Below are positions 1 through 64,000 of a DNA stretch of 64,000 bases, in pieces. The notes beneath the pieces were generated by a model, which was not told where the DNA came from, did no database searches, and saw nothing but the letters and a program-made list of their open reading frames with translations. The DNA lies in the IMG/VR virus record IMGVR_UViG_3300042389_001675; one strand, given 5' to 3'. The DNA is from an uncultured virus (IMG/VR IMGVR_UViG_3300042389_001675) (Duplodnaviria > Heunggongvirae > Uroviricota > Caudoviricetes). Positions within the stretch are counted from its first letter, which is position 1, and the number at the start of each line of letters is the position of its first letter. Made by a program: the position numbers and the translations under genes.

Positions 1-1744
<1,744 letters not shown>

Positions 1745-2761
1745 TTAAATGCTTTCAGACACAGTGGAGTAAGTGCATGCGATCAGATCAGTCAGATTTA
1801 CATCCACCTTTAAGGTATGATTGGCGGCATCCGGTACAAGCGCAACGCCCGAACCCGTGAATATCACCAGGTTCGGCCCTTGAATCCCGTTTATTGTACG
1901 CAAGACTTCGTTACAGTAGTAATCGCCGCCCAGCAAATTGTTAGTAGCCCCGCGCGGTGGTGTTTCATAGGGAAAAAGTTTCACCTGTTCGCAGGGTTCG
2001 CCTTTGCCTGCGTTGACGACCGCGGAAAACTGAATAGTGGTAGTTGCCGTATTTTGCGCCGCCGTCAGGTTGTAACCGGCACGAAATTTCACATTACCCT
2101 GCAAACACTCCTGCACGATGTAAATGATACCCGTCGGGAAAGACCAAACATTGGGCGGGCAGTCCGCCGGTCGCAGTGCACGGGTGCGATCCGCGTTGGC
2201 AATATTGATAGAAGTGACCTGATTTTGATCCAGGTTTTGAATCAACGCAGGTTCGACAAGTGTTTGGTTTACGTCCGTGCGTAAAATGGTCTGGCCTGTG
2301 TCTAGCCGGGCGGCAACCGCATCCATGGGTCCAGTGACAAGATAGCCGGACCAGAACGGTTCACCGCAAACAGGCAGGGGGACTTCCTGAGATAAGGACA
2401 AAGACTGACTGGACGGCCCAGGGTCAGGAATGTCGCTTTCAGCAAATGTGGTTTTATAAAGCGGATCGCTCAGCAGCCGTGTAAAAATCAAAGGATACCC
2501 GACCATTTTGGGAGCGGTTGTACGGAATTCATAATTGATCTGATCACTGCTTACCCGTGAGACGCTGTACAGAAAAACGGTATGCACGCCTTCCACAAAA
2601 CCGGACTGGGGTCCCAGGACAAACCCGCAATCCGCAATAAATTCATCCGGTAACTGTAACATTGTTACCGCACCTGCTGCAGGCGTATCGACGCCCGCGG
2701 TATTACGCTGAAAGGGAAAGGTGCGGTTGATGTTATCGTTGAAAAAGTTTGGGCGAGGCAT
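1745..2761 (-). CDS. Putative baseplate-peripheral/fibre-attachment protein, paralogue family member 5
   Basis: 338 aa; FFNDNINRTFPF and LRTINGI motifs shared with neighbouring genes. Confidence 0.6.
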   Translation of the reverse strand: MPRPNFFNDNINRTFPFQRNTAGVDTPAAGAVTMLQLPDEFIADCGFVLGPQSGFVEGVHTVFLYSVSRVSSDQINYEFRTTAPKMVGYPLIFTRLLSDPLYKTTFAESDIPDPGPSSQSLSLSQEVPLPVCGEPFWSGYLVTGPMDAVAARLDTGQTILRTDVNQTLVEPALIQNLDQNQVTSINIANADRTRALRPADCPPNVWSFPTGIIYIVQECLQGNVKFRAGYNLTAAQNTATTTIQFSAVVNAGKGEPCEQVKLFPYETPPRGATNNLLGGDYYCNEVLRTINGIQGPNLVIFTGSGVALVPDAANHTLKVDVNLTDLIACTYSTVSESI

Positions 2762-2776
2762 ACAGTTACTCTGCGA

Positions 2777-3583
2777 TTAATTGGTCGGAGTCGAACCTTC
2801 GACATGAAATACCAGGCCATGCACCGTCGTACGTAAACGCAGCGCGGCATCAGGGGCCAGTGCGTCGTTCATTTGAATACTGAAATTTCCTTGCGCGTCA
2901 GGCAGACAAGTGTATGTTGTGTTGCCGTTGACAATCCGCAAGTTTCGCACAGGATTAACCGCCTGGAACGAGGCAGTGTCACCGCAGAGTCGCTGAAGGA
3001 AAAGTGGTTCACCCACCACATCCACGCGGATGGTGGGCACTAGGTTGTTTTCCTTATCCCGTATGGTATTGTCCACGGATAGCACAATACCGTCTTCACC
3101 GACAAACCAGATTTCACCTGTGACGATTTCACCGGAAGGTAACCGAAAACCGGTAACTCCGGCGTCAGGTACCGGCATGACGCAGGTCACGCAGAATTCC
3201 GTATGCTTGCGTTCAAAAGTATGCGTACCCAAGCCCCAGGCGGCCATCAACGAGAGCCGTTCGGCCGAGCTGACCAGAATACCGCCGGGGCGGCCGTAAG
3301 CGTCCACCAGCCGCACGGAATCAGTCGTGAGCGGAAGCGTTAATGTGCCGGAAAGCAGTTGGGCGGTATTGGAATCACCGACGTAGATAGTAAATCCGGT
3401 ACTGGTAACCACCACTTGCGATAGGTAATACCGCCCCGCACCACTGATGGCATAAATATGTGCATCCAGAAACGTACCTTCCAGGAACGTTACGTTACCG
3501 TTGGACAGGCTGGCTGTCGGAATAAACGGGTACTTGGTTGATTCCAGGGAAGCCAGGAATTCAGCGTAGCGGATTTGACTCAT
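2777..3583 (-). CDS. Putative baseplate-peripheral protein, paralogue family member 4
   Basis: 268 aa; EFLASLESTKYPF, GVTGFR, PDAQGNFSI; ATGA overlap with the upstream gene. Confidence 0.6.
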   Translation of the reverse strand: MSQIRYAEFLASLESTKYPFIPTASLSNGNVTFLEGTFLDAHIYAISGAGRYYLSQVVVTSTGFTIYVGDSNTAQLLSGTLTLPLTTDSVRLVDAYGRPGGILVSSAERLSLMAAWGLGTHTFERKHTEFCVTCVMPVPDAGVTGFRLPSGEIVTGEIWFVGEDGIVLSVDNTIRDKENNLVPTIRVDVVGEPLFLQRLCGDTASFQAVNPVRNLRIVNGNTTYTCLPDAQGNFSIQMNDALAPDAALRLRTTVHGLVFHVEGSTPTN

Positions 3584-5214
3584 ACGTAGGTGTTCCAGGT
3601 TACAGACAAGGAAGCGAATGCGGCTTGAGTGCGGCGCGCATACAGCCCGATGTTGCCCACATCGTAACCGTAGGAATACGTGCTGTAAGCAAATACATAT
3701 TCAGGCAGCGACACGGACAAGCTGTTATCCAGGTCTGTCAATTGCGCATAAGTGGTTACTTGACAATTATATATGCCGCCAGAAACATACACGGTAAGTT
3801 TGTACCAGTTACCTAGTATCAATTCAGGTATCGGTACGGTAACGATCGGATTCAATTCCGAGCCGTTAAAGATAAAAAATTTCAAGCGACTGTCGTCGAA
3901 GTCGACAGAATAACCGGTATAGACTTCAGTGTTCGATTCTGAAATTCCGTGATTGAAGATAATGCCAGCTTCGTGCGCACTGCCGTTTTCTCCCGGCAGG
4001 ACTTTAAACACAGTCTCTACTACGCGAAAAGTCCCCGCCAGCAGATAGTTTAAAAGCGATATGTTTGTAAGTGCCTGCGCGGCGACATCCGGCGTTCCGT
4101 AGCAAACGGTAGAAACTGGGCAATTTGCTGACACAGGCGGACTTTCGCCAGTAAAAAATCCCCAGCTTGAACCAGCCGTGGGTGTAAAATCTGCGGCAGA
4201 ACTGCCCGCAAAAGAACTGCAATAAGGCGAGCCTGGAGGATAAGTACCGTTAGCTCCGCAAGGTAAACCTTCAAAGCCAGGCGAAACAGGAACTGGTAGC
4301 GGCACAATCAGATTTTGCGGTAGTTCGTTGGGTAGTAGTCCGGTGGTTAAGTTTGGCAAATATGCCTGGTTGCAACTGCTCGACAACCCAAGGGCGCAGT
4401 CCAGTATCACCCCGCAATCCTGCACATTCCGACCAACAACCGCGCAACCGGCAAATTCCAGCGTGAGTGTGCCGTTACTGTCCGGACCGACGCCGCCAAT
4501 CGTTTCGATCGGCTGCGGATCGCCGCACGATTTGGAACCAACCCGCTTTCCGCAGGGACCTGAAAACTTCTGAAAAACAGAAGTGGTTGTACTGCCTGTG
4601 GCAATACTCTGCGTCTGTTCTATCAAGCGGATAACCACCACATTCTCGTACTCGACGTTATTAATGATTCGAGTTTCTTTGCTGAGTTGTAACGGCGGAG
4701 GTGCGGCTAAATTGACTAATCCCGTCAGCGAATTGGCTACGCCCTCTACGCCGATAGTCTGCACCGGCGGGCGGCGCATGGACCGAGCTGCACGTGGTGT
4801 CAACAGGCTCTGCCGCGGCGTACTGAATTTTCCCGTGTAAGGTTTACTTTGTTTTGCTCCGGAACCCAGCGCGATAAACCCGCCCACACCTTGCTGAAAA
4901 GTTTCAAGGGCATATGTCCGGCCAACGATTAGCTCGGCGTTGGGTAAAGAAATACCGGCAATCAGGGTAGAAGCTACCGGAGAGTTATCCAAGGTATGCG
5001 CGGCTTCAATGAGTAATGTGACTAAATTAGGCGTTACCGTAACTGCACTAATGTAGGCATAATCACCGTAATCGGAAGGCCAGCGTAAGCGCAAATCGGC
5101 AATAATGTCAGATGGTAGCGCCAGGCCTGAATCCGAAAGCGTGGATGCGGTATCGTCCAGCGGATAATAATGCTGCTCGTTGAGGTTGTACCAGTGATTA
5201 TTCCGAATCGCCAT
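3580..5214 (-). CDS. Putative baseplate-peripheral protein, paralogue member 3, with C-terminal beta-sandwich (lectin-like) domain
   Basis: 544 aa; WYNLNEQHYYPL, IETIGGVGPDSNG; C-terminus AGIIF...GNWYKLTV...GNIGL resembles a ConA-type sandwich. Confidence 0.55.
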   Translation of the reverse strand: MAIRNNHWYNLNEQHYYPLDDTASTLSDSGLALPSDIIADLRLRWPSDYGDYAYISAVTVTPNLVTLLIEAAHTLDNSPVASTLIAGISLPNAELIVGRTYALETFQQGVGGFIALGSGAKQSKPYTGKFSTPRQSLLTPRAARSMRRPPVQTIGVEGVANSLTGLVNLAAPPPLQLSKETRIINNVEYENVVVIRLIEQTQSIATGSTTTSVFQKFSGPCGKRVGSKSCGDPQPIETIGGVGPDSNGTLTLEFAGCAVVGRNVQDCGVILDCALGLSSSCNQAYLPNLTTGLLPNELPQNLIVPLPVPVSPGFEGLPCGANGTYPPGSPYCSSFAGSSAADFTPTAGSSWGFFTGESPPVSANCPVSTVCYGTPDVAAQALTNISLLNYLLAGTFRVVETVFKVLPGENGSAHEAGIIFNHGISESNTEVYTGYSVDFDDSRLKFFIFNGSELNPIVTVPIPELILGNWYKLTVYVSGGIYNCQVTTYAQLTDLDNSLSVSLPEYVFAYSTYSYGYDVGNIGLYARRTQAAFASLSVTWNTYV

Positions 5215-5222
5215 GAGTTACC

Positions 5223-6866
5223 TTATTCACAGTTACAACGATTGCAGTAAGGATTAGTCGGATCTACGATTTTGTATTCTGTCTCTTTCACAGAATAGAT
5301 CGGATCGGGCTCAAGTTCCAGTGTCTGCAGTGTTTCTTGAATATCTGCAGGCAGATCCACAAGAGGAAATTGATTGTAGAGGCAGGGATCCCCCGTCGTA
5401 GGATCCGGAGAACGTACTGTCCATGTAATAAACATGTACAGGTTTACTTTGTAACGCCCTTTTGCCAGTCCTTTTGCGTCCGGGAAGCAGTGGCGACCTG
5501 AAAGCGTTGTGGTGGTCTGCGGATCGCTGCGGTTCCATTTAAAGTTAAGCACGTCGCCTCCAGTTGGCTGATAAGTTGTCGGCAGTATTTTAGTTGCCAC
5601 GCCGCAAAAATCATCGCCAATGAAAGAGGCAGGACCACAGTAGTTTGAATTAGGAATAACAGGTAAATCATCGAGATAGGCCCGCCAAAACATCCAGGCG
5701 TTCAAACCAATCAGACAGCACTTTGAGACGTTGCAGAATGAAAATCCCCAGCGTACGTTGCCGTTTCCATCCAGCGAAAGCCGGATATTGAAATTATCTT
5801 GCGCCCGCGCCGCCTTTTGTTCCAGCCAGCGTGCGCGGTTATCTTCATACCGATCGCGGGTGTCCGTGGCCAGGTCGGCTACGTTACGGTAGAGAAACCA
5901 TTGCCGCTTGATACCTTGATAAGTACGGGCAAATGATTCGCAATCGCAACAATTTTTGCAGTTGTTGTTGAATGCAAGGGTGGCGCGGTCGGCGTCTGTG
6001 GCGTAATCAAATTCGCGAGGTTCCAGGTTGGTCAGCATCACTGGACGCTTTATGCGCACACAACCTTCGGCGTCCAGGTTGAAATTATTGTAGTCGTTGG
6101 CCCCGATTCCGTTGATAGCGCGTACGCTGGTATCCGTACAATTTGCAGGTACCGTGCCTTTGCCGTTACCGGGCGAAGCATCCAGGACAATCCGGTTAAT
6201 TTTCCGGGTACCTGGAATTAACGTACGCGTTGCACGCGGCGCCGTCAGATTCAGCACAGGACGCGTCGAGGTCGTCAGGTGGGTTAATTTCATGTTGTAA
6301 CCCTCTGCTAACGCCACTGCCTGTTTCTCCATGTAATTCACACCTACGCGGATCGAGGTGACGCGTTTTGGCATTTTATACCAGCATTCGGCCTGCAGTT
6401 CACCGTTTTCCGGTGTGATGTAATTATCGTAAGTCAGTGTTTGATTGTCGTCGACGTCGGCCTGTGTCCAGGCGGTGTGCATGGTACATCGGCATACCCG
6501 ATCCTCGTTTGTCCATTCCAAAATCAACAAACGATTATCCCAGGGCGTGGCGGTAAAAGTTTCCGCCAGGGTCGAATCGAACACAATCCGGTTTGCGGCA
6601 TCTACCACCAGCAAATCATGTGAGTGCGCCGGGGTTGGTTTGTTCGGCGGCGGCGTGACGCTATTTGTCCCGAAGCCATACAACCAGGAAACCCGTAACG
6701 GATATTCAATCAGGTCCGTCGGGTCGTCAAACGAGACAAAAAAGTCACCAAGCAGGTAAAGAATGTCCGCGGACGGACTGACGAATGGGTAAAGCGAACC
6801 CCCGTTCGGTGGCTGATTGACGGCGATAGGCTGACGACCGCGGTTGTGGATACTCATGATACTCAC
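5223..6866 (-). CDS. Putative baseplate-peripheral Cys-rich protein, paralogue member 2
   Basis: 547 aa; LYPFV, RVTSIRV, VRAINGIG, CKNCCDC followed by a helical segment; ends YCNRCNCE. Confidence 0.6.
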   Translation of the reverse strand: MSIMSIHNRGRQPIAVNQPPNGGSLYPFVSPSADILYLLGDFFVSFDDPTDLIEYPLRVSWLYGFGTNSVTPPPNKPTPAHSHDLLVVDAANRIVFDSTLAETFTATPWDNRLLILEWTNEDRVCRCTMHTAWTQADVDDNQTLTYDNYITPENGELQAECWYKMPKRVTSIRVGVNYMEKQAVALAEGYNMKLTHLTTSTRPVLNLTAPRATRTLIPGTRKINRIVLDASPGNGKGTVPANCTDTSVRAINGIGANDYNNFNLDAEGCVRIKRPVMLTNLEPREFDYATDADRATLAFNNNCKNCCDCESFARTYQGIKRQWFLYRNVADLATDTRDRYEDNRARWLEQKAARAQDNFNIRLSLDGNGNVRWGFSFCNVSKCCLIGLNAWMFWRAYLDDLPVIPNSNYCGPASFIGDDFCGVATKILPTTYQPTGGDVLNFKWNRSDPQTTTTLSGRHCFPDAKGLAKGRYKVNLYMFITWTVRSPDPTTGDPCLYNQFPLVDLPADIQETLQTLELEPDPIYSVKETEYKIVDPTNPYCNRCNCE

Positions 6867-7819
6867 GAACAGGTAAGGCAGCGACGATCGCCCAGACGGG
6901 CACCCAGCACGGTTGAGTTAAAGGTGGCCGTAGTTGCGGCCAGCTGATTGACAAAGGTTTCCAGCGTTGCACGCTGTGCTGACATGTTCTCCAGACTTCT
7001 GGTGATCTCTTCCAGCTCGGGACAACCGCAGCAAGGTTGACTGCAGGAATCCGTCATCTTGATTCCATTGCTGGTGGTGTCGATGGAAAGACAATTGTCT
7101 CCAACCAGGTTGAAATTACCGTCGGTGCCGGGTGCAATTCCGTTGATTGTCTTGATGCAGGGTAACGTCGCTGCTTCACCTTCGCACGAACAGCTTTGAA
7201 TCGTACCTGCACCGCTAATCGCGCTAATGACAATGCGAGTGTAAGAACCGGCGGAGACCGCTGAAAGCTGGATATTGCTTCCGGCTACCAACTCAATATC
7301 GCCGTAGAATCGGTCACTGGTCGCGCCTGTGGCGCTGGCAACACGGAACGACGTAATGCCTTTGATCATTGGCCGCACGACTTGCGGTTCAATACGGGTA
7401 TCTTCCAGGTTGAACGTGAACAAACCGCTGGGTTGTGCCTGCAGGGAATCGATGCGGCCGATTACCACCTTACCCACAATGTCATCAAACGGTTCGATGC
7501 CTCCCAGGGTGAAGACTTTATTACGGATTGTGCTGCCCGTGGTCGGGATAAGCGCAGAAGCTACGTCCATGTACCCTGTATCGGTGGCGTAAGCTACAAC
7601 CAGCTGTACGCCCGAAGCAAATAAACCGACCTGACGGATAAAGAATTGTCCGGTCACCATGTCCATGGCGGCAGACACCGGAATATCCAGGCCAACCAGA
7701 AAATCATTAGGAATTGTGAAAGTCTGGGTGGTGTCCTGCTTGGTAGATTCGGCTGTCAGCGGGTAGCTTCGCTGTGCGTTGTGGTTAAGAAACTCCAGAT
7801 TCCATTGCGACAGCGGCAT
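6863..7819 (-). CDS. Putative baseplate-peripheral Cys-rich protein, paralogue member 1
   Basis: 318 aa; EFLNHNAQRSYPL, CIKTINGIAPGTDGNFNL, CSQPCCGC plus coiled coil; GGAGG RBS. Confidence 0.6.
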   Translation of the reverse strand: MPLSQWNLEFLNHNAQRSYPLTAESTKQDTTQTFTIPNDFLVGLDIPVSAAMDMVTGQFFIRQVGLFASGVQLVVAYATDTGYMDVASALIPTTGSTIRNKVFTLGGIEPFDDIVGKVVIGRIDSLQAQPSGLFTFNLEDTRIEPQVVRPMIKGITSFRVASATGATSDRFYGDIELVAGSNIQLSAVSAGSYTRIVISAISGAGTIQSCSCEGEAATLPCIKTINGIAPGTDGNFNLVGDNCLSIDTTSNGIKMTDSCSQPCCGCPELEEITRSLENMSAQRATLETFVNQLAATTATFNSTVLGARLGDRRCLTCS

Positions 7820-7831
7820 CCTTACCTCCGT

Positions 7832-9649
7832 TTAATCAGCGGTCAATACGCCAATTTGCTGCATGACACCGACTTCGCCGGAATAGGTATCCAGTGTAGC
7901 CGCCGGTGTTCTGGTTATCTTGATATAAATGATATCGCCCGGGGTCACGGCCACCGGATCACTCAGTGCCTCAACCGCCTGATTTGAGGTAATCGTAGCG
8001 GTTGTCGTAATGGCCAGCGCGCTGTAACTCTGCGTGATCGTAATCGGGGTCAGCAGTCCGTTGGTGGGACGAGCCGCCGTGTAATACTCGGCAGTCAGCG
8101 GCGGGAGCGTTCCGGCACTGCGACCTAACAGCCGCAGCCGCAGCCGAAAGCTGGCGTTGACCGGGGCATCCGCAGGCACGTTAAACTTCACGACGTAATC
8201 TGTTGTCGTGTCGTTGGGCATACCCAGGTAAAGTACCGGATAATTTTCTTCAGTCACGCCGTTTAACCGCACCAGCTGGCTTTCCAGCTCCTGTGTGGTT
8301 TGCGTCAATACTCCGATCCCAACCAGCCCCTGAAATACTGTGTTACCGCTGATTGTCTGATTGGATCCGGTAAGTATGACGTTGTTGGATGCAGCATAAA
8401 CTCCCTCGCAGACCGGACCCGAATTAAACACATTGGTGGCCGGATTGAACTGTTTAAGTACCTGCGATCCAGACGTCGTGGTATTACCCAGCATGAATTG
8501 CAGGTTCAGATCAATTTCCAGATTTCCGGTCGACGCCGTGGTATTGGCCTGTCCGGCGCAGGTGATCTGCAAGCGTGGGTCCAGCGACGTAAGGCTGGTA
8601 ACTGTTGCATTATCGGTGGCGAAGCCGACACGAGTATAGTAAAACCGCAAGGAATAATTGCGACTCAGCGGATCACAAAAATCCGCCACTTCGGAGTTCG
8701 TTGCACTGGTATCCAGCTCTGTGGGCCAGGGCACTTCATCGTAACAGTCGCTCATCCACCAGATACCGTTACGATCAATCACGACCAGATCGGACATCAG
8801 CTGCTGACCGTACCAGCGGTGCGTGGTTGACGTATCGTAGACGCTGGGTCGCTGCATCACGATCGCGGCCGATTGCAGCGGCACCGGCGGGTAAAGATTT
8901 TTTAGGGTCAGATCTTGGGACAGGTTATAACCAAACTTGGCACCAGCCGGAGCCAGATCATTGAAACTGGCATGATCCGCTGGAAGCCAACCCGGCAGGT
9001 CAAAATCCGGATTTAAGATGGTGTGCGGATCGCCCGGCGTGGGTGGTGTCACATCTCCGGCAGGCAACATGGTAAGGTTAAAAGCGTAATGTCGGTGGTT
9101 TTCCAGGAAATCCACGAAACGCGGATTTACATACACACCACCTGCATTATCTGTTTTGCACACCGGAATAGTAACTGGCGGCAGCTGACGAGTCATAACA
9201 CCGGCACTGACGCCGGAAAGGTACCAAGTACCTGCCGGTACGCTGCCGTCACCGTTCACTTCGGTGCCGATTGCGTCCGCGATGTCGATTTTTGCATACC
9301 CAAAAAGCAGGATGTCGGCTTTAGTGGCATTAAGCTTGGCGGCAACAATCCCCCAAACCTGTGCCTGGTCGGGAACCACAAGATAACCGGTCGCAGCATC
9401 CGAGACGGCGGCGGCAAAGGCGGCTTCAAACTGACTGGTGGTTGCGTTGTAGTAAACCGGTTGCCCGACCTGCAAGGTACTGGCTACGGTTTGAGCTCGG
9501 GCATAGACCGTCGAACCCAATGCGGCCGCTTGAACAATGTCATAAAGGTAGCGAATATTCTGGTCCAGCTGTGATAGCGGACGATTGGGCGTACCCGGAG
9601 AAACCGGCTCGCCTTCCTGGATAAATTGAATGATTCGTTCATAGCTCAT
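7832..9649 (-). CDS. Putative tail fibre/baseplate structural protein
   Basis: Start moved to ATG 9649 (AAGGAG RBS); beta-rich; NRPLSQLDQN N-terminal motif of the kind seen in fibre-attachment domains; baseplate context. Confidence 0.55.
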   Translation of the reverse strand: MSYERIIQFIQEGEPVSPGTPNRPLSQLDQNIRYLYDIVQAAALGSTVYARAQTVASTLQVGQPVYYNATTSQFEAAFAAAVSDAATGYLVVPDQAQVWGIVAAKLNATKADILLFGYAKIDIADAIGTEVNGDGSVPAGTWYLSGVSAGVMTRQLPPVTIPVCKTDNAGGVYVNPRFVDFLENHRHYAFNLTMLPAGDVTPPTPGDPHTILNPDFDLPGWLPADHASFNDLAPAGAKFGYNLSQDLTLKNLYPPVPLQSAAIVMQRPSVYDTSTTHRWYGQQLMSDLVVIDRNGIWWMSDCYDEVPWPTELDTSATNSEVADFCDPLSRNYSLRFYYTRVGFATDNATVTSLTSLDPRLQITCAGQANTTASTGNLEIDLNLQFMLGNTTTSGSQVLKQFNPATNVFNSGPVCEGVYAASNNVILTGSNQTISGNTVFQGLVGIGVLTQTTQELESQLVRLNGVTEENYPVLYLGMPNDTTTDYVVKFNVPADAPVNASFRLRLRLLGRSAGTLPPLTAEYYTAARPTNGLLTPITITQSYSALAITTTATITSNQAVEALSDPVAVTPGDIIYIKITRTPAATLDTYSGEVGVMQQIGVLTAD

Positions 9650-9663
9650 CCGTGAGTCACTCC

Positions 9664-10242
9664 TTAGCCTAAGGTGATTGGCCATTCCAGCCCAATCTGG
9701 CTGGTTGCAAGTTTTTGCTGCTGATCTTCCGTGGCAAAATAGATGCTACTGTAAAGCAAATCCTGCGTGGCATCGGTGGCATCCACAAACGCGACCAGGG
9801 ACGCACCAAAAACCACCGAGTTGGAAGCATAGGAAAACGATTTACCGTGCACACCCGTCATGCCGCTGGAACGTGCAAAGAAAACCAGCTGGTTATTTGT
9901 GAGCCCTTCGCCTTCCGACAAAATCTGGGTGGCAGTAAGCGGTACACGCAGATAATCCGTATCCGGACTACTGGCCAGGGCGTCGTAATAGGCGACAGTG
10001 CGTGCGCGAGTGAAACTGGGCGGTGACACGGTTGTACCCGGGCTGGCCACGTTTTTAAATTCCAGGTACATGCCGCCGATGCGGTAACGACTATCGCCAG
10101 TGGTCAGCAGTTTACTGACAATTTCTGTCCACTGGTACAAAACCAGGTTGGACTTGAAGTCAGTCACTGGAGTCCAGCAATCTCCTGTCACGCGATGCAG
10201 CCGCGCACGACCCTGTACTGCGTTTTGTCCCGTTACAAGCAT
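9664..10242 (-). CDS. Putative baseplate wedge protein
   Basis: 192 aa, follows the wedge-like gene; synteny only. Confidence 0.45.
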   Translation of the reverse strand: MLVTGQNAVQGRARLHRVTGDCWTPVTDFKSNLVLYQWTEIVSKLLTTGDSRYRIGGMYLEFKNVASPGTTVSPPSFTRARTVAYYDALASSPDTDYLRVPLTATQILSEGEGLTNNQLVFFARSSGMTGVHGKSFSYASNSVVFGASLVAFVDATDATQDLLYSSIYFATEDQQQKLATSQIGLEWPITLG

Positions 10243-10251
10243 GGTTTATCC

Positions 10252-11814
10252 TTAGACACAACGTCCGTTAATTGTCGTGACTCGCACACTTTCCGTGACA
10301 TATCCGTCACTCGGCACCAGATTGTCAAACGTGGTCATACACTGAAAACTCGAAAGTGTTTCTACGTACCCTGGAGTCTGTGCTGTGCCTGGATTCTCCA
10401 GAATAACAGGGGTATCGGCCAGGATCAATTCAACGATCAAAATCATCAAGGTGTGTGGCGGCTGGATTTTGCGCAACTGTTCCACAGGCACAAACGGAAG
10501 TTGTCCGGTACGCTGACTTCCCGGTTTCACTTTGACCACAATTGCGTTGTTTCGCAGAAGATTTGCAGTCAAAAACTGCATTGGATTGATCGTAGTCGGA
10601 AGCGCAGCCGCCGTAGGTTGCCCGACACGTTCAACCCGCTGATCCAGCAGCATCGCCAACGTCTGGTTTTTCGCAATTCCATTTTGGTGTACGTCGTCCC
10701 AGAACTTATCGACGTCAGTAGGGAAACCACCCAGCGGCCAGGATACTTTAGTGTAGCCGTCCACATCCAGCTCAACGGTCAAAGGTGTTTCGGCGTTTTC
10801 AAACGTAATGTCCCCATAAAACCCCCAGGTTAAAACACCAGGGCCGACTGTAATTGCACTGACATCTGTCGACGAAATGGCAGCGCCGCGGTTCAGTTCG
10901 AAGATCTGCAACGAATCCGTTAACGAGTCGCCCGCATGTACCACATCGCCCACCGCAACCAGCGGCGTGGCTGTTTTGGTATAGGAATAAACTTCCCGGT
11001 CGGTGATGACATGTAACCGCTGGCGATCCTGCGTAATGTACTGTACGGTTTCCTCTGCACCGCGTACCAGCGGTACCCCAAAAACTGCCGCCAGGATTGT
11101 CTGCTGTGCCTTGATATTAGTTCCCGTGTTGAAGGCATCAAAGATGGCGTTGATGACTTGCTTGTAGCCTTCGCTGGATTTCAGCTTTAACCGCAGCACA
11201 TACCCGAATTGCTTGTAGACAGTCTGCCAGTCCCGTTTTCCGCGGTATAACCATAACACCAGCTCACGGTCCACGATTTCGCCTGCAGCGTTCAGAATAT
11301 CGCGTTTGGCAATTTGCGTGTTATTGAACGGGTTTTCCCGCAGCGTAAGCGTGGTATCCGTCAACCAAAAATCAATATTCCGTACCAGCGCCACCGAAGG
11401 ATTGGCGATTTGATTAAAAACCACATTCAAGTCGACTAAGTCTGCAGGTTTTGTAACGGCATAAACGGATTGAGGCGGGATGACGCCGTAAGCAAGGTTG
11501 GCGGGTGTTGTGTAGTTAGCGGTTGCCGGTGTCCGGTACTGGGTTAAAAGTCCGGTATCGGTATTTAGCCGAGATTCTCGCACAGTCAGAGCATACCAAT
11601 CATCCTGATGGAAAATTGAAACTTCGTAACGAGACACACTGCGTACCAACTCCAGCAGCTGCGTATAAGTCTGCTGTGCGGCCTGGGCGGTAACCGCAGT
11701 CAAGTCGGAAACCAGCGTGTTTCCTTGATAGGTAGTCGCCCAGAAGCTACCCAGCAGCGAAAGCAGTAAATCCGCGCGGTCCAGATCATTCTGCGGGTAC
11801 TGATAGCGATCCAT
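10252..11814 (-). CDS. Putative baseplate wedge subunit (P2 gpI / T4 gp7 analogue)
   Basis: 520 aa; first structural gene after baseplate-J once the protease cassette is skipped; LRKIQPPHT near the C-terminus resembles the gpI-type P-x-H motif. Confidence 0.5.
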   Translation of the reverse strand: MDRYQYPQNDLDRADLLLSLLGSFWATTYQGNTLVSDLTAVTAQAAQQTYTQLLELVRSVSRYEVSIFHQDDWYALTVRESRLNTDTGLLTQYRTPATANYTTPANLAYGVIPPQSVYAVTKPADLVDLNVVFNQIANPSVALVRNIDFWLTDTTLTLRENPFNNTQIAKRDILNAAGEIVDRELVLWLYRGKRDWQTVYKQFGYVLRLKLKSSEGYKQVINAIFDAFNTGTNIKAQQTILAAVFGVPLVRGAEETVQYITQDRQRLHVITDREVYSYTKTATPLVAVGDVVHAGDSLTDSLQIFELNRGAAISSTDVSAITVGPGVLTWGFYGDITFENAETPLTVELDVDGYTKVSWPLGGFPTDVDKFWDDVHQNGIAKNQTLAMLLDQRVERVGQPTAAALPTTINPMQFLTANLLRNNAIVVKVKPGSQRTGQLPFVPVEQLRKIQPPHTLMILIVELILADTPVILENPGTAQTPGYVETLSSFQCMTTFDNLVPSDGYVTESVRVTTINGRCV

Positions 11815-12142
11815 TCGCGGTTTCCTTGTTGTAGTATTTATCCAGGAACCATTCGATGGCTCGCTTCAGAAATACAGAAATGATCGCCTGCGCCAGTAAA
11901 CTTAAAATCAAGCCGCTAATCACGAAAGAGCAGGCGCGGCGGTAGGCTTCTTCCCGTGTGTAATGCGGATTTTCTTCCAGCGCTTTCTGTACGGCTGTCC
12001 GGGCGGCCATGGCTTCTTTCTGTTTTTTCTGCATGAGTCGTGCTTCACGTCGCCTAAACGGATTTTGGCTGGTTGCCATAATCTGGGCTTCCGAGCACTT
12101 CTCCTTTTCGCAAAACTCAGTAAGTAGCTCATCCCAGTTCAT
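11786..12142 (-). CDS. Small membrane protein (holin-like candidate)
   Basis: 118 aa; hydrophobic stretch FVISGLILSLLAQAIISVFL followed by KR. Confidence 0.6.
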   Translation of the reverse strand: MNWDELLTEFCEKEKCSEAQIMATSQNPFRRREARLMQKKQKEAMAARTAVQKALEENPHYTREEAYRRACSFVISGLILSLLAQAIISVFLKRAIEWFLDKYYNKETANGSLSVPAE

Positions 12143-12420
12143 GACGGTTTAATCTCGATGTTGACGGGAGAATTATCGACTTCCAGCTTGATCCCGTCGC
12201 CCTGCGCTGTCATGGAAGAAACGGTAGTCCGAATCTTGACCGGACCGACGTTGACCGTCAGCTTGGGCGGCGGGTTGAATGTCATGACCCCGCTGTTGAT
12301 GCGGATGTTTTGCACCGAAGAGAAATCCAGCGCAATGCCGTTTTGTTCCAGTTTACCCGTTTCCAGCAGGGAACTGAGCAAACGATAAATCGCGTCCGGT
12401 ATGGTGATGGGATAATTCAT
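12139..12420 (-). CDS. Hypothetical protein (93 aa)
   Basis: Start at ATG 12420 via ATGA overlap with the upstream stop. Confidence 0.7.
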   Translation of the reverse strand: MNYPITIPDAIYRLLSSLLETGKLEQNGIALDFSSVQNIRINSGVMTFNPPPKLTVNVGPVKIRTTVSSMTAQGDGIKLEVDNSPVNIEIKPS

Positions 12421-12893
12421 GGCGTAGTTGTACAAACTCCCCCAGGACAAACAGTCATTTGCCGTTTAAACAAACCACGACGTACCGGTAGTTGGTAATG
12501 ATAGTGCAGTACTTCCGGTTCTGCGGGCAGGATTTCCGGTTCCGGCATTTCAGGGGTTGGTTCGGCTGTCACAGGTTTAGGCGTGGTCTGTTGCAACACG
12601 GCATCCAGCGTACGCTCTATCCGCTGCAGCTGCTGGGTTTGCGTGTTAAGCGCCTGCAGGGTTTCCTTTTGTCCTGCCTCGGTGATCGACTGGAGTGCGG
12701 CTTCAAACCGGTCCAGGGTCGCTGGAGTCAGTGCCGGGGGTTCTTGCGCCGCTACCGGCAGATTTGTGTTAAACCGGGATTCCAGCGCCATCGCCGCAAG
12801 AATGCTCAGGGCCACACCACAAAGTTTCAGCGGCAAATTTAATACCTGTTTGCCGACGTTACGCTTTTCGCTTTTAGGCTTAATTCTCAGCAC
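12417..12893 (-). CDS. Membrane-anchored/secreted coiled-coil protein with Pro-Glu linker and C-terminal CPGGVC
   Basis: Basic N-terminus, hydrophobic LCGVALSILAAMAL, helical Q-rich core, RRGLFKR..CPGGVC tail. Confidence 0.6.
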   Translation of the reverse strand: MLRIKPKSEKRNVGKQVLNLPLKLCGVALSILAAMALESRFNTNLPVAAQEPPALTPATLDRFEAALQSITEAGQKETLQALNTQTQQLQRIERTLDAVLQQTTPKPVTAEPTPEMPEPEILPAEPEVLHYHYQLPVRRGLFKRQMTVCPGGVCTTTP

Positions 12894-13701
12894 CAGGTTT
12901 CTCCTTGAGCTTGTAATAGGGTGAATTGTGATACCAGTCCACCGGCTTGGCTTCCGTGTCCCCGGTCAGGCCAATGGCTGCGGTAAAACTGTGATTAAGC
13001 ATCTGCGCCCAGGCCGCCGGTGTGATCAGATACAGCCCGTCGCCCCAGGAATTAAATGCCCTCAGGTTACCGTCACGGTCATATCCCAGCACGCACATTG
13101 CATGCCCGCCGCCAGTCCAGCCTGGCTGGTATTGGCGAACGACGCGATCCCGCGGAATCATGCCGTTATACCACTTAACCCCAAAGGAAATGGTGCCGCC
13201 ACCACCAATAAAATCCAAAGTTTTGTCGTGATCCCGTGGAACTTGCCAAATCTTTGCAGCCACAAACGGTTTGGCGGCGGTGTAGTTGGCTTTACTCAGA
13301 ATCTGATCACGGGCTGAACGCCCCGGATAACCGGAAGGATAACCGGTCGCTGATTCCAGACAACAGCCGTACTGGGTAGCAAGTTTTCCACCGCCCGAGA
13401 TTGTAGAGCCAGCATCCGAACCCAGTAAACCGTCAATCGCCTGCGTTGCTAGATAGGCAAAGATTCGCGAAAGCTGTACAGCTTCGCCACGGATAAACGC
13501 CAGCCGCTCCAGGGCGGAGCTTAAACCGTTACCCTGACAACTGCCAATGGCACCCTGGTTTTCCGTGCGGTGCCAGTCCACGTCAATCTCGTTGGGTCGA
13601 CTGAAAGCTTGCCAGGCCTGGGTTGTCAAAGGCAGTTCCGGCAAATTTCGAATATAACTGAAGTTTTCCTTTTCCCAGTTATATGATTGAATCTCGCTCA
13701 T
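12880..13701 (-). CDS. Papain-like (C1 family) cysteine peptidase
   Basis: NQGAIGSC (oxyanion Gln, catalytic Cys), GGHAMCVLGYD (His), FNSWG (Asn). Confidence 0.92.
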   Translation of the reverse strand: MSEIQSYNWEKENFSYIRNLPELPLTTQAWQAFSRPNEIDVDWHRTENQGAIGSCQGNGLSSALERLAFIRGEAVQLSRIFAYLATQAIDGLLGSDAGSTISGGGKLATQYGCCLESATGYPSGYPGRSARDQILSKANYTAAKPFVAAKIWQVPRDHDKTLDFIGGGGTISFGVKWYNGMIPRDRVVRQYQPGWTGGGHAMCVLGYDRDGNLRAFNSWGDGLYLITPAAWAQMLNHSFTAAIGLTGDTEAKPVDWYHNSPYYKLKEKPGAEN

Positions 13702-14054
13702 TTGGCATAACTCCGCAGCAATTGCTCGTGCGCTTCCTTGGTCCAGCCGCCATTTTTGTTAAACAAGTCCTGCTCGCTTTTGGCCAGATCTTCAAAAGCA
13801 ATACGCCGGGCAGGCTCCTGGCCTTTCGCCAGAAAATCCCAGACTTGCTGTTCGGTCTTCAGCTCGCCGTTTGCCAGTTTCGTGGCGGCGTCTGCCGCCA
13901 GTTTACGCCAAAGCTGCTCATAGGTAACGAAGGCCTTGGCTGGTAAATCTCGCGGGACTTCCGGCGTCGGTGGCGGCGTCACACCGGCCTGAGGCCAAAG
14001 CAGGATCAGCAAGCCCAGTACACCGCAGACAAAACCGATGGAGCGTGACTTCAC
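13698..14054 (-). CDS. N-terminally anchored membrane protein with Pro-rich linker
   Basis: Start at GTG 14054 (GGGAG RBS); IGFVCGVLGLLILLW then PPPTPEVP. Confidence 0.7.
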   Translation of the reverse strand: MKSRSIGFVCGVLGLLILLWPQAGVTPPPTPEVPRDLPAKAFVTYEQLWRKLAADAATKLANGELKTEQQVWDFLAKGQEPARRIAFEDLAKSEQDLFNKNGGWTKEAHEQLLRSYAK

Positions 14055-14055
14055 C

Positions 14056-14424
14056 TTAATCTCCCTTCGAATCTGCCTGGCGTGCCAGTTTGGCTTCGGC
14101 CAGCGCAACTTCCGCTTCGGTCATTTCAGACTTTGCGTATTCCCACCAAACTTCCGGCCCGGCGTTAGGTGCCGCCGTTTCGATAATGTTGAGATGATCG
14201 GCAAAACCTTTTGGCGGCGGCATGTCGCTGCTGCGGTCCACATCCCGTCGCTTGTACTCTACTTTGGCTTTTTCTTCCGCGACGGTAATTGAAGACATCA
14301 ACCTGTTTCCTGGTAGCGTTGGCCAAAGAAACCAAACCAGGCCGATGCCAAACAGCCCGAAGCCGAATAAAAATTTCAGGCCAGTACCGATTGTTCCTAA
14401 ATCCAAAGTCACTTCGGCAATCAT
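14056..14424 (-). CDS. Small membrane protein
   Basis: 122 aa; TM segment FLFGFGLFGIGLVWFLW. Confidence 0.7.
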   Translation of the reverse strand: MIAEVTLDLGTIGTGLKFLFGFGLFGIGLVWFLWPTLPGNRLMSSITVAEEKAKVEYKRRDVDRSSDMPPPKGFADHLNIIETAAPNAGPEVWWEYAKSEMTEAEVALAEAKLARQADSKGD

Positions 14425-15338
14425 TTGACTGGTTCCTCGCAGGTAACAATCAGGCGTTGGCCTGGATGTAACTTCACCGTCAGCGCGTCTCCGGTGCCCA
14501 TCGTATGTTTCATCGCCTGAGGTGTTGTGTTTGGTCCGTAAATCTTCTGGATTCGCGGAATATCGTCGTCCACCTGCGGCACGGCAATAAACGGATTGTA
14601 ATACGGAGCCATGAGCGCACTGTTACGCTTTGAATGACCTAGCCCCAGTAAGTGGCCAAATTCATGGGCCGCGGTATTTAGCAGTAGAATCCCGCGATCC
14701 TGTGGTTGCCCTACCCAGGTCTCGTCCAGGTCAAACCGCATCGTCAGTTGCTGATCGGTGCCGGTAGGCATGTAAGCCCAGGCCAGCGTACCGCCGCGGC
14801 CGTCAAAATTATGCACAGGACCGCGTCCGGTCGTGATGATAATATCGGCTTTCTTGGCCACCTTGGTTTGTGCGATGTTTAATCCGCAGACATTATCCCA
14901 GGCAAGAAATGCGGTCTGGAAAATCCGCTCTTGTTCGAGTTTTGATAGCTTGCCGGGTACATGCTGCGCAATGAAGTAAGTTAGTCCCTGTTTGTTCCAC
15001 CGATTACGCTTGGCTGCAGTGACCTCCTGCGCCCGTAAAAACTGGACGTGCGCGGCATTACCCTTATCAATGTGGTCAGGACAACCGCAACGAGGTTCCC
15101 GCATCGCGCGCAACGTGGGAGAATCCAGTTCTCCGGTGATTTTCAACCCAAACGTACGCTGAAAGGCGCGTACCGCTTTAGCTAGTTCGTCTTCAGTCAC
15201 GTCCTGCAGTACGGCAGTGGAGACGTAACCGAAATACTGCAGGTACTCCACCGCAAACTTGACGTCTTGCTTGGCTGTCGCAGTCTGTGCCGTTTTTGCC
15301 AAGATTCGAATCGCCTCGCCATATCCTTTGGCTGACAC
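14421..15338 (-). CDS. Matrixin (M10A, MMP-like) zinc metalloprotease with PGBD-like prodomain and cysteine switch
   Basis: YLQYFGY..FQRTFGLKITGELD..PRCGCPD; FDGRGGTLAWA; HEFGHLLGLGH; Met-turn ALMAPY. Confidence 0.95.
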   Translation of the reverse strand: MSAKGYGEAIRILAKTAQTATAKQDVKFAVEYLQYFGYVSTAVLQDVTEDELAKAVRAFQRTFGLKITGELDSPTLRAMREPRCGCPDHIDKGNAAHVQFLRAQEVTAAKRNRWNKQGLTYFIAQHVPGKLSKLEQERIFQTAFLAWDNVCGLNIAQTKVAKKADIIITTGRGPVHNFDGRGGTLAWAYMPTGTDQQLTMRFDLDETWVGQPQDRGILLLNTAAHEFGHLLGLGHSKRNSALMAPYYNPFIAVPQVDDDIPRIQKIYGPNTTPQAMKHTMGTGDALTVKLHPGQRLIVTCEEPVK

Positions 15339-15352
15339 GGGCTAACCTCCTG

Positions 15353-17008
15353 TTAATTTGCCGTCGGGATTGAAGAGACAACTGCAACCGAAACATCAGC
15401 AACTTCGGCAAAAAATTGTACGGTTTTTGCTGTCACCATCTTGGCCGGTTGTTCTCGAATCACCAACGAGTCAGAATCTCGAATATATTGTACTGTACCG
15501 TCCGGATTTCGAATACGACCCAACAAATCCAGCGACGTAACGCTCAATTCTCCGTTCAAATAGTTGTGTACCGCGTCAATAATCCGCGATCCGTCCAGCC
15601 GACCGATAAAATCAGTCTGGTTAATCACGCTCACAATTGTGTTTTTGATGCTGGCAATATTAGGCTCCGCATCCCCGCTGGTTTTATTGATGGTCAGCGT
15701 TACCTGCACGAAACAGGGAACCGGGGCTTTAATCAACGCATCGGCGCCGTAGTTACGCACGTCACGACTACTGACTAACGCCTGAATTTCACGAATCCAG
15801 GGTGTGCCGGTGATCTCGTAAACGTAACTTGCCGTCTGCCCGACGACCGGATTCACGGTGAGCGTGTCAATAAAACGGACGGTGGCAGTCTGGAATGCCG
15901 AATAGGCGCCCTCCATGACATTGGCAATATCAGGTAAAAATCCCGGGCCAGTCAGGTCATTGAAGCGTTCATCCAGAATGATTTCAAATCCGGAATTTAA
16001 ATTGGCGTCAGTCGGTCGACGGATTTTTGTGACTTCATAAAAACCGGGAAACACGTTTCTACCCAGCGAAAATTGCCAGGTACTACCGCCCGCACTTACC
16101 GCGACACACGTGGCGGTGGCGGTGTAAGTGATCCGCTGCAGCGGTTCTTGTCCGCGAATATACCAGTCAACACGCCCGCCAAACTTTACCGGAAAAATCG
16201 TGTGCTGATCCCGCAGCATTTCGGTATCGCCGTACCCTACAATTGACTGGTTGGTTACAGACGCAAATTCTTCCAGCGAGCGCAGATACGCCCGCATGTT
16301 TACACGGTTGGATAACGCTTTGGCTGCAATACCCAGTTGCAGCTCGTTCAGCAGTTCTGCATTGGATTCGGTGTTGGCCCCGGCTGAAAAACTGGAAGTG
16401 GCGTAGCTGGTCACGTAGTTAGTAATAGTTCGCACGGGCACAATCAGATCACCGGCGTTCAGCTTGTAGCTTGCGCCAATTTCCGCGGCCTCGACTTCAA
16501 TTGTAAACGCCCAGTTTCCGTTACTGAGCTGCGTCAGTAGCCGATCGGTGGGGCTGGAAAGCTGTGCCGCTGACGTACGTGCGGTGTACGTATCCGTAGC
16601 CGTGTAGGTCTTACCGGAAGCCTGAAACGTGAAGCCCAGAGGAATGGTCACCGAACGTGCCGCAGTCAACTCGATTGTCACTGGCCCAATGGCTTTTGTG
16701 CCAAGTTTGCGTGTAATCCCCCAGTTAGACAGTACCTCATCCACCACTGTCGCATCGGCTAACGTCGGGTCTGCCTGAATCTGCTGCAGGCTGCGTGCCG
16801 ACTGGTATCTTTCCAGATTTGTGCGCAGCGCAGTCTCGAGGATTGAGTGATAATACGCCAGCGTGTCCTTAAACACACCACGCTTCAAATCAAGTTCCGG
16901 ATGGGCTTCCTGCAGTTGTGCCGTGACACGCGCCAGAATTTGCTGAACCTCGTCCGAATCCAGCGTGGTCAAGCCGGGAAGTTCAAAATTTGCAACGGTT
17001 AACGCCAT
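15353..17008 (-). CDS. Baseplate J-like (gp6-like) wedge protein
   Basis: 551 aa; WGITRKLGTKAIGPV, IPLGFTF, VEAAEIGASYKL, GANTESNAEL, GRVDWYI follow the Baseplate_J pattern. Confidence 0.85.
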   Translation of the reverse strand: MALTVANFELPGLTTLDSDEVQQILARVTAQLQEAHPELDLKRGVFKDTLAYYHSILETALRTNLERYQSARSLQQIQADPTLADATVVDEVLSNWGITRKLGTKAIGPVTIELTAARSVTIPLGFTFQASGKTYTATDTYTARTSAAQLSSPTDRLLTQLSNGNWAFTIEVEAAEIGASYKLNAGDLIVPVRTITNYVTSYATSSFSAGANTESNAELLNELQLGIAAKALSNRVNMRAYLRSLEEFASVTNQSIVGYGDTEMLRDQHTIFPVKFGGRVDWYIRGQEPLQRITYTATATCVAVSAGGSTWQFSLGRNVFPGFYEVTKIRRPTDANLNSGFEIILDERFNDLTGPGFLPDIANVMEGAYSAFQTATVRFIDTLTVNPVVGQTASYVYEITGTPWIREIQALVSSRDVRNYGADALIKAPVPCFVQVTLTINKTSGDAEPNIASIKNTIVSVINQTDFIGRLDGSRIIDAVHNYLNGELSVTSLDLLGRIRNPDGTVQYIRDSDSLVIREQPAKMVTAKTVQFFAEVADVSVAVVSSIPTAN

Positions 17009-17017
17009 GACTGTGCC

Positions 17018-17506
17018 TCAAATTGCGGTGATGCGGAGCGGGTATACGACAGTGCGATCAGTCCCGGCTGCGCTTAAAATCTGGATTTTTAGATAGGCTT
17101 GATCCCCGGTCAAACTGGCGGAGACCAGCGTGGCTGACTGGTAGCGTTCATCGGCAGGATCGGTCGCAACGTCTTCTTCCAGACGAAGGTTAGTACGCAG
17201 CGTGACCTCTGCCAAATTAAACGCTTGAAACAGATCTTGCGACGTACGAATCATGCCGGAGCGGATTTGCGTAATGAACGTCGTACCGCGACCCGTATCG
17301 TATTCCAACGAGCCCTGCTCCGTGAGCAATTCCAGTAAAACCCGCTGGACAAGTTTTTGAATGCCGGTGATCAAGGCGCCCGATTGCCCAGGCAAAACAA
17401 TGGCTTGCGTCAACAAGGCTTCACCGGTGGCCTTGGCGTCATCAAATGCCAGGTAGTCAACCGTTCGCCCGACATAGGCGGTGACCGGAGCAGACAGCTG
17501 ACTCAT
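17018..17506 (-). CDS. gp25/gpW-like baseplate protein
   Basis: ITGIQKLVQRVLLELLTEQGS..GT and ERY motifs; directly upstream of baseplate J. Confidence 0.8.
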   Translation of the reverse strand: MSQLSAPVTAYVGRTVDYLAFDDAKATGEALLTQAIVLPGQSGALITGIQKLVQRVLLELLTEQGSLEYDTGRGTTFITQIRSGMIRTSQDLFQAFNLAEVTLRTNLRLEEDVATDPADERYQSATLVSASLTGDQAYLKIQILSAAGTDRTVVYPLRITAI

Positions 17507-17970
17507 ACCGAACCTCCCGAGCCGTCAGAACTCTGGTTAATCAGCGACGTAAAGTAGCGTAACGCCTGCCCGAGGAACACGCCATTGGCCTGGCCGTGAC
17601 CTTTTTCGCGGGTGGATAAGTGGGCCAGCATACGAGGAAAGCTTTGTGTGGTACGCGCGCGATAGGCGCGTTCGGCCTGGGCCATGTAGTCGATCTGCAG
17701 CGGCAGTACGATCCCGTCGCCCGAATTACCGGGGCTGCCGGGATTAAAGGCATCCTTGAGTCGCGATTCCGCTTCGTCGGTATTGAAGGCTTTGTGAATG
17801 TTAATCAGATCTGTCAGCGTCTGCAGCGAACCGTTCCACTCGGCCAGCGGAGGCCGCATCCAGGGAACAGACTTGTTATCGGTGCGGTCGCTGAAATTTT
17901 CTTGCTTATGCTTGGCAAACGCCTCCAGCACACGCTGCAAATTTGGATCGATGATCGCTTTCTGGCCCAT
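17503..17970 (-). CDS. Hypothetical protein
   Basis: 155-aa ORF tightly packed in the operon. Confidence 0.7.
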   Translation of the reverse strand: MGQKAIIDPNLQRVLEAFAKHKQENFSDRTDNKSVPWMRPPLAEWNGSLQTLTDLINIHKAFNTDEAESRLKDAFNPGSPGNSGDGIVLPLQIDYMAQAERAYRARTTQSFPRMLAHLSTREKGHGQANGVFLGQALRYFTSLINQSSDGSGGSV

Positions 17971-17973
17971 GAA

Positions 17974-18708
17974 TTACCCCGCAATGAAAGGAGAAAGCTC
18001 GTATTCCTGGTCGAGCAGCTGCTGAATCTTGATTTTTCGCTGGGTAATTGCCCCGGGCGATCTTCCCAGCTTCTGCGCAATTTCGGCATTTGAATGCTTT
18101 TTATTGCCAAACATCCCCAGGGTCAGTTCCATGATCCGCTGATCCACCGGCCCCAAATCCTGGTGCACCACCTGCGCCCAAAGATCAGCGGCTTCGTTCC
18201 GCCCCGGCAACCGCCCGGCGGCGCCGCCTGCCAGCGGATCAGCGGTTTCTAACTGTCCCGAGCTCATACCGGGCTGATAGGATCGAATTTTACTGAGTCT
18301 TGCCGGAGTAACGCCCAGGCGATCGGATAGCTCCAGATCAGACGGGTCTCGCCCCAGCTCGTCACTCAGTTCCTGCTGGTACTGCTTCAAGCGTTGGCTT
18401 TCCAGCAGAATCCGCTCCGGCACCCGCAGCACCTGGTGTTGCTGCTGATTGATCCGCCTTAACCCCTGCATGTGCGTCAGGAGATGTGACTGCAGGCGGG
18501 AACGCGACGGATCGTACTTACGCATGGCATCCAGTGCGACCAGCTTGGCGCGGCTGGCGGCCAGTGGACTATTCCCGCCATACATTTGCACGCCTTTTTG
18601 CACCACCGGATCGATCGCCTGCAGAAAGGCTGCATTCCCGGCAGGACTTTGGTCTTTCTGCCATGACTCGTAGGCCGGACGGTAGTTATCTTCGAGGTAG
18701 CTGTTCAT
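17974..18708 (-). CDS. RNA polymerase sigma-70 family factor (group 3, FliA/SigF-like)
   Basis: Region 2 DAMRKYDPSRS; LRVP; region 3 ELGRDPSDLELSDRLG; region 4 HTH SNAEIAQKLGRSPGAITQ. Confidence 0.9.
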   Translation of the reverse strand: MNSYLEDNYRPAYESWQKDQSPAGNAAFLQAIDPVVQKGVQMYGGNSPLAASRAKLVALDAMRKYDPSRSRLQSHLLTHMQGLRRINQQQHQVLRVPERILLESQRLKQYQQELSDELGRDPSDLELSDRLGVTPARLSKIRSYQPGMSSGQLETADPLAGGAAGRLPGRNEAADLWAQVVHQDLGPVDQRIMELTLGMFGNKKHSNAEIAQKLGRSPGAITQRKIKIQQLLDQEYELSPFIAG

Positions 18709-20414
18709 TATTTTCTGGGGGGTAAGGACAATCCGGGAACCAGCGGCGCATAGGTAAAGTAAGCACCGCCAAAAAAGGGATGACGCTCCAGCGAAAATCG
18801 ATCGTTGTCGTTTTCTCGGACGCTACGCAAATTTGTCACGCCCAGCGTGGTCACCGCGGACGATTGTTCAGCATTGATCATGACGGTTACCGAGTTGACA
18901 AAACCGCACAGCGACTGACTTAACTTGTCCACGCCACCAGAGATCAATTCGCCCTGGTTCTTTATCATTATGGTCGTTCCCGGCGCAATATCGAACCTCA
19001 GCTTGCCGGTAATTGTGCCGTCCCGCCCGCGTAAAGCGTTTGAGGCATAAACACTCTGGGCATAGCGATACATCACCTTGTTCCAGTCGTCAATTTCCTG
19101 CCCGGGATCACGATCAACCTTGGCGTCACCCACGCCGACGTTGTCGTGAGAAACCTGACCCAGCAGCACGTTAATATCCGCGTCGCCCGTCAGCGAACTT
19201 GGGTCATAGTTCATCCAGTCGTCCATCCACTGCGGTGCATTTACGAACATCCACATACCGTCGTTAAATGGCTGATTGTTGTTGGCTTTAGCCACAAATG
19301 CCGCTCCGGTACAGAGCTTGGGCGTGCTGTTGTTGACGGTACCCATTTGATAATTGCCGATTACACCCACCCCGTAAAGCGGACGCTTGGACTGCATGGA
19401 CATATCAAAATCGGTATATTCATCCGGATAAATTGTCATCGCATAGATGCGTGCAATCGGCAGTATCGGCGCCAGGATTGCCGTTTGTGCCAGAGGGATG
19501 ATGCCGCAGCCAAAGTCGTCCAGTACCGTGCCAAGCAGCATACCCCACATACTTGTAGACGCCATGGAAGCGGCCATCTGATCACCCACGTACTTGGCGA
19601 TTTTTTCGTAGCCGGAGGAGTGGGCAATCAGCGGATATTTTTCAACGTATTTTGCCGCCACTCCCTCCACGTAGTTGGCGATGCCCAGCCAGTCTCCCGA
19701 ACCTTCAATCACTTTGGCGGCCTGCTTGTTCTCTTCCCGCTTGCTGATGGGACCGCTCGGCAAACAGGTGCTTTCACTTTCATGCGTCTGTAGCCGGTTT
19801 TCCTGGGACACGTAATAAAACGCGTTCAAAATACCTTTGCTGAAGTCAGTTTTTAAATCGTCGGGCAGTGTATCCACAAATTTGGTGTCCGCACTACCGA
19901 CATTCTCCGCGCCGGGTCCGGTGGCCAGGGTACTAAGCATAAAATCGGCAGGCGTTCCTGGAACCACGTCTTTACTGCCGCCGGACGACATCGCCAGGTC
20001 TGCCAGGCGATTAACCATGTTAATAACCAGTGCGACTCGCCCGTTAGAGCGGCGATAACTCAGTCCACCTACGTAACCGGTAAAAATGACATGGTCGCCA
20101 CGAGGGAACTGTAAAGGTTTACCGTTGGCTCCGGCCGCAACATAGTCACCCAGTGCTCCGGTTAAATACACCGTCACCGGTGCCATCTGCTTGATTTCAC
20201 CACTTAACTCGTAAATCGGTGAAAGTTTGTTGGTATAGACATTCCGCCCCATGGCTACCAGGGCTGCGGCCTGCGGGATCGAATTGAGTTCGTAGGTCAT
20301 GGTGAACTGTGACACGGGCACTTCCACCCCAGCGATCACCACACGCAGAGACGCACCGCCGTTTTGTACGCCGGAAAGATTGACGTTTGCCCAGTAGTTG
20401 GCTTTATTCGCCAT
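18708..20414 (-). CDS. Putative baseplate hub (gp27/gpD-like)
   Basis: 568 aa; VPVSQFTMTYELNSIPQA, IFTGYV, GTITGKLRFDIAPGTTI, GFVNSVT; downstream of the tape measure. Confidence 0.65.
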   Translation of the reverse strand: MANKANYWANVNLSGVQNGGASLRVVIAGVEVPVSQFTMTYELNSIPQAAALVAMGRNVYTNKLSPIYELSGEIKQMAPVTVYLTGALGDYVAAGANGKPLQFPRGDHVIFTGYVGGLSYRRSNGRVALVINMVNRLADLAMSSGGSKDVVPGTPADFMLSTLATGPGAENVGSADTKFVDTLPDDLKTDFSKGILNAFYYVSQENRLQTHESESTCLPSGPISKREENKQAAKVIEGSGDWLGIANYVEGVAAKYVEKYPLIAHSSGYEKIAKYVGDQMAASMASTSMWGMLLGTVLDDFGCGIIPLAQTAILAPILPIARIYAMTIYPDEYTDFDMSMQSKRPLYGVGVIGNYQMGTVNNSTPKLCTGAAFVAKANNNQPFNDGMWMFVNAPQWMDDWMNYDPSSLTGDADINVLLGQVSHDNVGVGDAKVDRDPGQEIDDWNKVMYRYAQSVYASNALRGRDGTITGKLRFDIAPGTTIMIKNQGELISGGVDKLSQSLCGFVNSVTVMINAEQSSAVTTLGVTNLRSVRENDNDRFSLERHPFFGGAYFTYAPLVPGLSLPPRK

Positions 20415-21186
20415 TGCGGACCTCCTCGCTGCGGTAAACCAGCGCCAGTACCAAACCGCCTAAGCGATACGCATATTCCGGATGACTTTCCCAGCAGTTA
20501 CGAAACGTGCGATACGGTTCGACATCATCCACACCAAACAGCGCGATCAGCGTCGATTCCCCAATTGATCGCACGCTAGTGGTGATATCGGCTAAAGCCG
20601 CCTGGGGTCGCAACCAGCCACGCACCGACCAGCGGGCGGCGGACGTCGAGTTGACACGCACCTGATACCCCGAAAACGGCAAGGCTATTGGTTGGCTAAG
20701 CTGATTGGTCAGCGTAATTAAGGTGGTTACAGAAGTTGCCGGGAATTGCGTGCGTTCGACGGTTAAACTGCCGGAGGCCAGCGTCAGATTGTAGGCATAC
20801 TGGGATTGGCCGGACGCGTCCGGTGCCGCCGGTGTGCCGGTAATCGTAAGCTGGGTCGTGCCGCTAAACTGGCTGATGTGCGGCACATAGGTCTGCGGGT
20901 CAGACAGGCGGATATCCGGTTTACCGTAAGTCAGTCGTGGATCCAGCGCCAGCACATGTGACTGCAATTCAGTGGCAGCAATAATTTCCAACAGCTGCGC
21001 AACCCGGTAGTTGAGAAACGCCCGGTCGGGTTCTGCCCCAAACAGCCGCATGCGAATCAAGTCCAGGGCACCCGGTAATACCAGCTTGCGGTAGTCCGCC
21101 GGAATCAGTTCATCACCAGGTAGATCTAGAAAGTATCCGGCGCTGCCGTCCAGATTCATCAACAGTGTGCGGGCATGGTTATACAT
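20404..21186 (-). CDS. Hypothetical tail/baseplate protein
   Basis: 260-aa ORF with GAGG RBS. Confidence 0.6.
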   Translation of the reverse strand: MYNHARTLLMNLDGSAGYFLDLPGDELIPADYRKLVLPGALDLIRMRLFGAEPDRAFLNYRVAQLLEIIAATELQSHVLALDPRLTYGKPDIRLSDPQTYVPHISQFSGTTQLTITGTPAAPDASGQSQYAYNLTLASGSLTVERTQFPATSVTTLITLTNQLSQPIALPFSGYQVRVNSTSAARWSVRGWLRPQAALADITTSVRSIGESTLIALFGVDDVEPYRTFRNCWESHPEYAYRLGGLVLALVYRSEEVRNGE

Positions 21187-21193
21187 GGCGTCC

Positions 21194-21676
21194 TCAATTG
21201 ATCGCGTTAGGCAGCAACGACACTGTCATCTGGTACTGGATTGTGCGGTGTACGGGATCTTGCACATCGGATGTCAACGCAGTCAAAAATCCCTGGAACG
21301 CTTTACCGCCGCCGATACTGGCCGTAATCGGAAACGGTGAGTAGGCGATACGGTTGGCCTGATACCATTCAAACAGGTAATCAAAGCCGTGTCGACTATT
21401 GCCGGTAAAGCAATCCTGCGCGAAGCTGATGCCGTGAATGACTACCTGCCCCATCCGGTCGCCAAAGACGTAGACGTAAACGTCATTGCCGATAGTGTGC
21501 AGAAATTGATAGTTACCGGCGGCAGACAAACCGACACGCGTAATGATCGATTTGTATTGACCGTAGTTGAGTTGGCCACCGACGCCGCTGACTGAGCAGA
21601 GCGATACCGATCCGGCGGCTACGGCGTCCGGAATGACTGATACCCTGCCCGTGTTACCCAAGAAGAGAATAGGCAT
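21194..21676 (-). CDS. Putative tube-initiator/distal tail protein
   Basis: Start ATG 21676 (AAGGA RBS); YVYVFGDRMGQVVIHG; immediately after the tape measure. Confidence 0.55.
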   Translation of the reverse strand: MPILFLGNTGRVSVIPDAVAAGSVSLCSVSGVGGQLNYGQYKSIITRVGLSAAGNYQFLHTIGNDVYVYVFGDRMGQVVIHGISFAQDCFTGNSRHGFDYLFEWYQANRIAYSPFPITASIGGGKAFQGFLTALTSDVQDPVHRTIQYQMTVSLLPNAIN

Positions 21677-21686
21677 TGCGTATCCT

Positions 21687-24600
21687 TTAGTTTGCGCCAC
21701 CTACGGCCGTGATATCTGATACCGTCCCTTGTCCTGTTACGACACCGGTTACCTGCAACGTACCTGACGTGATTTTCAATGTGTTGGCTTCTTCCTTCCG
21801 GGTCTCTGCTTCGATATCGCGCCCGCTGGCGGCCCGGAACCGCTCGACCAGGCTTTCCGCGGTGGGTGAATCCTTCGAGTCACCCAGTCCCAGAAACCGG
21901 GTGCGGGACATCATCCCTTCCAGTTTAGACGCGGACATACCATACCGCTCCGCCAGTTTCGACTTGGCGTCTGCGGTCGTCGCTTGTGCGTATTCGTCCG
22001 TCAGCAGATCCAGTTTGGCCAGCGCACCTACCCCTTTACCACCAATCTTGTCGTTATCCTTGAGGTCTGTCAGAACTCCGGCCACCATGGCCTGGTTGCG
22101 GCGATCCGCCGCGCTGGTACCAAACTGCCCTTTTAATTTCTGGCGATCTTCTGCCGTGGTGACACTCAAGGCATCGGCAAGCGTGTTCAGGGAAGCACTG
22201 CCCATGTCTTTCGCGCGAAAATCCGCGGCTGTCTTTTCTGCAGATTCCAGCACGTCCTTCATCGTGCCCAGCTGCTTATCAATATCAGCATCTGATAAAC
22301 CCTGAGCTTTGAGTTTTTGGCGTTCAGACTGGTACGTATCCCGCATTTTGTGCAGTTTTTGAATTTCACCCTGTTTTTCAATCTGCTGATTGTAGAGTTT
22401 GACATCGTTCTCTTTGTTGGGATCAAACCCGGCTTCGACCATCATTTTCTTTTGGTGGGCTTCCGCTGCGTCGGTTCTTCGCCGCGCCACCTGCAGCTGA
22501 CTCCGCAAGTTGCGATTATGCGGATCTTTTTCCAGGTTCGCTGCCAGCTGGGCTTCGTGGGCTTTGGCCCCTTCCAGCACGTTACGCAGATCCGACGCCT
22601 TTTTGTGTGTTGCTGGACTCATTAAACCGGGAACATTGCCCCCGCGGATCGCATCACGATAAGCTTCCGGGGTCATGCCCAGGCTGTCTGCCGCAACTTT
22701 AATATCAGCCGGTTCCAGGCGACTGATGGCAGAAAGCGAATTCAGTCCTTCCTTACTCATGCCGGAGAGTCCACGCATTCCCTGCGCCATGGCAATTAAC
22801 TTTTGCTGTTCGTCCGATAACTTGGAAACGTCAACAGGCTGCCCGGCTGCAATCTGCGCGGTGATTGCCCCAAGATCCATGCCTTTGGTCATATCATCCA
22901 GATTGATCCCTTTAACCGCCGCGGCTGAGCTCAGTGCCTGCAGGCCGGTGACTTGATCTTCCGTCGCCCCAGCGCCGATGCGGGTGCGAGCCATGTCGCG
23001 AGTGGCCTGGGTCGGTTTGATGATATTCTGGTAGGACATATCGGCGGCTCCGGCCAGATCCGATGTAGCCCCTTGCAGATCCCCCAGCAGATCTTTGGCT
23101 TTCAAGCCCAGGTAAGCCTGATAATCATCCATGTTGAGACTGCTGATGCCGTCAACATTTCGCCCCCCGGCTTTCAAGCGATTGACAATTTCCGCTTTTT
23201 CTGGGTCGCTGAGTTGTCCAAATTTTGTCGCCAGGGCCTTTTTGCCATTTTCCGTCATTGCCTGGCCGCCGCTGCCGAGCAGTCGTCCGACACTGCCGCC
23301 GTAAAAGTCATTTGCCAGTGCCTGCAGTCCGTCTTCTGCGCCCTGCGCCCGCCGCACCGCCATCAAACCAAACGCACCGCCACGTGCCACCGCTTTAGCA
23401 TCACTCAGGTATTCACTTCGCACATCCGTCATTGCGTCAAAATTGCTATCAATATCTGCAATCATTTTCTTACCGGCGGCCGACGCCATGTAGGCTTGCA
23501 TGGCTTCCCTGTTTTTACCGGCGTTACCGCCGGTGTACATTTCCAGATTTTTCCGATCCATATACTGGCTGACAATCTGTGCCCGGGCTTCCGGTGTTGC
23601 TGATTTTAATGCCGCAGCTAATGCCGGATCGTTGACATCTCCGGTCATCAGCGAACTATCCATGCCCAACGTACCCATTGCCTTTAACTGCGATTCCGCC
23701 AGCAACATGTCTTTAGAATAAGTTCGCATCTGCGCGGAACTGGTGTTATCCGCACGCCCACCCATGGCCTCTTTTAACTCTTTGGTGCGTGCATCGATCA
23801 TCGCATCCGTAGGGTCAATCAGCGCGCTGGTGATTCCGCCGCTGGCCGCGACCGTCAGGCGTGTCTGTTCCATCCGAGCCCGCTGTGCTATTTCGCGTTC
23901 TGCTGTTTTTCCTCTCGCAATATCCGCACGGTTAAACGTACCTTCCTGCTCCAGTAAACCCATTCCACCCGCCACAGACCGGACAGATAGAATATTCTTC
24001 TGCAACTCTTCCGTTTTTTTCTTGATTTCGTCCATTATCTCGACACGATCTTCTGGCGTGGCCCCAGAAAGTTTATCTTTTAGTGCAAGAATTTCTTTAT
24101 GCTTTTCCTGAATTGCCTGCATCGGAACCGTCAGCTTGTTCGCGTCTTTGGCGATGTCCGATGTAAACATATCTCCCAGCAGCGTCTGCAAATTTGCATC
24201 CGGTCCGCGGTCGCCCTGATGCTGCATTGCGGTGAAGAATCGCTGCATCAGGCTGCCTTGTGGCCCCAGGCGACCCATGGCCTCGTTTAAGCCGGACTGG
24301 GCGGTGACGATTGCAGCATTCTCTGCACGCCCTTCCCGCATGCGCTTGCCGTACACCTGCGCAAAACCTGTGGCGTCAAACCCGAAACGACCCAGCACGC
24401 TCTCCCGTGAACCGAATGCCTGATCGGCCAGACGCCCCGCCGCATCTTCGCTCAACGTAATACCCTGACCCGCGGCCGCCGCCTGGATTGCGCTGGAAAC
24501 AATTTGATTGCGTTGTCCAGGATCCTGCATTTGTGCCAATTCCATGTTATCAATTGCATCGGTAGCCGCTGCGCTCAACGCGGAAACCGCCCGACCGCGC

Positions 24601-26381
24601 GCTGGCCCGGATAACCCGCGTAAACTTTCATTGCTTACCAGCTGATTGGCAAAACTACGGGTGGCCGCCCGGTTCATTTCATGGGCTTGCTGTGCAAATG
24701 CGGCCTGCTGCCGATCCGGATTATCAAAGAGTGCCCGCAGGTTTGTCGTCCGCTGGGACAGCATCATATTGAAATCCGACGTACCCATGCCGGTAACCGC
24801 TCCGGCACCCACCAGTCGCCGAAAGTCGTTTTCCCGCGTAGGTACGTTCAAGGTCTGACCGTTGAACGTGTAGGTCGATTCGCCGCGATCAACCGCACTC
24901 AGGATCGCACGCATTTCCTGCCCGGCTGCGTTATCGGCAAAACCGCCGCTTTGTTCCAGTCGGGTCAGTACGCCCATGGCGTTACTCATCGATGAACTCA
25001 TGCTTCGACTGAACATGCCCATTGAAGCCTGTTCGGCCTGTTCCCGGCTGAGCGCCCCAAAACCCACCGCACCGCCACGCTCGGCGAATGCCATGCCCGT
25101 AGTTGCGCCAACCCGTACCGCCGCCGGATTGAAGTGCACCCCGTAGCTGCCCAGTAGTTGAGTGTTGGCCGCATTGGCGGTTTGACTCATCGCCACCAGC
25201 TGATCAATACTCTTGCCTGACAGCTGACTCATGGACTGCATATCCCGCACCATGACGTTCAGCTGGCCTGGGTCAAACCGCTGGAGTTGCCCGGAAGTCA
25301 ACGCCTTGAGGGCATTAATCAACTTGGGCATAGGGGCATTGGGATCACCGTTTTCCCCGAAGACTTCGCGCATAGCCGAAAGCGAAGTCACGTAGCCCTG
25401 CAGCTTTTCGCTGATTTGATTGACATCCGCCTTCGTCATGCGGCTGCTGATGCCCTGATTACCGCGAAACTTGGCTAAATCCGCGTTGGACAATCCAGCC
25501 AGATTCACATCGTTATTGACGTTTAAACCGACCTCCTGTCCTAATGCTGCCAGATTGGTGCCTTCTTCCCGTGCGCGCTGCAGGGTACGGATGGTGCGTT
25601 CGCGCACACTGAGTCCGCTACTCATCAGCCCTTCGGAAGCCAGTTCGCGGTAAGCACTACCCATGTCGCCTGCACGCAGACCGCGCATTTGCGCCATGTT
25701 GTCTTCGGCAAACATCTGGCCGAACACACCTTTGATTACTTCGCTGTTAGACGCAGCAGAAAACCCCATTCGCCCGGAGATTGGATCGACCCGATAGCGG
25801 TTGGCCTCCATCATCTGGGCTGCCATGGAATGCACGCTACCCCGCTCACCGGCAATGGCGTCTAAAAAATCCGGGGCAATACGGGCCAGACTGGGTGAAT
25901 AACTGGCGAGCGTATCGGCAAAACCGCGAGCGGCTTGGCGCTGGGTCGCATTAAACGGCATACCGGCCAGGTTGGCCATACCGCGCATGGTGCGGTAATA
26001 AGCCCCGGCATCCTGGCCGCCAATGTTACCGGATACCTCGTTCATCATGTTCAGGTGTTCGCGCGTGCGCATGGCCTGCATGTATGACCCGGCATTGCCC
26101 ATTGGCAGCAACCCTTGCTGGGTCATGGCGTTAGACAGAAACGCATTTCCGGCCATGCTGGCGAACATGCCGAAAGAGCCGTAACCGGAAAAATCCATAC
26201 CCCCTAGCGGCGAAACATTCGGCAAAGACATGCGGGCAATCGGATTGCTGTACTGCATGCTCATGGCGGCCAGCATGGAAGTACCGCTGTTTAACGACGC
26301 CATGCTGCCGGGCATGGATCCCGGCTGCATGGTTAACCCCATACTTTGCATCATTTCAAGTTGCTGGTATGGATCCATCAT
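21687..26381 (-). CDS. Tail tape measure protein
   Basis: 1564 aa, Ala/Gly/Met/Gln-rich, helical; follows a frameshift chaperone pair. Confidence 0.8.
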   Translation of the reverse strand: MMDPYQQLEMMQSMGLTMQPGSMPGSMASLNSGTSMLAAMSMQYSNPIARMSLPNVSPLGGMDFSGYGSFGMFASMAGNAFLSNAMTQQGLLPMGNAGSYMQAMRTREHLNMMNEVSGNIGGQDAGAYYRTMRGMANLAGMPFNATQRQAARGFADTLASYSPSLARIAPDFLDAIAGERGSVHSMAAQMMEANRYRVDPISGRMGFSAASNSEVIKGVFGQMFAEDNMAQMRGLRAGDMGSAYRELASEGLMSSGLSVRERTIRTLQRAREEGTNLAALGQEVGLNVNNDVNLAGLSNADLAKFRGNQGISSRMTKADVNQISEKLQGYVTSLSAMREVFGENGDPNAPMPKLINALKALTSGQLQRFDPGQLNVMVRDMQSMSQLSGKSIDQLVAMSQTANAANTQLLGSYGVHFNPAAVRVGATTGMAFAERGGAVGFGALSREQAEQASMGMFSRSMSSSMSNAMGVLTRLEQSGGFADNAAGQEMRAILSAVDRGESTYTFNGQTLNVPTRENDFRRLVGAGAVTGMGTSDFNMMLSQRTTNLRALFDNPDRQQAAFAQQAHEMNRAATRSFANQLVSNESLRGLSGPARGRAVSALSAAATDAIDNMELAQMQDPGQRNQIVSSAIQAAAAGQGITLSEDAAGRLADQAFGSRESVLGRFGFDATGFAQVYGKRMREGRAENAAIVTAQSGLNEAMGRLGPQGSLMQRFFTAMQHQGDRGPDANLQTLLGDMFTSDIAKDANKLTVPMQAIQEKHKEILALKDKLSGATPEDRVEIMDEIKKKTEELQKNILSVRSVAGGMGLLEQEGTFNRADIARGKTAEREIAQRARMEQTRLTVAASGGITSALIDPTDAMIDARTKELKEAMGGRADNTSSAQMRTYSKDMLLAESQLKAMGTLGMDSSLMTGDVNDPALAAALKSATPEARAQIVSQYMDRKNLEMYTGGNAGKNREAMQAYMASAAGKKMIADIDSNFDAMTDVRSEYLSDAKAVARGGAFGLMAVRRAQGAEDGLQALANDFYGGSVGRLLGSGGQAMTENGKKALATKFGQLSDPEKAEIVNRLKAGGRNVDGISSLNMDDYQAYLGLKAKDLLGDLQGATSDLAGAADMSYQNIIKPTQATRDMARTRIGAGATEDQVTGLQALSSAAAVKGINLDDMTKGMDLGAITAQIAAGQPVDVSKLSDEQQKLIAMAQGMRGLSGMSKEGLNSLSAISRLEPADIKVAADSLGMTPEAYRDAIRGGNVPGLMSPATHKKASDLRNVLEGAKAHEAQLAANLEKDPHNRNLRSQLQVARRRTDAAEAHQKKMMVEAGFDPNKENDVKLYNQQIEKQGEIQKLHKMRDTYQSERQKLKAQGLSDADIDKQLGTMKDVLESAEKTAADFRAKDMGSASLNTLADALSVTTAEDRQKLKGQFGTSAADRRNQAMVAGVLTDLKDNDKIGGKGVGALAKLDLLTDEYAQATTADAKSKLAERYGMSASKLEGMMSRTRFLGLGDSKDSPTAESLVERFRAASGRDIEAETRKEEANTLKITSGTLQVTGVVTGQGTVSDITAVGGAN

Positions 26382-26914
26382 TGCGCACGTCCTTGTTGTT
26401 TCAACCGTTTCTTACGGATCGCTTCCACTCGCTGGTTAAAGGCTTCTTGCCTTTGCTGTTCTGCCTGCTGCTGCTCCACTACCTGATTGTTGCTACTGGT
26501 CGCCCGTTGATTCAACTCGTCTTCCCAGCGGGCTTTGGCTTCCGGATCGTCCAGATCCCACCCGGCCAGCTGCTGCCACTGCGCCTTGAAGTCTGTCAGT
26601 TCCTTGGCTTTTCGGTCTGCCCGTGAACGCCAGTGCCACGGTTTTAAGCTACCTTCCAGATCAGAAAAGATCTCACGCGCTTCCCGCTGTACTTTAGTAA
26701 AGTCTTCGGTCGAGATACGAGGATTCGAGACCAAAGCCAGCTGGTACTGAAGCGCGGCCTGCAGAAGAGTGGTATAGCTTTCTTCTTCCAGCGCACGTAC
26801 CAGGTATCTCCAGTTTTTCCACCAGGACGGATCTTGCGGGTCGGCTTTACGATAGTCGATGATTCCCCGCGTAGCTGCCCGGATGGTTAAGACTGCGGCT
26901 TGGTCTCGTTCCAA
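26378..26914 (-). CDS. Tail assembly chaperone, gpT-like part (probably reached by -1 frameshift)
   Basis: Only a TTG start lying at the slippery site; -1 frame overlap with the upstream ORF. Confidence 0.7.
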   Translation of the reverse strand: MERDQAAVLTIRAATRGIIDYRKADPQDPSWWKNWRYLVRALEEESYTTLLQAALQYQLALVSNPRISTEDFTKVQREAREIFSDLEGSLKPWHWRSRADRKAKELTDFKAQWQQLAGWDLDDPEAKARWEDELNQRATSSNNQVVEQQQAEQQRQEAFNQRVEAIRKKRLKQQGRAQ

Positions 26915-27822
26915 AAATCCGGGTTATCGACGCAAGACTCCAGCTTGGCCACAAGTCGGTTGAATTTGTTACAGGTGTGCGTGATTGTCCGCTGCAGCTG
27001 TTCCGTACGAATAATCCGGTCCAGCATATAGTCCTGCACCTGCATCATGAGCGAAGGCGAGTTGGGATCACTCGGGTCTGGCTCTTTATAGTAGTTTTCC
27101 TGCTGCAGATGATCTAACCAGTAACGATTGGCTTCCGGATGCGTTTCTTTTGTCAGTCCGTCCGGTAACTTGATGTGCAGCGCACTCTGCTCCGCCGTCA
27201 ACCCAATCAACTGGAGAAATAGCCGCTGCCGATTCAGGTATTCGTAATAATCCTGCGACGTGGAAACGATACCGACTTTCTGGGCACGATAGGTTTCCTG
27301 ATAAAGCGTGTCGATTTCGCGAATTGTGAGGGTACGGAATGTCACGCGTAAACTTCCGCCGAACAAGGCGTAACGCTTTACAAACACTTTCTGGCCCAGA
27401 ATCGTCTGCAGAAACGCGACCTTATCCTGGTGATCCGGTTCAGGAATAGTCGGTACGTCCTGATCCCAGCCGCACTGAATGCACAGCTGATTGAGCGTTG
27501 CCGGTTTTTCCAGCTCGCCGGTTGCTGGTTCAGTGTTAACCGGTGGTTCTTCTGCTGCCGGTGGCGGCGGTGGTACGTCAACAGGTGGTACTTCGGTTTT
27601 AAATCCAGAATTTAAATCAGGTGGTGTTTCTGTGATCAGCGGTGTTTCTACAGTTTCAGTACCTGCAAACACAACTTCAGGCTCGACCTGCGCGGCTTGC
27701 GGTGGAGGTTTCAGCCCGTGCCCCAGCGCCGTCAGTAACTCTTCCAGGGTTTGCCCTTTCTGCTTGGCAATCTCCTGCAGCATCTGACGCTCTTCATCCG
27801 AGATGGATTGGATATCAATCAC
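26887..27822 (-). CDS. Tail assembly chaperone, gpG-like
   Basis: Start GTG 27822 behind AAGGAG; VTFRTLTIRE motif, CxxC; ends NPDFW at G-GAT-TTT. Confidence 0.7.
   Translation of the reverse strand: MIDIQSISDEERQMLQEIAKQKGQTLEELLTALGHGLKPPPQAAQVEPEVVFAGTETVETPLITETPPDLNSGFKTEVPPVDVPPPPPAAEEPPVNTEPATGELEKPATLNQLCIQCGWDQDVPTIPEPDHQDKVAFLQTILGQKVFVKRYALFGGSLRVTFRTLTIREIDTLYQETYRAQKVGIVSTSQDYYEYLNRQRLFLQLIGLTAEQSALHIKLPDGLTKETHPEANRYWLDHLQQENYYKEPDPSDPNSPSLMMQVQDYMLDRIIRTEQLQRTITHTCNKFNRLVAKLESCVDNPDFWNETKPQS
26914..26920 (-). promoter_or_regulatory. Predicted -1 ribosomal frameshift heptamer G GAT TTT
   Basis: CCG GAT TTT TGG in the 0 frame; GGA TTT TTG GAA in the -1 frame opens the next ORF. 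Confidence 0.7.
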
Positions 27823-27832
27823 CCATGTCTCC

Positions 27833-30619
27833 TTAGAGTTTGTATGTTCCATCGCATTTTTCCAGCTTCCATCCCTGAAACACCGGCATTTCGTAGCTAC
27901 CCTGATTGGCTTCCCGCGGTTTGGCTTTATCCTGATCAAACAGCAGGTATTGATCGTCGGTACCATACTGCATGAACGTGGTCCCGTCCGCCCAGTTGAT
28001 TTTGCCTGGCCACGGGTAAAGCTCGGATCCCTGATAATTGACTATCTTTTCTGTCCAAGCTTCGCCGGATTCTACCATACCCATACGCCCCAGCTGTTGC
28101 CAGCGGGTTTCCAGCATGTAGAATTTATTTGCGTCATACCCGTAAGCCTGCCCCTGATTGGATAAATCTCGATAAGAGAAGTCCAACTCATTGGCGAGCA
28201 GCGTGGTATCGCCGGGCGCTTTGCGCTGCCAGACATATTCCGTGAAATAGCCGTTAAACAACGGGGTACCAAACTCCGTGACCGTCGTGGCAAATTCGTC
28301 AAACTCGGTTATAAAATTACTGATCGCTTCAGGAATGCCATTGGCTGAGCTATCGCCGAAACCGCTGAAACCGCCTGCACACGCCAGCTGCTGCACGGCA
28401 ATAATCGATCCCATGGCGTAAACTCCGCCGTCCACGCCCAGGCTACCGCCGCGCGTGACACAGACATCACGCTCCAGGATGGCTGGTCCGTGGATTTTGG
28501 CGAAGTCCGGCCCGAAGAAATTGGATTCCGTGATATTGATATCCTGCCCGCTGGGCGAATGCCACAGCCCCATACCCTGTGTATTGAAGTGCATATGGCC
28601 AAGCGCATAAGACACAAAACTGCTACGGCCGTTGGCCACGTCCAGCACAAAATCACCCGTACTCTCCGGATTACCTTCATCGATTCCGGTGCGAAAATAC
28701 GCGGTTTTCGTGAGCATATTGACAGAGCCGCCCTTGCTCAGCAGCGTAATCCCACTGCTGATTACGTCTTCACCAATTCGCTGCTCGTAATCCTGGATAA
28801 AACCTTCACCTTTGGACTGCAGCAACATGCCACCGGTACCACCGTTTCCGGCCAGCAGCTGCATGTTATTTTCCGCTTTTAAGCGTACGTCTTTATCGCT
28901 GGAAGAAATATCCACGCTATCCTTGGCGCGGATGATTGCTTCTTTGCTGAGCGTGACCACACGTGAGCCGGAAAGCAGCATCAAATCTCCGCTGGCTTCC
29001 AGCCGAATTTGCCCGCCGCCCATGATGATCTGGGAACCGTAACCATCCCCCAGCACGATGCTGCCGTCTTCAGTCAGCGTAAAAAACGACATGGTTTTGT
29101 AATAATTGACATCGTTGTAGCGGCTATCAATTTTAAGCGGGACCGGTTCCAGCGAGACGTAGGCTTCCGCCATCTTGCCGCGATAAAACTGAACGTCGGT
29201 CAGCGGGCTGTTTGTTGTGCCTTCGTCCGGGTAAACATAATCCTTTTCGTGATAGTAAAACCCGTGTGTGCTTTTCCAGTTATAGTGACGGGTCAGCAGT
29301 TCCAGAACACCGGCAGGTCGTAGCAGGTTCGGGTACTCGCCCTCACCGGTCCAGTCCTGGACCTTGTGCTCGTAACCGCCGTCACCAAACCGTCCGCTGA
29401 ACTTGTAGTTGTTGCCTTCGCTGTAATCATCCCCTTGCGCGTCTTCCACCTGCCGCTTGCGTCGCGGATTGGGGATCAGGGGATATTTCACAAACGAAAT
29501 TTCTTTGGCGGACCGGAGTCCGTAGGCACCATCTAACGTCAGCATTTCGTTAAACAGGCCGGTATCTGGATCATCCGCAGCGGTCATCAGCCGCTTACCG
29601 CTCTCCTGTGCCGGGCACATGAGTGACCGGTTGTAGCCTTGGCCCAGGTAACCAGTATATTCTGTCAGGCGATAGACCGGTGTTTGACTGGGATCTTCCA
29701 CGTCTTCCAGTGCAAATGGAAACTGCTTGTCCAGCTGAACGTCCTGGGCATCATTTGTCTTGGAAAATTTTTCTTCCGGGGCGTACATCCCGGTGGCTTC
29801 CCACGGGTAGGTCGCGTGCCCCTTTAAGGCAAACAGTTCGCCTTCGTCGTAGTACTGCAGATTGTGTTCGCAGTACGACATGATATTCAGCGACAATCCG
29901 GCTAATTTGGCGTAGTTGTCGAAATAATTAAACCAGATACCGCAGGCCTCGTTGACCCGCAGATAAGTCTGGAACGAGTCGATCAACAGCCCAATGCCCG
30001 TTTCTGACATGCGGACATATTCACCAATCGTACCGTCCATCGGCCGTCCGCACGACTGGGATACCCAACCATGCGCCATGGCGGAAGACCGCGGGATATT
30101 GCGATAAGCCTCTACCTTCTTTACGCCCGAGTTGCCGCCTTGCTGAATCATGTCAGACGGGTTGTAATCGTCCGACATGGTGGGTGTGGGCAAGACGCAG
30201 AGGATGTAGGCCAGTCCGCTGGCGTTAGGCTTCCAGATCAGCACCGGCGAGTTTGGTGGTATCACCTCGCCTGTCTTTACACCCAGCGGAGTGTGCGAAC
30301 CGCGAGAAGCCGCCGTGGCGATGCAAACGCCCTGACGTCCGGTGAGCTGTACCTTGTAACAGTGCACATACGGTAACGCAATTAAAACCCGGCCGACACG
30401 TAACGGCGAATCCGCGTTGAGTGCATTTTTGTGGGTACCGGCGGTCAACCGTCGATTGTTGACCTGCCCACCACTGTGTTGTTGATTCCAGGGATCAGCA
30501 CCGGCTAATAAATCAGATAACTCAGTAACCGAACGCTGGGAAGGTGATAAGACCGGGTTCGACTTTTCGTTATACACCGCAGGTGTAACGTGGGGGCCTG
30601 CCCCATAATTCATCGACAT
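27833..30619 (-). CDS. Putative central spike protein (gp5/gpV-like)
   Basis: 928 aa; N-terminal OB-like GRV..YKVQ..PPNSPVL; central beta-repeat FTLTEDGSIVLGDGYGSQIIMGGGQIRLEASGD. Confidence 0.65.
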   Translation of the reverse strand: MSMNYGAGPHVTPAVYNEKSNPVLSPSQRSVTELSDLLAGADPWNQQHSGGQVNNRRLTAGTHKNALNADSPLRVGRVLIALPYVHCYKVQLTGRQGVCIATAASRGSHTPLGVKTGEVIPPNSPVLIWKPNASGLAYILCVLPTPTMSDDYNPSDMIQQGGNSGVKKVEAYRNIPRSSAMAHGWVSQSCGRPMDGTIGEYVRMSETGIGLLIDSFQTYLRVNEACGIWFNYFDNYAKLAGLSLNIMSYCEHNLQYYDEGELFALKGHATYPWEATGMYAPEEKFSKTNDAQDVQLDKQFPFALEDVEDPSQTPVYRLTEYTGYLGQGYNRSLMCPAQESGKRLMTAADDPDTGLFNEMLTLDGAYGLRSAKEISFVKYPLIPNPRRKRQVEDAQGDDYSEGNNYKFSGRFGDGGYEHKVQDWTGEGEYPNLLRPAGVLELLTRHYNWKSTHGFYYHEKDYVYPDEGTTNSPLTDVQFYRGKMAEAYVSLEPVPLKIDSRYNDVNYYKTMSFFTLTEDGSIVLGDGYGSQIIMGGGQIRLEASGDLMLLSGSRVVTLSKEAIIRAKDSVDISSSDKDVRLKAENNMQLLAGNGGTGGMLLQSKGEGFIQDYEQRIGEDVISSGITLLSKGGSVNMLTKTAYFRTGIDEGNPESTGDFVLDVANGRSSFVSYALGHMHFNTQGMGLWHSPSGQDINITESNFFGPDFAKIHGPAILERDVCVTRGGSLGVDGGVYAMGSIIAVQQLACAGGFSGFGDSSANGIPEAISNFITEFDEFATTVTEFGTPLFNGYFTEYVWQRKAPGDTTLLANELDFSYRDLSNQGQAYGYDANKFYMLETRWQQLGRMGMVESGEAWTEKIVNYQGSELYPWPGKINWADGTTFMQYGTDDQYLLFDQDKAKPREANQGSYEMPVFQGWKLEKCDGTYKL

Positions 30620-30655
30620 AAATCACCTTTTGGGTGCGTTTGGAGCTTACGCTCG

Positions 30656-30691
30656 AAAAACAGGCTGGCCTGGCAACCAAGCCAGCCTGTT
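30656..30691 (-). terminator. Intrinsic terminator after the tail tube gene
   Basis: AACAGGCTGGC/GCCAGCCTGTT stem followed by TTTTT on the minus strand. Confidence 0.8.
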
Positions 30692-30716
30692 AAAATCCGG
30701 ATTTAAGCCGGAAAGC

Positions 30717-31238
30717 TTAGGCGGCATCACAAGTCATGTTAGCGAACATCAGCGCAACGCTTTCGTTCACAATCATATCCTGCGCACCCACACCTACAGC
30801 CAGATTAACCATCACCGCGCCGGTAATGGAATACTTGACCCGGTTAATCGTGGTGGAACCCACGGCATTACCGATTCGGGCGGTGGTTCTGCCGTTGGTA
30901 TCGCAACCACCAGCGAAGGTGAAAGACAGATCCTGCGGGCTGCACACATTACCCATGCTTTCGTAGAAAGCACAAATTGCGCTGGACTGCGGACCCAGCA
31001 CACGGGCGATAGACGCCTGACCCTGTGTACGACCGCCAACATAAAACACAGGAACGGCTGTAGCTCCGGCACCACCGTTGGATACGTCGTAAATCCGGGC
31101 CACCTGCTGTGAGTAGGAAACCTGGACGTTCTGCACAATACCCAGCGCAGTGGTCGTACCGGCAATCGTCAAACCAGCGACGTCAGAAGCGAACGAACCA
31201 GCGTAAGCCGTCTTCTGCCGTGAATAAATATCTGCCAT
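30717..31238 (-). CDS. Tail tube protein
   Basis: 173 aa directly after the sheath; GIVQNVQVSYSQQVARIYDV; AAGGAG RBS. Confidence 0.8.
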   Translation of the reverse strand: MADIYSRQKTAYAGSFASDVAGLTIAGTTTALGIVQNVQVSYSQQVARIYDVSNGGAGATAVPVFYVGGRTQGQASIARVLGPQSSAICAFYESMGNVCSPQDLSFTFAGGCDTNGRTTARIGNAVGSTTINRVKYSITGAVMVNLAVGVGAQDMIVNESVALMFANMTCDAA

Positions 31239-31263
31239 GTGAGATCACTCCTTGACCCGACGA

Positions 31264-31325
31264 GCCGCGTTGCCACACGCGGCGGTTTGTTGAGAAAATG
31301 ATCCGGGGTCGGCAAACCCCGGATC
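31264..31325 (-). promoter_or_regulatory. Two stem-loops between sheath and tube genes
   Basis: GATCCGGGGT/ACCCCGGATC (31300-31325, followed by ATTTTCT) and GCCGCGT/ACGCGGC (31264-31283). Confidence 0.6.
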
Positions 31326-31334
31326 CAGGCATTA

Positions 31335-34136
31335 TCAAACCACCAGGTGCAGTTCGATGTTATTGAGCGCATAGGGCACTGTGAGAACCACATAAGCCAC
31401 ATAGCGATCTTTAAACACTTCCGACACGAAGAACCGATCGACCGTCGCGTCAATCAGCTGGCCGCCAAGCTGAGGGGTTACCCGCTCAGTTTTCAGCGTA
31501 CGAATCAACTTGTCCATGCCGCCCAGAATGATGTCACGCATGGTTGGTGTTACGTTGGACACCCCGATAAACGGTGCGAAATAGTCCTTGAATCGATAGC
31601 TGATGCTGTCGACGTTACGGACGATCATTTCTTCCCGCTGATTCAGGTCAACATAATCACCGGTTGTCACGGCATGCCGCGTGAAAATCTCACCGCTGGC
31701 CTGCTGCTGCACAATCCAGACACCACGCACGGCCATGGAATCCAGCTGCGGCTTGTTGAACTTGTTGTTCGTGCGCTGCGTGCTGGAAAAACCGTTGACA
31801 GTTACGTGAGTCAAGCCCTGCTGTGGCAGCACGGCCGACGTCAGACCGGCCAGTGCGCAGTTGAGGAAGTAACCTTCCTGCACGGTACCGGCGGATTCAA
31901 TGCGATCTGGCCAGGTAGCCCGAACGCGGCGATCGCTGTAGGCTCCGGCCACCATACCGATTTGAATTGCTTCTTCGGTTGCGGATAGATTTCGCCAGAC
32001 TTCGATCTTGGACGGAATCGGTTGTGGTGCGGCCGGGCCAGTCTTCAGCCGAAGCTGATTTTCCGACTGGACGGAATCCACCACAAATTCACTGTAGGTG
32101 TAATTGCCGAAACCGTCGCCAGCGTACAGTGCCCGCACGATGTCGCCTGGGCGAACGTCGTTTGTGACAAACTTGGAGTTGGCTGCCGGTACCGCACAGA
32201 TGGTGTACTGGGTACCGCTGGTATTCACGTCATCCGCAAACGTAGCCAAGGCGGGCAAACCATCCGAAGTTGTAGCTTCGGTATAGTTAGGAATGTCCGA
32301 TCCCGCCGCTACGATGGGGATTTCCGGCATACCGGCCAGGTTAAACCAGGCAACACGCCAGAGACCTTCATTCGCCGCCGAAGCACTGTTCACGTGAGCC
32401 TGATACAGACCTAACACGGTGGGATTACGTGTCAGTGGTACCAGACCATAGGCATCGTCGCGCGACAGTAGCGTCGATAGTACGTCATCCCATGCATCCA
32501 CGTCGTCCGGGTTAAGGACTGCCGTATAAAGCACTGGGGTGCCGTTGCTGTTGGTCAGTGCCTTGTAAACACCCCACTTCAGCGGGTTATCCGGATGCAG
32601 CGGACCGGAAATGGCATCCAGGTTGGCCACGTCGCTCAGGCTGTTCACCTGATTGATCAGCGTCGGTAACCAGGCACGATATTCCACATAAAGCGTGCCG
32701 TAACCCAGGTCAGCCGAACTGAGTACGTCCAGCGGTAAAGCCACCCCACTATCCGTCCATGTGCTGTCGTAGGCGACAATACCGGACTTGATAGTGATCT
32801 CGGTTTCTGACTGTTCCCAGTTGGTTAGCGGAGCCATACCAGTCCGGTTGGCCGGAATCTGCAACAGCGGTTTGCGGATGTAGAGATCAACGCTGACCTC
32901 GTCACCTCCGTCAAACGTGCTGTCCAGGCTTTGCCCCAGCACAATCGTGCGCACCGGACCGGAGCTGATTCCCGTCACAGGAATATAGAACCGATCGCCT
33001 TTCCGCAGACCAGTCGCATTACCGCCGAACGAAACAACCAGGCCACGAGTGCCGATTGTGATGTCAGTGGCCAGTGCAGGTACGACCGTCGGTCCGGACT
33101 GGTCGATGCCGTTGGTGGTCGTTACCGTGATTTCTGCCGTACCAAACGCACCACCCTTAGACACAGTGACAATGTAGGTCGTATCGGCTGTGCTGTCGTA
33201 AGTGCTTTCGGTTGCGTTTGCCGTTGTTGCGGTAAACGCCTGCTGCACGGTGACTGTAAACTCGTCCCCGGCGATAAGATTACAACCTGAACCTACCAGA
33301 TTATCGAACGTAACGGTAAGACCACGTGTGCCGATTGCCGTTGGCGTCTCAATGGCGGCAGGCGTCACCGCCACCTGATTATCGGTACCGCTGGCCGAAA
33401 TGACCTGCAGTTGTGCAGTCGGCAACACCCCACCAGTTGAACTGTCCGTGACGCGAATTGTATAGGTTTCGGTCAGGTAACCCGACGGCAAGCCGTTGTA
33501 AAGCGTACCGTTTGCCGCCGTAATGCCAATACAACCCGTGTTATCTTCACTGTTGGTGTAGTCGACATCCGCTGACTGGTTTGCTGAGTTGTTACTGTAC
33601 GCCGTGGCTGCGCCAATTGTCGCATCAACAGAATCCGCGGTGAGTGACTTAACGTAAGTCCACAGCGTAATCGGCTCGTTTTCGGTGCCAGGACCGGTCG
33701 GTGTCCCTCGCACACGCACTACGTCGCCTACCTGCACATCCCGGTCATACAGAACGGCGTCGCGAGCGTAAGCCCCATTAGACACAAAATTGGTGGCGTC
33801 TGCACGCACCTGATTGGACTGCGCCGAGACCACGGAGATCGTATCACCTGCGGAAAGCGCGTCGCTATAGTAATGTAGCAACGCATTCTGCATGTAGAGT
33901 TTGGTGTAACTCGAATCAATCACCGCACCGGTTTCCCGGTTCGGCCAGAGCACGGGTGTATCCACGCCGTTGCTGTAGAGCCCGATCAACCCAAACGGAC
34001 GTTCGTCGGTTTCGGCATAACGCACCAGCTGGGCATGCCCGCCGGAAATGTGCGCCGAAAGCGGATTGGCTGCAACAGCGGGCTGTGCAACAAAATCCTG
34101 AAAAACAAGAACTTGAGGAAGAACGTATGTCGCCAT
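31335..34136 (-). CDS. Contractile tail sheath protein
   Basis: 933 aa; N-terminal YVLPQVLVFQ; C-terminal REEMIVRNVDSI...VPYALNNIELHLVV typical of sheath C-termini. Confidence 0.88.
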   Translation of the reverse strand: MATYVLPQVLVFQDFVAQPAVAANPLSAHISGGHAQLVRYAETDERPFGLIGLYSNGVDTPVLWPNRETGAVIDSSYTKLYMQNALLHYYSDALSAGDTISVVSAQSNQVRADATNFVSNGAYARDAVLYDRDVQVGDVVRVRGTPTGPGTENEPITLWTYVKSLTADSVDATIGAATAYSNNSANQSADVDYTNSEDNTGCIGITAANGTLYNGLPSGYLTETYTIRVTDSSTGGVLPTAQLQVISASGTDNQVAVTPAAIETPTAIGTRGLTVTFDNLVGSGCNLIAGDEFTVTVQQAFTATTANATESTYDSTADTTYIVTVSKGGAFGTAEITVTTTNGIDQSGPTVVPALATDITIGTRGLVVSFGGNATGLRKGDRFYIPVTGISSGPVRTIVLGQSLDSTFDGGDEVSVDLYIRKPLLQIPANRTGMAPLTNWEQSETEITIKSGIVAYDSTWTDSGVALPLDVLSSADLGYGTLYVEYRAWLPTLINQVNSLSDVANLDAISGPLHPDNPLKWGVYKALTNSNGTPVLYTAVLNPDDVDAWDDVLSTLLSRDDAYGLVPLTRNPTVLGLYQAHVNSASAANEGLWRVAWFNLAGMPEIPIVAAGSDIPNYTEATTSDGLPALATFADDVNTSGTQYTICAVPAANSKFVTNDVRPGDIVRALYAGDGFGNYTYSEFVVDSVQSENQLRLKTGPAAPQPIPSKIEVWRNLSATEEAIQIGMVAGAYSDRRVRATWPDRIESAGTVQEGYFLNCALAGLTSAVLPQQGLTHVTVNGFSSTQRTNNKFNKPQLDSMAVRGVWIVQQQASGEIFTRHAVTTGDYVDLNQREEMIVRNVDSISYRFKDYFAPFIGVSNVTPTMRDIILGGMDKLIRTLKTERVTPQLGGQLIDATVDRFFVSEVFKDRYVAYVVLTVPYALNNIELHLVV

Positions 34137-34170
34137 CTTGGCTGGCCTCCCTTGCCAATTGTGCTAAAAA

Positions 34171-34890
34171 TCAGGGGCCTTGAAATGGTGTACTCAGACT
34201 GATGTGATCACCAAACAGGCCAGACATCGGTATACTTTGAAGCGGCAGTGATTCCAGACGCAGTTCCCAGATGTGCTCATAGCCCCATCCGATCGTGATT
34301 GGAACCACCAAATTTTCACGAGATTCTTCAAGCTCTTGAATAGCCCCGACTTCGGTTACTGAGAACTGTCTCAGTCCAAGCTGCTGGCGAATCGGTAACA
34401 GAAATGCAGTGAGATGTCCCATGATTTCTGCGGCCAGTAGCTCTGTTGAAGCACCCGTACCGTGGATGCAGAAAAGAGTGTGTGACCCTACAAAGAGAGT
34501 CTGATGGCGGCTGATCGCACCCTTTTCGTTTTCATATGCCTCCATGCCCGCGCCAAAAATCTGCCCGCCGAAACCGACTTGCATATTTTTGAAGGTATTA
34601 CGCTTGATCATGACTGCCGGACGTTTTTCCACCAGGTCAGCCCGATAGCGATGTACGCTTTCAATTAATATACCGGAGGTCGGTTGCTCACTCCATATGT
34701 ACTGTTTTAACTCCGGTGTGATGATATTTTTCGGGTCCGACCACTGCCGTACCAGCAGGTCGCGCAGGAAGCCGGTAATCAACAGTGGCTGCCAGCCGTT
34801 TTCACACAGATAGCTGGGAGAAAATGTACTCTGAGGCTGACATGCATCTTTATCAGGCGGGGTACCGGCAGGCGGACACCAGGAACTCAT
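34171..34890 (-). CDS. Putative tail terminator/completion protein
   Basis: 239 aa, KRPAVMIKR motif, immediately upstream of the sheath. Confidence 0.6.
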   Translation of the reverse strand: MSSWCPPAGTPPDKDACQPQSTFSPSYLCENGWQPLLITGFLRDLLVRQWSDPKNIITPELKQYIWSEQPTSGILIESVHRYRADLVEKRPAVMIKRNTFKNMQVGFGGQIFGAGMEAYENEKGAISRHQTLFVGSHTLFCIHGTGASTELLAAEIMGHLTAFLLPIRQQLGLRQFSVTEVGAIQELEESRENLVVPITIGWGYEHIWELRLESLPLQSIPMSGLFGDHISLSTPFQGP

Positions 34891-34894
34891 GGGT

Positions 34895-35131
34895 TTAACC
34901 TCGACCTGTGATGTGCAGATAAATTTTCAGCGGATCGACATCCCAGCGTTCCATGTTCAAACGCGTAATCATGGGATTACGTCTGGGCGATGCGGCAAGA
35001 TTTGGTTCTGTTTTTGCGCTGCCCATGTAAGGAACAGGGGGTCGTTCTGCGGTCGAGCGCAGCGGTGCCCGCGGTAATGCGGCGGCATTCAGGGTTGAAG
35101 TCGGAGCCAGCGAACGCGGAATATGTAACAT
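34895..35131 (-). CDS. Small hypothetical protein
   Basis: Fills the gap exactly; GAGGT RBS. Confidence 0.6.
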   Translation of the reverse strand: MLHIPRSLAPTSTLNAAALPRAPLRSTAERPPVPYMGSAKTEPNLAASPRRNPMITRLNMERWDVDPLKIYLHITGRG

Positions 35132-35138
35132 GGTTACC

Positions 35139-36131
35139 TCAGCAATGTTGTTGCAGCCAGGCGTCCTGCTGCGGGATTGCGATGTTGTAAATTACGTCAG
35201 TGTAAGGCGCCGGGCGTAGTTCTACATTAGCGACCAACGGTACACCCCGGATTTCCGCCACGTCTTGAATGGATTCGATGTAATAGCGATCGTCTGTTTT
35301 CCGGCTGATCCAGACATCCTTCTCTTCAATCAGCGGCAACATCAGCATTCGTCCGGTAATCACAATATCTCGGACTGTACCGCGCATACCTTCATTATCC
35401 AACTGACGACGGCGTGTCAGCGGAGACAAATCCGCCCAGACGCAGCCGATCGGATAGTAGTAACCGCATTCTTTACCCGTCCCCCAACACTGCGGGCAGT
35501 ACGGATCTTTTACTTCCATGGTCTGCAGATCCAGGCAACGCGGACAGTTGTTCCCGGTAATCCGCCGCTTGAGTAGATAGCCGTCCTGAGTGGCGTAACG
35601 AAATCGCAGCCGTTCCTTGCGAATAATCTCGTGGGCCAGCCGCCAATCACGTAGGTTTAAGATCCCCGCCTTGGCAGTCGGTTCGGAGTAGTACGTGGCA
35701 ACCGGGGTTACCAGCTTGATGCGGTAATGGGCATCCTGGCCGCCCTTGGAATAATTACGCTTTTCCGGATCAATCATGTAGCAGGAATTGGTCATCGGTA
35801 AGCCGACGTTCGTCCAATCATCTGCATCCTGATTCGCGGTACGTCCGGCCTGCAGCTGAAACATCCAGGGTTGCGGGTCGTTGAACTTTTCCCGCAGCGT
35901 CCACATCACACGGGTACCGCCTCGAATCAGGTAAGAGACGTGTACCATCTCAAAGACGTTTTCACAGGCAGACGGACAAGGCGCGGCTTCGCAGGTAGCG
36001 AAGAAGTTGGCATTGGCCACCGTGGCACTCGGCACAATGGGTACCGGAGTAGCCTCCAGACACGTTTCACAATAATCCGCGTTTTCGGTGTTAGGTCGCG
36101 GTGCAAGTGTTGCTGGCATCCCTTCCAACAT
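35139..36131 (-). CDS. Putative head-closure/neck protein with Zn-finger insertion
   Basis: CPRC..CPQCWGTG; C-terminal DVWI..DDRYYIESI beta-barrel pattern. Confidence 0.6.
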   Translation of the reverse strand: MLEGMPATLAPRPNTENADYCETCLEATPVPIVPSATVANANFFATCEAAPCPSACENVFEMVHVSYLIRGGTRVMWTLREKFNDPQPWMFQLQAGRTANQDADDWTNVGLPMTNSCYMIDPEKRNYSKGGQDAHYRIKLVTPVATYYSEPTAKAGILNLRDWRLAHEIIRKERLRFRYATQDGYLLKRRITGNNCPRCLDLQTMEVKDPYCPQCWGTGKECGYYYPIGCVWADLSPLTRRRQLDNEGMRGTVRDIVITGRMLMLPLIEEKDVWISRKTDDRYYIESIQDVAEIRGVPLVANVELRPAPYTDVIYNIAIPQQDAWLQQHC

Positions 36132-36148
36132 GGGCAGAACTCCTGTGA

Positions 36149-37132
36149 TCAGGTGTAGAACATGCCAGAGTACGGTGAACCGATCGAGCCGCTGAAAAGC
36201 GCGATATTGATTTCCATTTTTTTAGCTCGCAGCATTTCTCGAAACTGCTGTGTAAGCAGCGTGCTGGTGGCGCGATACTGCTGTTCTTTATTTTTATCAT
36301 CCACCGCCACACCCCCGGCGTTATAGGCCAGCTGATTGCGGCGGTAATGGCTGGCAACCATATCAAACAGGTAAGACTGAATCCCCAGCAGCCACATTTC
36401 ACGAAACGGAAAAGTTTTCGTGGTCAGCAGCGGGTTAATTGGCGGCGGTGTTTCATTCCAGTACTGAATAGGTCGGGTCACCGCCTGCGCAATCTCGGCG
36501 GCATCGAATTCGAAGTCATCCAGCAGTACGTTATCCGCCGGTGCGTTATCCCGCATGGCCAGCCGGATCTCTTCGATCGAAGGTGGCCCCAGGTTGCGCT
36601 TATTGATATCCGGGTTCACCCCAAACAGACCGCGGCGTACGAACGTGCAGCACTGGTTAGAAAACAGCATATTGCCGCTGGGGTCGAAAAAAGCCCATTC
36701 TTCCAGGTAAACACCCGGGTGACGCGTAATGGCGGCAGGCAGCGGATTGGCGCGAACCAGGCCGGAAGCGGCATCAATGATCGTGACAGGAATGGAGTGA
36801 ATTTTGTCCTGTAATGGATCGTAACCCGTGATTTCACGGATGCGCAGCACAGGACCGCAGCCCGGTGTGTCGATCAAATCAAAATTTTCACCGGAAGCGC
36901 TATCCGTGCTGCAGTTATCCAGACAGTCGTGCAGATTGACAAATTCGCCCTGCGGAGATTTGAAATTCCACAACAACCTGGCATTTTGTGCCATCTGGAC
37001 TTCGTGACATTGCAGTTTAGGTAAAACCGGGCAACCGTCTACCACCGTCTGCTTCGGGCGTATGGCATTCTGCGCTTCGCAGTTAAAATCAGGTACGACC
37101 GGTTCATTTTGTGTGGTCGCGTTTAGCGGCAT
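36149..37132 (-). CDS. Putative head-tail adaptor/neck protein
   Basis: IRLAMRD..NVLLD..RNQLAYNAGGVAVDD helical C-domain; neck synteny. Confidence 0.6.
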   Translation of the reverse strand: MPLNATTQNEPVVPDFNCEAQNAIRPKQTVVDGCPVLPKLQCHEVQMAQNARLLWNFKSPQGEFVNLHDCLDNCSTDSASGENFDLIDTPGCGPVLRIREITGYDPLQDKIHSIPVTIIDAASGLVRANPLPAAITRHPGVYLEEWAFFDPSGNMLFSNQCCTFVRRGLFGVNPDINKRNLGPPSIEEIRLAMRDNAPADNVLLDDFEFDAAEIAQAVTRPIQYWNETPPPINPLLTTKTFPFREMWLLGIQSYLFDMVASHYRRNQLAYNAGGVAVDDKNKEQQYRATSTLLTQQFREMLRAKKMEINIALFSGSIGSPYSGMFYT

Positions 37133-37136
37133 GACA

Positions 37137-38048
37137 TTACTCCACAGTCAGGCTGTAAGCATTGGGACCAACAGCATTTTTCTTAAAACAGTGCAGCACA
37201 TACTGCCCAGGCAGGAGCATCATGGGCTGGGTCCAGTTACCGCTGGCATCCTGTTCGGTTGAAGCCACGGCATTACCCTGCAAATGATTGCCACTGTTGT
37301 AGACATCAGCCGTAAAAGCCAGGATAGTGGCACCAGCCACCGGTTTGTTGTTAAGCCGATAGACCAGGTTGTTTTGCCCCTGGTAATGCTGATCGACGCG
37401 AACAGGTTTTGCCGGTTTACGTAAGCTTAACGCACCCCGCAGTTCGGCCAGACCTAAGCCGGATTGGCTCAGTGGGATAATCTCGATGTCCGCAGGATCA
37501 AGTGCCGCAGTCAGTTTCCATTCGTCCGGCCCGGCAATACCTGCACGGTAATAACGCAACACGTAGTCTTGCGGATCCAGGTAAAACGCAATAGCCCAGG
37601 TGCCGTCGACCGTCTGTCGTGTGCTGTTGATGCGGTAATTGCCGTCACGATTTCCGGCCATGTAGTCAGAATACAGAAACAGCTCGATCGAAGCGTCTGC
37701 CACTGGTATGCCGTTTAAGGCGTAAATCAGCGCACCGGTACCACCGTAATCCTGGTTCACCAGGATCTTGCTGGGGTCCGTTGCCGGATTGCTGAGATAG
37801 TCCAGTTCCCACCATTCGTCGGCCAGCAGGTAGCTGCCTGTACCCTTGCGAAGCATAACCCGACCGTAGGGGTCATAGATATCAACAACGTAATCACCAT
37901 TGGGAACGGCACTTAAATCGAAGTTGTAAAGCGTATCGCGACCAGTCACCACGGTACCAAAAATCCGTGGATTAATCTGTGTGCTGTTGGCTCGTGTGTA
38001 TAGCTGTAGTTCCGGTTCCCGGTTTGGTGGTAACGTCAGTTGCAGCAT
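37137..38048 (-). CDS. Virion protein with two tandem prealbumin/carboxypeptidase-regulatory-like beta domains
   Basis: Internal duplication LIYALNGIPVADASI..GTW..LDPQDYVL / LVYRLNNKPVAGATI..GNW..LLPGQYVL. Confidence 0.6.
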   Translation of the reverse strand: MLQLTLPPNREPELQLYTRANSTQINPRIFGTVVTGRDTLYNFDLSAVPNGDYVVDIYDPYGRVMLRKGTGSYLLADEWWELDYLSNPATDPSKILVNQDYGGTGALIYALNGIPVADASIELFLYSDYMAGNRDGNYRINSTRQTVDGTWAIAFYLDPQDYVLRYYRAGIAGPDEWKLTAALDPADIEIIPLSQSGLGLAELRGALSLRKPAKPVRVDQHYQGQNNLVYRLNNKPVAGATILAFTADVYNSGNHLQGNAVASTEQDASGNWTQPMMLLPGQYVLHCFKKNAVGPNAYSLTVE

Positions 38049-38054
38049 GGGGCT

Positions 38055-39680
38055 TTAACCTCGCAGCAGGTTGAGATAGTTTTTGATATCTCCATTTGGC
38101 ATGGACACCAGTTGAAACAACTCCGGATGTTTCAAGGCCAAGCCAGAAAAGATAGCTTCCTCTGTGCCGATAAATCCGGCGGCGAGGGATTGATCCAGAA
38201 ATTCATTGTACCGTGGATACACGGCATTAATGGAGTCAAGCGTGCCACCAAAGAGCGTGGCCCGGCAGACAAAATCCGGAATTTGACCGCAAAGTTGCTG
38301 AAATCCGGCACACGCGTAACCATGCATTTCAGTTTCACAGCGGTACGGAAAACGTGTCATGAAGAACTGCTCCGGCATCTCGTGCAGACGGCAGCGTGCA
38401 ATCGAGGCAATATTAAAGCTCTTACAGATTCCGGCATCGATCCAGTAAAACCGGCGTGCGCGGAAAGTTTTGGCTTGAGCGCAGCGGATCAGGCAGTGTA
38501 GCTTGAACAAGGTTAAACCGATGTAATCCGGTGACCGGATGATACTGTGCTGCATCCAGGCCGCCTGATTTTGCCATTCAGGTCGACTGCAGATCTCGGC
38601 AATCCGGGGAAATTCCGGTTGCTGCCGGATGACCTGCGGATCCAGTGGAATTACCTGTATGGGTTTTCCGCCGGTGCGGGCCAGCAGCAATTCGTAATAG
38701 CGGTTATCGACAAAGATGACGAGGGGGTAGTTCAGCTCCAGCAGTTTATCCAACCCGCTGACGTAGTGTTCCATGAAGTTGCGCTGATCGTGCACTTCCC
38801 GGTTGATGTCCAGCAAACCGGTAACCAGAACAAGTTCGTGGCTGCGGAGCATGGGATCCGGTGTCCGCAACGCGAGTGCCATGGAGTCCATAGCGCGGTA
38901 ATCCAGGGCCGGAAAAAAACGATGCGGTAAGAGTTCCCGCGGATAAAGCGTCTCTGGCGTATCACCTTCCCGGGTACGTTTATGCGCCATCAGACTTTCA
39001 TGGTCGCCCAGATGCAGCACATAACGATCCTTGAGAAAAACGCCACGGAGCCCCAGGGAGTAGAATTTACGATCCACATTCCATTCGGTGTAGAACTGCT
39101 CCACCCGCCCGAGCAGAATCAGGTCTTCACGTCGTTTCAAGTTGGGACTGCCGTGCCAGCAAAACCAGTGCAAATGGCTGGGAGAGATTTGCCAGGGGCG
39201 CTTATAGAAGTAAGCGTCTTCCACCAGTTCCGGGGTGTACGAGTCGTAACCTTCCTCTTCAAACGTGCGCCAGGAAAGGTCGACCGAACCAATATGCCGA
39301 TGTTTTTCCAGGATTTCTTTGCTGCGCTGCAGATAACCTGGGCGGTTATCATCCGGCTGGGTGAGGAACAACCAGTCCTCTTCCAGGTAAAAAATATAAG
39401 GCGTGTGGCAAAAGGATGTCATGAAATCCTTGGCCCACCATAGCCCGCGATTTTCGGGAAAACAGACAATATCGGCAAGGTGGCCATAGTCAGCCACCAG
39501 CCGATCGAAAACTTCCGGTATGCCGCTGTCGTCGACAATCACCAGTTTTGTCACAAGATCCCGGGTTGCCAGAAACGAATCCATCGTGCGTCGTAGCAGA
39601 TGGAGCCGATTGCAACTAATGACAAACGTGGTAATGTCGCTTTCCGGTTGGTCAATCGTGTGAACTTGCAGTTTGCCCAC
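38055..39680 (-). CDS. Bifunctional GT2-like plus HtrL/YibB-like glycosyltransferase
   Basis: VISCNR..IVDDSG..YLEEDW; second domain [23 protein letters not shown]. Start uncertain (GTG 39680 preferred). Confidence 0.8.
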
Positions 39681-41295
39681 GGATAAATACTCGAAGATTG
39701 TTGGTGAACCAGAGCAGATACTGATCCTGCTGTACCGCGGCAATCAGCTGCTGTTCCAGCTGCGTATCCCGCTTCCAGCCTTGACTGAAGAATTTTTGCT
39801 GCCAATAGCCAGGTAACTGGCAATTAATATGTCCGTGCCCGCCCTGTCCGGGCTGAGCTGCTGTCCAAATCAATATGCCGTCCTCTGCCACGTTCCGTGT
39901 CAGGCTGTCCACAATCAGATCCGCCTTTTCAGCTTCAATGTGTTCGGCTACTTCCAGGCAGAGTGCAATTTCGGCAGGTGGATCCAGCTGTAAGTCAAAC
40001 AGGCTCTGTTGTGTCAGGTTAGGTTTGTTTTTGACCCGATCGTCAATATCGTAACCGTGGGCATCTTCACCCAGCTCCGTAAGTGCATCTACGTAAATGC
40101 CAGGGCCGCAGCCGATATCCACGACCTTGCGGCCGGTGAACTGGGTGTGGATAAACTTGCCAATGCTTTTCGCCATGGGCGTTTCTTCGGCAATAATCGT
40201 CTGGTAGTCGCACGGAATCCCGATCTGGTACCAGCCTTTACCGATGTGTACGTTCATCACATCCTGAAAGTATTTTTCATAAAGCGGGGCAATGTTTTCC
40301 AGGGAAAACTTGGTAGCAAACGCCCGGCAGACTTCCGGCTTAATTTGATCGACCGACTGCGCAGCCTGCACGAAATCAGCAAAAGTCCGACAACGGAAAC
40401 CCGTCACGCCGTGCGGATTGTTTTCGGTAAACGCGCCCCAGTCCGTAGTAATTGTCGGCGTACCGGACAACAGATTCTCTACCTGAACGCCCCCAAACGG
40501 CTCTACGTACATACTGGGGACAAAACTGGCCTTGGCTCGACTCATCAACCGTTTACGGGTTTCCAGGTCGGCATAGCCGACGTATTCCACGTGCGGCGGC
40601 AGCGCATAACCTTCCTCTTTCTGTCCGGCAATAATCAGCTTGGCGCCCAGGTGTTGTGTTACCTGAATTGCAACATTGACTCCCTTGCCGTCGTACACCC
40701 GGCCAAGGTAAAGGAAGTAATCGTCTTTTTGATCCGAGTAAGTAAATTCATTCAGATCAAAGTAGTTCGGGATTACCGTGTCGTACCAATCCTGCGCACA
40801 GGTACCGACAGCATGCAGGCCGTAATAGGCGTGGTAGATGGCATAGGATTCAAACACCTTCCAGCGTGCCCAGTGTCCTCCGGCGTAACCGATGCCGGGC
40901 TCCACGCAGATCATGTCCGGATGTGCGTCGCACACCGGCCGAACCCCGGCACCCCAGAACGGCAGGATAAAGTCGCGATGACGTTTGCGTTTGCCGACCT
41001 CATGGATGGCGTTACGGTAGAACGTCTGGTACGCGTGGTCATTGATGTCAAACTTGAAAAAGTTCTTTTTCCAGTCGTAAGAACCGTACGCAAGTTCCAG
41101 ATCACGATTGGTAGTGACGGTCACATGTTCATGACAATCGAGATCAGAATCCTCGTGACCGTAGTGAATGATTTCATGCCCGCGAGCCTTCATCATCTTG
41201 GCAAATTTAACTACTTTTTGCGTGTATGCACACGCAATGTATTCCTTGTTTGATACGGTGTGCGGCAAGCCCAGCAGGTGAAAACGGAAACCCAT
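39652..41295 (-). CDS. GT4 (GT-B) glycosyltransferase fused to a class I SAM methyltransferase
   Basis: [35 protein letters not shown]-terminal [21 protein letters not shown]. Confidence 0.9.
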
Positions 41296-41309
41296 GTGCA
41301 ATCCTTTCC

Positions 41310-41362
41310 AGTAAGTGCGAATGACCGCACTTACTATACTGGTTTTAATTCCGGATTTTAAG
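41310..41362 (-). promoter_or_regulatory. Possible promoter/operator upstream of the GT4 gene
   Basis: Minus strand TTAAAA-17 bp-TATAGT spanning the dispersed palindrome, overlapped by the inverted repeat AGTAAGTGCG/CGCACTTACT. Confidence 0.35.
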
Positions 41363-41379
41363 TCACTGCTGGCGGTAAC

Positions 41380-42279
41380 TCAAATTAAGCCGCCCGTACC
41401 GTTACCAGTTAAGTTACTAGAAATTGATGTAGTGCCGTTACGGGTATCACCAAAATCTACGACAGTCACGTTACCGGTGGTGTTACCCAAATCTGAGTCT
41501 GACGTATTTCCGGTAATATCTACCGACTCGGTAATTGTGCCGTTGCCCGTAATGTTACCGGTATCTGTAATGTTGCCTGTGTCCGTAATGTTACCGGTAT
41601 CTGTAATGTTGCCTATGTCTGTGATATTACTGGTATCTGTAATGTTGCCTGTGTCCGTAATGTTACCGGTATCTGTAATGTTGCCTGTGTCCGTGATATT
41701 ACCAGTGTCCGTACCATTACCCGTATCAGGCAGTGGTGGTTCCGGGGGTGGCGCCCACAAGGCAGGCAAGCTACCAATCCACTCTTGCACGGTCGGCAGC
41801 GGTGTTGTGCCTGCGGTTACACCCGCAATCAAGTCACTGAATTCCTGCCAGATTTGATCACGGTAAGCCGCCGCTTCGTTGGCTTCGTCCTGATAGGTAG
41901 AGATACCTGAGAGCTTCCAGCTGGTTGCCGAGAGAATGCTGTCGTACTGGCGGTGCTGGACCTGGCGGTCCAGAAACGGACTAATTGCGCGCCCAATTTC
42001 CGCCAGTCGGCGTTCCGCGAACTGCTGCTGTTCTTCGGGCGTCAATTCAACGACGGACCATAGCTGGTTGACCGCAGCGCCAGTAAATTCAAGTATTTCT
42101 ACTAACTTTTGCGTGGTATCGGTATAGCTCGGTACGGCCGCCGCGTTAAACGGATACCAGTCGTATTGGCTTAATACCTCAGGCGGAAGCAGGTAAAAGT
42201 TGCTGATATTCTGATAATGCTGCGGCAGCTCCGTAGGCGCCCCGATAGCACCACTCACGACAAGGCAGTAACGACTCAT
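41380..42279 (-). CDS. Tail-fibre-assembly-like protein with low-complexity N-x-T-rich tail
   Basis: Start ATG 42279 (ATGA overlap); RQYDSILSATSW..EANEAAAYRDQIW resembles fibre chaperones; (DTGNIT)n tail. Confidence 0.7.
   Translation of the reverse strand: MSRYCLVVSGAIGAPTELPQHYQNISNFYLLPPEVLSQYDWYPFNAAAVPSYTDTTQKLVEILEFTGAAVNQLWSVVELTPEEQQQFAERRLAEIGRAISPFLDRQVQHRQYDSILSATSWKLSGISTYQDEANEAAAYRDQIWQEFSDLIAGVTAGTTPLPTVQEWIGSLPALWAPPPEPPLPDTGNGTDTGNITDTGNITDTGNITDTGNITDTSNITDIGNITDTGNITDTGNITDTGNITGNGTITESVDITGNTSDSDLGNTTGNVTVVDFGDTRNGTTSISSNLTGNGTGGLI
41548..41727. repeat. 18-bp tandem repeat x10 encoding DTGNIT-type hexapeptides
   Basis: Ten units read directly, with synonymous variation and a few non-synonymous changes. 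Confidence 0.95.
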
Positions 42280-45200
42280 GCGACACCCCATTTGGCCAAG
42301 GAATACGCCGACTGCTGACTCAGTTGTGTGCTATTGAAAGCCAGCAAGTAGGCAGAAATTTCATAAATTGGATTATTGATGAATCCACCGTCACCGTTGC
42401 CCAGCTGACCGACGGTGGCGCTTTGGGTCGGATTACCCGGACGACTGGCGGTGGTCTGCGTAGAACCTTGCTGTACGCCGTTGACGTAGAAATAGTGGTC
42501 ATTGCCCACTCTTACTACCGTAAATCGATAAACTTGCCCGGCGGTGGGCGTCCAGCTTACCCGCACAAACCCGTTAAATCCGCCACCATTATAATGCAGC
42601 CCCAGATATCCGGCACCGACAATACCGTTTGAACCGTAGCCAAAACCCCATTTTGATGTGATGCCTGGTCCGTTACTTTGTCCAATTAAAACACCGCCCG
42701 TCGAGCTTGCTTTGTGTACAACATCGATGGTGAAATCACCACTAAACACCAGATTCCAGCCAACAGTGCTGGCGACAGTCAGGAATTGACTTGAACCATT
42801 GTAGGTGGTACCGCTGAAGCCGTTTTGCCCGCTGACAGGTGCCAGCCAGGTAGGGCGATTCGCCAGCGTTGTCTGGGTTGCGTGCCGGTTGCTGCCGGAT
42901 AAATCACTCCACTGGTAGATCGACTGTCCGGCCGTGTTGACATTGGTGGCACCGGCGTCGGTAAATAGGCTGCTGCGCTGGGCGGCGTCCAGCCAGAGAA
43001 CCGCACCCGAAACAGGAAGGGATGCGTAAGGATCGTAAAGATCTGGATAGGCGGAAGAAGAGGGTGTGAAGTTGCTTACATACCGGGCTCTGCCTTTGGT
43101 GAATCTGACTTCGTCGATGTATCCGTTAAAAAAATCGCCCATAAGACCGCCCGCATTATATCTATCCGCGCCAATCACGAACGGATACGCATTGTCATTT
43201 AACGCTAAAGCTGTTGTTGTGGACGTTCCAGCTGTGCCATTTAGATAAGGCGTTATCGTTGAACCATTTCGTACAAGTGCCAGATGAGTCCATGTATTCA
43301 AACTGACCGTACCGCCAGACACGCCACTGGCAAGCTCCCAGCTTGTACCGGCACTTGAAAGATAATAGACATATGAAGTTCCGTTTACTGCTAGTATGTA
43401 AGGTCCAAATCCGGCTACTTTGGAAATTACTGCTTTAAATCCACTGGACGATGTTATATAAACCCACGCTTCAATTGTAAAATCACCGGATCCGACTTCA
43501 AAGAGCGTGTTGTCGTCAATAGAAAGATAACTACTGCCGCTAATTGAAGCACTGGCACCACCAAATTTGCTTTGCGCTGTACTGACTTGTGCTGTTCCGG
43601 ATGCAGTGACTGTTAACGCATTGGGTGAACTATCGATAAACGTGGTTGAACCGTTTGTCCCATCCATATGTAGCAGCAAACTGGTGCTGGAGTAGTACGG
43701 ATCAGCTGCCGGGTTAGACGCGCCATTTGAAAACGCCGCAGTCTGCGGCACAAAGTTAGAGGTATATCTTGCCGACTTGGAAATACGAAACTCTTCGATG
43801 TAGCCGTTGTAGGCGAACGTACTGTCTTGTGTATCGATAAAGCCGCTAAGTCGCAGAATGTTATCAGTTAAATTTGTCGACAGCGTGGCGGTTGCGCTGG
43901 AAACACCGTTGATGTATAGCGTAAGTGTAGTACCGCTTCGCACCAGCGCCAGGTGCTGCCAGGCGTTAGGCGTGCGACCAGAAGCCACGGACAGAATCGT
44001 GGCGTTATTACAATACACCAAAAAACCATTACCATCTTCGCGAAACATCAAGCCATTTGTACCGGTTTGAGCAGTGCGGAAATCCACCATACCCCGCAGC
44101 GAAGACCCTACAGTGCGCGAAAAGAACCAGCCTTCTACGGTAAAGTCGCCAGCGCCTAAAACAAAGGCATTGTTGGCCGCAGCGGTGACCGTATCGCCAT
44201 TACCATCAAAACGCCCCATGCCCGTACCAAACTTGGGCGCTATCGCCAGAATGCGGGCGTCACCGACAGGCGTAAATGTAGGATTTGTCAGGCTGCTGTC
44301 CACAAACGTGGTCGAGTCATTTGTACCATCAAAGTGCAGTAAGGTTGAGACATTGGCAAAAAACGGATCATTGGTAGGGGTAGGGAGTGCATCCGGAAAC
44401 GCTGCTGTTGGTACAACAATTGAACGAGCAACACCTTTGGTCACTCGCACATCATCAACAAAACCGGAAAGCGATCCGCTGGTATTATCAACTTCTGCAC
44501 CAATCACGAGTCCCGTGCTGGTAGCATCAACAACGGCGTCCGTATCCGTCACTGTACTGCCGAGTTGTGTCCCATCGCGGAACAGTCGCCAAGAATTGCC
44601 GGAGCGAGTTACCGCCACGTAATACCATGTATTTATCGCCCAGCCCGCCGTTGAACCTTGCGAAAAATCAACAACTGATACGTTTGAACCATTTACCGCC
44701 GAAAACCTTAACCCTGGTGAACTTTGACTGGTCCGTGTGTCGTAATACAACAACCACCGTTGTGCTGCCCCTGAGTTTCCGTGGGTAATCAAAACAGAAT
44801 AGCTATTGGACGGCAAGGCGGTAAACCTGACCCACATTTCAATCGTGAAATCACCGGAACCGAAGTTAAACCCAGCATTGAACGGAATCGTCAGAACATT
44901 GCCTGCGCCATTAATTGCTGCAGCGCCTGTACCGAACTTGGTAACTGCTGTCGTAATATTTGCCGTACCAAGCGCAGTGACTACCAGGGCGTTTGGTCCG
45001 CTGTCGATAAAACTTGTACTGCCGTGTGTACCGTCAGCATGCAGCAGCAGCGAGACTTTATCAAAGTAGGGGTCAGCTCGTTTAAAATCCGGATTTGAAG
45101 TCGAAGTTACCGTGAAGTTTGCCGTGTACCTGGCAATGCCTTTGGTGATTTTTAAGTCATCGATCAGGCCATTAAATGCTTCTGTTGTGCCCGAACTATC

Positions 45201-48200
45201 CAACCCAATCCGGGTACTACCCCCGCCTGGCACGTAATATCCGTTATAACCGCTGGAAGTTGTCGTTTGCTGATTACCGTTAATGTAGAATTTGACAAAA
45301 CCATTCTGCCGTACGGCAGCAAGGTGGTACCAGGTATTTGCGACGAACGAAAACGCACAGCGTTCATTGTCTGCCTGTCCGATTTTAGCTACGTTCAAAC
45401 CGTTTGCTGCGGACAGGTAAGATTGCCCGATCCGGAAGAAAAAACCGCCTGCGGTACTGTTACGCAAAATCACCATCGAGCTTGCGACGCTGTAGAGGTA
45501 CACCCAACATTCAACGGTGAAATCCCCGGTGCCGAAATCAACCGGGTTGGATGCAAGTTCCAGATAGTCTCCATTACCATCAAACTCCGCCGCACCGCTA
45601 CCGAACCTTGGGTTAGCTGTGCTGATTTGCGCGTTACCGTAGGCGGTTACAGCCAAACTGCGTGGACCACTGTCGGTAAAGGCTGTACTGCCATGCGCGC
45701 CATCCATCCGAAGTAACAGACTGACGTAGCTGGCATAAGGATCATCCGCCACGAGCGCCGGAGTAGTTGCGGCGACAGGGAAACGCGGCGTAAAGTTGGC
45801 GGTGTAGAGGGCTTGTCCTTTATATATCAATACATTCTGCAGCTGCCCGTTAAATCTACGGCCTGTCTGCGCAGACTCATTCGCCCAACCAATATTTAAT
45901 GTACCGGTTTGTGAAATATTAGATGAGTTCGTGATAGTTGAACCATTTACACCGTTTAAAAAAGTCTTTAACGTAGTACCTGCGCGACAAACCGCAAAAT
46001 GATACCAAGTATTAGCAGTCACAGTTGCATCGTAAGTTTCAACGCCCCCGCCAACTCCAATACCAAACCCAAATTTAGAATTGTTCTGAACAATTTGCCA
46101 TCCGCCGTCAAAGCCACTTGTCAGTGTACCCATCGGTGTTTTTAAGACGCTTAAATCCGCGCTTTTTATCCAGCATTCAATTGTGAAATCGCCTGTCCCG
46201 AAATTAACTTGTGGTGCCGTAATAGAGAACCACTGGCTGCCGTTAAAGGCTAAAGCTTCTAATCCGCCTCGGCCGCTTGCAGGTGCCACCAGCGTCGGAC
46301 GGCTTGCCGCTGTCGCCTGCACCGCGTGCTGATTGTTACCGGACAGATCATTCCACTGATAAATTGCCTGCCCGGAATTGATTGCGTTTACAGCCCCAGC
46401 ATCCGTAAACAGGGAAAGTTGACGAGCGGCGTTTAGATGTAGAGCTGCGCCAGGGATGACCGCCGCATCTGCTACGTTGTAAAAATCCGGAAAAGGTGTG
46501 GTCGGTACGGAGAAATTACCGGCATACCTGGCCATCTTGGTGATGCGTAGTTCGTCCACATAGCCATTAACCGAAAAGGTATTGTTAAACGCAGCCCCAA
46601 TCCTGACGTTACCCGAATTGGTATAGGATGCCGTGTCGGTGTAGTTTGAACCCTGCTGTGTGCCGTTTACATATAACTTTGTGACGCCGCTGAATCGTAC
46701 TAGCGCGATATGATACCAGGTGGCCGCCGAAATGGCTGAACTCGTAATTGCATCGATGCTGCCGTCGTACAAGCGCAACGTGCCATTTGACGCCATGTAA
46801 ATAGCACGAGTAGCACTGCCCAGCTTGTCGATAATATTCTGCTGTACTGCTGCGTTATTGGTATAAAACCAGAACTCGACCGTGAAGTCGCCCGTACCGA
46901 AAGTAACAGAGGTGGTAGATACTGGTTCAAGATAATCTCCGCTGCCATCAAAATAAGCACTGGAATTACCAAACCGACTGCGTGTGGTACTTAACTGCGC
47001 ATTACCGGTAACATTCGTACTGATTCCCGCCGGTCCGCTATCCAAAAATGTCGTACTGCCATTTACACCATTCATGTGCATAAGCAGCGTGACCTGATTA
47101 AAGTACGGATCGGAAAACGGGATTGGCCCTGGATCAGCAAAGGGAGCTGCAGGTGGGGTGAACGCTGCCGTATACAATGCCTCTTTTACAATCCGCAGTT
47201 CATCAAGATAACCGTTAACAAAGCGGGCATTTTTGGGGTAATCTGTACCCAGTAAGAATGCCCCGTCCGTAAAGCTATTCGACGTTGTCCAGGTAGAACC
47301 GGTCTGGGTTCCATTTAAAAACAGTCGAATTGCCGTACCAGATCGACAGACTGCCACATGCGTCCAAGTATTTGTTGTAACTGCGGCGCCGAGAATTTGA
47401 ACACTACCCTGGTACACAAGGATTCGTGATGAATCGTCCGTACCAATAACAAAACCATTTCCGTTAGGATTGGTTTCGCTGGTCCGACAGTCAAAAATGG
47501 AATAGCGGCCGGAAATTGTGCTGTAAAACCAGAATTCGACCGTAAAGTCACCCGTGCTGAAGTTAGTGATATTCGTATTTGTCGCTGAGATGTAATCACC
47601 ATTACCGTCAAAGTAGGCACTGGAATTGCCAAACTTGCTCTGTGTTGTGCTGATCTGCGCGTTACCGTTTACCGTCATTGGAATACTGTTCGGTCCGCTG
47701 TCGACAAAATTGGTAGAACCATTGGTGCCGTCAAAGTGCATTAACAGACAGGTACTGTTGAAATACGGATCGGCGACAGGTTTTACGCTGTAGTCTTTAA
47801 ATGGCTCTGCTTGTACAACAAACCCTGCCTCGTAAAGAGCTTCGCGCACGATTCGAACTTCATCAATCTTACCGTTGAAGTAATATTCAAACCCGGTATA
47901 GGCCGTGGCCCCAATGCGAAAAGCCGTATTCACGTTTTGGATGGCCGTGGCGTTGGTGCCTGTTCCCAGAATTGCGCCATTCAGGTAGACGGTAAGTGTC
48001 GTCCCGTTTCGCACTACGGCCAGGTGATACCAGGTGTTTAAGTCGAATGAGTAGTTTATGGTTGTTGCCGTAGGTCCCGCGTTCGACGCAAACAACTCAA
48101 CGCTAATCGACGTAAAACTGGATGCCGTGCCAGTTAGCACCACGCTAAACTGCCGACCACCCACAGCATCCTTGGCAAAAATTGCCGATTTGTACTGACC

Positions 48201-51200
48201 GGAATAATTTGAAGCATAACCGGTAATGTAGATCCAGGCCTCAAGCGTGAAGTTTCCGCTGCCAAATTCAAACAATTCGTTATCCGCGTATTCCAGATAA
48301 TCGCCGTTACCATCCAGGCTAAGGCAACCTGAACCGAATTTAGCGCCGGTTGTACTGATCTGCGTGTTACCGCCCACGGTAGGTACCAGACTATTACTGC
48401 TGGAATCAATAAACGTTGTCGATGTGTTGGCACCGTCGAAATGCAGCAACAGGCTGGTTTTGTCTTGATAGGCTGTTGCAGCCACGTTCGCCGTAAACGG
48501 CGGTGTAAATTTAGTCAGGTACAAGGCTTCACGCGTGACCCGCAGTTCATCAATCCGACCACGAAAATACTGGTTGTAAAGCGGTCGACCGCCGATAACT
48601 GCAAGATTATTGGAGTTGGTCAGCGTACCGCTATTGCTGGCTGACCCACTTTCCAGGCCGTTAACATAAACTTTGTAGGAACTGCCGTTTTTTACGTACG
48701 CGATATGGTACCAGGTATTCAAGTTAAGCGGATTAGTGGACGTAGTGGCGTTAAAAAGCCAGGAACCATTTCCCGCCAAAAAGTTGAGATAACCGCTACT
48801 CAAGACGCCGATATAGATACCCTGGGCATCGGTGGAGTGGGCCGTGGTAAAAATGGTACCTGGATCGTTGGTAAAGGCGGTGGGATAAATCCAGCACTCG
48901 ACCGTAAAATCCCCTGCACCAAAGTTAAACAAGGAGCTACTGCTCACCGACAGGTAATCGCCGTTACTACTGAAGACCGCAGCACCGCTGCCAATTTTAA
49001 AACCTTTGGTGGTGATCTGTGTGTTACCGAACGGCGTCACCGTCAGTGCATTCGGACTGCTGTCTACAAACGTGGTACTACCTTCCACGCCCTCCATGCG
49101 CAGTAACAAGGCGGTGCGCGTGTCCGGCAAAGTAGGGTCAGCTAACACATTGACCTGATCGACAAAGGCCGCGGGCGACGGTGTGAAATTGCCGACGTAA
49201 CGTGCGGCTTTTGTAATACGGAGTTCATCTACTTTGCAGTTAGCATCAGTAAACAGTTGAAGTGTGCCTTGCACGTAATTTGTTGACGCCGTGACACTGC
49301 CAACCAAATTACCGTTCACAAACATGCGCATGTTTGTGCCTGACCGCGTCAACGCCAGGTGATACCAGGTATTCAGGCTGGGTCGCCAGCTTATGGTCAT
49401 CTGTCCTACGATACGATTGGACACGACCAGGCTGTTGGGCGGTATAGAAAAGTAAAACCCACCTGAGCCATTGATGTACCAGGAAAACCCGCCAGATGTC
49501 GCTACGTCTACCAGAGAAATTTGCCCAGTAGGCCAGGCACTGAAGTTGATCCAGAATTCCACAGTAAAATCGCCCGATCCGAGCGCAAACAGCGGATTAC
49601 TGGCGACCTCCAGGCGGTTACCTGTGCCGTAAAGCCGACAGGCACCTGAACCAAAGCGAGGTTCGTTTGTACTGATCTGTGCACGACCTACTGCAGTCGG
49701 AATTAACTTGTATGGTCCGCTATCAGTAAAGGTCGTACTACCCTCCACCCCGTCAAAATGCAGCAGCAAACTTGTCTTGGTGAAATAAGGATCAGCCGCG
49801 GCAGCCGCAGGCAAATCCGGCAACGCAGTCTGCGGCGGTGTAAACGCATTTAAGTAACGCGCAACACGTGAAACACGAAAATCATCGATAAGTCCATTAA
49901 GATAAAGTCCAGGAAACGGATTACCGCGTGCACCTACCGTAATGTCCGTGGACGGTGTATTAATGATACCAGCTACAGTTACGGTACTGCCTGCCTGTAC
50001 TCCGTTCCAGTAGGCCGATACGGAACTTCCCGAGCGCACAAAGGCAAAATGATACCAAACACCCGTTGTCGGAGTTGCCGGTAAAACATAAGCATTACCA
50101 TAATCGGTGGAACCGACTGACAGTGTCGTCTCCAGCTGATAAGTCCCGGTATTGTTGTAAAGGTAAAATTGAAACGAAGAAGCTGATGCCGAGGCTCCTC
50201 GCGCAAAGAAAAAACCGGCGTAATTTCCAGTTGTTGGTAACGAGTTGAAATAAACCCAGCCTTCTACGGTAAAGTTACCCGGAAATCCAAAGAGCGCCGC
50301 GTTGCCTGAAACCGTCAAATAGGACGAACCGTTCAGACTTAATGCCGCCGTACCGTATTTGGGGCTTGAGGTCGAAAGCGTTGGTGAACCTGCGCCGGTT
50401 GCAATTGTCAGCGCATTAATACTGCTGTCAACAAACGTCGTAGATCCGTTACTACCGTCCATGTGCAGCAGCAGACTGACGTCGTTAAAGTAGGGATCGG
50501 TTACACCAAAGTCCGGAAAAGCCGTGGTTGCAGGCGAAAAGTTGGCGGTATACCTGGCTGCTTTTGTAATTCGAAACTCGTCCAGGTAGCCGTTAAGTTT
50601 GAGAAACGTGGCCACAGAACCTACAGTTAACGTACCGGTAGCGGAAAAATTGTTACCCCAGCCGGAAGATGCCGTAATTGTCTGCGACACACCGTCTACA
50701 AACATGTAAATCGTGGAACTGCTGCGTACTACCGCGACGTGGTACCACTGGTTTAAGTTTGGTGTCCAGTTAAAATAGGCATAAACCGAACCGTCGCCGT
50801 GTCTTCCTAAGCGCAACCGTTTTGTGCCGCCTGAATCTTCAAGCGCAAACCACCACATGCTAGTGTTTGCGGCAAATTCACTCGACTGGGTGTTGGCGAT
50901 CCCCATGAGCTGATTTGTACCCGGCAAAGCTGAAAACCGGATATACGTCTCAATGGTGAAATCACCGGTACCAAACGCAAAAGCGGCGTTACTGCCTAAA
51001 TTCAGCTGATCGCCCGTGCCGTCAAAGCTCCCGGCACCAGAACCCACCCGTGGCGCTGCTGTGGTAATTTTGGCATCACCAGCCGCGGTGATGGTAATGG
51101 CATTAGCACTGGAATCCGTAAACGTTGTGGAACCTTCTGAACCGTCGAAATGCAGCAACAGGCTGACAGCGCTGAAATACGGATCGCCGCTGTCGCCCGT

Positions 51201-51233
51201 TAAATCCATCGCAAGCTTGAGTGCGGTAGTCAT
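42276..51233 (-). CDS. Giant multi-LamG/concanavalin-A-like domain virion protein (13 domains)
   Basis: 2985 aa; 11 repeats of DPY...SLLLH.DG..GSTTF.DS...DFT.E.W...WYH.A.VR...G.IDE.RI plus 2 units starting L.L.AA..W.DLSG. Confidence 0.92.
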   Translation of the reverse strand: MTTALKLAMDLTGDSGDPYFSAVSLLLHFDGSEGSTTFTDSSANAITITAAGDAKITTAAPRVGSGAGSFDGTGDQLNLGSNAAFAFGTGDFTIETYIRFSALPGTNQLMGIANTQSSEFAANTSMWWFALEDSGGTKRLRLGRHGDGSVYAYFNWTPNLNQWYHVAVVRSSSTIYMFVDGVSQTITASSGWGNNFSATGTLTVGSVATFLKLNGYLDEFRITKAARYTANFSPATTAFPDFGVTDPYFNDVSLLLHMDGSNGSTTFVDSSINALTIATGAGSPTLSTSSPKYGTAALSLNGSSYLTVSGNAALFGFPGNFTVEGWVYFNSLPTTGNYAGFFFARGASASASSFQFYLYNNTGTYQLETTLSVGSTDYGNAYVLPATPTTGVWYHFAFVRSGSSVSAYWNGVQAGSTVTVAGIINTPSTDITVGARGNPFPGLYLNGLIDDFRVSRVARYLNAFTPPQTALPDLPAAAAADPYFTKTSLLLHFDGVEGSTTFTDSGPYKLIPTAVGRAQISTNEPRFGSGACRLYGTGNRLEVASNPLFALGSGDFTVEFWINFSAWPTGQISLVDVATSGGFSWYINGSGGFYFSIPPNSLVVSNRIVGQMTISWRPSLNTWYHLALTRSGTNMRMFVNGNLVGSVTASTNYVQGTLQLFTDANCKVDELRITKAARYVGNFTPSPAAFVDQVNVLADPTLPDTRTALLLRMEGVEGSTTFVDSSPNALTVTPFGNTQITTKGFKIGSGAAVFSSNGDYLSVSSSSLFNFGAGDFTVECWIYPTAFTNDPGTIFTTAHSTDAQGIYIGVLSSGYLNFLAGNGSWLFNATTSTNPLNLNTWYHIAYVKNGSSYKVYVNGLESGSASNSGTLTNSNNLAVIGGRPLYNQYFRGRIDELRVTREALYLTKFTPPFTANVAATAYQDKTSLLLHFDGANTSTTFIDSSSNSLVPTVGGNTQISTTGAKFGSGCLSLDGNGDYLEYADNELFEFGSGNFTLEAWIYITGYASNYSGQYKSAIFAKDAVGGRQFSVVLTGTASSFTSISVELFASNAGPTATTINYSFDLNTWYHLAVVRNGTTLTVYLNGAILGTGTNATAIQNVNTAFRIGATAYTGFEYYFNGKIDEVRIVREALYEAGFVVQAEPFKDYSVKPVADPYFNSTCLLMHFDGTNGSTNFVDSGPNSIPMTVNGNAQISTTQSKFGNSSAYFDGNGDYISATNTNITNFSTGDFTVEFWFYSTISGRYSIFDCRTSETNPNGNGFVIGTDDSSRILVYQGSVQILGAAVTTNTWTHVAVCRSGTAIRLFLNGTQTGSTWTTSNSFTDGAFLLGTDYPKNARFVNGYLDELRIVKEALYTAAFTPPAAPFADPGPIPFSDPYFNQVTLLMHMNGVNGSTTFLDSGPAGISTNVTGNAQLSTTRSRFGNSSAYFDGSGDYLEPVSTTSVTFGTGDFTVEFWFYTNNAAVQQNIIDKLGSATRAIYMASNGTLRLYDGSIDAITSSAISAATWYHIALVRFSGVTKLYVNGTQQGSNYTDTASYTNSGNVRIGAAFNNTFSVNGYVDELRITKMARYAGNFSVPTTPFPDFYNVADAAVIPGAALHLNAARQLSLFTDAGAVNAINSGQAIYQWNDLSGNNQHAVQATAASRPTLVAPASGRGGLEALAFNGSQWFSITAPQVNFGTGDFTIECWIKSADLSVLKTPMGTLTSGFDGGWQIVQNNSKFGFGIGVGGGVETYDATVTANTWYHFAVCRAGTTLKTFLNGVNGSTITNSSNISQTGTLNIGWANESAQTGRRFNGQLQNVLIYKGQALYTANFTPRFPVAATTPALVADDPYASYVSLLLRMDGAHGSTAFTDSGPRSLAVTAYGNAQISTANPRFGSGAAEFDGNGDYLELASNPVDFGTGDFTVECWVYLYSVASSMVILRNSTAGGFFFRIGQSYLSAANGLNVAKIGQADNERCAFSFVANTWYHLAAVRQNGFVKFYINGNQQTTTSSGYNGYYVPGGGSTRIGLDSSGTTEAFNGLIDDLKITKGIARYTANFTVTSTSNPDFKRADPYFDKVSLLLHADGTHGSTSFIDSGPNALVVTALGTANITTAVTKFGTGAAAINGAGNVLTIPFNAGFNFGSGDFTIEMWVRFTALPSNSYSVLITHGNSGAAQRWLLYYDTRTSQSSPGLRFSAVNGSNVSVVDFSQGSTAGWAINTWYYVAVTRSGNSWRLFRDGTQLGSTVTDTDAVVDATSTGLVIGAEVDNTSGSLSGFVDDVRVTKGVARSIVVPTAAFPDALPTPTNDPFFANVSTLLHFDGTNDSTTFVDSSLTNPTFTPVGDARILAIAPKFGTGMGRFDGNGDTVTAAANNAFVLGAGDFTVEGWFFSRTVGSSLRGMVDFRTAQTGTNGLMFREDGNGFLVYCNNATILSVASGRTPNAWQHLALVRSGTTLTLYINGVSSATATLSTNLTDNILRLSGFIDTQDSTFAYNGYIEEFRISKSARYTSNFVPQTAAFSNGASNPAADPYYSSTSLLLHMDGTNGSTTFIDSSPNALTVTASGTAQVSTAQSKFGGASASISGSSYLSIDDNTLFEVGSGDFTIEAWVYITSSSGFKAVISKVAGFGPYILAVNGTSYVYYLSSAGTSWELASGVSGGTVSLNTWTHLALVRNGSTITPYLNGTAGTSTTTALALNDNAYPFVIGADRYNAGGLMGDFFNGYIDEVRFTKGRARYVSNFTPSSSAYPDLYDPYASLPVSGAVLWLDAAQRSSLFTDAGATNVNTAGQSIYQWSDLSGSNRHATQTTLANRPTWLAPVSGQNGFSGTTYNGSSQFLTVASTVGWNLVFSGDFTIDVVHKASSTGGVLIGQSNGPGITSKWGFGYGSNGIVGAGYLGLHYNGGGFNGFVRVSWTPTAGQVYRFTVVRVGNDHYFYVNGVQQGSTQTTASRPGNPTQSATVGQLGNGDGGFINNPIYEISAYLLAFNSTQLSQQSAYSLAKWGVA

Positions 51234-54914
<3,681 letters not shown>

Positions 54915-54935
54915 GCAACTATCCTTGGTGCCTGG

Positions 54936-56156
54936 TTATATGTGTTGAAGTCCTGGATGACGTTGGCCTTTGAGTGCTACCAACTCAAATCGCAGGTACT
55001 TGAAACCTGATTCCCGGTGCCAGTCTGAAAGATAATCATCCGTGCAATTGATCTGCTGAAACCGACACTGCACTTTATTATTACCGGTAGCCGCCCGGCG
55101 TGTATAGGGATACATGCTCATTGCACTGAAACGGCTGCGCCATTCCACATCAGCGTAGCCTGCACCAGATTGTGCGTCCGGTACGATGATTGTAAGGTAG
55201 CCCCCAGGCACCAGGGCTTTGTACGCTTCATTCATGAATTCACGCACCTGGCTACCGGAAAACCACTGCAATTCCGCTTTTGCTATTATATGCCCGTACT
55301 GGTCTGCACCAAAGCCTTGCAGCAGATGTTTATCCGGATTCCAACCCGTTCTGCGCAGCTGGGTTAAATCGAGCGCAGCGTACCCAGTTCGGGTTAGCCA
55401 GGCCTGAATCAAGCGTGGCAGGTAGCTGTCACGCAGCTGCCCGGTGATCTGCTGAATGGTCTGGTTGCGTTCAGCAACCGTATTTTTATCGTGGACGCGA
55501 TAAAGGTAATGACAACCACCGGTGTGTGCAAACTTGGTTCCATTGAGATACGTCTTAATCATCAACTCGTGGTCGTCACCTACTGATAACCATTTGTTAT
55601 GCCCGCCTGCGTCGTAATACGCCTGCCGGGACCAGCTGCGGAGATGATCCGGACAATAATAAATTTCGGCCAGCGATCGCGGGGTAATATCAAAGCAGGC
55701 GCTGGCCAGAAACCGGCGACCGTACACTTTCAATTCGTAATTGGTCCAGCCGTGTGCCGCCGAATAAGCGTATTCCTGATAGGCCCGCGGTTGTGCCGTA
55801 AATCGAAATACCGCGGCGTCGGAATAAACAAACCCGGCCCCGGCTTGAAACTTTTCCCGCACCGTTGCCAGGGTTTGACCGGGTACAAGCAGATCGTCGT
55901 GATCCAGCTCAATCAGCACATCACCCGTTGCGGCATCACACGCCAATCGTTTTAGTTCGCCTACGTTACTGGACGCAGCGGAACCGTCCACCAACCGCAC
56001 CCGCGGGTCACGCCAAATCGCTTCAGGGATCGTTACGTTACGGCCGTTTGGTACGATCACCCATTCCCAGTCGGTAACGGTTTGTAAATTTAAGGAATGG
56101 TATGTTTCGAGCAAATAAGTCGGACGATGGGTGGGTGTAAACAGACTCAGCTTCAT
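54936..56156 (-). CDS. GT2 glycosyltransferase with degenerate C-terminal methyltransferase-like domain
   Basis: Start ATG 56156 (GAGGA RBS); SLFTPTH..QTVTDWEWVIV..ELDHDD..GDDHEL; C-terminal EAYKALVPGG..VP without a clear GxG motif. Confidence 0.88.
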   Translation of the reverse strand: MKLSLFTPTHRPTYLLETYHSLNLQTVTDWEWVIVPNGRNVTIPEAIWRDPRVRLVDGSAASSNVGELKRLACDAATGDVLIELDHDDLLVPGQTLATVREKFQAGAGFVYSDAAVFRFTAQPRAYQEYAYSAAHGWTNYELKVYGRRFLASACFDITPRSLAEIYYCPDHLRSWSRQAYYDAGGHNKWLSVGDDHELMIKTYLNGTKFAHTGGCHYLYRVHDKNTVAERNQTIQQITGQLRDSYLPRLIQAWLTRTGYAALDLTQLRRTGWNPDKHLLQGFGADQYGHIIAKAELQWFSGSQVREFMNEAYKALVPGGYLTIIVPDAQSGAGYADVEWRSRFSAMSMYPYTRRAATGNNKVQCRFQQINCTDDYLSDWHRESGFKYLRFELVALKGQRHPGLQHI

Positions 56157-56165
56157 GGCGTCCTC

Positions 56166-56213
56166 AAAAGAAAAGGGTCGTTCGGCCACATTGTAACCGA
56201 ACGACCCTTTTTT
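56166..56213. terminator. Bidirectional intrinsic terminator closing the head operon
   Basis: AAAAGGGTCGTTCGG-11 nt-CCGAACGACCCTTTT, with T-tracts on both strands. Confidence 0.85.
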
Positions 56214-56228
56214 AGAAGCGGACGTGAA

Positions 56229-56558
56229 TTAGTCCCAGCAAGGAGAAATTGCCGAAAGTGTGCCGTTGCTGACACGGAGTTCTTTCGGCAGATTTGACGT
56301 GACATCCTTGAGTACGGGACTGGTTGTGCTCACAATCGTCAGCTGACCGGTATCCAGTGCGTTTGAAAGCGCATCATAGGCACGCTTCTGTACGCTCCGT
56401 TCACCGCCCTGATTGCCACCCAGGCAGTTACGAATGTCGCCAAAAACGTTATAGGTTTCATTGGCTTCAAGCGTTACGCCGTGAGGTGGCAGAAATCCAA
56501 ACGTGGTGGTGTTACCCGACGTGTTTTTCACCACCGTGTACAGACAAGTAACAGACAT
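56229..56558 (-). CDS. Small putative capsid accessory protein
   Basis: 109 aa; AAGGAG RBS; VVKN..L..NET pattern; downstream of the capsid gene. Confidence 0.6.
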   Translation of the reverse strand: MSVTCLYTVVKNTSGNTTTFGFLPPHGVTLEANETYNVFGDIRNCLGGNQGGERSVQKRAYDALSNALDTGQLTIVSTTSPVLKDVTSNLPKELRVSNGTLSAISPCWD

Positions 56559-56569
56559 TTCTTGTCTCC

Positions 56570-56965
56570 TTATTCGTTACCGGCCAGAAGAGCAGCTTCG
56601 TGGGCCTTCAAAGAAAGCACCGCGTTGTAAAAGCCTGGATCCTGCGCCAGCTCTGCGGCGGCTTGTTTGATCGCCTGATTTTGAATCATGGCTTGCTGCT
56701 GCAAACCTGCAGGCGTGGAACCCAGCACCGAGTTAAGGGCAGAAACGGCACCGCCGAAACGGCTTTGCTCTGCGGCCTGCTTTACCGGACTGTCGAGGTG
56801 ACGCAACTGGCCTGCCAGCTCGAACAGATCAGCGGCTTCCTTGTCCGTGGTCGGTTGGATGCCGTAGCTGGCCAGCTTACTCAGGAAAACCCGAGCATGA
56901 ACACCATCGTACAGCTGCTGGTAAGCTTGGGCCGGATCCGGCAAAGCTTGAGCATTCTGTGACAT
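56570..56965 (-). CDS. K-x-A-rich head/core protein
   Basis: 131 aa; KLA, KEA, KQA x2; GGAG RBS. Confidence 0.65.
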   Translation of the reverse strand: MSQNAQALPDPAQAYQQLYDGVHARVFLSKLASYGIQPTTDKEAADLFELAGQLRHLDSPVKQAAEQSRFGGAVSALNSVLGSTPAGLQQQAMIQNQAIKQAAAELAQDPGFYNAVLSLKAHEAALLAGNE

Positions 56966-57053
56966 AGAAGTAACTCCAAAATCCGGAATTTAACCGTGCG
57001 CCGAAACTATTCAACGCACGGTAATGTAAGTAAGTTGTCCAGCGGACATCCGA

Positions 57054-58001
57054 TCAGACGAAGTCGACGCGAGCCAGACCTGACGTATGGCCGATCGTAC
57101 CACCGAGTGATTCGTAGGCGAAGAACTCGATGAAATAGGCCTCCCGACGAATGTACATAGTTGTATCTTCGAGGAGATAGCTCTTGCCAATGAACTTAGG
57201 GTCAGCGAAATGATACATCGTGCCGGTAGGCACAAGACCTTTCTTGATCGTAATCACCAGCTTGACGCCCATGAATTCGCTGAGCGTCCAGCCGTTGCGC
57301 ATGATTTCTTCGCTCAGGTCGCCACCCATTTCATTGCGTGTGAATTTTGCAACATCCTTGATGGTGATGTTGTTCATCAGCACGCAGTGAACTTCCAGAT
57401 TGGAAGGCGTTTCTGGCATGATCTTCATGCTATCAAACAGGGTATCACGGGTGATACCGCCGTTGATGACCTTGTACTGCACGGTGCCTGAGGTCGGTAC
57501 CGTTGCGTTGGGGCCAACCAGCGCCGTGTTCACCGCCGAGATAAACTTGCCGTCTTCTTCGGCCAGCATATCCTTGATGGCGTTGTCGCTCAGCACCTGG
57601 CGGATGTCCATGTACCAGGTCCGCAGTTCATCCACATCCTTGGTGAACTTTGGCGTTACGATACGATCAAAGGTCACCTTGTACCGGTCACCCTTGATGT
57701 ACAGATTCGTCGGCAGTGTGGCGAAACCAATCGAGACAGCGGCTGGGCTGTTGGGTTCCTTGTCCACAATCTTGACCGGCTTGTCCGTATCCACCTGACG
57801 ATCCAGGTCGTCGTTGGAAATCGGAACAGGCGGCATAATCCGGCGGTAGAAGCCGTCTTCACGCATTTTAATGCGAGTGAAGTCATTGACGGCGTCAACT
57901 GCCTGCTTCTCCAGCGTCCAGTCGCGCGAGGAGAGCTTGTCAAGAATCGTCTGACTCAGGAGCTTGGATTCTTCCTGGGTCATACCGGTTGAATAAGCCA
58001 T
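57054..58001 (-). CDS. Major capsid protein (HK97 fold)
   Basis: Start ATG 58001 (GGAGG RBS), 315 aa; MREDGFYRRIMPP, AEEDGKFI, VLMN, FFAYESLGGTIG; after protease, scaffold and decoration genes. Confidence 0.82.
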   Translation of the reverse strand: MAYSTGMTQEESKLLSQTILDKLSSRDWTLEKQAVDAVNDFTRIKMREDGFYRRIMPPVPISNDDLDRQVDTDKPVKIVDKEPNSPAAVSIGFATLPTNLYIKGDRYKVTFDRIVTPKFTKDVDELRTWYMDIRQVLSDNAIKDMLAEEDGKFISAVNTALVGPNATVPTSGTVQYKVINGGITRDTLFDSMKIMPETPSNLEVHCVLMNNITIKDVAKFTRNEMGGDLSEEIMRNGWTLSEFMGVKLVITIKKGLVPTGTMYHFADPKFIGKSYLLEDTTMYIRREAYFIEFFAYESLGGTIGHTSGLARVDFV

Positions 58002-58066
58002 TGTGCAAAACCTCCGTGTAAGCCTACCGGCTAAGCTCACTGCCGAGCCGGTTACAGCCTGGTAAC

Positions 58067-58606
58067 TCAGTTAGGGAAAACCGGGAATGGCCAGAAAGCC
58101 AGCGCGTTCTTGCCGTAGCCGTTGTCAACAACACCACGAGAAACGATGCCAACGATCATGTCGCTGTAAAGGGTTCCCGCCACCAATTTGCCAGGATTTG
58201 TATCTCCGGACAGATTAGCGGTAAGCGGCGTGTTAGGCGGATACGAGCCAGCCACGTAGGCCGTGCTCACCAGTTCGTAAGCACCAATTGCCACCAGGGC
58301 CAGCGCCTGACCTACCGGAGCAATCGGAATCCAGACACCGGCTGTGGTTGAAGCGTCGCCGCCGTCGTTCTGAACGTCCGGATCGTCCGAATTGTTGAAC
58401 AGGAACAGCGGCATTACAGCCGTTGTGCCTACGCCCAGGATGTAGTTACCGGAGCTGTTCAGTGATACCACTGAACCAGCCAGTACCGGCAAATCACCGG
58501 AAGGAATCGAACTATCAAACGCAGCGTGGTAATCCACTGCGTTCATCTGCGGCCAACCCTTCAACGCGTTGAGAGTGTTGGCGGTCATCTGCCGTGGAGC
58601 AGCCAT
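58067..58606 (-). CDS. Putative capsid decoration/cement protein
   Basis: 179 aa, beta/Gly-rich, directly upstream of the capsid gene; AGGAGG RBS. Confidence 0.65.
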   Translation of the reverse strand: MAAPRQMTANTLNALKGWPQMNAVDYHAAFDSSIPSGDLPVLAGSVVSLNSSGNYILGVGTTAVMPLFLFNNSDDPDVQNDGGDASTTAGVWIPIAPVGQALALVAIGAYELVSTAYVAGSYPPNTPLTANLSGDTNPGKLVAGTLYSDMIVGIVSRGVVDNGYGKNALAFWPFPVFPN

Positions 58607-58683
58607 ATCAATCCTCCTGAATCAGAATAAGGTCAACCTTCGACCTTGAGTTGAGAAGGTCCAAAAGACCTGCGGTAAGGAAG

Positions 58684-59121
58684 TTAGGAACGCGATGGAC
58701 CGTTCAAAACCGCCATCAGAGCCATATCGGAAGCTTTCTTCTCTGAAGTCAGTCTTCCAACATAGGGATCATTCAAGCTATCCCGCACACCGGCGGTCTT
58801 AACCGTCGTGTGATCCGGTACAGCCTGACCCAGGTCCGCCGCCGCCTTTTCCGATGCAGTCTTGTAGTAATGCATCTTATTGACCGCGTTAACCAGCAGA
58901 TCCAGGGTTTGAGCAGGATTGTTCAACATCTCGGCAGCAGCCTGCTTTTGATGCTGTGCAACACCGCCTGTACTCAGCAACAGCTCAAGAACCGCTTGCC
59001 GCTTGTCAGCCGCCTGCTTTTCCCGAGCACGATTGGCTTGCACTTCGCCCATCAATCGATCATTCAGCGCCGAGGAAGCGGCGACAAATTCGATTGCCAG
59101 GGCTGCGAGCTTCGTATTCAT
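58684..59121 (-). CDS. K-x-A-rich scaffold/core protein
   Basis: Start ATG 59121 (GGAGG RBS); helical; 7 K-x-A motifs. Confidence 0.65.
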   Translation of the reverse strand: MNTKLAALAIEFVAASSALNDRLMGEVQANRAREKQAADKRQAVLELLLSTGGVAQHQKQAAAEMLNNPAQTLDLLVNAVNKMHYYKTASEKAAADLGQAVPDHTTVKTAGVRDSLNDPYVGRLTSEKKASDMALMAVLNGPSRS

Positions 59122-59177
59122 CCGGAAACCTCCGTGCATAGAAACCAGTAAAAGAGTGCCAAAGCACTCGGGATGGA

Positions 59178-60407
59178 TTAACGGCGAGACCGGGCCAGGA
59201 CTTCCTGGATGTAGTCTCGGACTTGATTCTTGGCGGCACCCTTCTTAGCCGCAGCGGTCTTGGCGGCCGCAGCGACTTCCATGCCGGGAGCAGCGGCAGC
59301 GGTATCTTCGGCTTCAGCTCCGCCTTCGCCTTCTGCCGCCATGGCGGCTTCCAGCTCTTCCGGGGTGATGCCGTTTGCCTGCATAATGGCAATCAGCTGT
59401 TCCAGCTCATCGCCGCCCCCGCCAGCTTCAGGCGCTCCGCCCATCATGGCGTCTGCCATTTCAGCGGGAGGGCCACCAGCCATGGCAGGATCCATCGGCA
59501 TTTCGCCTTCGGCCTGCTTGGCCAGTTCAGCACTGTAATTTGCCAGGAAAGTCGCCACCTTGTCAGCGTCGTCCGAAGCTGTCTTGATGATTTCTTCCAG
59601 CGTGTGCTGTACCAGGCTATCAGCTGCGCGCTTGTCGAAATTACCGCTAAGCAATCCGGCCAGCTCCCAACCGGCCTGTCCGGCCAGATCAACAGCTTCC
59701 TTCTCGTCCTCATCGTCAGTTTCGGCAGGCTTACCGCCGTTACGCAGGGCCTTGAAGTCTGAACCTTCCAGCTTACCGTTGTTATTTACGTCCAGCTTGT
59801 GCTGGCCGCCAACAAGTTCAGCTGCTTTCTGCATGTTGGCCAGTTCGACCAACAGCTGATTACCCAGGTCAGACGCAACCTTGGCCAGCGCGTCCAGCGA
59901 CATTTCGGCATACTTGTAACCGTCGAGCTGACTGTTGTTAGTCCGCGCGGGGTGTGCCGTATTGCCGAGGCGGCCGCCTGTGCTGTCTTCCTTTTCAGCT
60001 TTCACTGAAGAGGTTTCATTTGAAGGATCTTCACCGGTCGGTTCCTTCTTGGTGCCAATCTGCAGTTGATCGGCTGAAGCAGTACCTGCCGGATTAATTC
60101 CACCCATTTCCGACTTGCCGTCTACAGCCAGCTTGCGCCGCGCTGCAGCTTTCTTGTCCGCTACACCCTGCGCCGTGTTGTTGACTGAAGCCGGTCCCTG
60201 ATCAGCTTTCACGTCCGCGTCATTTTCGCGGGCGCGAGCACCTTCGGTAGCTTCTTCAGTCGAGTCATCCACGTCTTTCACAGGATGAGTCGTCGGGCCA
60301 CCTACGCTACCAGGCTCGGTGTGGGCCTCAGCAGCGCGCTTTTCGGTGGCGGCGATATCCTGCAGAAAACGATCGATAGACATCGACCCAATCGCAGAAG
60401 TATTCAT
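59178..60407 (-). CDS. Putative prohead scaffold/core protein
   Basis: 409 aa, acidic, Ala/Gly-rich, many K-x-A motifs; follows the protease gene. Confidence 0.7.
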   Translation of the reverse strand: MNTSAIGSMSIDRFLQDIAATEKRAAEAHTEPGSVGGPTTHPVKDVDDSTEEATEGARARENDADVKADQGPASVNNTAQGVADKKAAARRKLAVDGKSEMGGINPAGTASADQLQIGTKKEPTGEDPSNETSSVKAEKEDSTGGRLGNTAHPARTNNSQLDGYKYAEMSLDALAKVASDLGNQLLVELANMQKAAELVGGQHKLDVNNNGKLEGSDFKALRNGGKPAETDDEDEKEAVDLAGQAGWELAGLLSGNFDKRAADSLVQHTLEEIIKTASDDADKVATFLANYSAELAKQAEGEMPMDPAMAGGPPAEMADAMMGGAPEAGGGGDELEQLIAIMQANGITPEELEAAMAAEGEGGAEAEDTAAAAPGMEVAAAAKTAAAKKGAAKNQVRDYIQEVLARSRR

Positions 60408-60441
60408 TGCGCACTCCTTGCAAAACTTGTCAAGTCAGGCA

Positions 60442-63066
60442 TCATCCGTTAAAAACCAGATTTTGGCCCAGACTCAACCTGACAGTTGTTGGAAAGTCGG
60501 TGTCCACAGCAGCAACCCGCCAGAGACTTGCCAGCTTGTAGATGGCGTAGTCCTTGGCCAGTTGTTCTCCACCCTGGTCCCACGAGGCCGACTTTTCATA
60601 CACAGAAATCGCAGGAGCGCTGTGCCCCCGGATACAACTCAACAATACCCGATCTGTTACCGCAGCTTTGCTCAGCGAATAATCCGCATGCAAAGCAGCA
60701 GCCAGCATTCGAGCACTTTCAGTGGCTGTTTTGTCGATGAAATCACACTTTCCGGATTCGACCCGCAAAGGTAGTGATTCGTCCATCGTCATCCGTGTGT
60801 AAATTCCAGGTAAAACAGCAGCCGCACTTTTTAGGTGCATTTCCTGTCCAGCCAGCCTGGCATAATCACGAAGATTCAAAATGATTTTCCGATCAGCTAA
60901 AGCAGCCAACTGGGTATCACACTGTACGGAGCCAAACGCCGCCAGCTTTTCCACAGGGAAGGCCGGTGTGACAAAAGCTCGATAGCTATTAGCATCTATT
61001 GCGGCGGCTGATTTTTCAAGAGAAGCCAACCCATAACCCAGTTTAATTTGCGCGGTATGCGCTTCAGACCAACAACCGTGACTACCGTTTTGATACAGAA
61101 TTACAGCCAAGGGTGCTGTTGAACTTTCTGCCATTTTAATTGAGTTTTGCAACTCAAAGAATCCGGCGTCACTTGCCGCTTTTGTGAGGTAATCGGCTTT
61201 TGCCCCGTAGGCAATCCGATCGGCTGGGCGAAAAACCCGACTAATATCAAACCAGGTTGGATTGGGATTGTCTACATGCAAGTGATGTAAATCGTTGCCA
61301 ACTTTAACCAGGCGGGTCAGATTATCGCGGCAACCCCCAGCGGCGCACTTTTCACGGGTACAGTATTCGTCCCGCGTTTTGGCTGCGTGTTTGCAGAAAG
61401 AACAAATATCGTGCGGCACTCGGCAATTATGGCTGATTAAGCCACCCAAGCTATAAGACTCATCGTCCTCTACCTCAAAATTGTAAGTCTCTGCGTCAGT
61501 AACTTCACGTACTTGAATTTCTGCAATTCGGTAAGCGTATCGCCCGTCCGGACAAAACCGCATTGCAGCTGGTTTTGTCCGCTGTGTATGCGATGTCACA
61601 TAGTTTGCGGCTTTTTCGGAATCACCGGCTAACCGCCACAAGTCCAGGTGTGCGATATTCAGTGTATATTCGATACCACTGTTCTCATAACCGCTTGTGG
61701 CGCACTTAGTGTGGTCGATGCGATAGATCGAGGTTGGAATCCCCAAAGTAGCCAGCAAATCCCGGCCTTGCAGTAATAGTGCGCGATTTGCAGAAGACCA
61801 GTGTCCGCCCTTTTTATCAATCCAGCCATCACCATCCAGCCAAGCACCCAGAAAAGCCAGTTTGACTTCCGGTGTGGCGTTAAACAATTCCGGTGGAATT
61901 GCTTTATGCTTGCAGCCGCGACCCACATATTTGCGCAAAAATTCAGCAAACGCTGTGCTTTGCACCAGCACGCTTAAACCTTTATCGGTATTTCGCCGCG
62001 GTTTAATTTGTACAGTGATGTCCGGATAAAGGGCTTCCACCAGTTGCGGTAACCGTCGCGGCAGCGAATCAGTCAAGTTGCAATTAAAATCAACAGTGCA
62101 GGCGGTATCTTCGTTATAGTTGAAGCTACCCTCCGCAATGTAGTACCCCATGATTGCGGCCAGAATTTTGCAGTCAATTGCGCCATACCCGCTGAATCGA
62201 CCAACAGGCTGGTAAAAGAAGCGATCACCCGGTTGCAGATGTTCTGCATGTGTCCAATCCGCCGGGGCTGCCTCAAACGTAGCGTTATCTCGAAAATAAC
62301 GAGACGCTTTAACTTTGACACTGCTGGCTGCACAGGCAAAGGTTTTAGCCAGCATTGGATGATCTTCAGTTAATTCAAGTGGTAACGGTAAGCCATTACA
62401 CCGGAATGTATAGGCCTTACCTGTGAACTTACGCCGATTTAGCTGCGTTACCGGCTTCCAGCGGCCCTTGTGTGTCCAGACATACATGCCAACTTTAACT
62501 TCAGCAATAGGGACATAGCCATGATCGCGCGTCAATACCGGATAAGTTGGATCTAACACACAAGCCATGCTCACGGGCATATCTTCACCGCGAGCAATCT
62601 TCTCCAGCTCCGTCTCTGCCACAAAACCGCCATTACGGTCGGCCGCTTCTTTGGAGGCGTTCAGCGCTACCAGTAATTCCACACGCCGCATGTCGTCGTT
62701 GTAAGCTGAGGCTTTAACCACCCCGTAAAACGGATCGCCGCGTTCCGGTTTGTTCTGATGATTACGGAAAAACTTGGCAAACTTGACGAACGTGTCATGG
62801 TGTTGGCGGCAGGTAGCTTCCTTGAACCCGTCGCCGTTACGATTAGGTCCGTAGGCTTCACTGGCCCCCAGCGCAATCAGGTGCACGGGAACCTCGTCCT
62901 TGGCAAATTTCACGCGATCCAGCTGAGGCAGAAAGCTGTGGCTGGCTCGCTTGAGAAATTCACGCCGATCAGCGCCAATCAGGCCACGCTGACTCAGCTT
63001 GACGGGCTCCAGGGTGCGTTGTTCAAAATCCCATCCCGAGGGCGAGACAAACTTGACAAGTGCCAT
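60442..63066 (-). CDS. Putative prohead maturation protease interrupted by an intein (495 aa after splicing)
   Basis: NRNGDGF, FRNH, VSMA|CRVPHDICSFC, FDISRV..PAD; position before scaffold and capsid genes. Confidence 0.75.
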   Translation of the reverse strand: MALVKFVSPSGWDFEQRTLEPVKLSQRGLIGADRREFLKRASHSFLPQLDRVKFAKDEVPVHLIALGASEAYGPNRNGDGFKEATCRQHHDTFVKFAKFFRNHQNKPERGDPFYGVVKASAYNDDMRRVELLVALNASKEAADRNGGFVAETELEKIARGEDMPVSMACVLDPTYPVLTRDHGYVPIAEVKVGMYVWTHKGRWKPVTQLNRRKFTGKAYTFRCNGLPLPLELTEDHPMLAKTFACAASSVKVKASRYFRDNATFEAAPADWTHAEHLQPGDRFFYQPVGRFSGYGAIDCKILAAIMGYYIAEGSFNYNEDTACTVDFNCNLTDSLPRRLPQLVEALYPDITVQIKPRRNTDKGLSVLVQSTAFAEFLRKYVGRGCKHKAIPPELFNATPEVKLAFLGAWLDGDGWIDKKGGHWSSANRALLLQGRDLLATLGIPTSIYRIDHTKCATSGYENSGIEYTLNIAHLDLWRLAGDSEKAANYVTSHTQRTKPAAMRFCPDGRYAYRIAEIQVREVTDAETYNFEVEDDESYSLGGLISHNCRVPHDICSFCKHAAKTRDEYCTREKCAAGGCRDNLTRLVKVGNDLHHLHVDNPNPTWFDISRVFRPADRIAYGAKADYLTKAASDAGFFELQNSIKMAESSTAPLAVILYQNGSHGCWSEAHTAQIKLGYGLASLEKSAAAIDANSYRAFVTPAFPVEKLAAFGSVQCDTQLAALADRKIILNLRDYARLAGQEMHLKSAAAVLPGIYTRMTMDESLPLRVESGKCDFIDKTATESARMLAAALHADYSLSKAAVTDRVLLSCIRGHSAPAISVYEKSASWDQGGEQLAKDYAIYKLASLWRVAAVDTDFPTTVRLSLGQNLVFNG
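61426..62562 (-). mobile_element. 379-aa intein with LAGLIDADG homing endonuclease
   Basis: Starts CVLDPTYPVLT; block B LTEDHP; GYYIAEG and FLGAWLDGDG; ends TYNFEVEDDESY..ISHN followed by Cys. Confidence 0.95.
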
Positions 63067-63067
63067 A

Positions 63068-64000
63068 TCAATAGCCTCCGGGCGCTTGCATGCCCTGTAC
63101 CAGATTCTGTAACGTCTGGCGACTTGTACCCTGATCTTGTTTAGCTTGCGCGTAGCCTGTTATCGGGCTCTGCCCGGCGGCATCAAACAACGCATTAGCT
63201 GCTGCGGCAAGCAAACCTAAACGACCACCGCGTGCGGCTAAACTTGGTTTTTTAACTATTTTCTGTAAGCTGCCTTCTCCAAGAATGTGTTCGACATTAT
63301 CTTTCACAGCCTTGGGCACAGCCCCAGTCAGCATAGTGCCGCTCGGTAGTCTATCTTTAACGTATTGCACCCTTGTTGCATAGTTTGGAATTGCTGTCGC
63401 AATATTTTCTGATTGAGTCTGCATGCGTAAATTAGGCGGAGTTAACATACTCTCAATAGCGGCACGCTCTGACGGTGTAAGCTGAGCCTTCGGAGCAATT
63501 TTAATTGCCAGTTCGCGCGCCAGTCTGTCTTTATCAAACGTTTCCGGCAGTTTTGGTGCAAGCTTATGTAATACTCCGGTTGTCGCCGCAATACCGCCTG
63601 TCTGTAACGCCGCCGTAGATTCAGGAGCGTAAGGTTTTGCGTTTTCTTGCAGTTCTTTAATCAATTGGGCTTTTGTTGAATCAGGCTGCGCATTAAAGAT
63701 TTCTGGCTGACTTTTGTCATGATAGTTTGAAAGTTGCTCTGCAGTTTGCACTGCAGCTGAAGGGTTTGAGGGTTTGGTTGGTTCAACAACGCCTCTTTGT
63801 TTATCTATCAACTTAGTAATTAGCTGCGGGTTTAAAGCAAGACCTAAGCCTCCGCCCATGGCGGTACCTGCAATACCGCCGCGCAGCATATTACGCCGCA
63901 GACTACCTTCACCAGACACCAGCGATTTACCAAGTCCAGCGGCCGTACCTAGACCGCCGCCAACAAGCGAAGATCGCACAACATTCTTGGAAGCGTCATC
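63068..64000 (-). CDS. Gly-rich hydrophobic-segment protein (possible internal head/ejection protein), 5'-truncated
   Basis: Frame is open to the window edge; GGGLGTAAGLG and GGIAGTAMGGGLGL glycine-zipper-like segments. Confidence 0.6.
   Translation of the reverse strand, partial: DDASKNVVRSSLVGGGLGTAAGLGKSLVSGEGSLRRNMLRGGIAGTAMGGGLGLALNPQLITKLIDKQRGVVEPTKPSNPSAAVQTAEQLSNYHDKSQPEIFNAQPDSTKAQLIKELQENAKPYAPESTAALQTGGIAATTGVLHKLAPKLPETFDKDRLARELAIKIAPKAQLTPSERAAIESMLTPPNLRMQTQSENIATAIPNYATRVQYVKDRLPSGTMLTGAVPKAVKDNVEHILGEGSLQKIVKKPSLAARGGRLGLLAAAANALFDAAGQSPITGYAQAKQDQGTSRQTLQNLVQGMQAPGGY

Follow-up and report, generated by a model that had tools for sequence, protein, structure and literature searches.

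An Asn-x-Thr-saturated tail on a chaperone-like fibre protein of a large lake phage, a candidate acceptor for host N-glycosylation

To our knowledge, the cytoplasmic N-glycosyltransferases (NGT) described so far act on adhesins of Gammaproteobacteria, and phage virion glycosylation, where described, uses phage enzymes. For mycobacteriophage virions, Freeman et al. in 2023 reportedly placed the sugar in O-linkage at C-termini. HMW1C, ApNGT and AaNGT are described as cytoplasmic GT41 N-glycosyltransferases with adhesin substrates (PMC10507012, PMC3012730); in AaNGT, Arg177 and Asp215 are reported to read the Thr at +2 (PMC10507012), and an HMW1C-like enzyme of Yersinia has been reported as an O-GlcNAc transferase (PMC11329713). 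In mycobacteriophages, virion glycosylation is attributed to phage-encoded enzymes with capsid and tail tube as targets (PMC12363180). Other described cases are the AglB N-glycosylation of haloarchaeal virus systems (PMC10384203) and the methylation of a phage tail protein by MepM (PMC13445384), which the system proposed here would resemble in that the virus depends on a host modifying enzyme. As presented in these reports, AglB is an oligosaccharyltransferase that sits in the membrane and modifies exported proteins, MepM adds a methyl group, and neither is a cytoplasmic NGT acting on a tailed phage. A literature search of partial coverage (few subscription journals) returned no N-x-S/T glycosylation of a tailed bacteriophage and no HMW1C in Planctomycetes.

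The locus considered here lies in a stretch of 64,000 nt (hereafter the window) within a 75.8-kb contig of a large lake phage, 36% complete. It corresponds to a minus-strand ORF (42291-41380) of 303 aa whose likely start, Met5 at 42279, shares an ATGA with the stop codon of the LamG gene upstream. By inspection, its N-terminus displays no signal-peptide-like stretch. The protein can be divided as follows:

41755..42279, minus strand: folded domain (residues 5-179), tail-fibre assembly/chaperone-like (DUF4376- or Phage_tail_APC-like)
41728..41754, minus strand: proline-rich linker (residues 180-188), found in many homologues too
41548..41727, minus strand: ten 18-bp units of the DTGNIT type, sequons 10/10
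41380..41547, minus strand: non-repetitive end (residues 249-303 and stop), sequons 7/7

Residues 189-303 (41727-41383) contain 17 Asn, all of which occur in N-x-S/T and none with Pro, followed at +2 by Thr (n=16) or Ser (n=1). This array had been reported, in the same order, in a sequence-only reading of the window and is confirmed by recount. Ten of the sequons are located inside the 18-bp units and seven outside, the latter with G, T, T, V, G, L and G as middle residues. Enrichment was upheld by composition shuffles, since 200,000 shuffles of the whole tail never gave more than 14 sequons; the full count was reached by 22/200,000 shuffles for the 55-aa non-repeat end (7/7) and by 3/200,000 for a control in which the repeat was collapsed to two units (9/9). 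When a binomial test was applied to the 63 minus-strand ORFs of at least 100 aa in the 75.8-kb contig, the chaperone ORF (P = 2e-9) was the sole one with P < 0.03, and a genome-wide sequon excess was absent from this contig, from G001-G005 and from the GT41-bearing phages described below. It had been proposed that repeat expansion alone does not account for the pattern. Aligned to the 18-bp consensus, the seven sites outside the repeat agree at best at 10-12 of 18 bases; they may thus be old repeat copies and are not fully independent. The tail motif is regarded as real and selected. With respect to the repeat itself, contigs from four other lake runs agree exactly with the window, three runs covering the repeat core (41632-41694) and one 41379-41529; none spans the repeat, so that the ten-unit copy number rests on one contig, and doubled read depth over the repeat was observed in only one of the four (X4).

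The folded domain was modelled by AlphaFold with a pLDDT of 80-96, and its family counts 3672 representatives. One of its five Asn is in a sequon, and ca. five sites are conserved in the closest homologues. No match to Pfam, NCBIfam or PHROG was found for this domain, nor any match to the chaperone in GenBank phages, and a single-sequence locus scan was also without match. Its predicted-structure neighbours in the Atlas are DUF4376 (TM 0.58) and a Phage_tail_APC cluster (TM 0.59), and the gene occurs directly after tail-fibre genes in the window and in relatives. In these respects it resembles tail-fibre chaperones of the DUF4376 type. DUF4376 proteins of the Alteromonas phages V22 and A5 are described as fibre chaperones, and Mu Tfa as remaining at the fibre tip (PMC10579305). 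The present protein resembles these in gene position right after the fibre genes, in size (ca. 175 aa) and in predicted fold (TM 0.58), and may likewise be able to stay on the tip; it differs from them, as described, by having no Pfam match at cut-off and by its clade-specific sequon tail.

Homologues carry the sequon bias that the first reading would have predicted. All 18 close homologues are 175-202 aa long; sequons account for 27 of 42 Asn in their tails (6.8 expected) and for 79 of 211 in their domains (31.5 expected), counts whose independence is overstated because the rows are kin. In distant family members the figure is 171 of 946 Asn (129 expected). A tail sequon is present in 74 of 78 distinct close homologues with a recognisable end motif, a set taken from 101 further loci after five distant ones were left out. 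Most of these tails are short, the Pro linker being followed by only 5-23 residues; among 41 distinct sequences of this short type the residue after Asn-Gly is Thr (59), Pro (26) or Asn (23) and no other, and NIT, NVT, NST and NET variants are found too. The motif is kept across domains that are 42-60% identical. In a quick tree of 143 out of 168 proteins (25 were dropped because of length or because no end call could be made), sequon tails occur in 22/28 rows of one clade (SH-aLRT 95) versus 5/115 elsewhere. A second jumbo lineage (L058, L059, L092) has an expanded (SNGT)n tail in which 13 of 15 Asn are in sequons, and an internal NIT site that is kept in 75 of the 78 short-tailed rows has been lost in both long-tailed lineages, which represents two events only. 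From these comparisons, the 17-sequon tail is an enlarged form of a clade trait that has been expanded twice with different units. Being both conserved and expanded twice with different units, the sequon bias favours a sequon-reading modification. Outside the clade, five distant members (P0045, P0051, P0121, P0149 and P0037) have separately gained short C-terminal N-x-S/T ends, that of P0037 having three sequons within 12 residues.

Neutral slippage, by which an ancestral Asn-Gly-Thr end was expanded during replication with sequons as mere passengers, is a distinctly improbable explanation. It is consistent with both long tails being tandem arrays, with many short tails being near copies of one another, with the existence of tail-less members within the clade (L009 and P0017) and with the frequency of Asn-Gly-Pro or Asn-Gly-Asn in short tails (49/108). 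It does not readily account, however, for the diverged outer part, in which seven of seven sites have kept the motif with four different middle residues, nor for the persistence of the motif across the 42-60% identical domains and in unrelated proteins of the cassette. In addition, changes among the 18-bp units spare the motif, those at Asp, Asn and the +2 Thr being all silent while amino-acid changes fall at positions 2, 3 and 5, although numbers are small.

Structure prediction gave a mixed answer. AlphaFold modelled residues 199-255 as a three-sided beta-helix with a strand every six residues, at low confidence (pLDDT ca. 60), and residues 258-303, which include 6 sequons, as disordered (pLDDT < 50). 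Foldseek gave no match in PDB at E 0.001 and no fold match to the tail model reached Z 8; weaker matches were obtained with an autotransporter passenger (Z 6.3, rmsd 3.4 A, 100 aligned) and a bactofilin (Z 6.1, rmsd 2.8 A, 79 aligned), and left-handed beta-helices, whose hexapeptide period the tail repeat shares, appeared at Z 6-7 but with an rmsd of 11-12 A. The tail repeat has no hexapeptide Pfam match and a weak one to phrog_5070 (E 2e-4), and a degenerate DNA pattern of the hexamer repeat retrieved no further viral contig. The motif could thus be structural and free of modification, with Asn-x-Thr forming a turn into a strand, the hexamers building a solenoid with Asn and Thr ladders, and the motifs of the fibres being fold signatures. 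This is judged unlikely, yet it is the rival that deserves the most attention. The six-residue strands, the two weak fold matches and the phrog_5070 match speak for it, and the beta-solenoid alternative raised earlier is to that extent retained for the hexamer repeat. It does not explain the short tails, since a stretch of 5-23 residues behind a Pro linker is too short for a solenoid and still has the sequon; nor does it fit the different period of the (SNGT)n array, the disordered end, the low pLDDT of the solenoid, the lack of a match at Z 8 or the poor superposition of left-handed beta-helices. A solenoid and glycosylation may also coexist.

Rows of Thr-Gly-Asn and Thr-x-Thr bear a likeness to ice-binding faces. 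An ice- or surface-binding solenoid would agree with the regular Thr and Asn rows of the model and with the lake-water origin of the holders of the chaperone (no RNA dataset is among those listed), but no antifreeze protein occurs among the 50 fold matches listed, and the short tails, the (SNGT)n array and the fibre sites would be left without explanation, making this the most remote of the possibilities considered.

Whether sequons extend beyond the chaperone was addressed in the fibre cassette to which it belongs. Two large genes precede it in the window:

42276..51233, minus strand: LamG-repeat fibre-associated protein of 2985 aa with 13 Laminin_G_3 stretches
51234..54914, minus strand: collagen-repeat tail fibre of the same cassette (Collagen Pfam)

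Neither displays a clear excess, the LamG protein having an N+2 ratio of 1.30 but a D+2 ratio of 1.57, and the collagen fibre 8/36 sequons (ratio 0.80). In the fibre proteins of relatives the sequon ratio exceeds 1.3 in 43 of 57 loci and is at or below expectation in 8; two small adaptor-like clusters reach 89/148 and 50/70, and head, portal, terminase and lysis clusters pooled give a ratio of 1.0, with control ratios scattering by cluster from ca. 0 to 2.5. A comparison of 5029 reading frames puts the window tail first for consecutive sequons (17 in a row), followed by the SNGT tail (13) and the fibres of relatives (8-11). The fibres of T4 (37/212, ratio 0.99) and P-SSM2 (98/502, ratio 1.05) have a longest run of 4 and are devoid of general bias, which argues against sequons being a common fold signature of fibres. 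The structural explanation nevertheless gains from a repeat-built fibre of jumbo phage G004 (L125:4071-10922, 2284 aa), in which 85 of 184 Asn are in sequons that may be a fold signature, and from D+2 ratios, which are raised in some fibre clusters and lie above N+2 in LamG clusters. In one fibre repeat of relatives, Thr is retained after Asn (117) and also after Asp (16), so that the fibre sequon signal is partly structural.

Several further observations were made in the window and its relatives. Small virion-associated proteins rich in sequons occur in two relatives, one at L090:19083-19646 (7/13) and two that match phrog_1084 (L090:5066-5431, 5/6; L004:6601-6963, 6/10). When window:41380-54914 is compared with the sister jumbo phage G022 (L163), the fibre, the LamG protein and the chaperone all differ and the flanking genes are kept; by this gene comparison, the fibre cassette is a swapped host-recognition module. 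Elsewhere, window:14421-15338 encodes a fusion of a peptidoglycan-binding domain and a matrixin (M10) peptidase that is possibly an unusual lysin, window:60442-63066 a probable prohead-protease-like protein with an intein-like LAGLIDADG insert, and L001:8087-11182 an RNA polymerase subunit fused to a Pro-rich repeat tail.

The tail does adjoin a glycosyltransferase gene, as had been pointed out, the GT4 gene ending 79 bp downstream. Two transferase genes are found on this side:

39652..41301, minus strand: GT4 glycosyltransferase fused to a methyltransferase (PF00534, phrog_3408)
38055..39743, minus strand: GT2 and HtrL/YibB-like protein (context only)

That these phage enzymes are dedicated initiators for the tail appears very unlikely. 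The GT4 gene is on the same strand as the tail and GT2 genes flank the fibre cassette on both sides; in mycobacteriophages, phage-encoded enzymes are described as glycosylating the capsid and the tail tube (PMC12363180), and the contig is only 36% complete. The two families, however, are neither GT41 nor STT3 and differ from known sequon readers, and a search of the 50 longest of 67 viral records bearing the chaperone detected GT4 in none and GT2 in one, with neither present in the 13 near-complete relatives. The sister G022, whose chaperone (176 aa) has no tail, has GT2 genes, the GT2 and HtrL/YibB-like one included, and a GT4 that is 84% identical and is separated from the chaperone by two small genes. 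Thus, the earlier idea that the tail is tied to the neighbouring glycosyltransferase, and with GT4 in particular, is not borne out; that of an N-glycan brush survives in part, in that the sequon bias is conserved and was expanded twice, but its link to GT4 and GT2 fails. Both adjacent enzymes are, from their distribution, not likely readers of the tail. Substrates of PglB-type oligosaccharyltransferases have Asp or Glu at -2 of the sequon, a feature observed in 0/17 tail sequons, and STT3 was found in none of five phage records, three of them incomplete, with positive controls in 4 archaea.

A better candidate belongs to family GT41. A weak GT41 match in the jumbo phage G004 corresponds to a protein of 621 aa; among solved structures, its best relatives are N-glycosyltransferases. 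A profile built from 43 relatives aligns with the full length of ApNGT and AaNGT (E 5e-54 to 9e-51) and matches SPINDLY at 7e-22, and full-length profile matches were obtained with 3q3e, 8j30 and 8p0o. This candidate family (A4) has an all-alpha domain and a GT-B fold without TPR; among the donor-site residues, Lys426 and Asn511 are invariant and His256 and Asp515 occur in at least 90%. At the column of AaNGT Asp215, most rows have Asp or Glu. No Arg is found at the Arg177 column, a difference from AaNGT; in the bacterial clade and that of the small phages a Lys or Arg is displaced from it by one to two columns, and in the G004 clade there is none. Arg139 is nearly invariant in the family. Named bacterial members are from Isosphaeraceae, Gemmataceae and Planctomycetota, and the Isosphaeraceae clade is sister to the small-phage clade (FastTree).

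On the viral side, the family comprises 17 loci, three of which are small phages with an HMW1C-shaped GT41 within the structural operon (L136:9683-14246, L135:7560-9332 and L147:9641-11270). By terminase and portal, these three are sisters of the phages with N-x-T tails, the terminases of the two that were compared being 72-75% identical to those of the latter; none displays a sequon excess in the available sequence. In L136 the GT41 gene occurs between lysin and head genes and is followed by a GT2 of the same structural block and by a further transferase-like gene. One large phage (G009, G010; L138/L139:9518-13413) has two tandem divergent HMW1C-like genes, and in L141, L144, L148, L149 and L150 a gene of ca. 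390 aa precedes GT41, that of L141, the only one tested, being a C-methyltransferase by Pfam. The G004 gene (L121:73-1938) lies in a 231-kb jumbo phage that also has seven GT2 matches, and its product forms with ten close relatives a separate clade with no basic residue near the Arg177 column. G004 and the (SNGT)n phage are 92-97% identical over most of their shared DNA; the chaperone of G004 has no tail. Sequon counts in GT41-bearing phages are 121/642 (132 expected) in G010, 34/165 (36) in G017, 33/253 (32) in G007 and 8/144 (17) in G018; in G004, 202/669 exceeds the 164 expected, but its D+2 ratio is higher.

The enzyme and the tail seldom occur together. GT41 is present in one of the 50 chaperone-bearing records, absent from the window's 36% complete contig and found in none of its three sister jumbo phages (positive controls 2/2), and the window's sheath matched 0/17 GT41-bearing records, a search with no positive control run. 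An NGT hidden in the missing DNA of the window's jumbo clade is disfavoured by the three sisters. As the N-x-T phages, the window's contig and its sisters are mostly without GT41, the enzyme would have to be that of the host, and, given the occurrence of GT41 in sister phages as well as in named Planctomycetota, the most plausible reader, at about even odds, is a cytoplasmic N-glycosyltransferase of the host.

Host assignment is indirect, because no prophage was found in the named genomes scanned with the chaperone and lysin alignments. The integrase of one small relative has as its only named bacterial kin two Planctomycetota, at ca. 30% identity, and a search of plasmids with an integrase gave no match. 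Planctomycetota are the likely hosts, as we infer from this distribution.

Altogether, the balance tips slightly towards the tail being an N-glycosylation acceptor tag that was amplified on a tail-fibre chaperone and is read by a host NGT. Weighing against it are the GT41-bearing phages without general sequon excess, the tailless chaperone of G004, the partial retention of the AaNGT dyad in the family, the O-GlcNAc activity reported for the Yersinia enzyme (PMC11329713), the unbiased fibres of the window and the beta-helix modelled for the hexamer repeat. The gene would come from a host-recognition cassette common to small temperate and jumbo phages of freshwater Planctomycetota, and the chaperone, having no apparent export signal, would be made in the cytoplasm, so that its reader would have to be a soluble GT41 of the HMW1C/NGT type, normally that of the host and sometimes a phage copy. 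The exposed tail would receive mono- or short glycans at its Asn-x-Thr sites, as many as 17 of them in the present case; the adjacent GT4 and GT2 might at most extend these glycans. If, by analogy with Mu Tfa, the chaperone stays on the fibre, these glycans would be displayed on the adsorption apparatus, where they may aid solubility, protease resistance or masking.

Such a tail resembles in its working an HMW1C substrate as described, with its N-x(not P)-S/T rule, its preference for Thr and its many sites per protein; the presumed cytoplasmic setting, the possible placement on a beta-helix and the full-length relatives of the enzyme in Planctomycetota and sister phages extend the analogy to the system as a whole. 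It departs from it in that a phage fibre chaperone takes the place of the secreted adhesin as putative substrate, and in that a linked enzyme is not found, the window's contig and its three sister jumbo phages having no GT41. With mycobacteriophages, as reported, it would share sugar on exposed virion proteins and a low-complexity C-terminal extension as acceptor; unlike there, the acceptor would be an Asn sequon on a fibre cassette, most carriers encode no glycosyltransferase, and GT4 and GT2 do not travel with the target as phage glycosyltransferases do in that system.

More tentatively, and with somewhat less than an even chance of holding as a whole, phages of freshwater Planctomycetota, small and jumbo, may share an Asn-x-Thr code in this cassette, from fibre shaft and adaptor to chaperone tail, that borrows the host cytoplasmic NGT, from which two jumbo lineages made a tunable brush of 13-17 sites and gave up the internal site. 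The 115-residue tail offers a natural multi-site acceptor with which planctomycete GT41 could be tested, and for cytoplasmic glycoengineering. If the proposal is true, the motif would allow the host type of uncultured phages to be told from sequence alone, the host in which a virion was last made would, through its glycosylation state, bear on infectivity or host range, and a tailed bacteriophage would be N-glycosylated by a host enzyme, through a sequon-reading NGT pathway in Planctomycetota.
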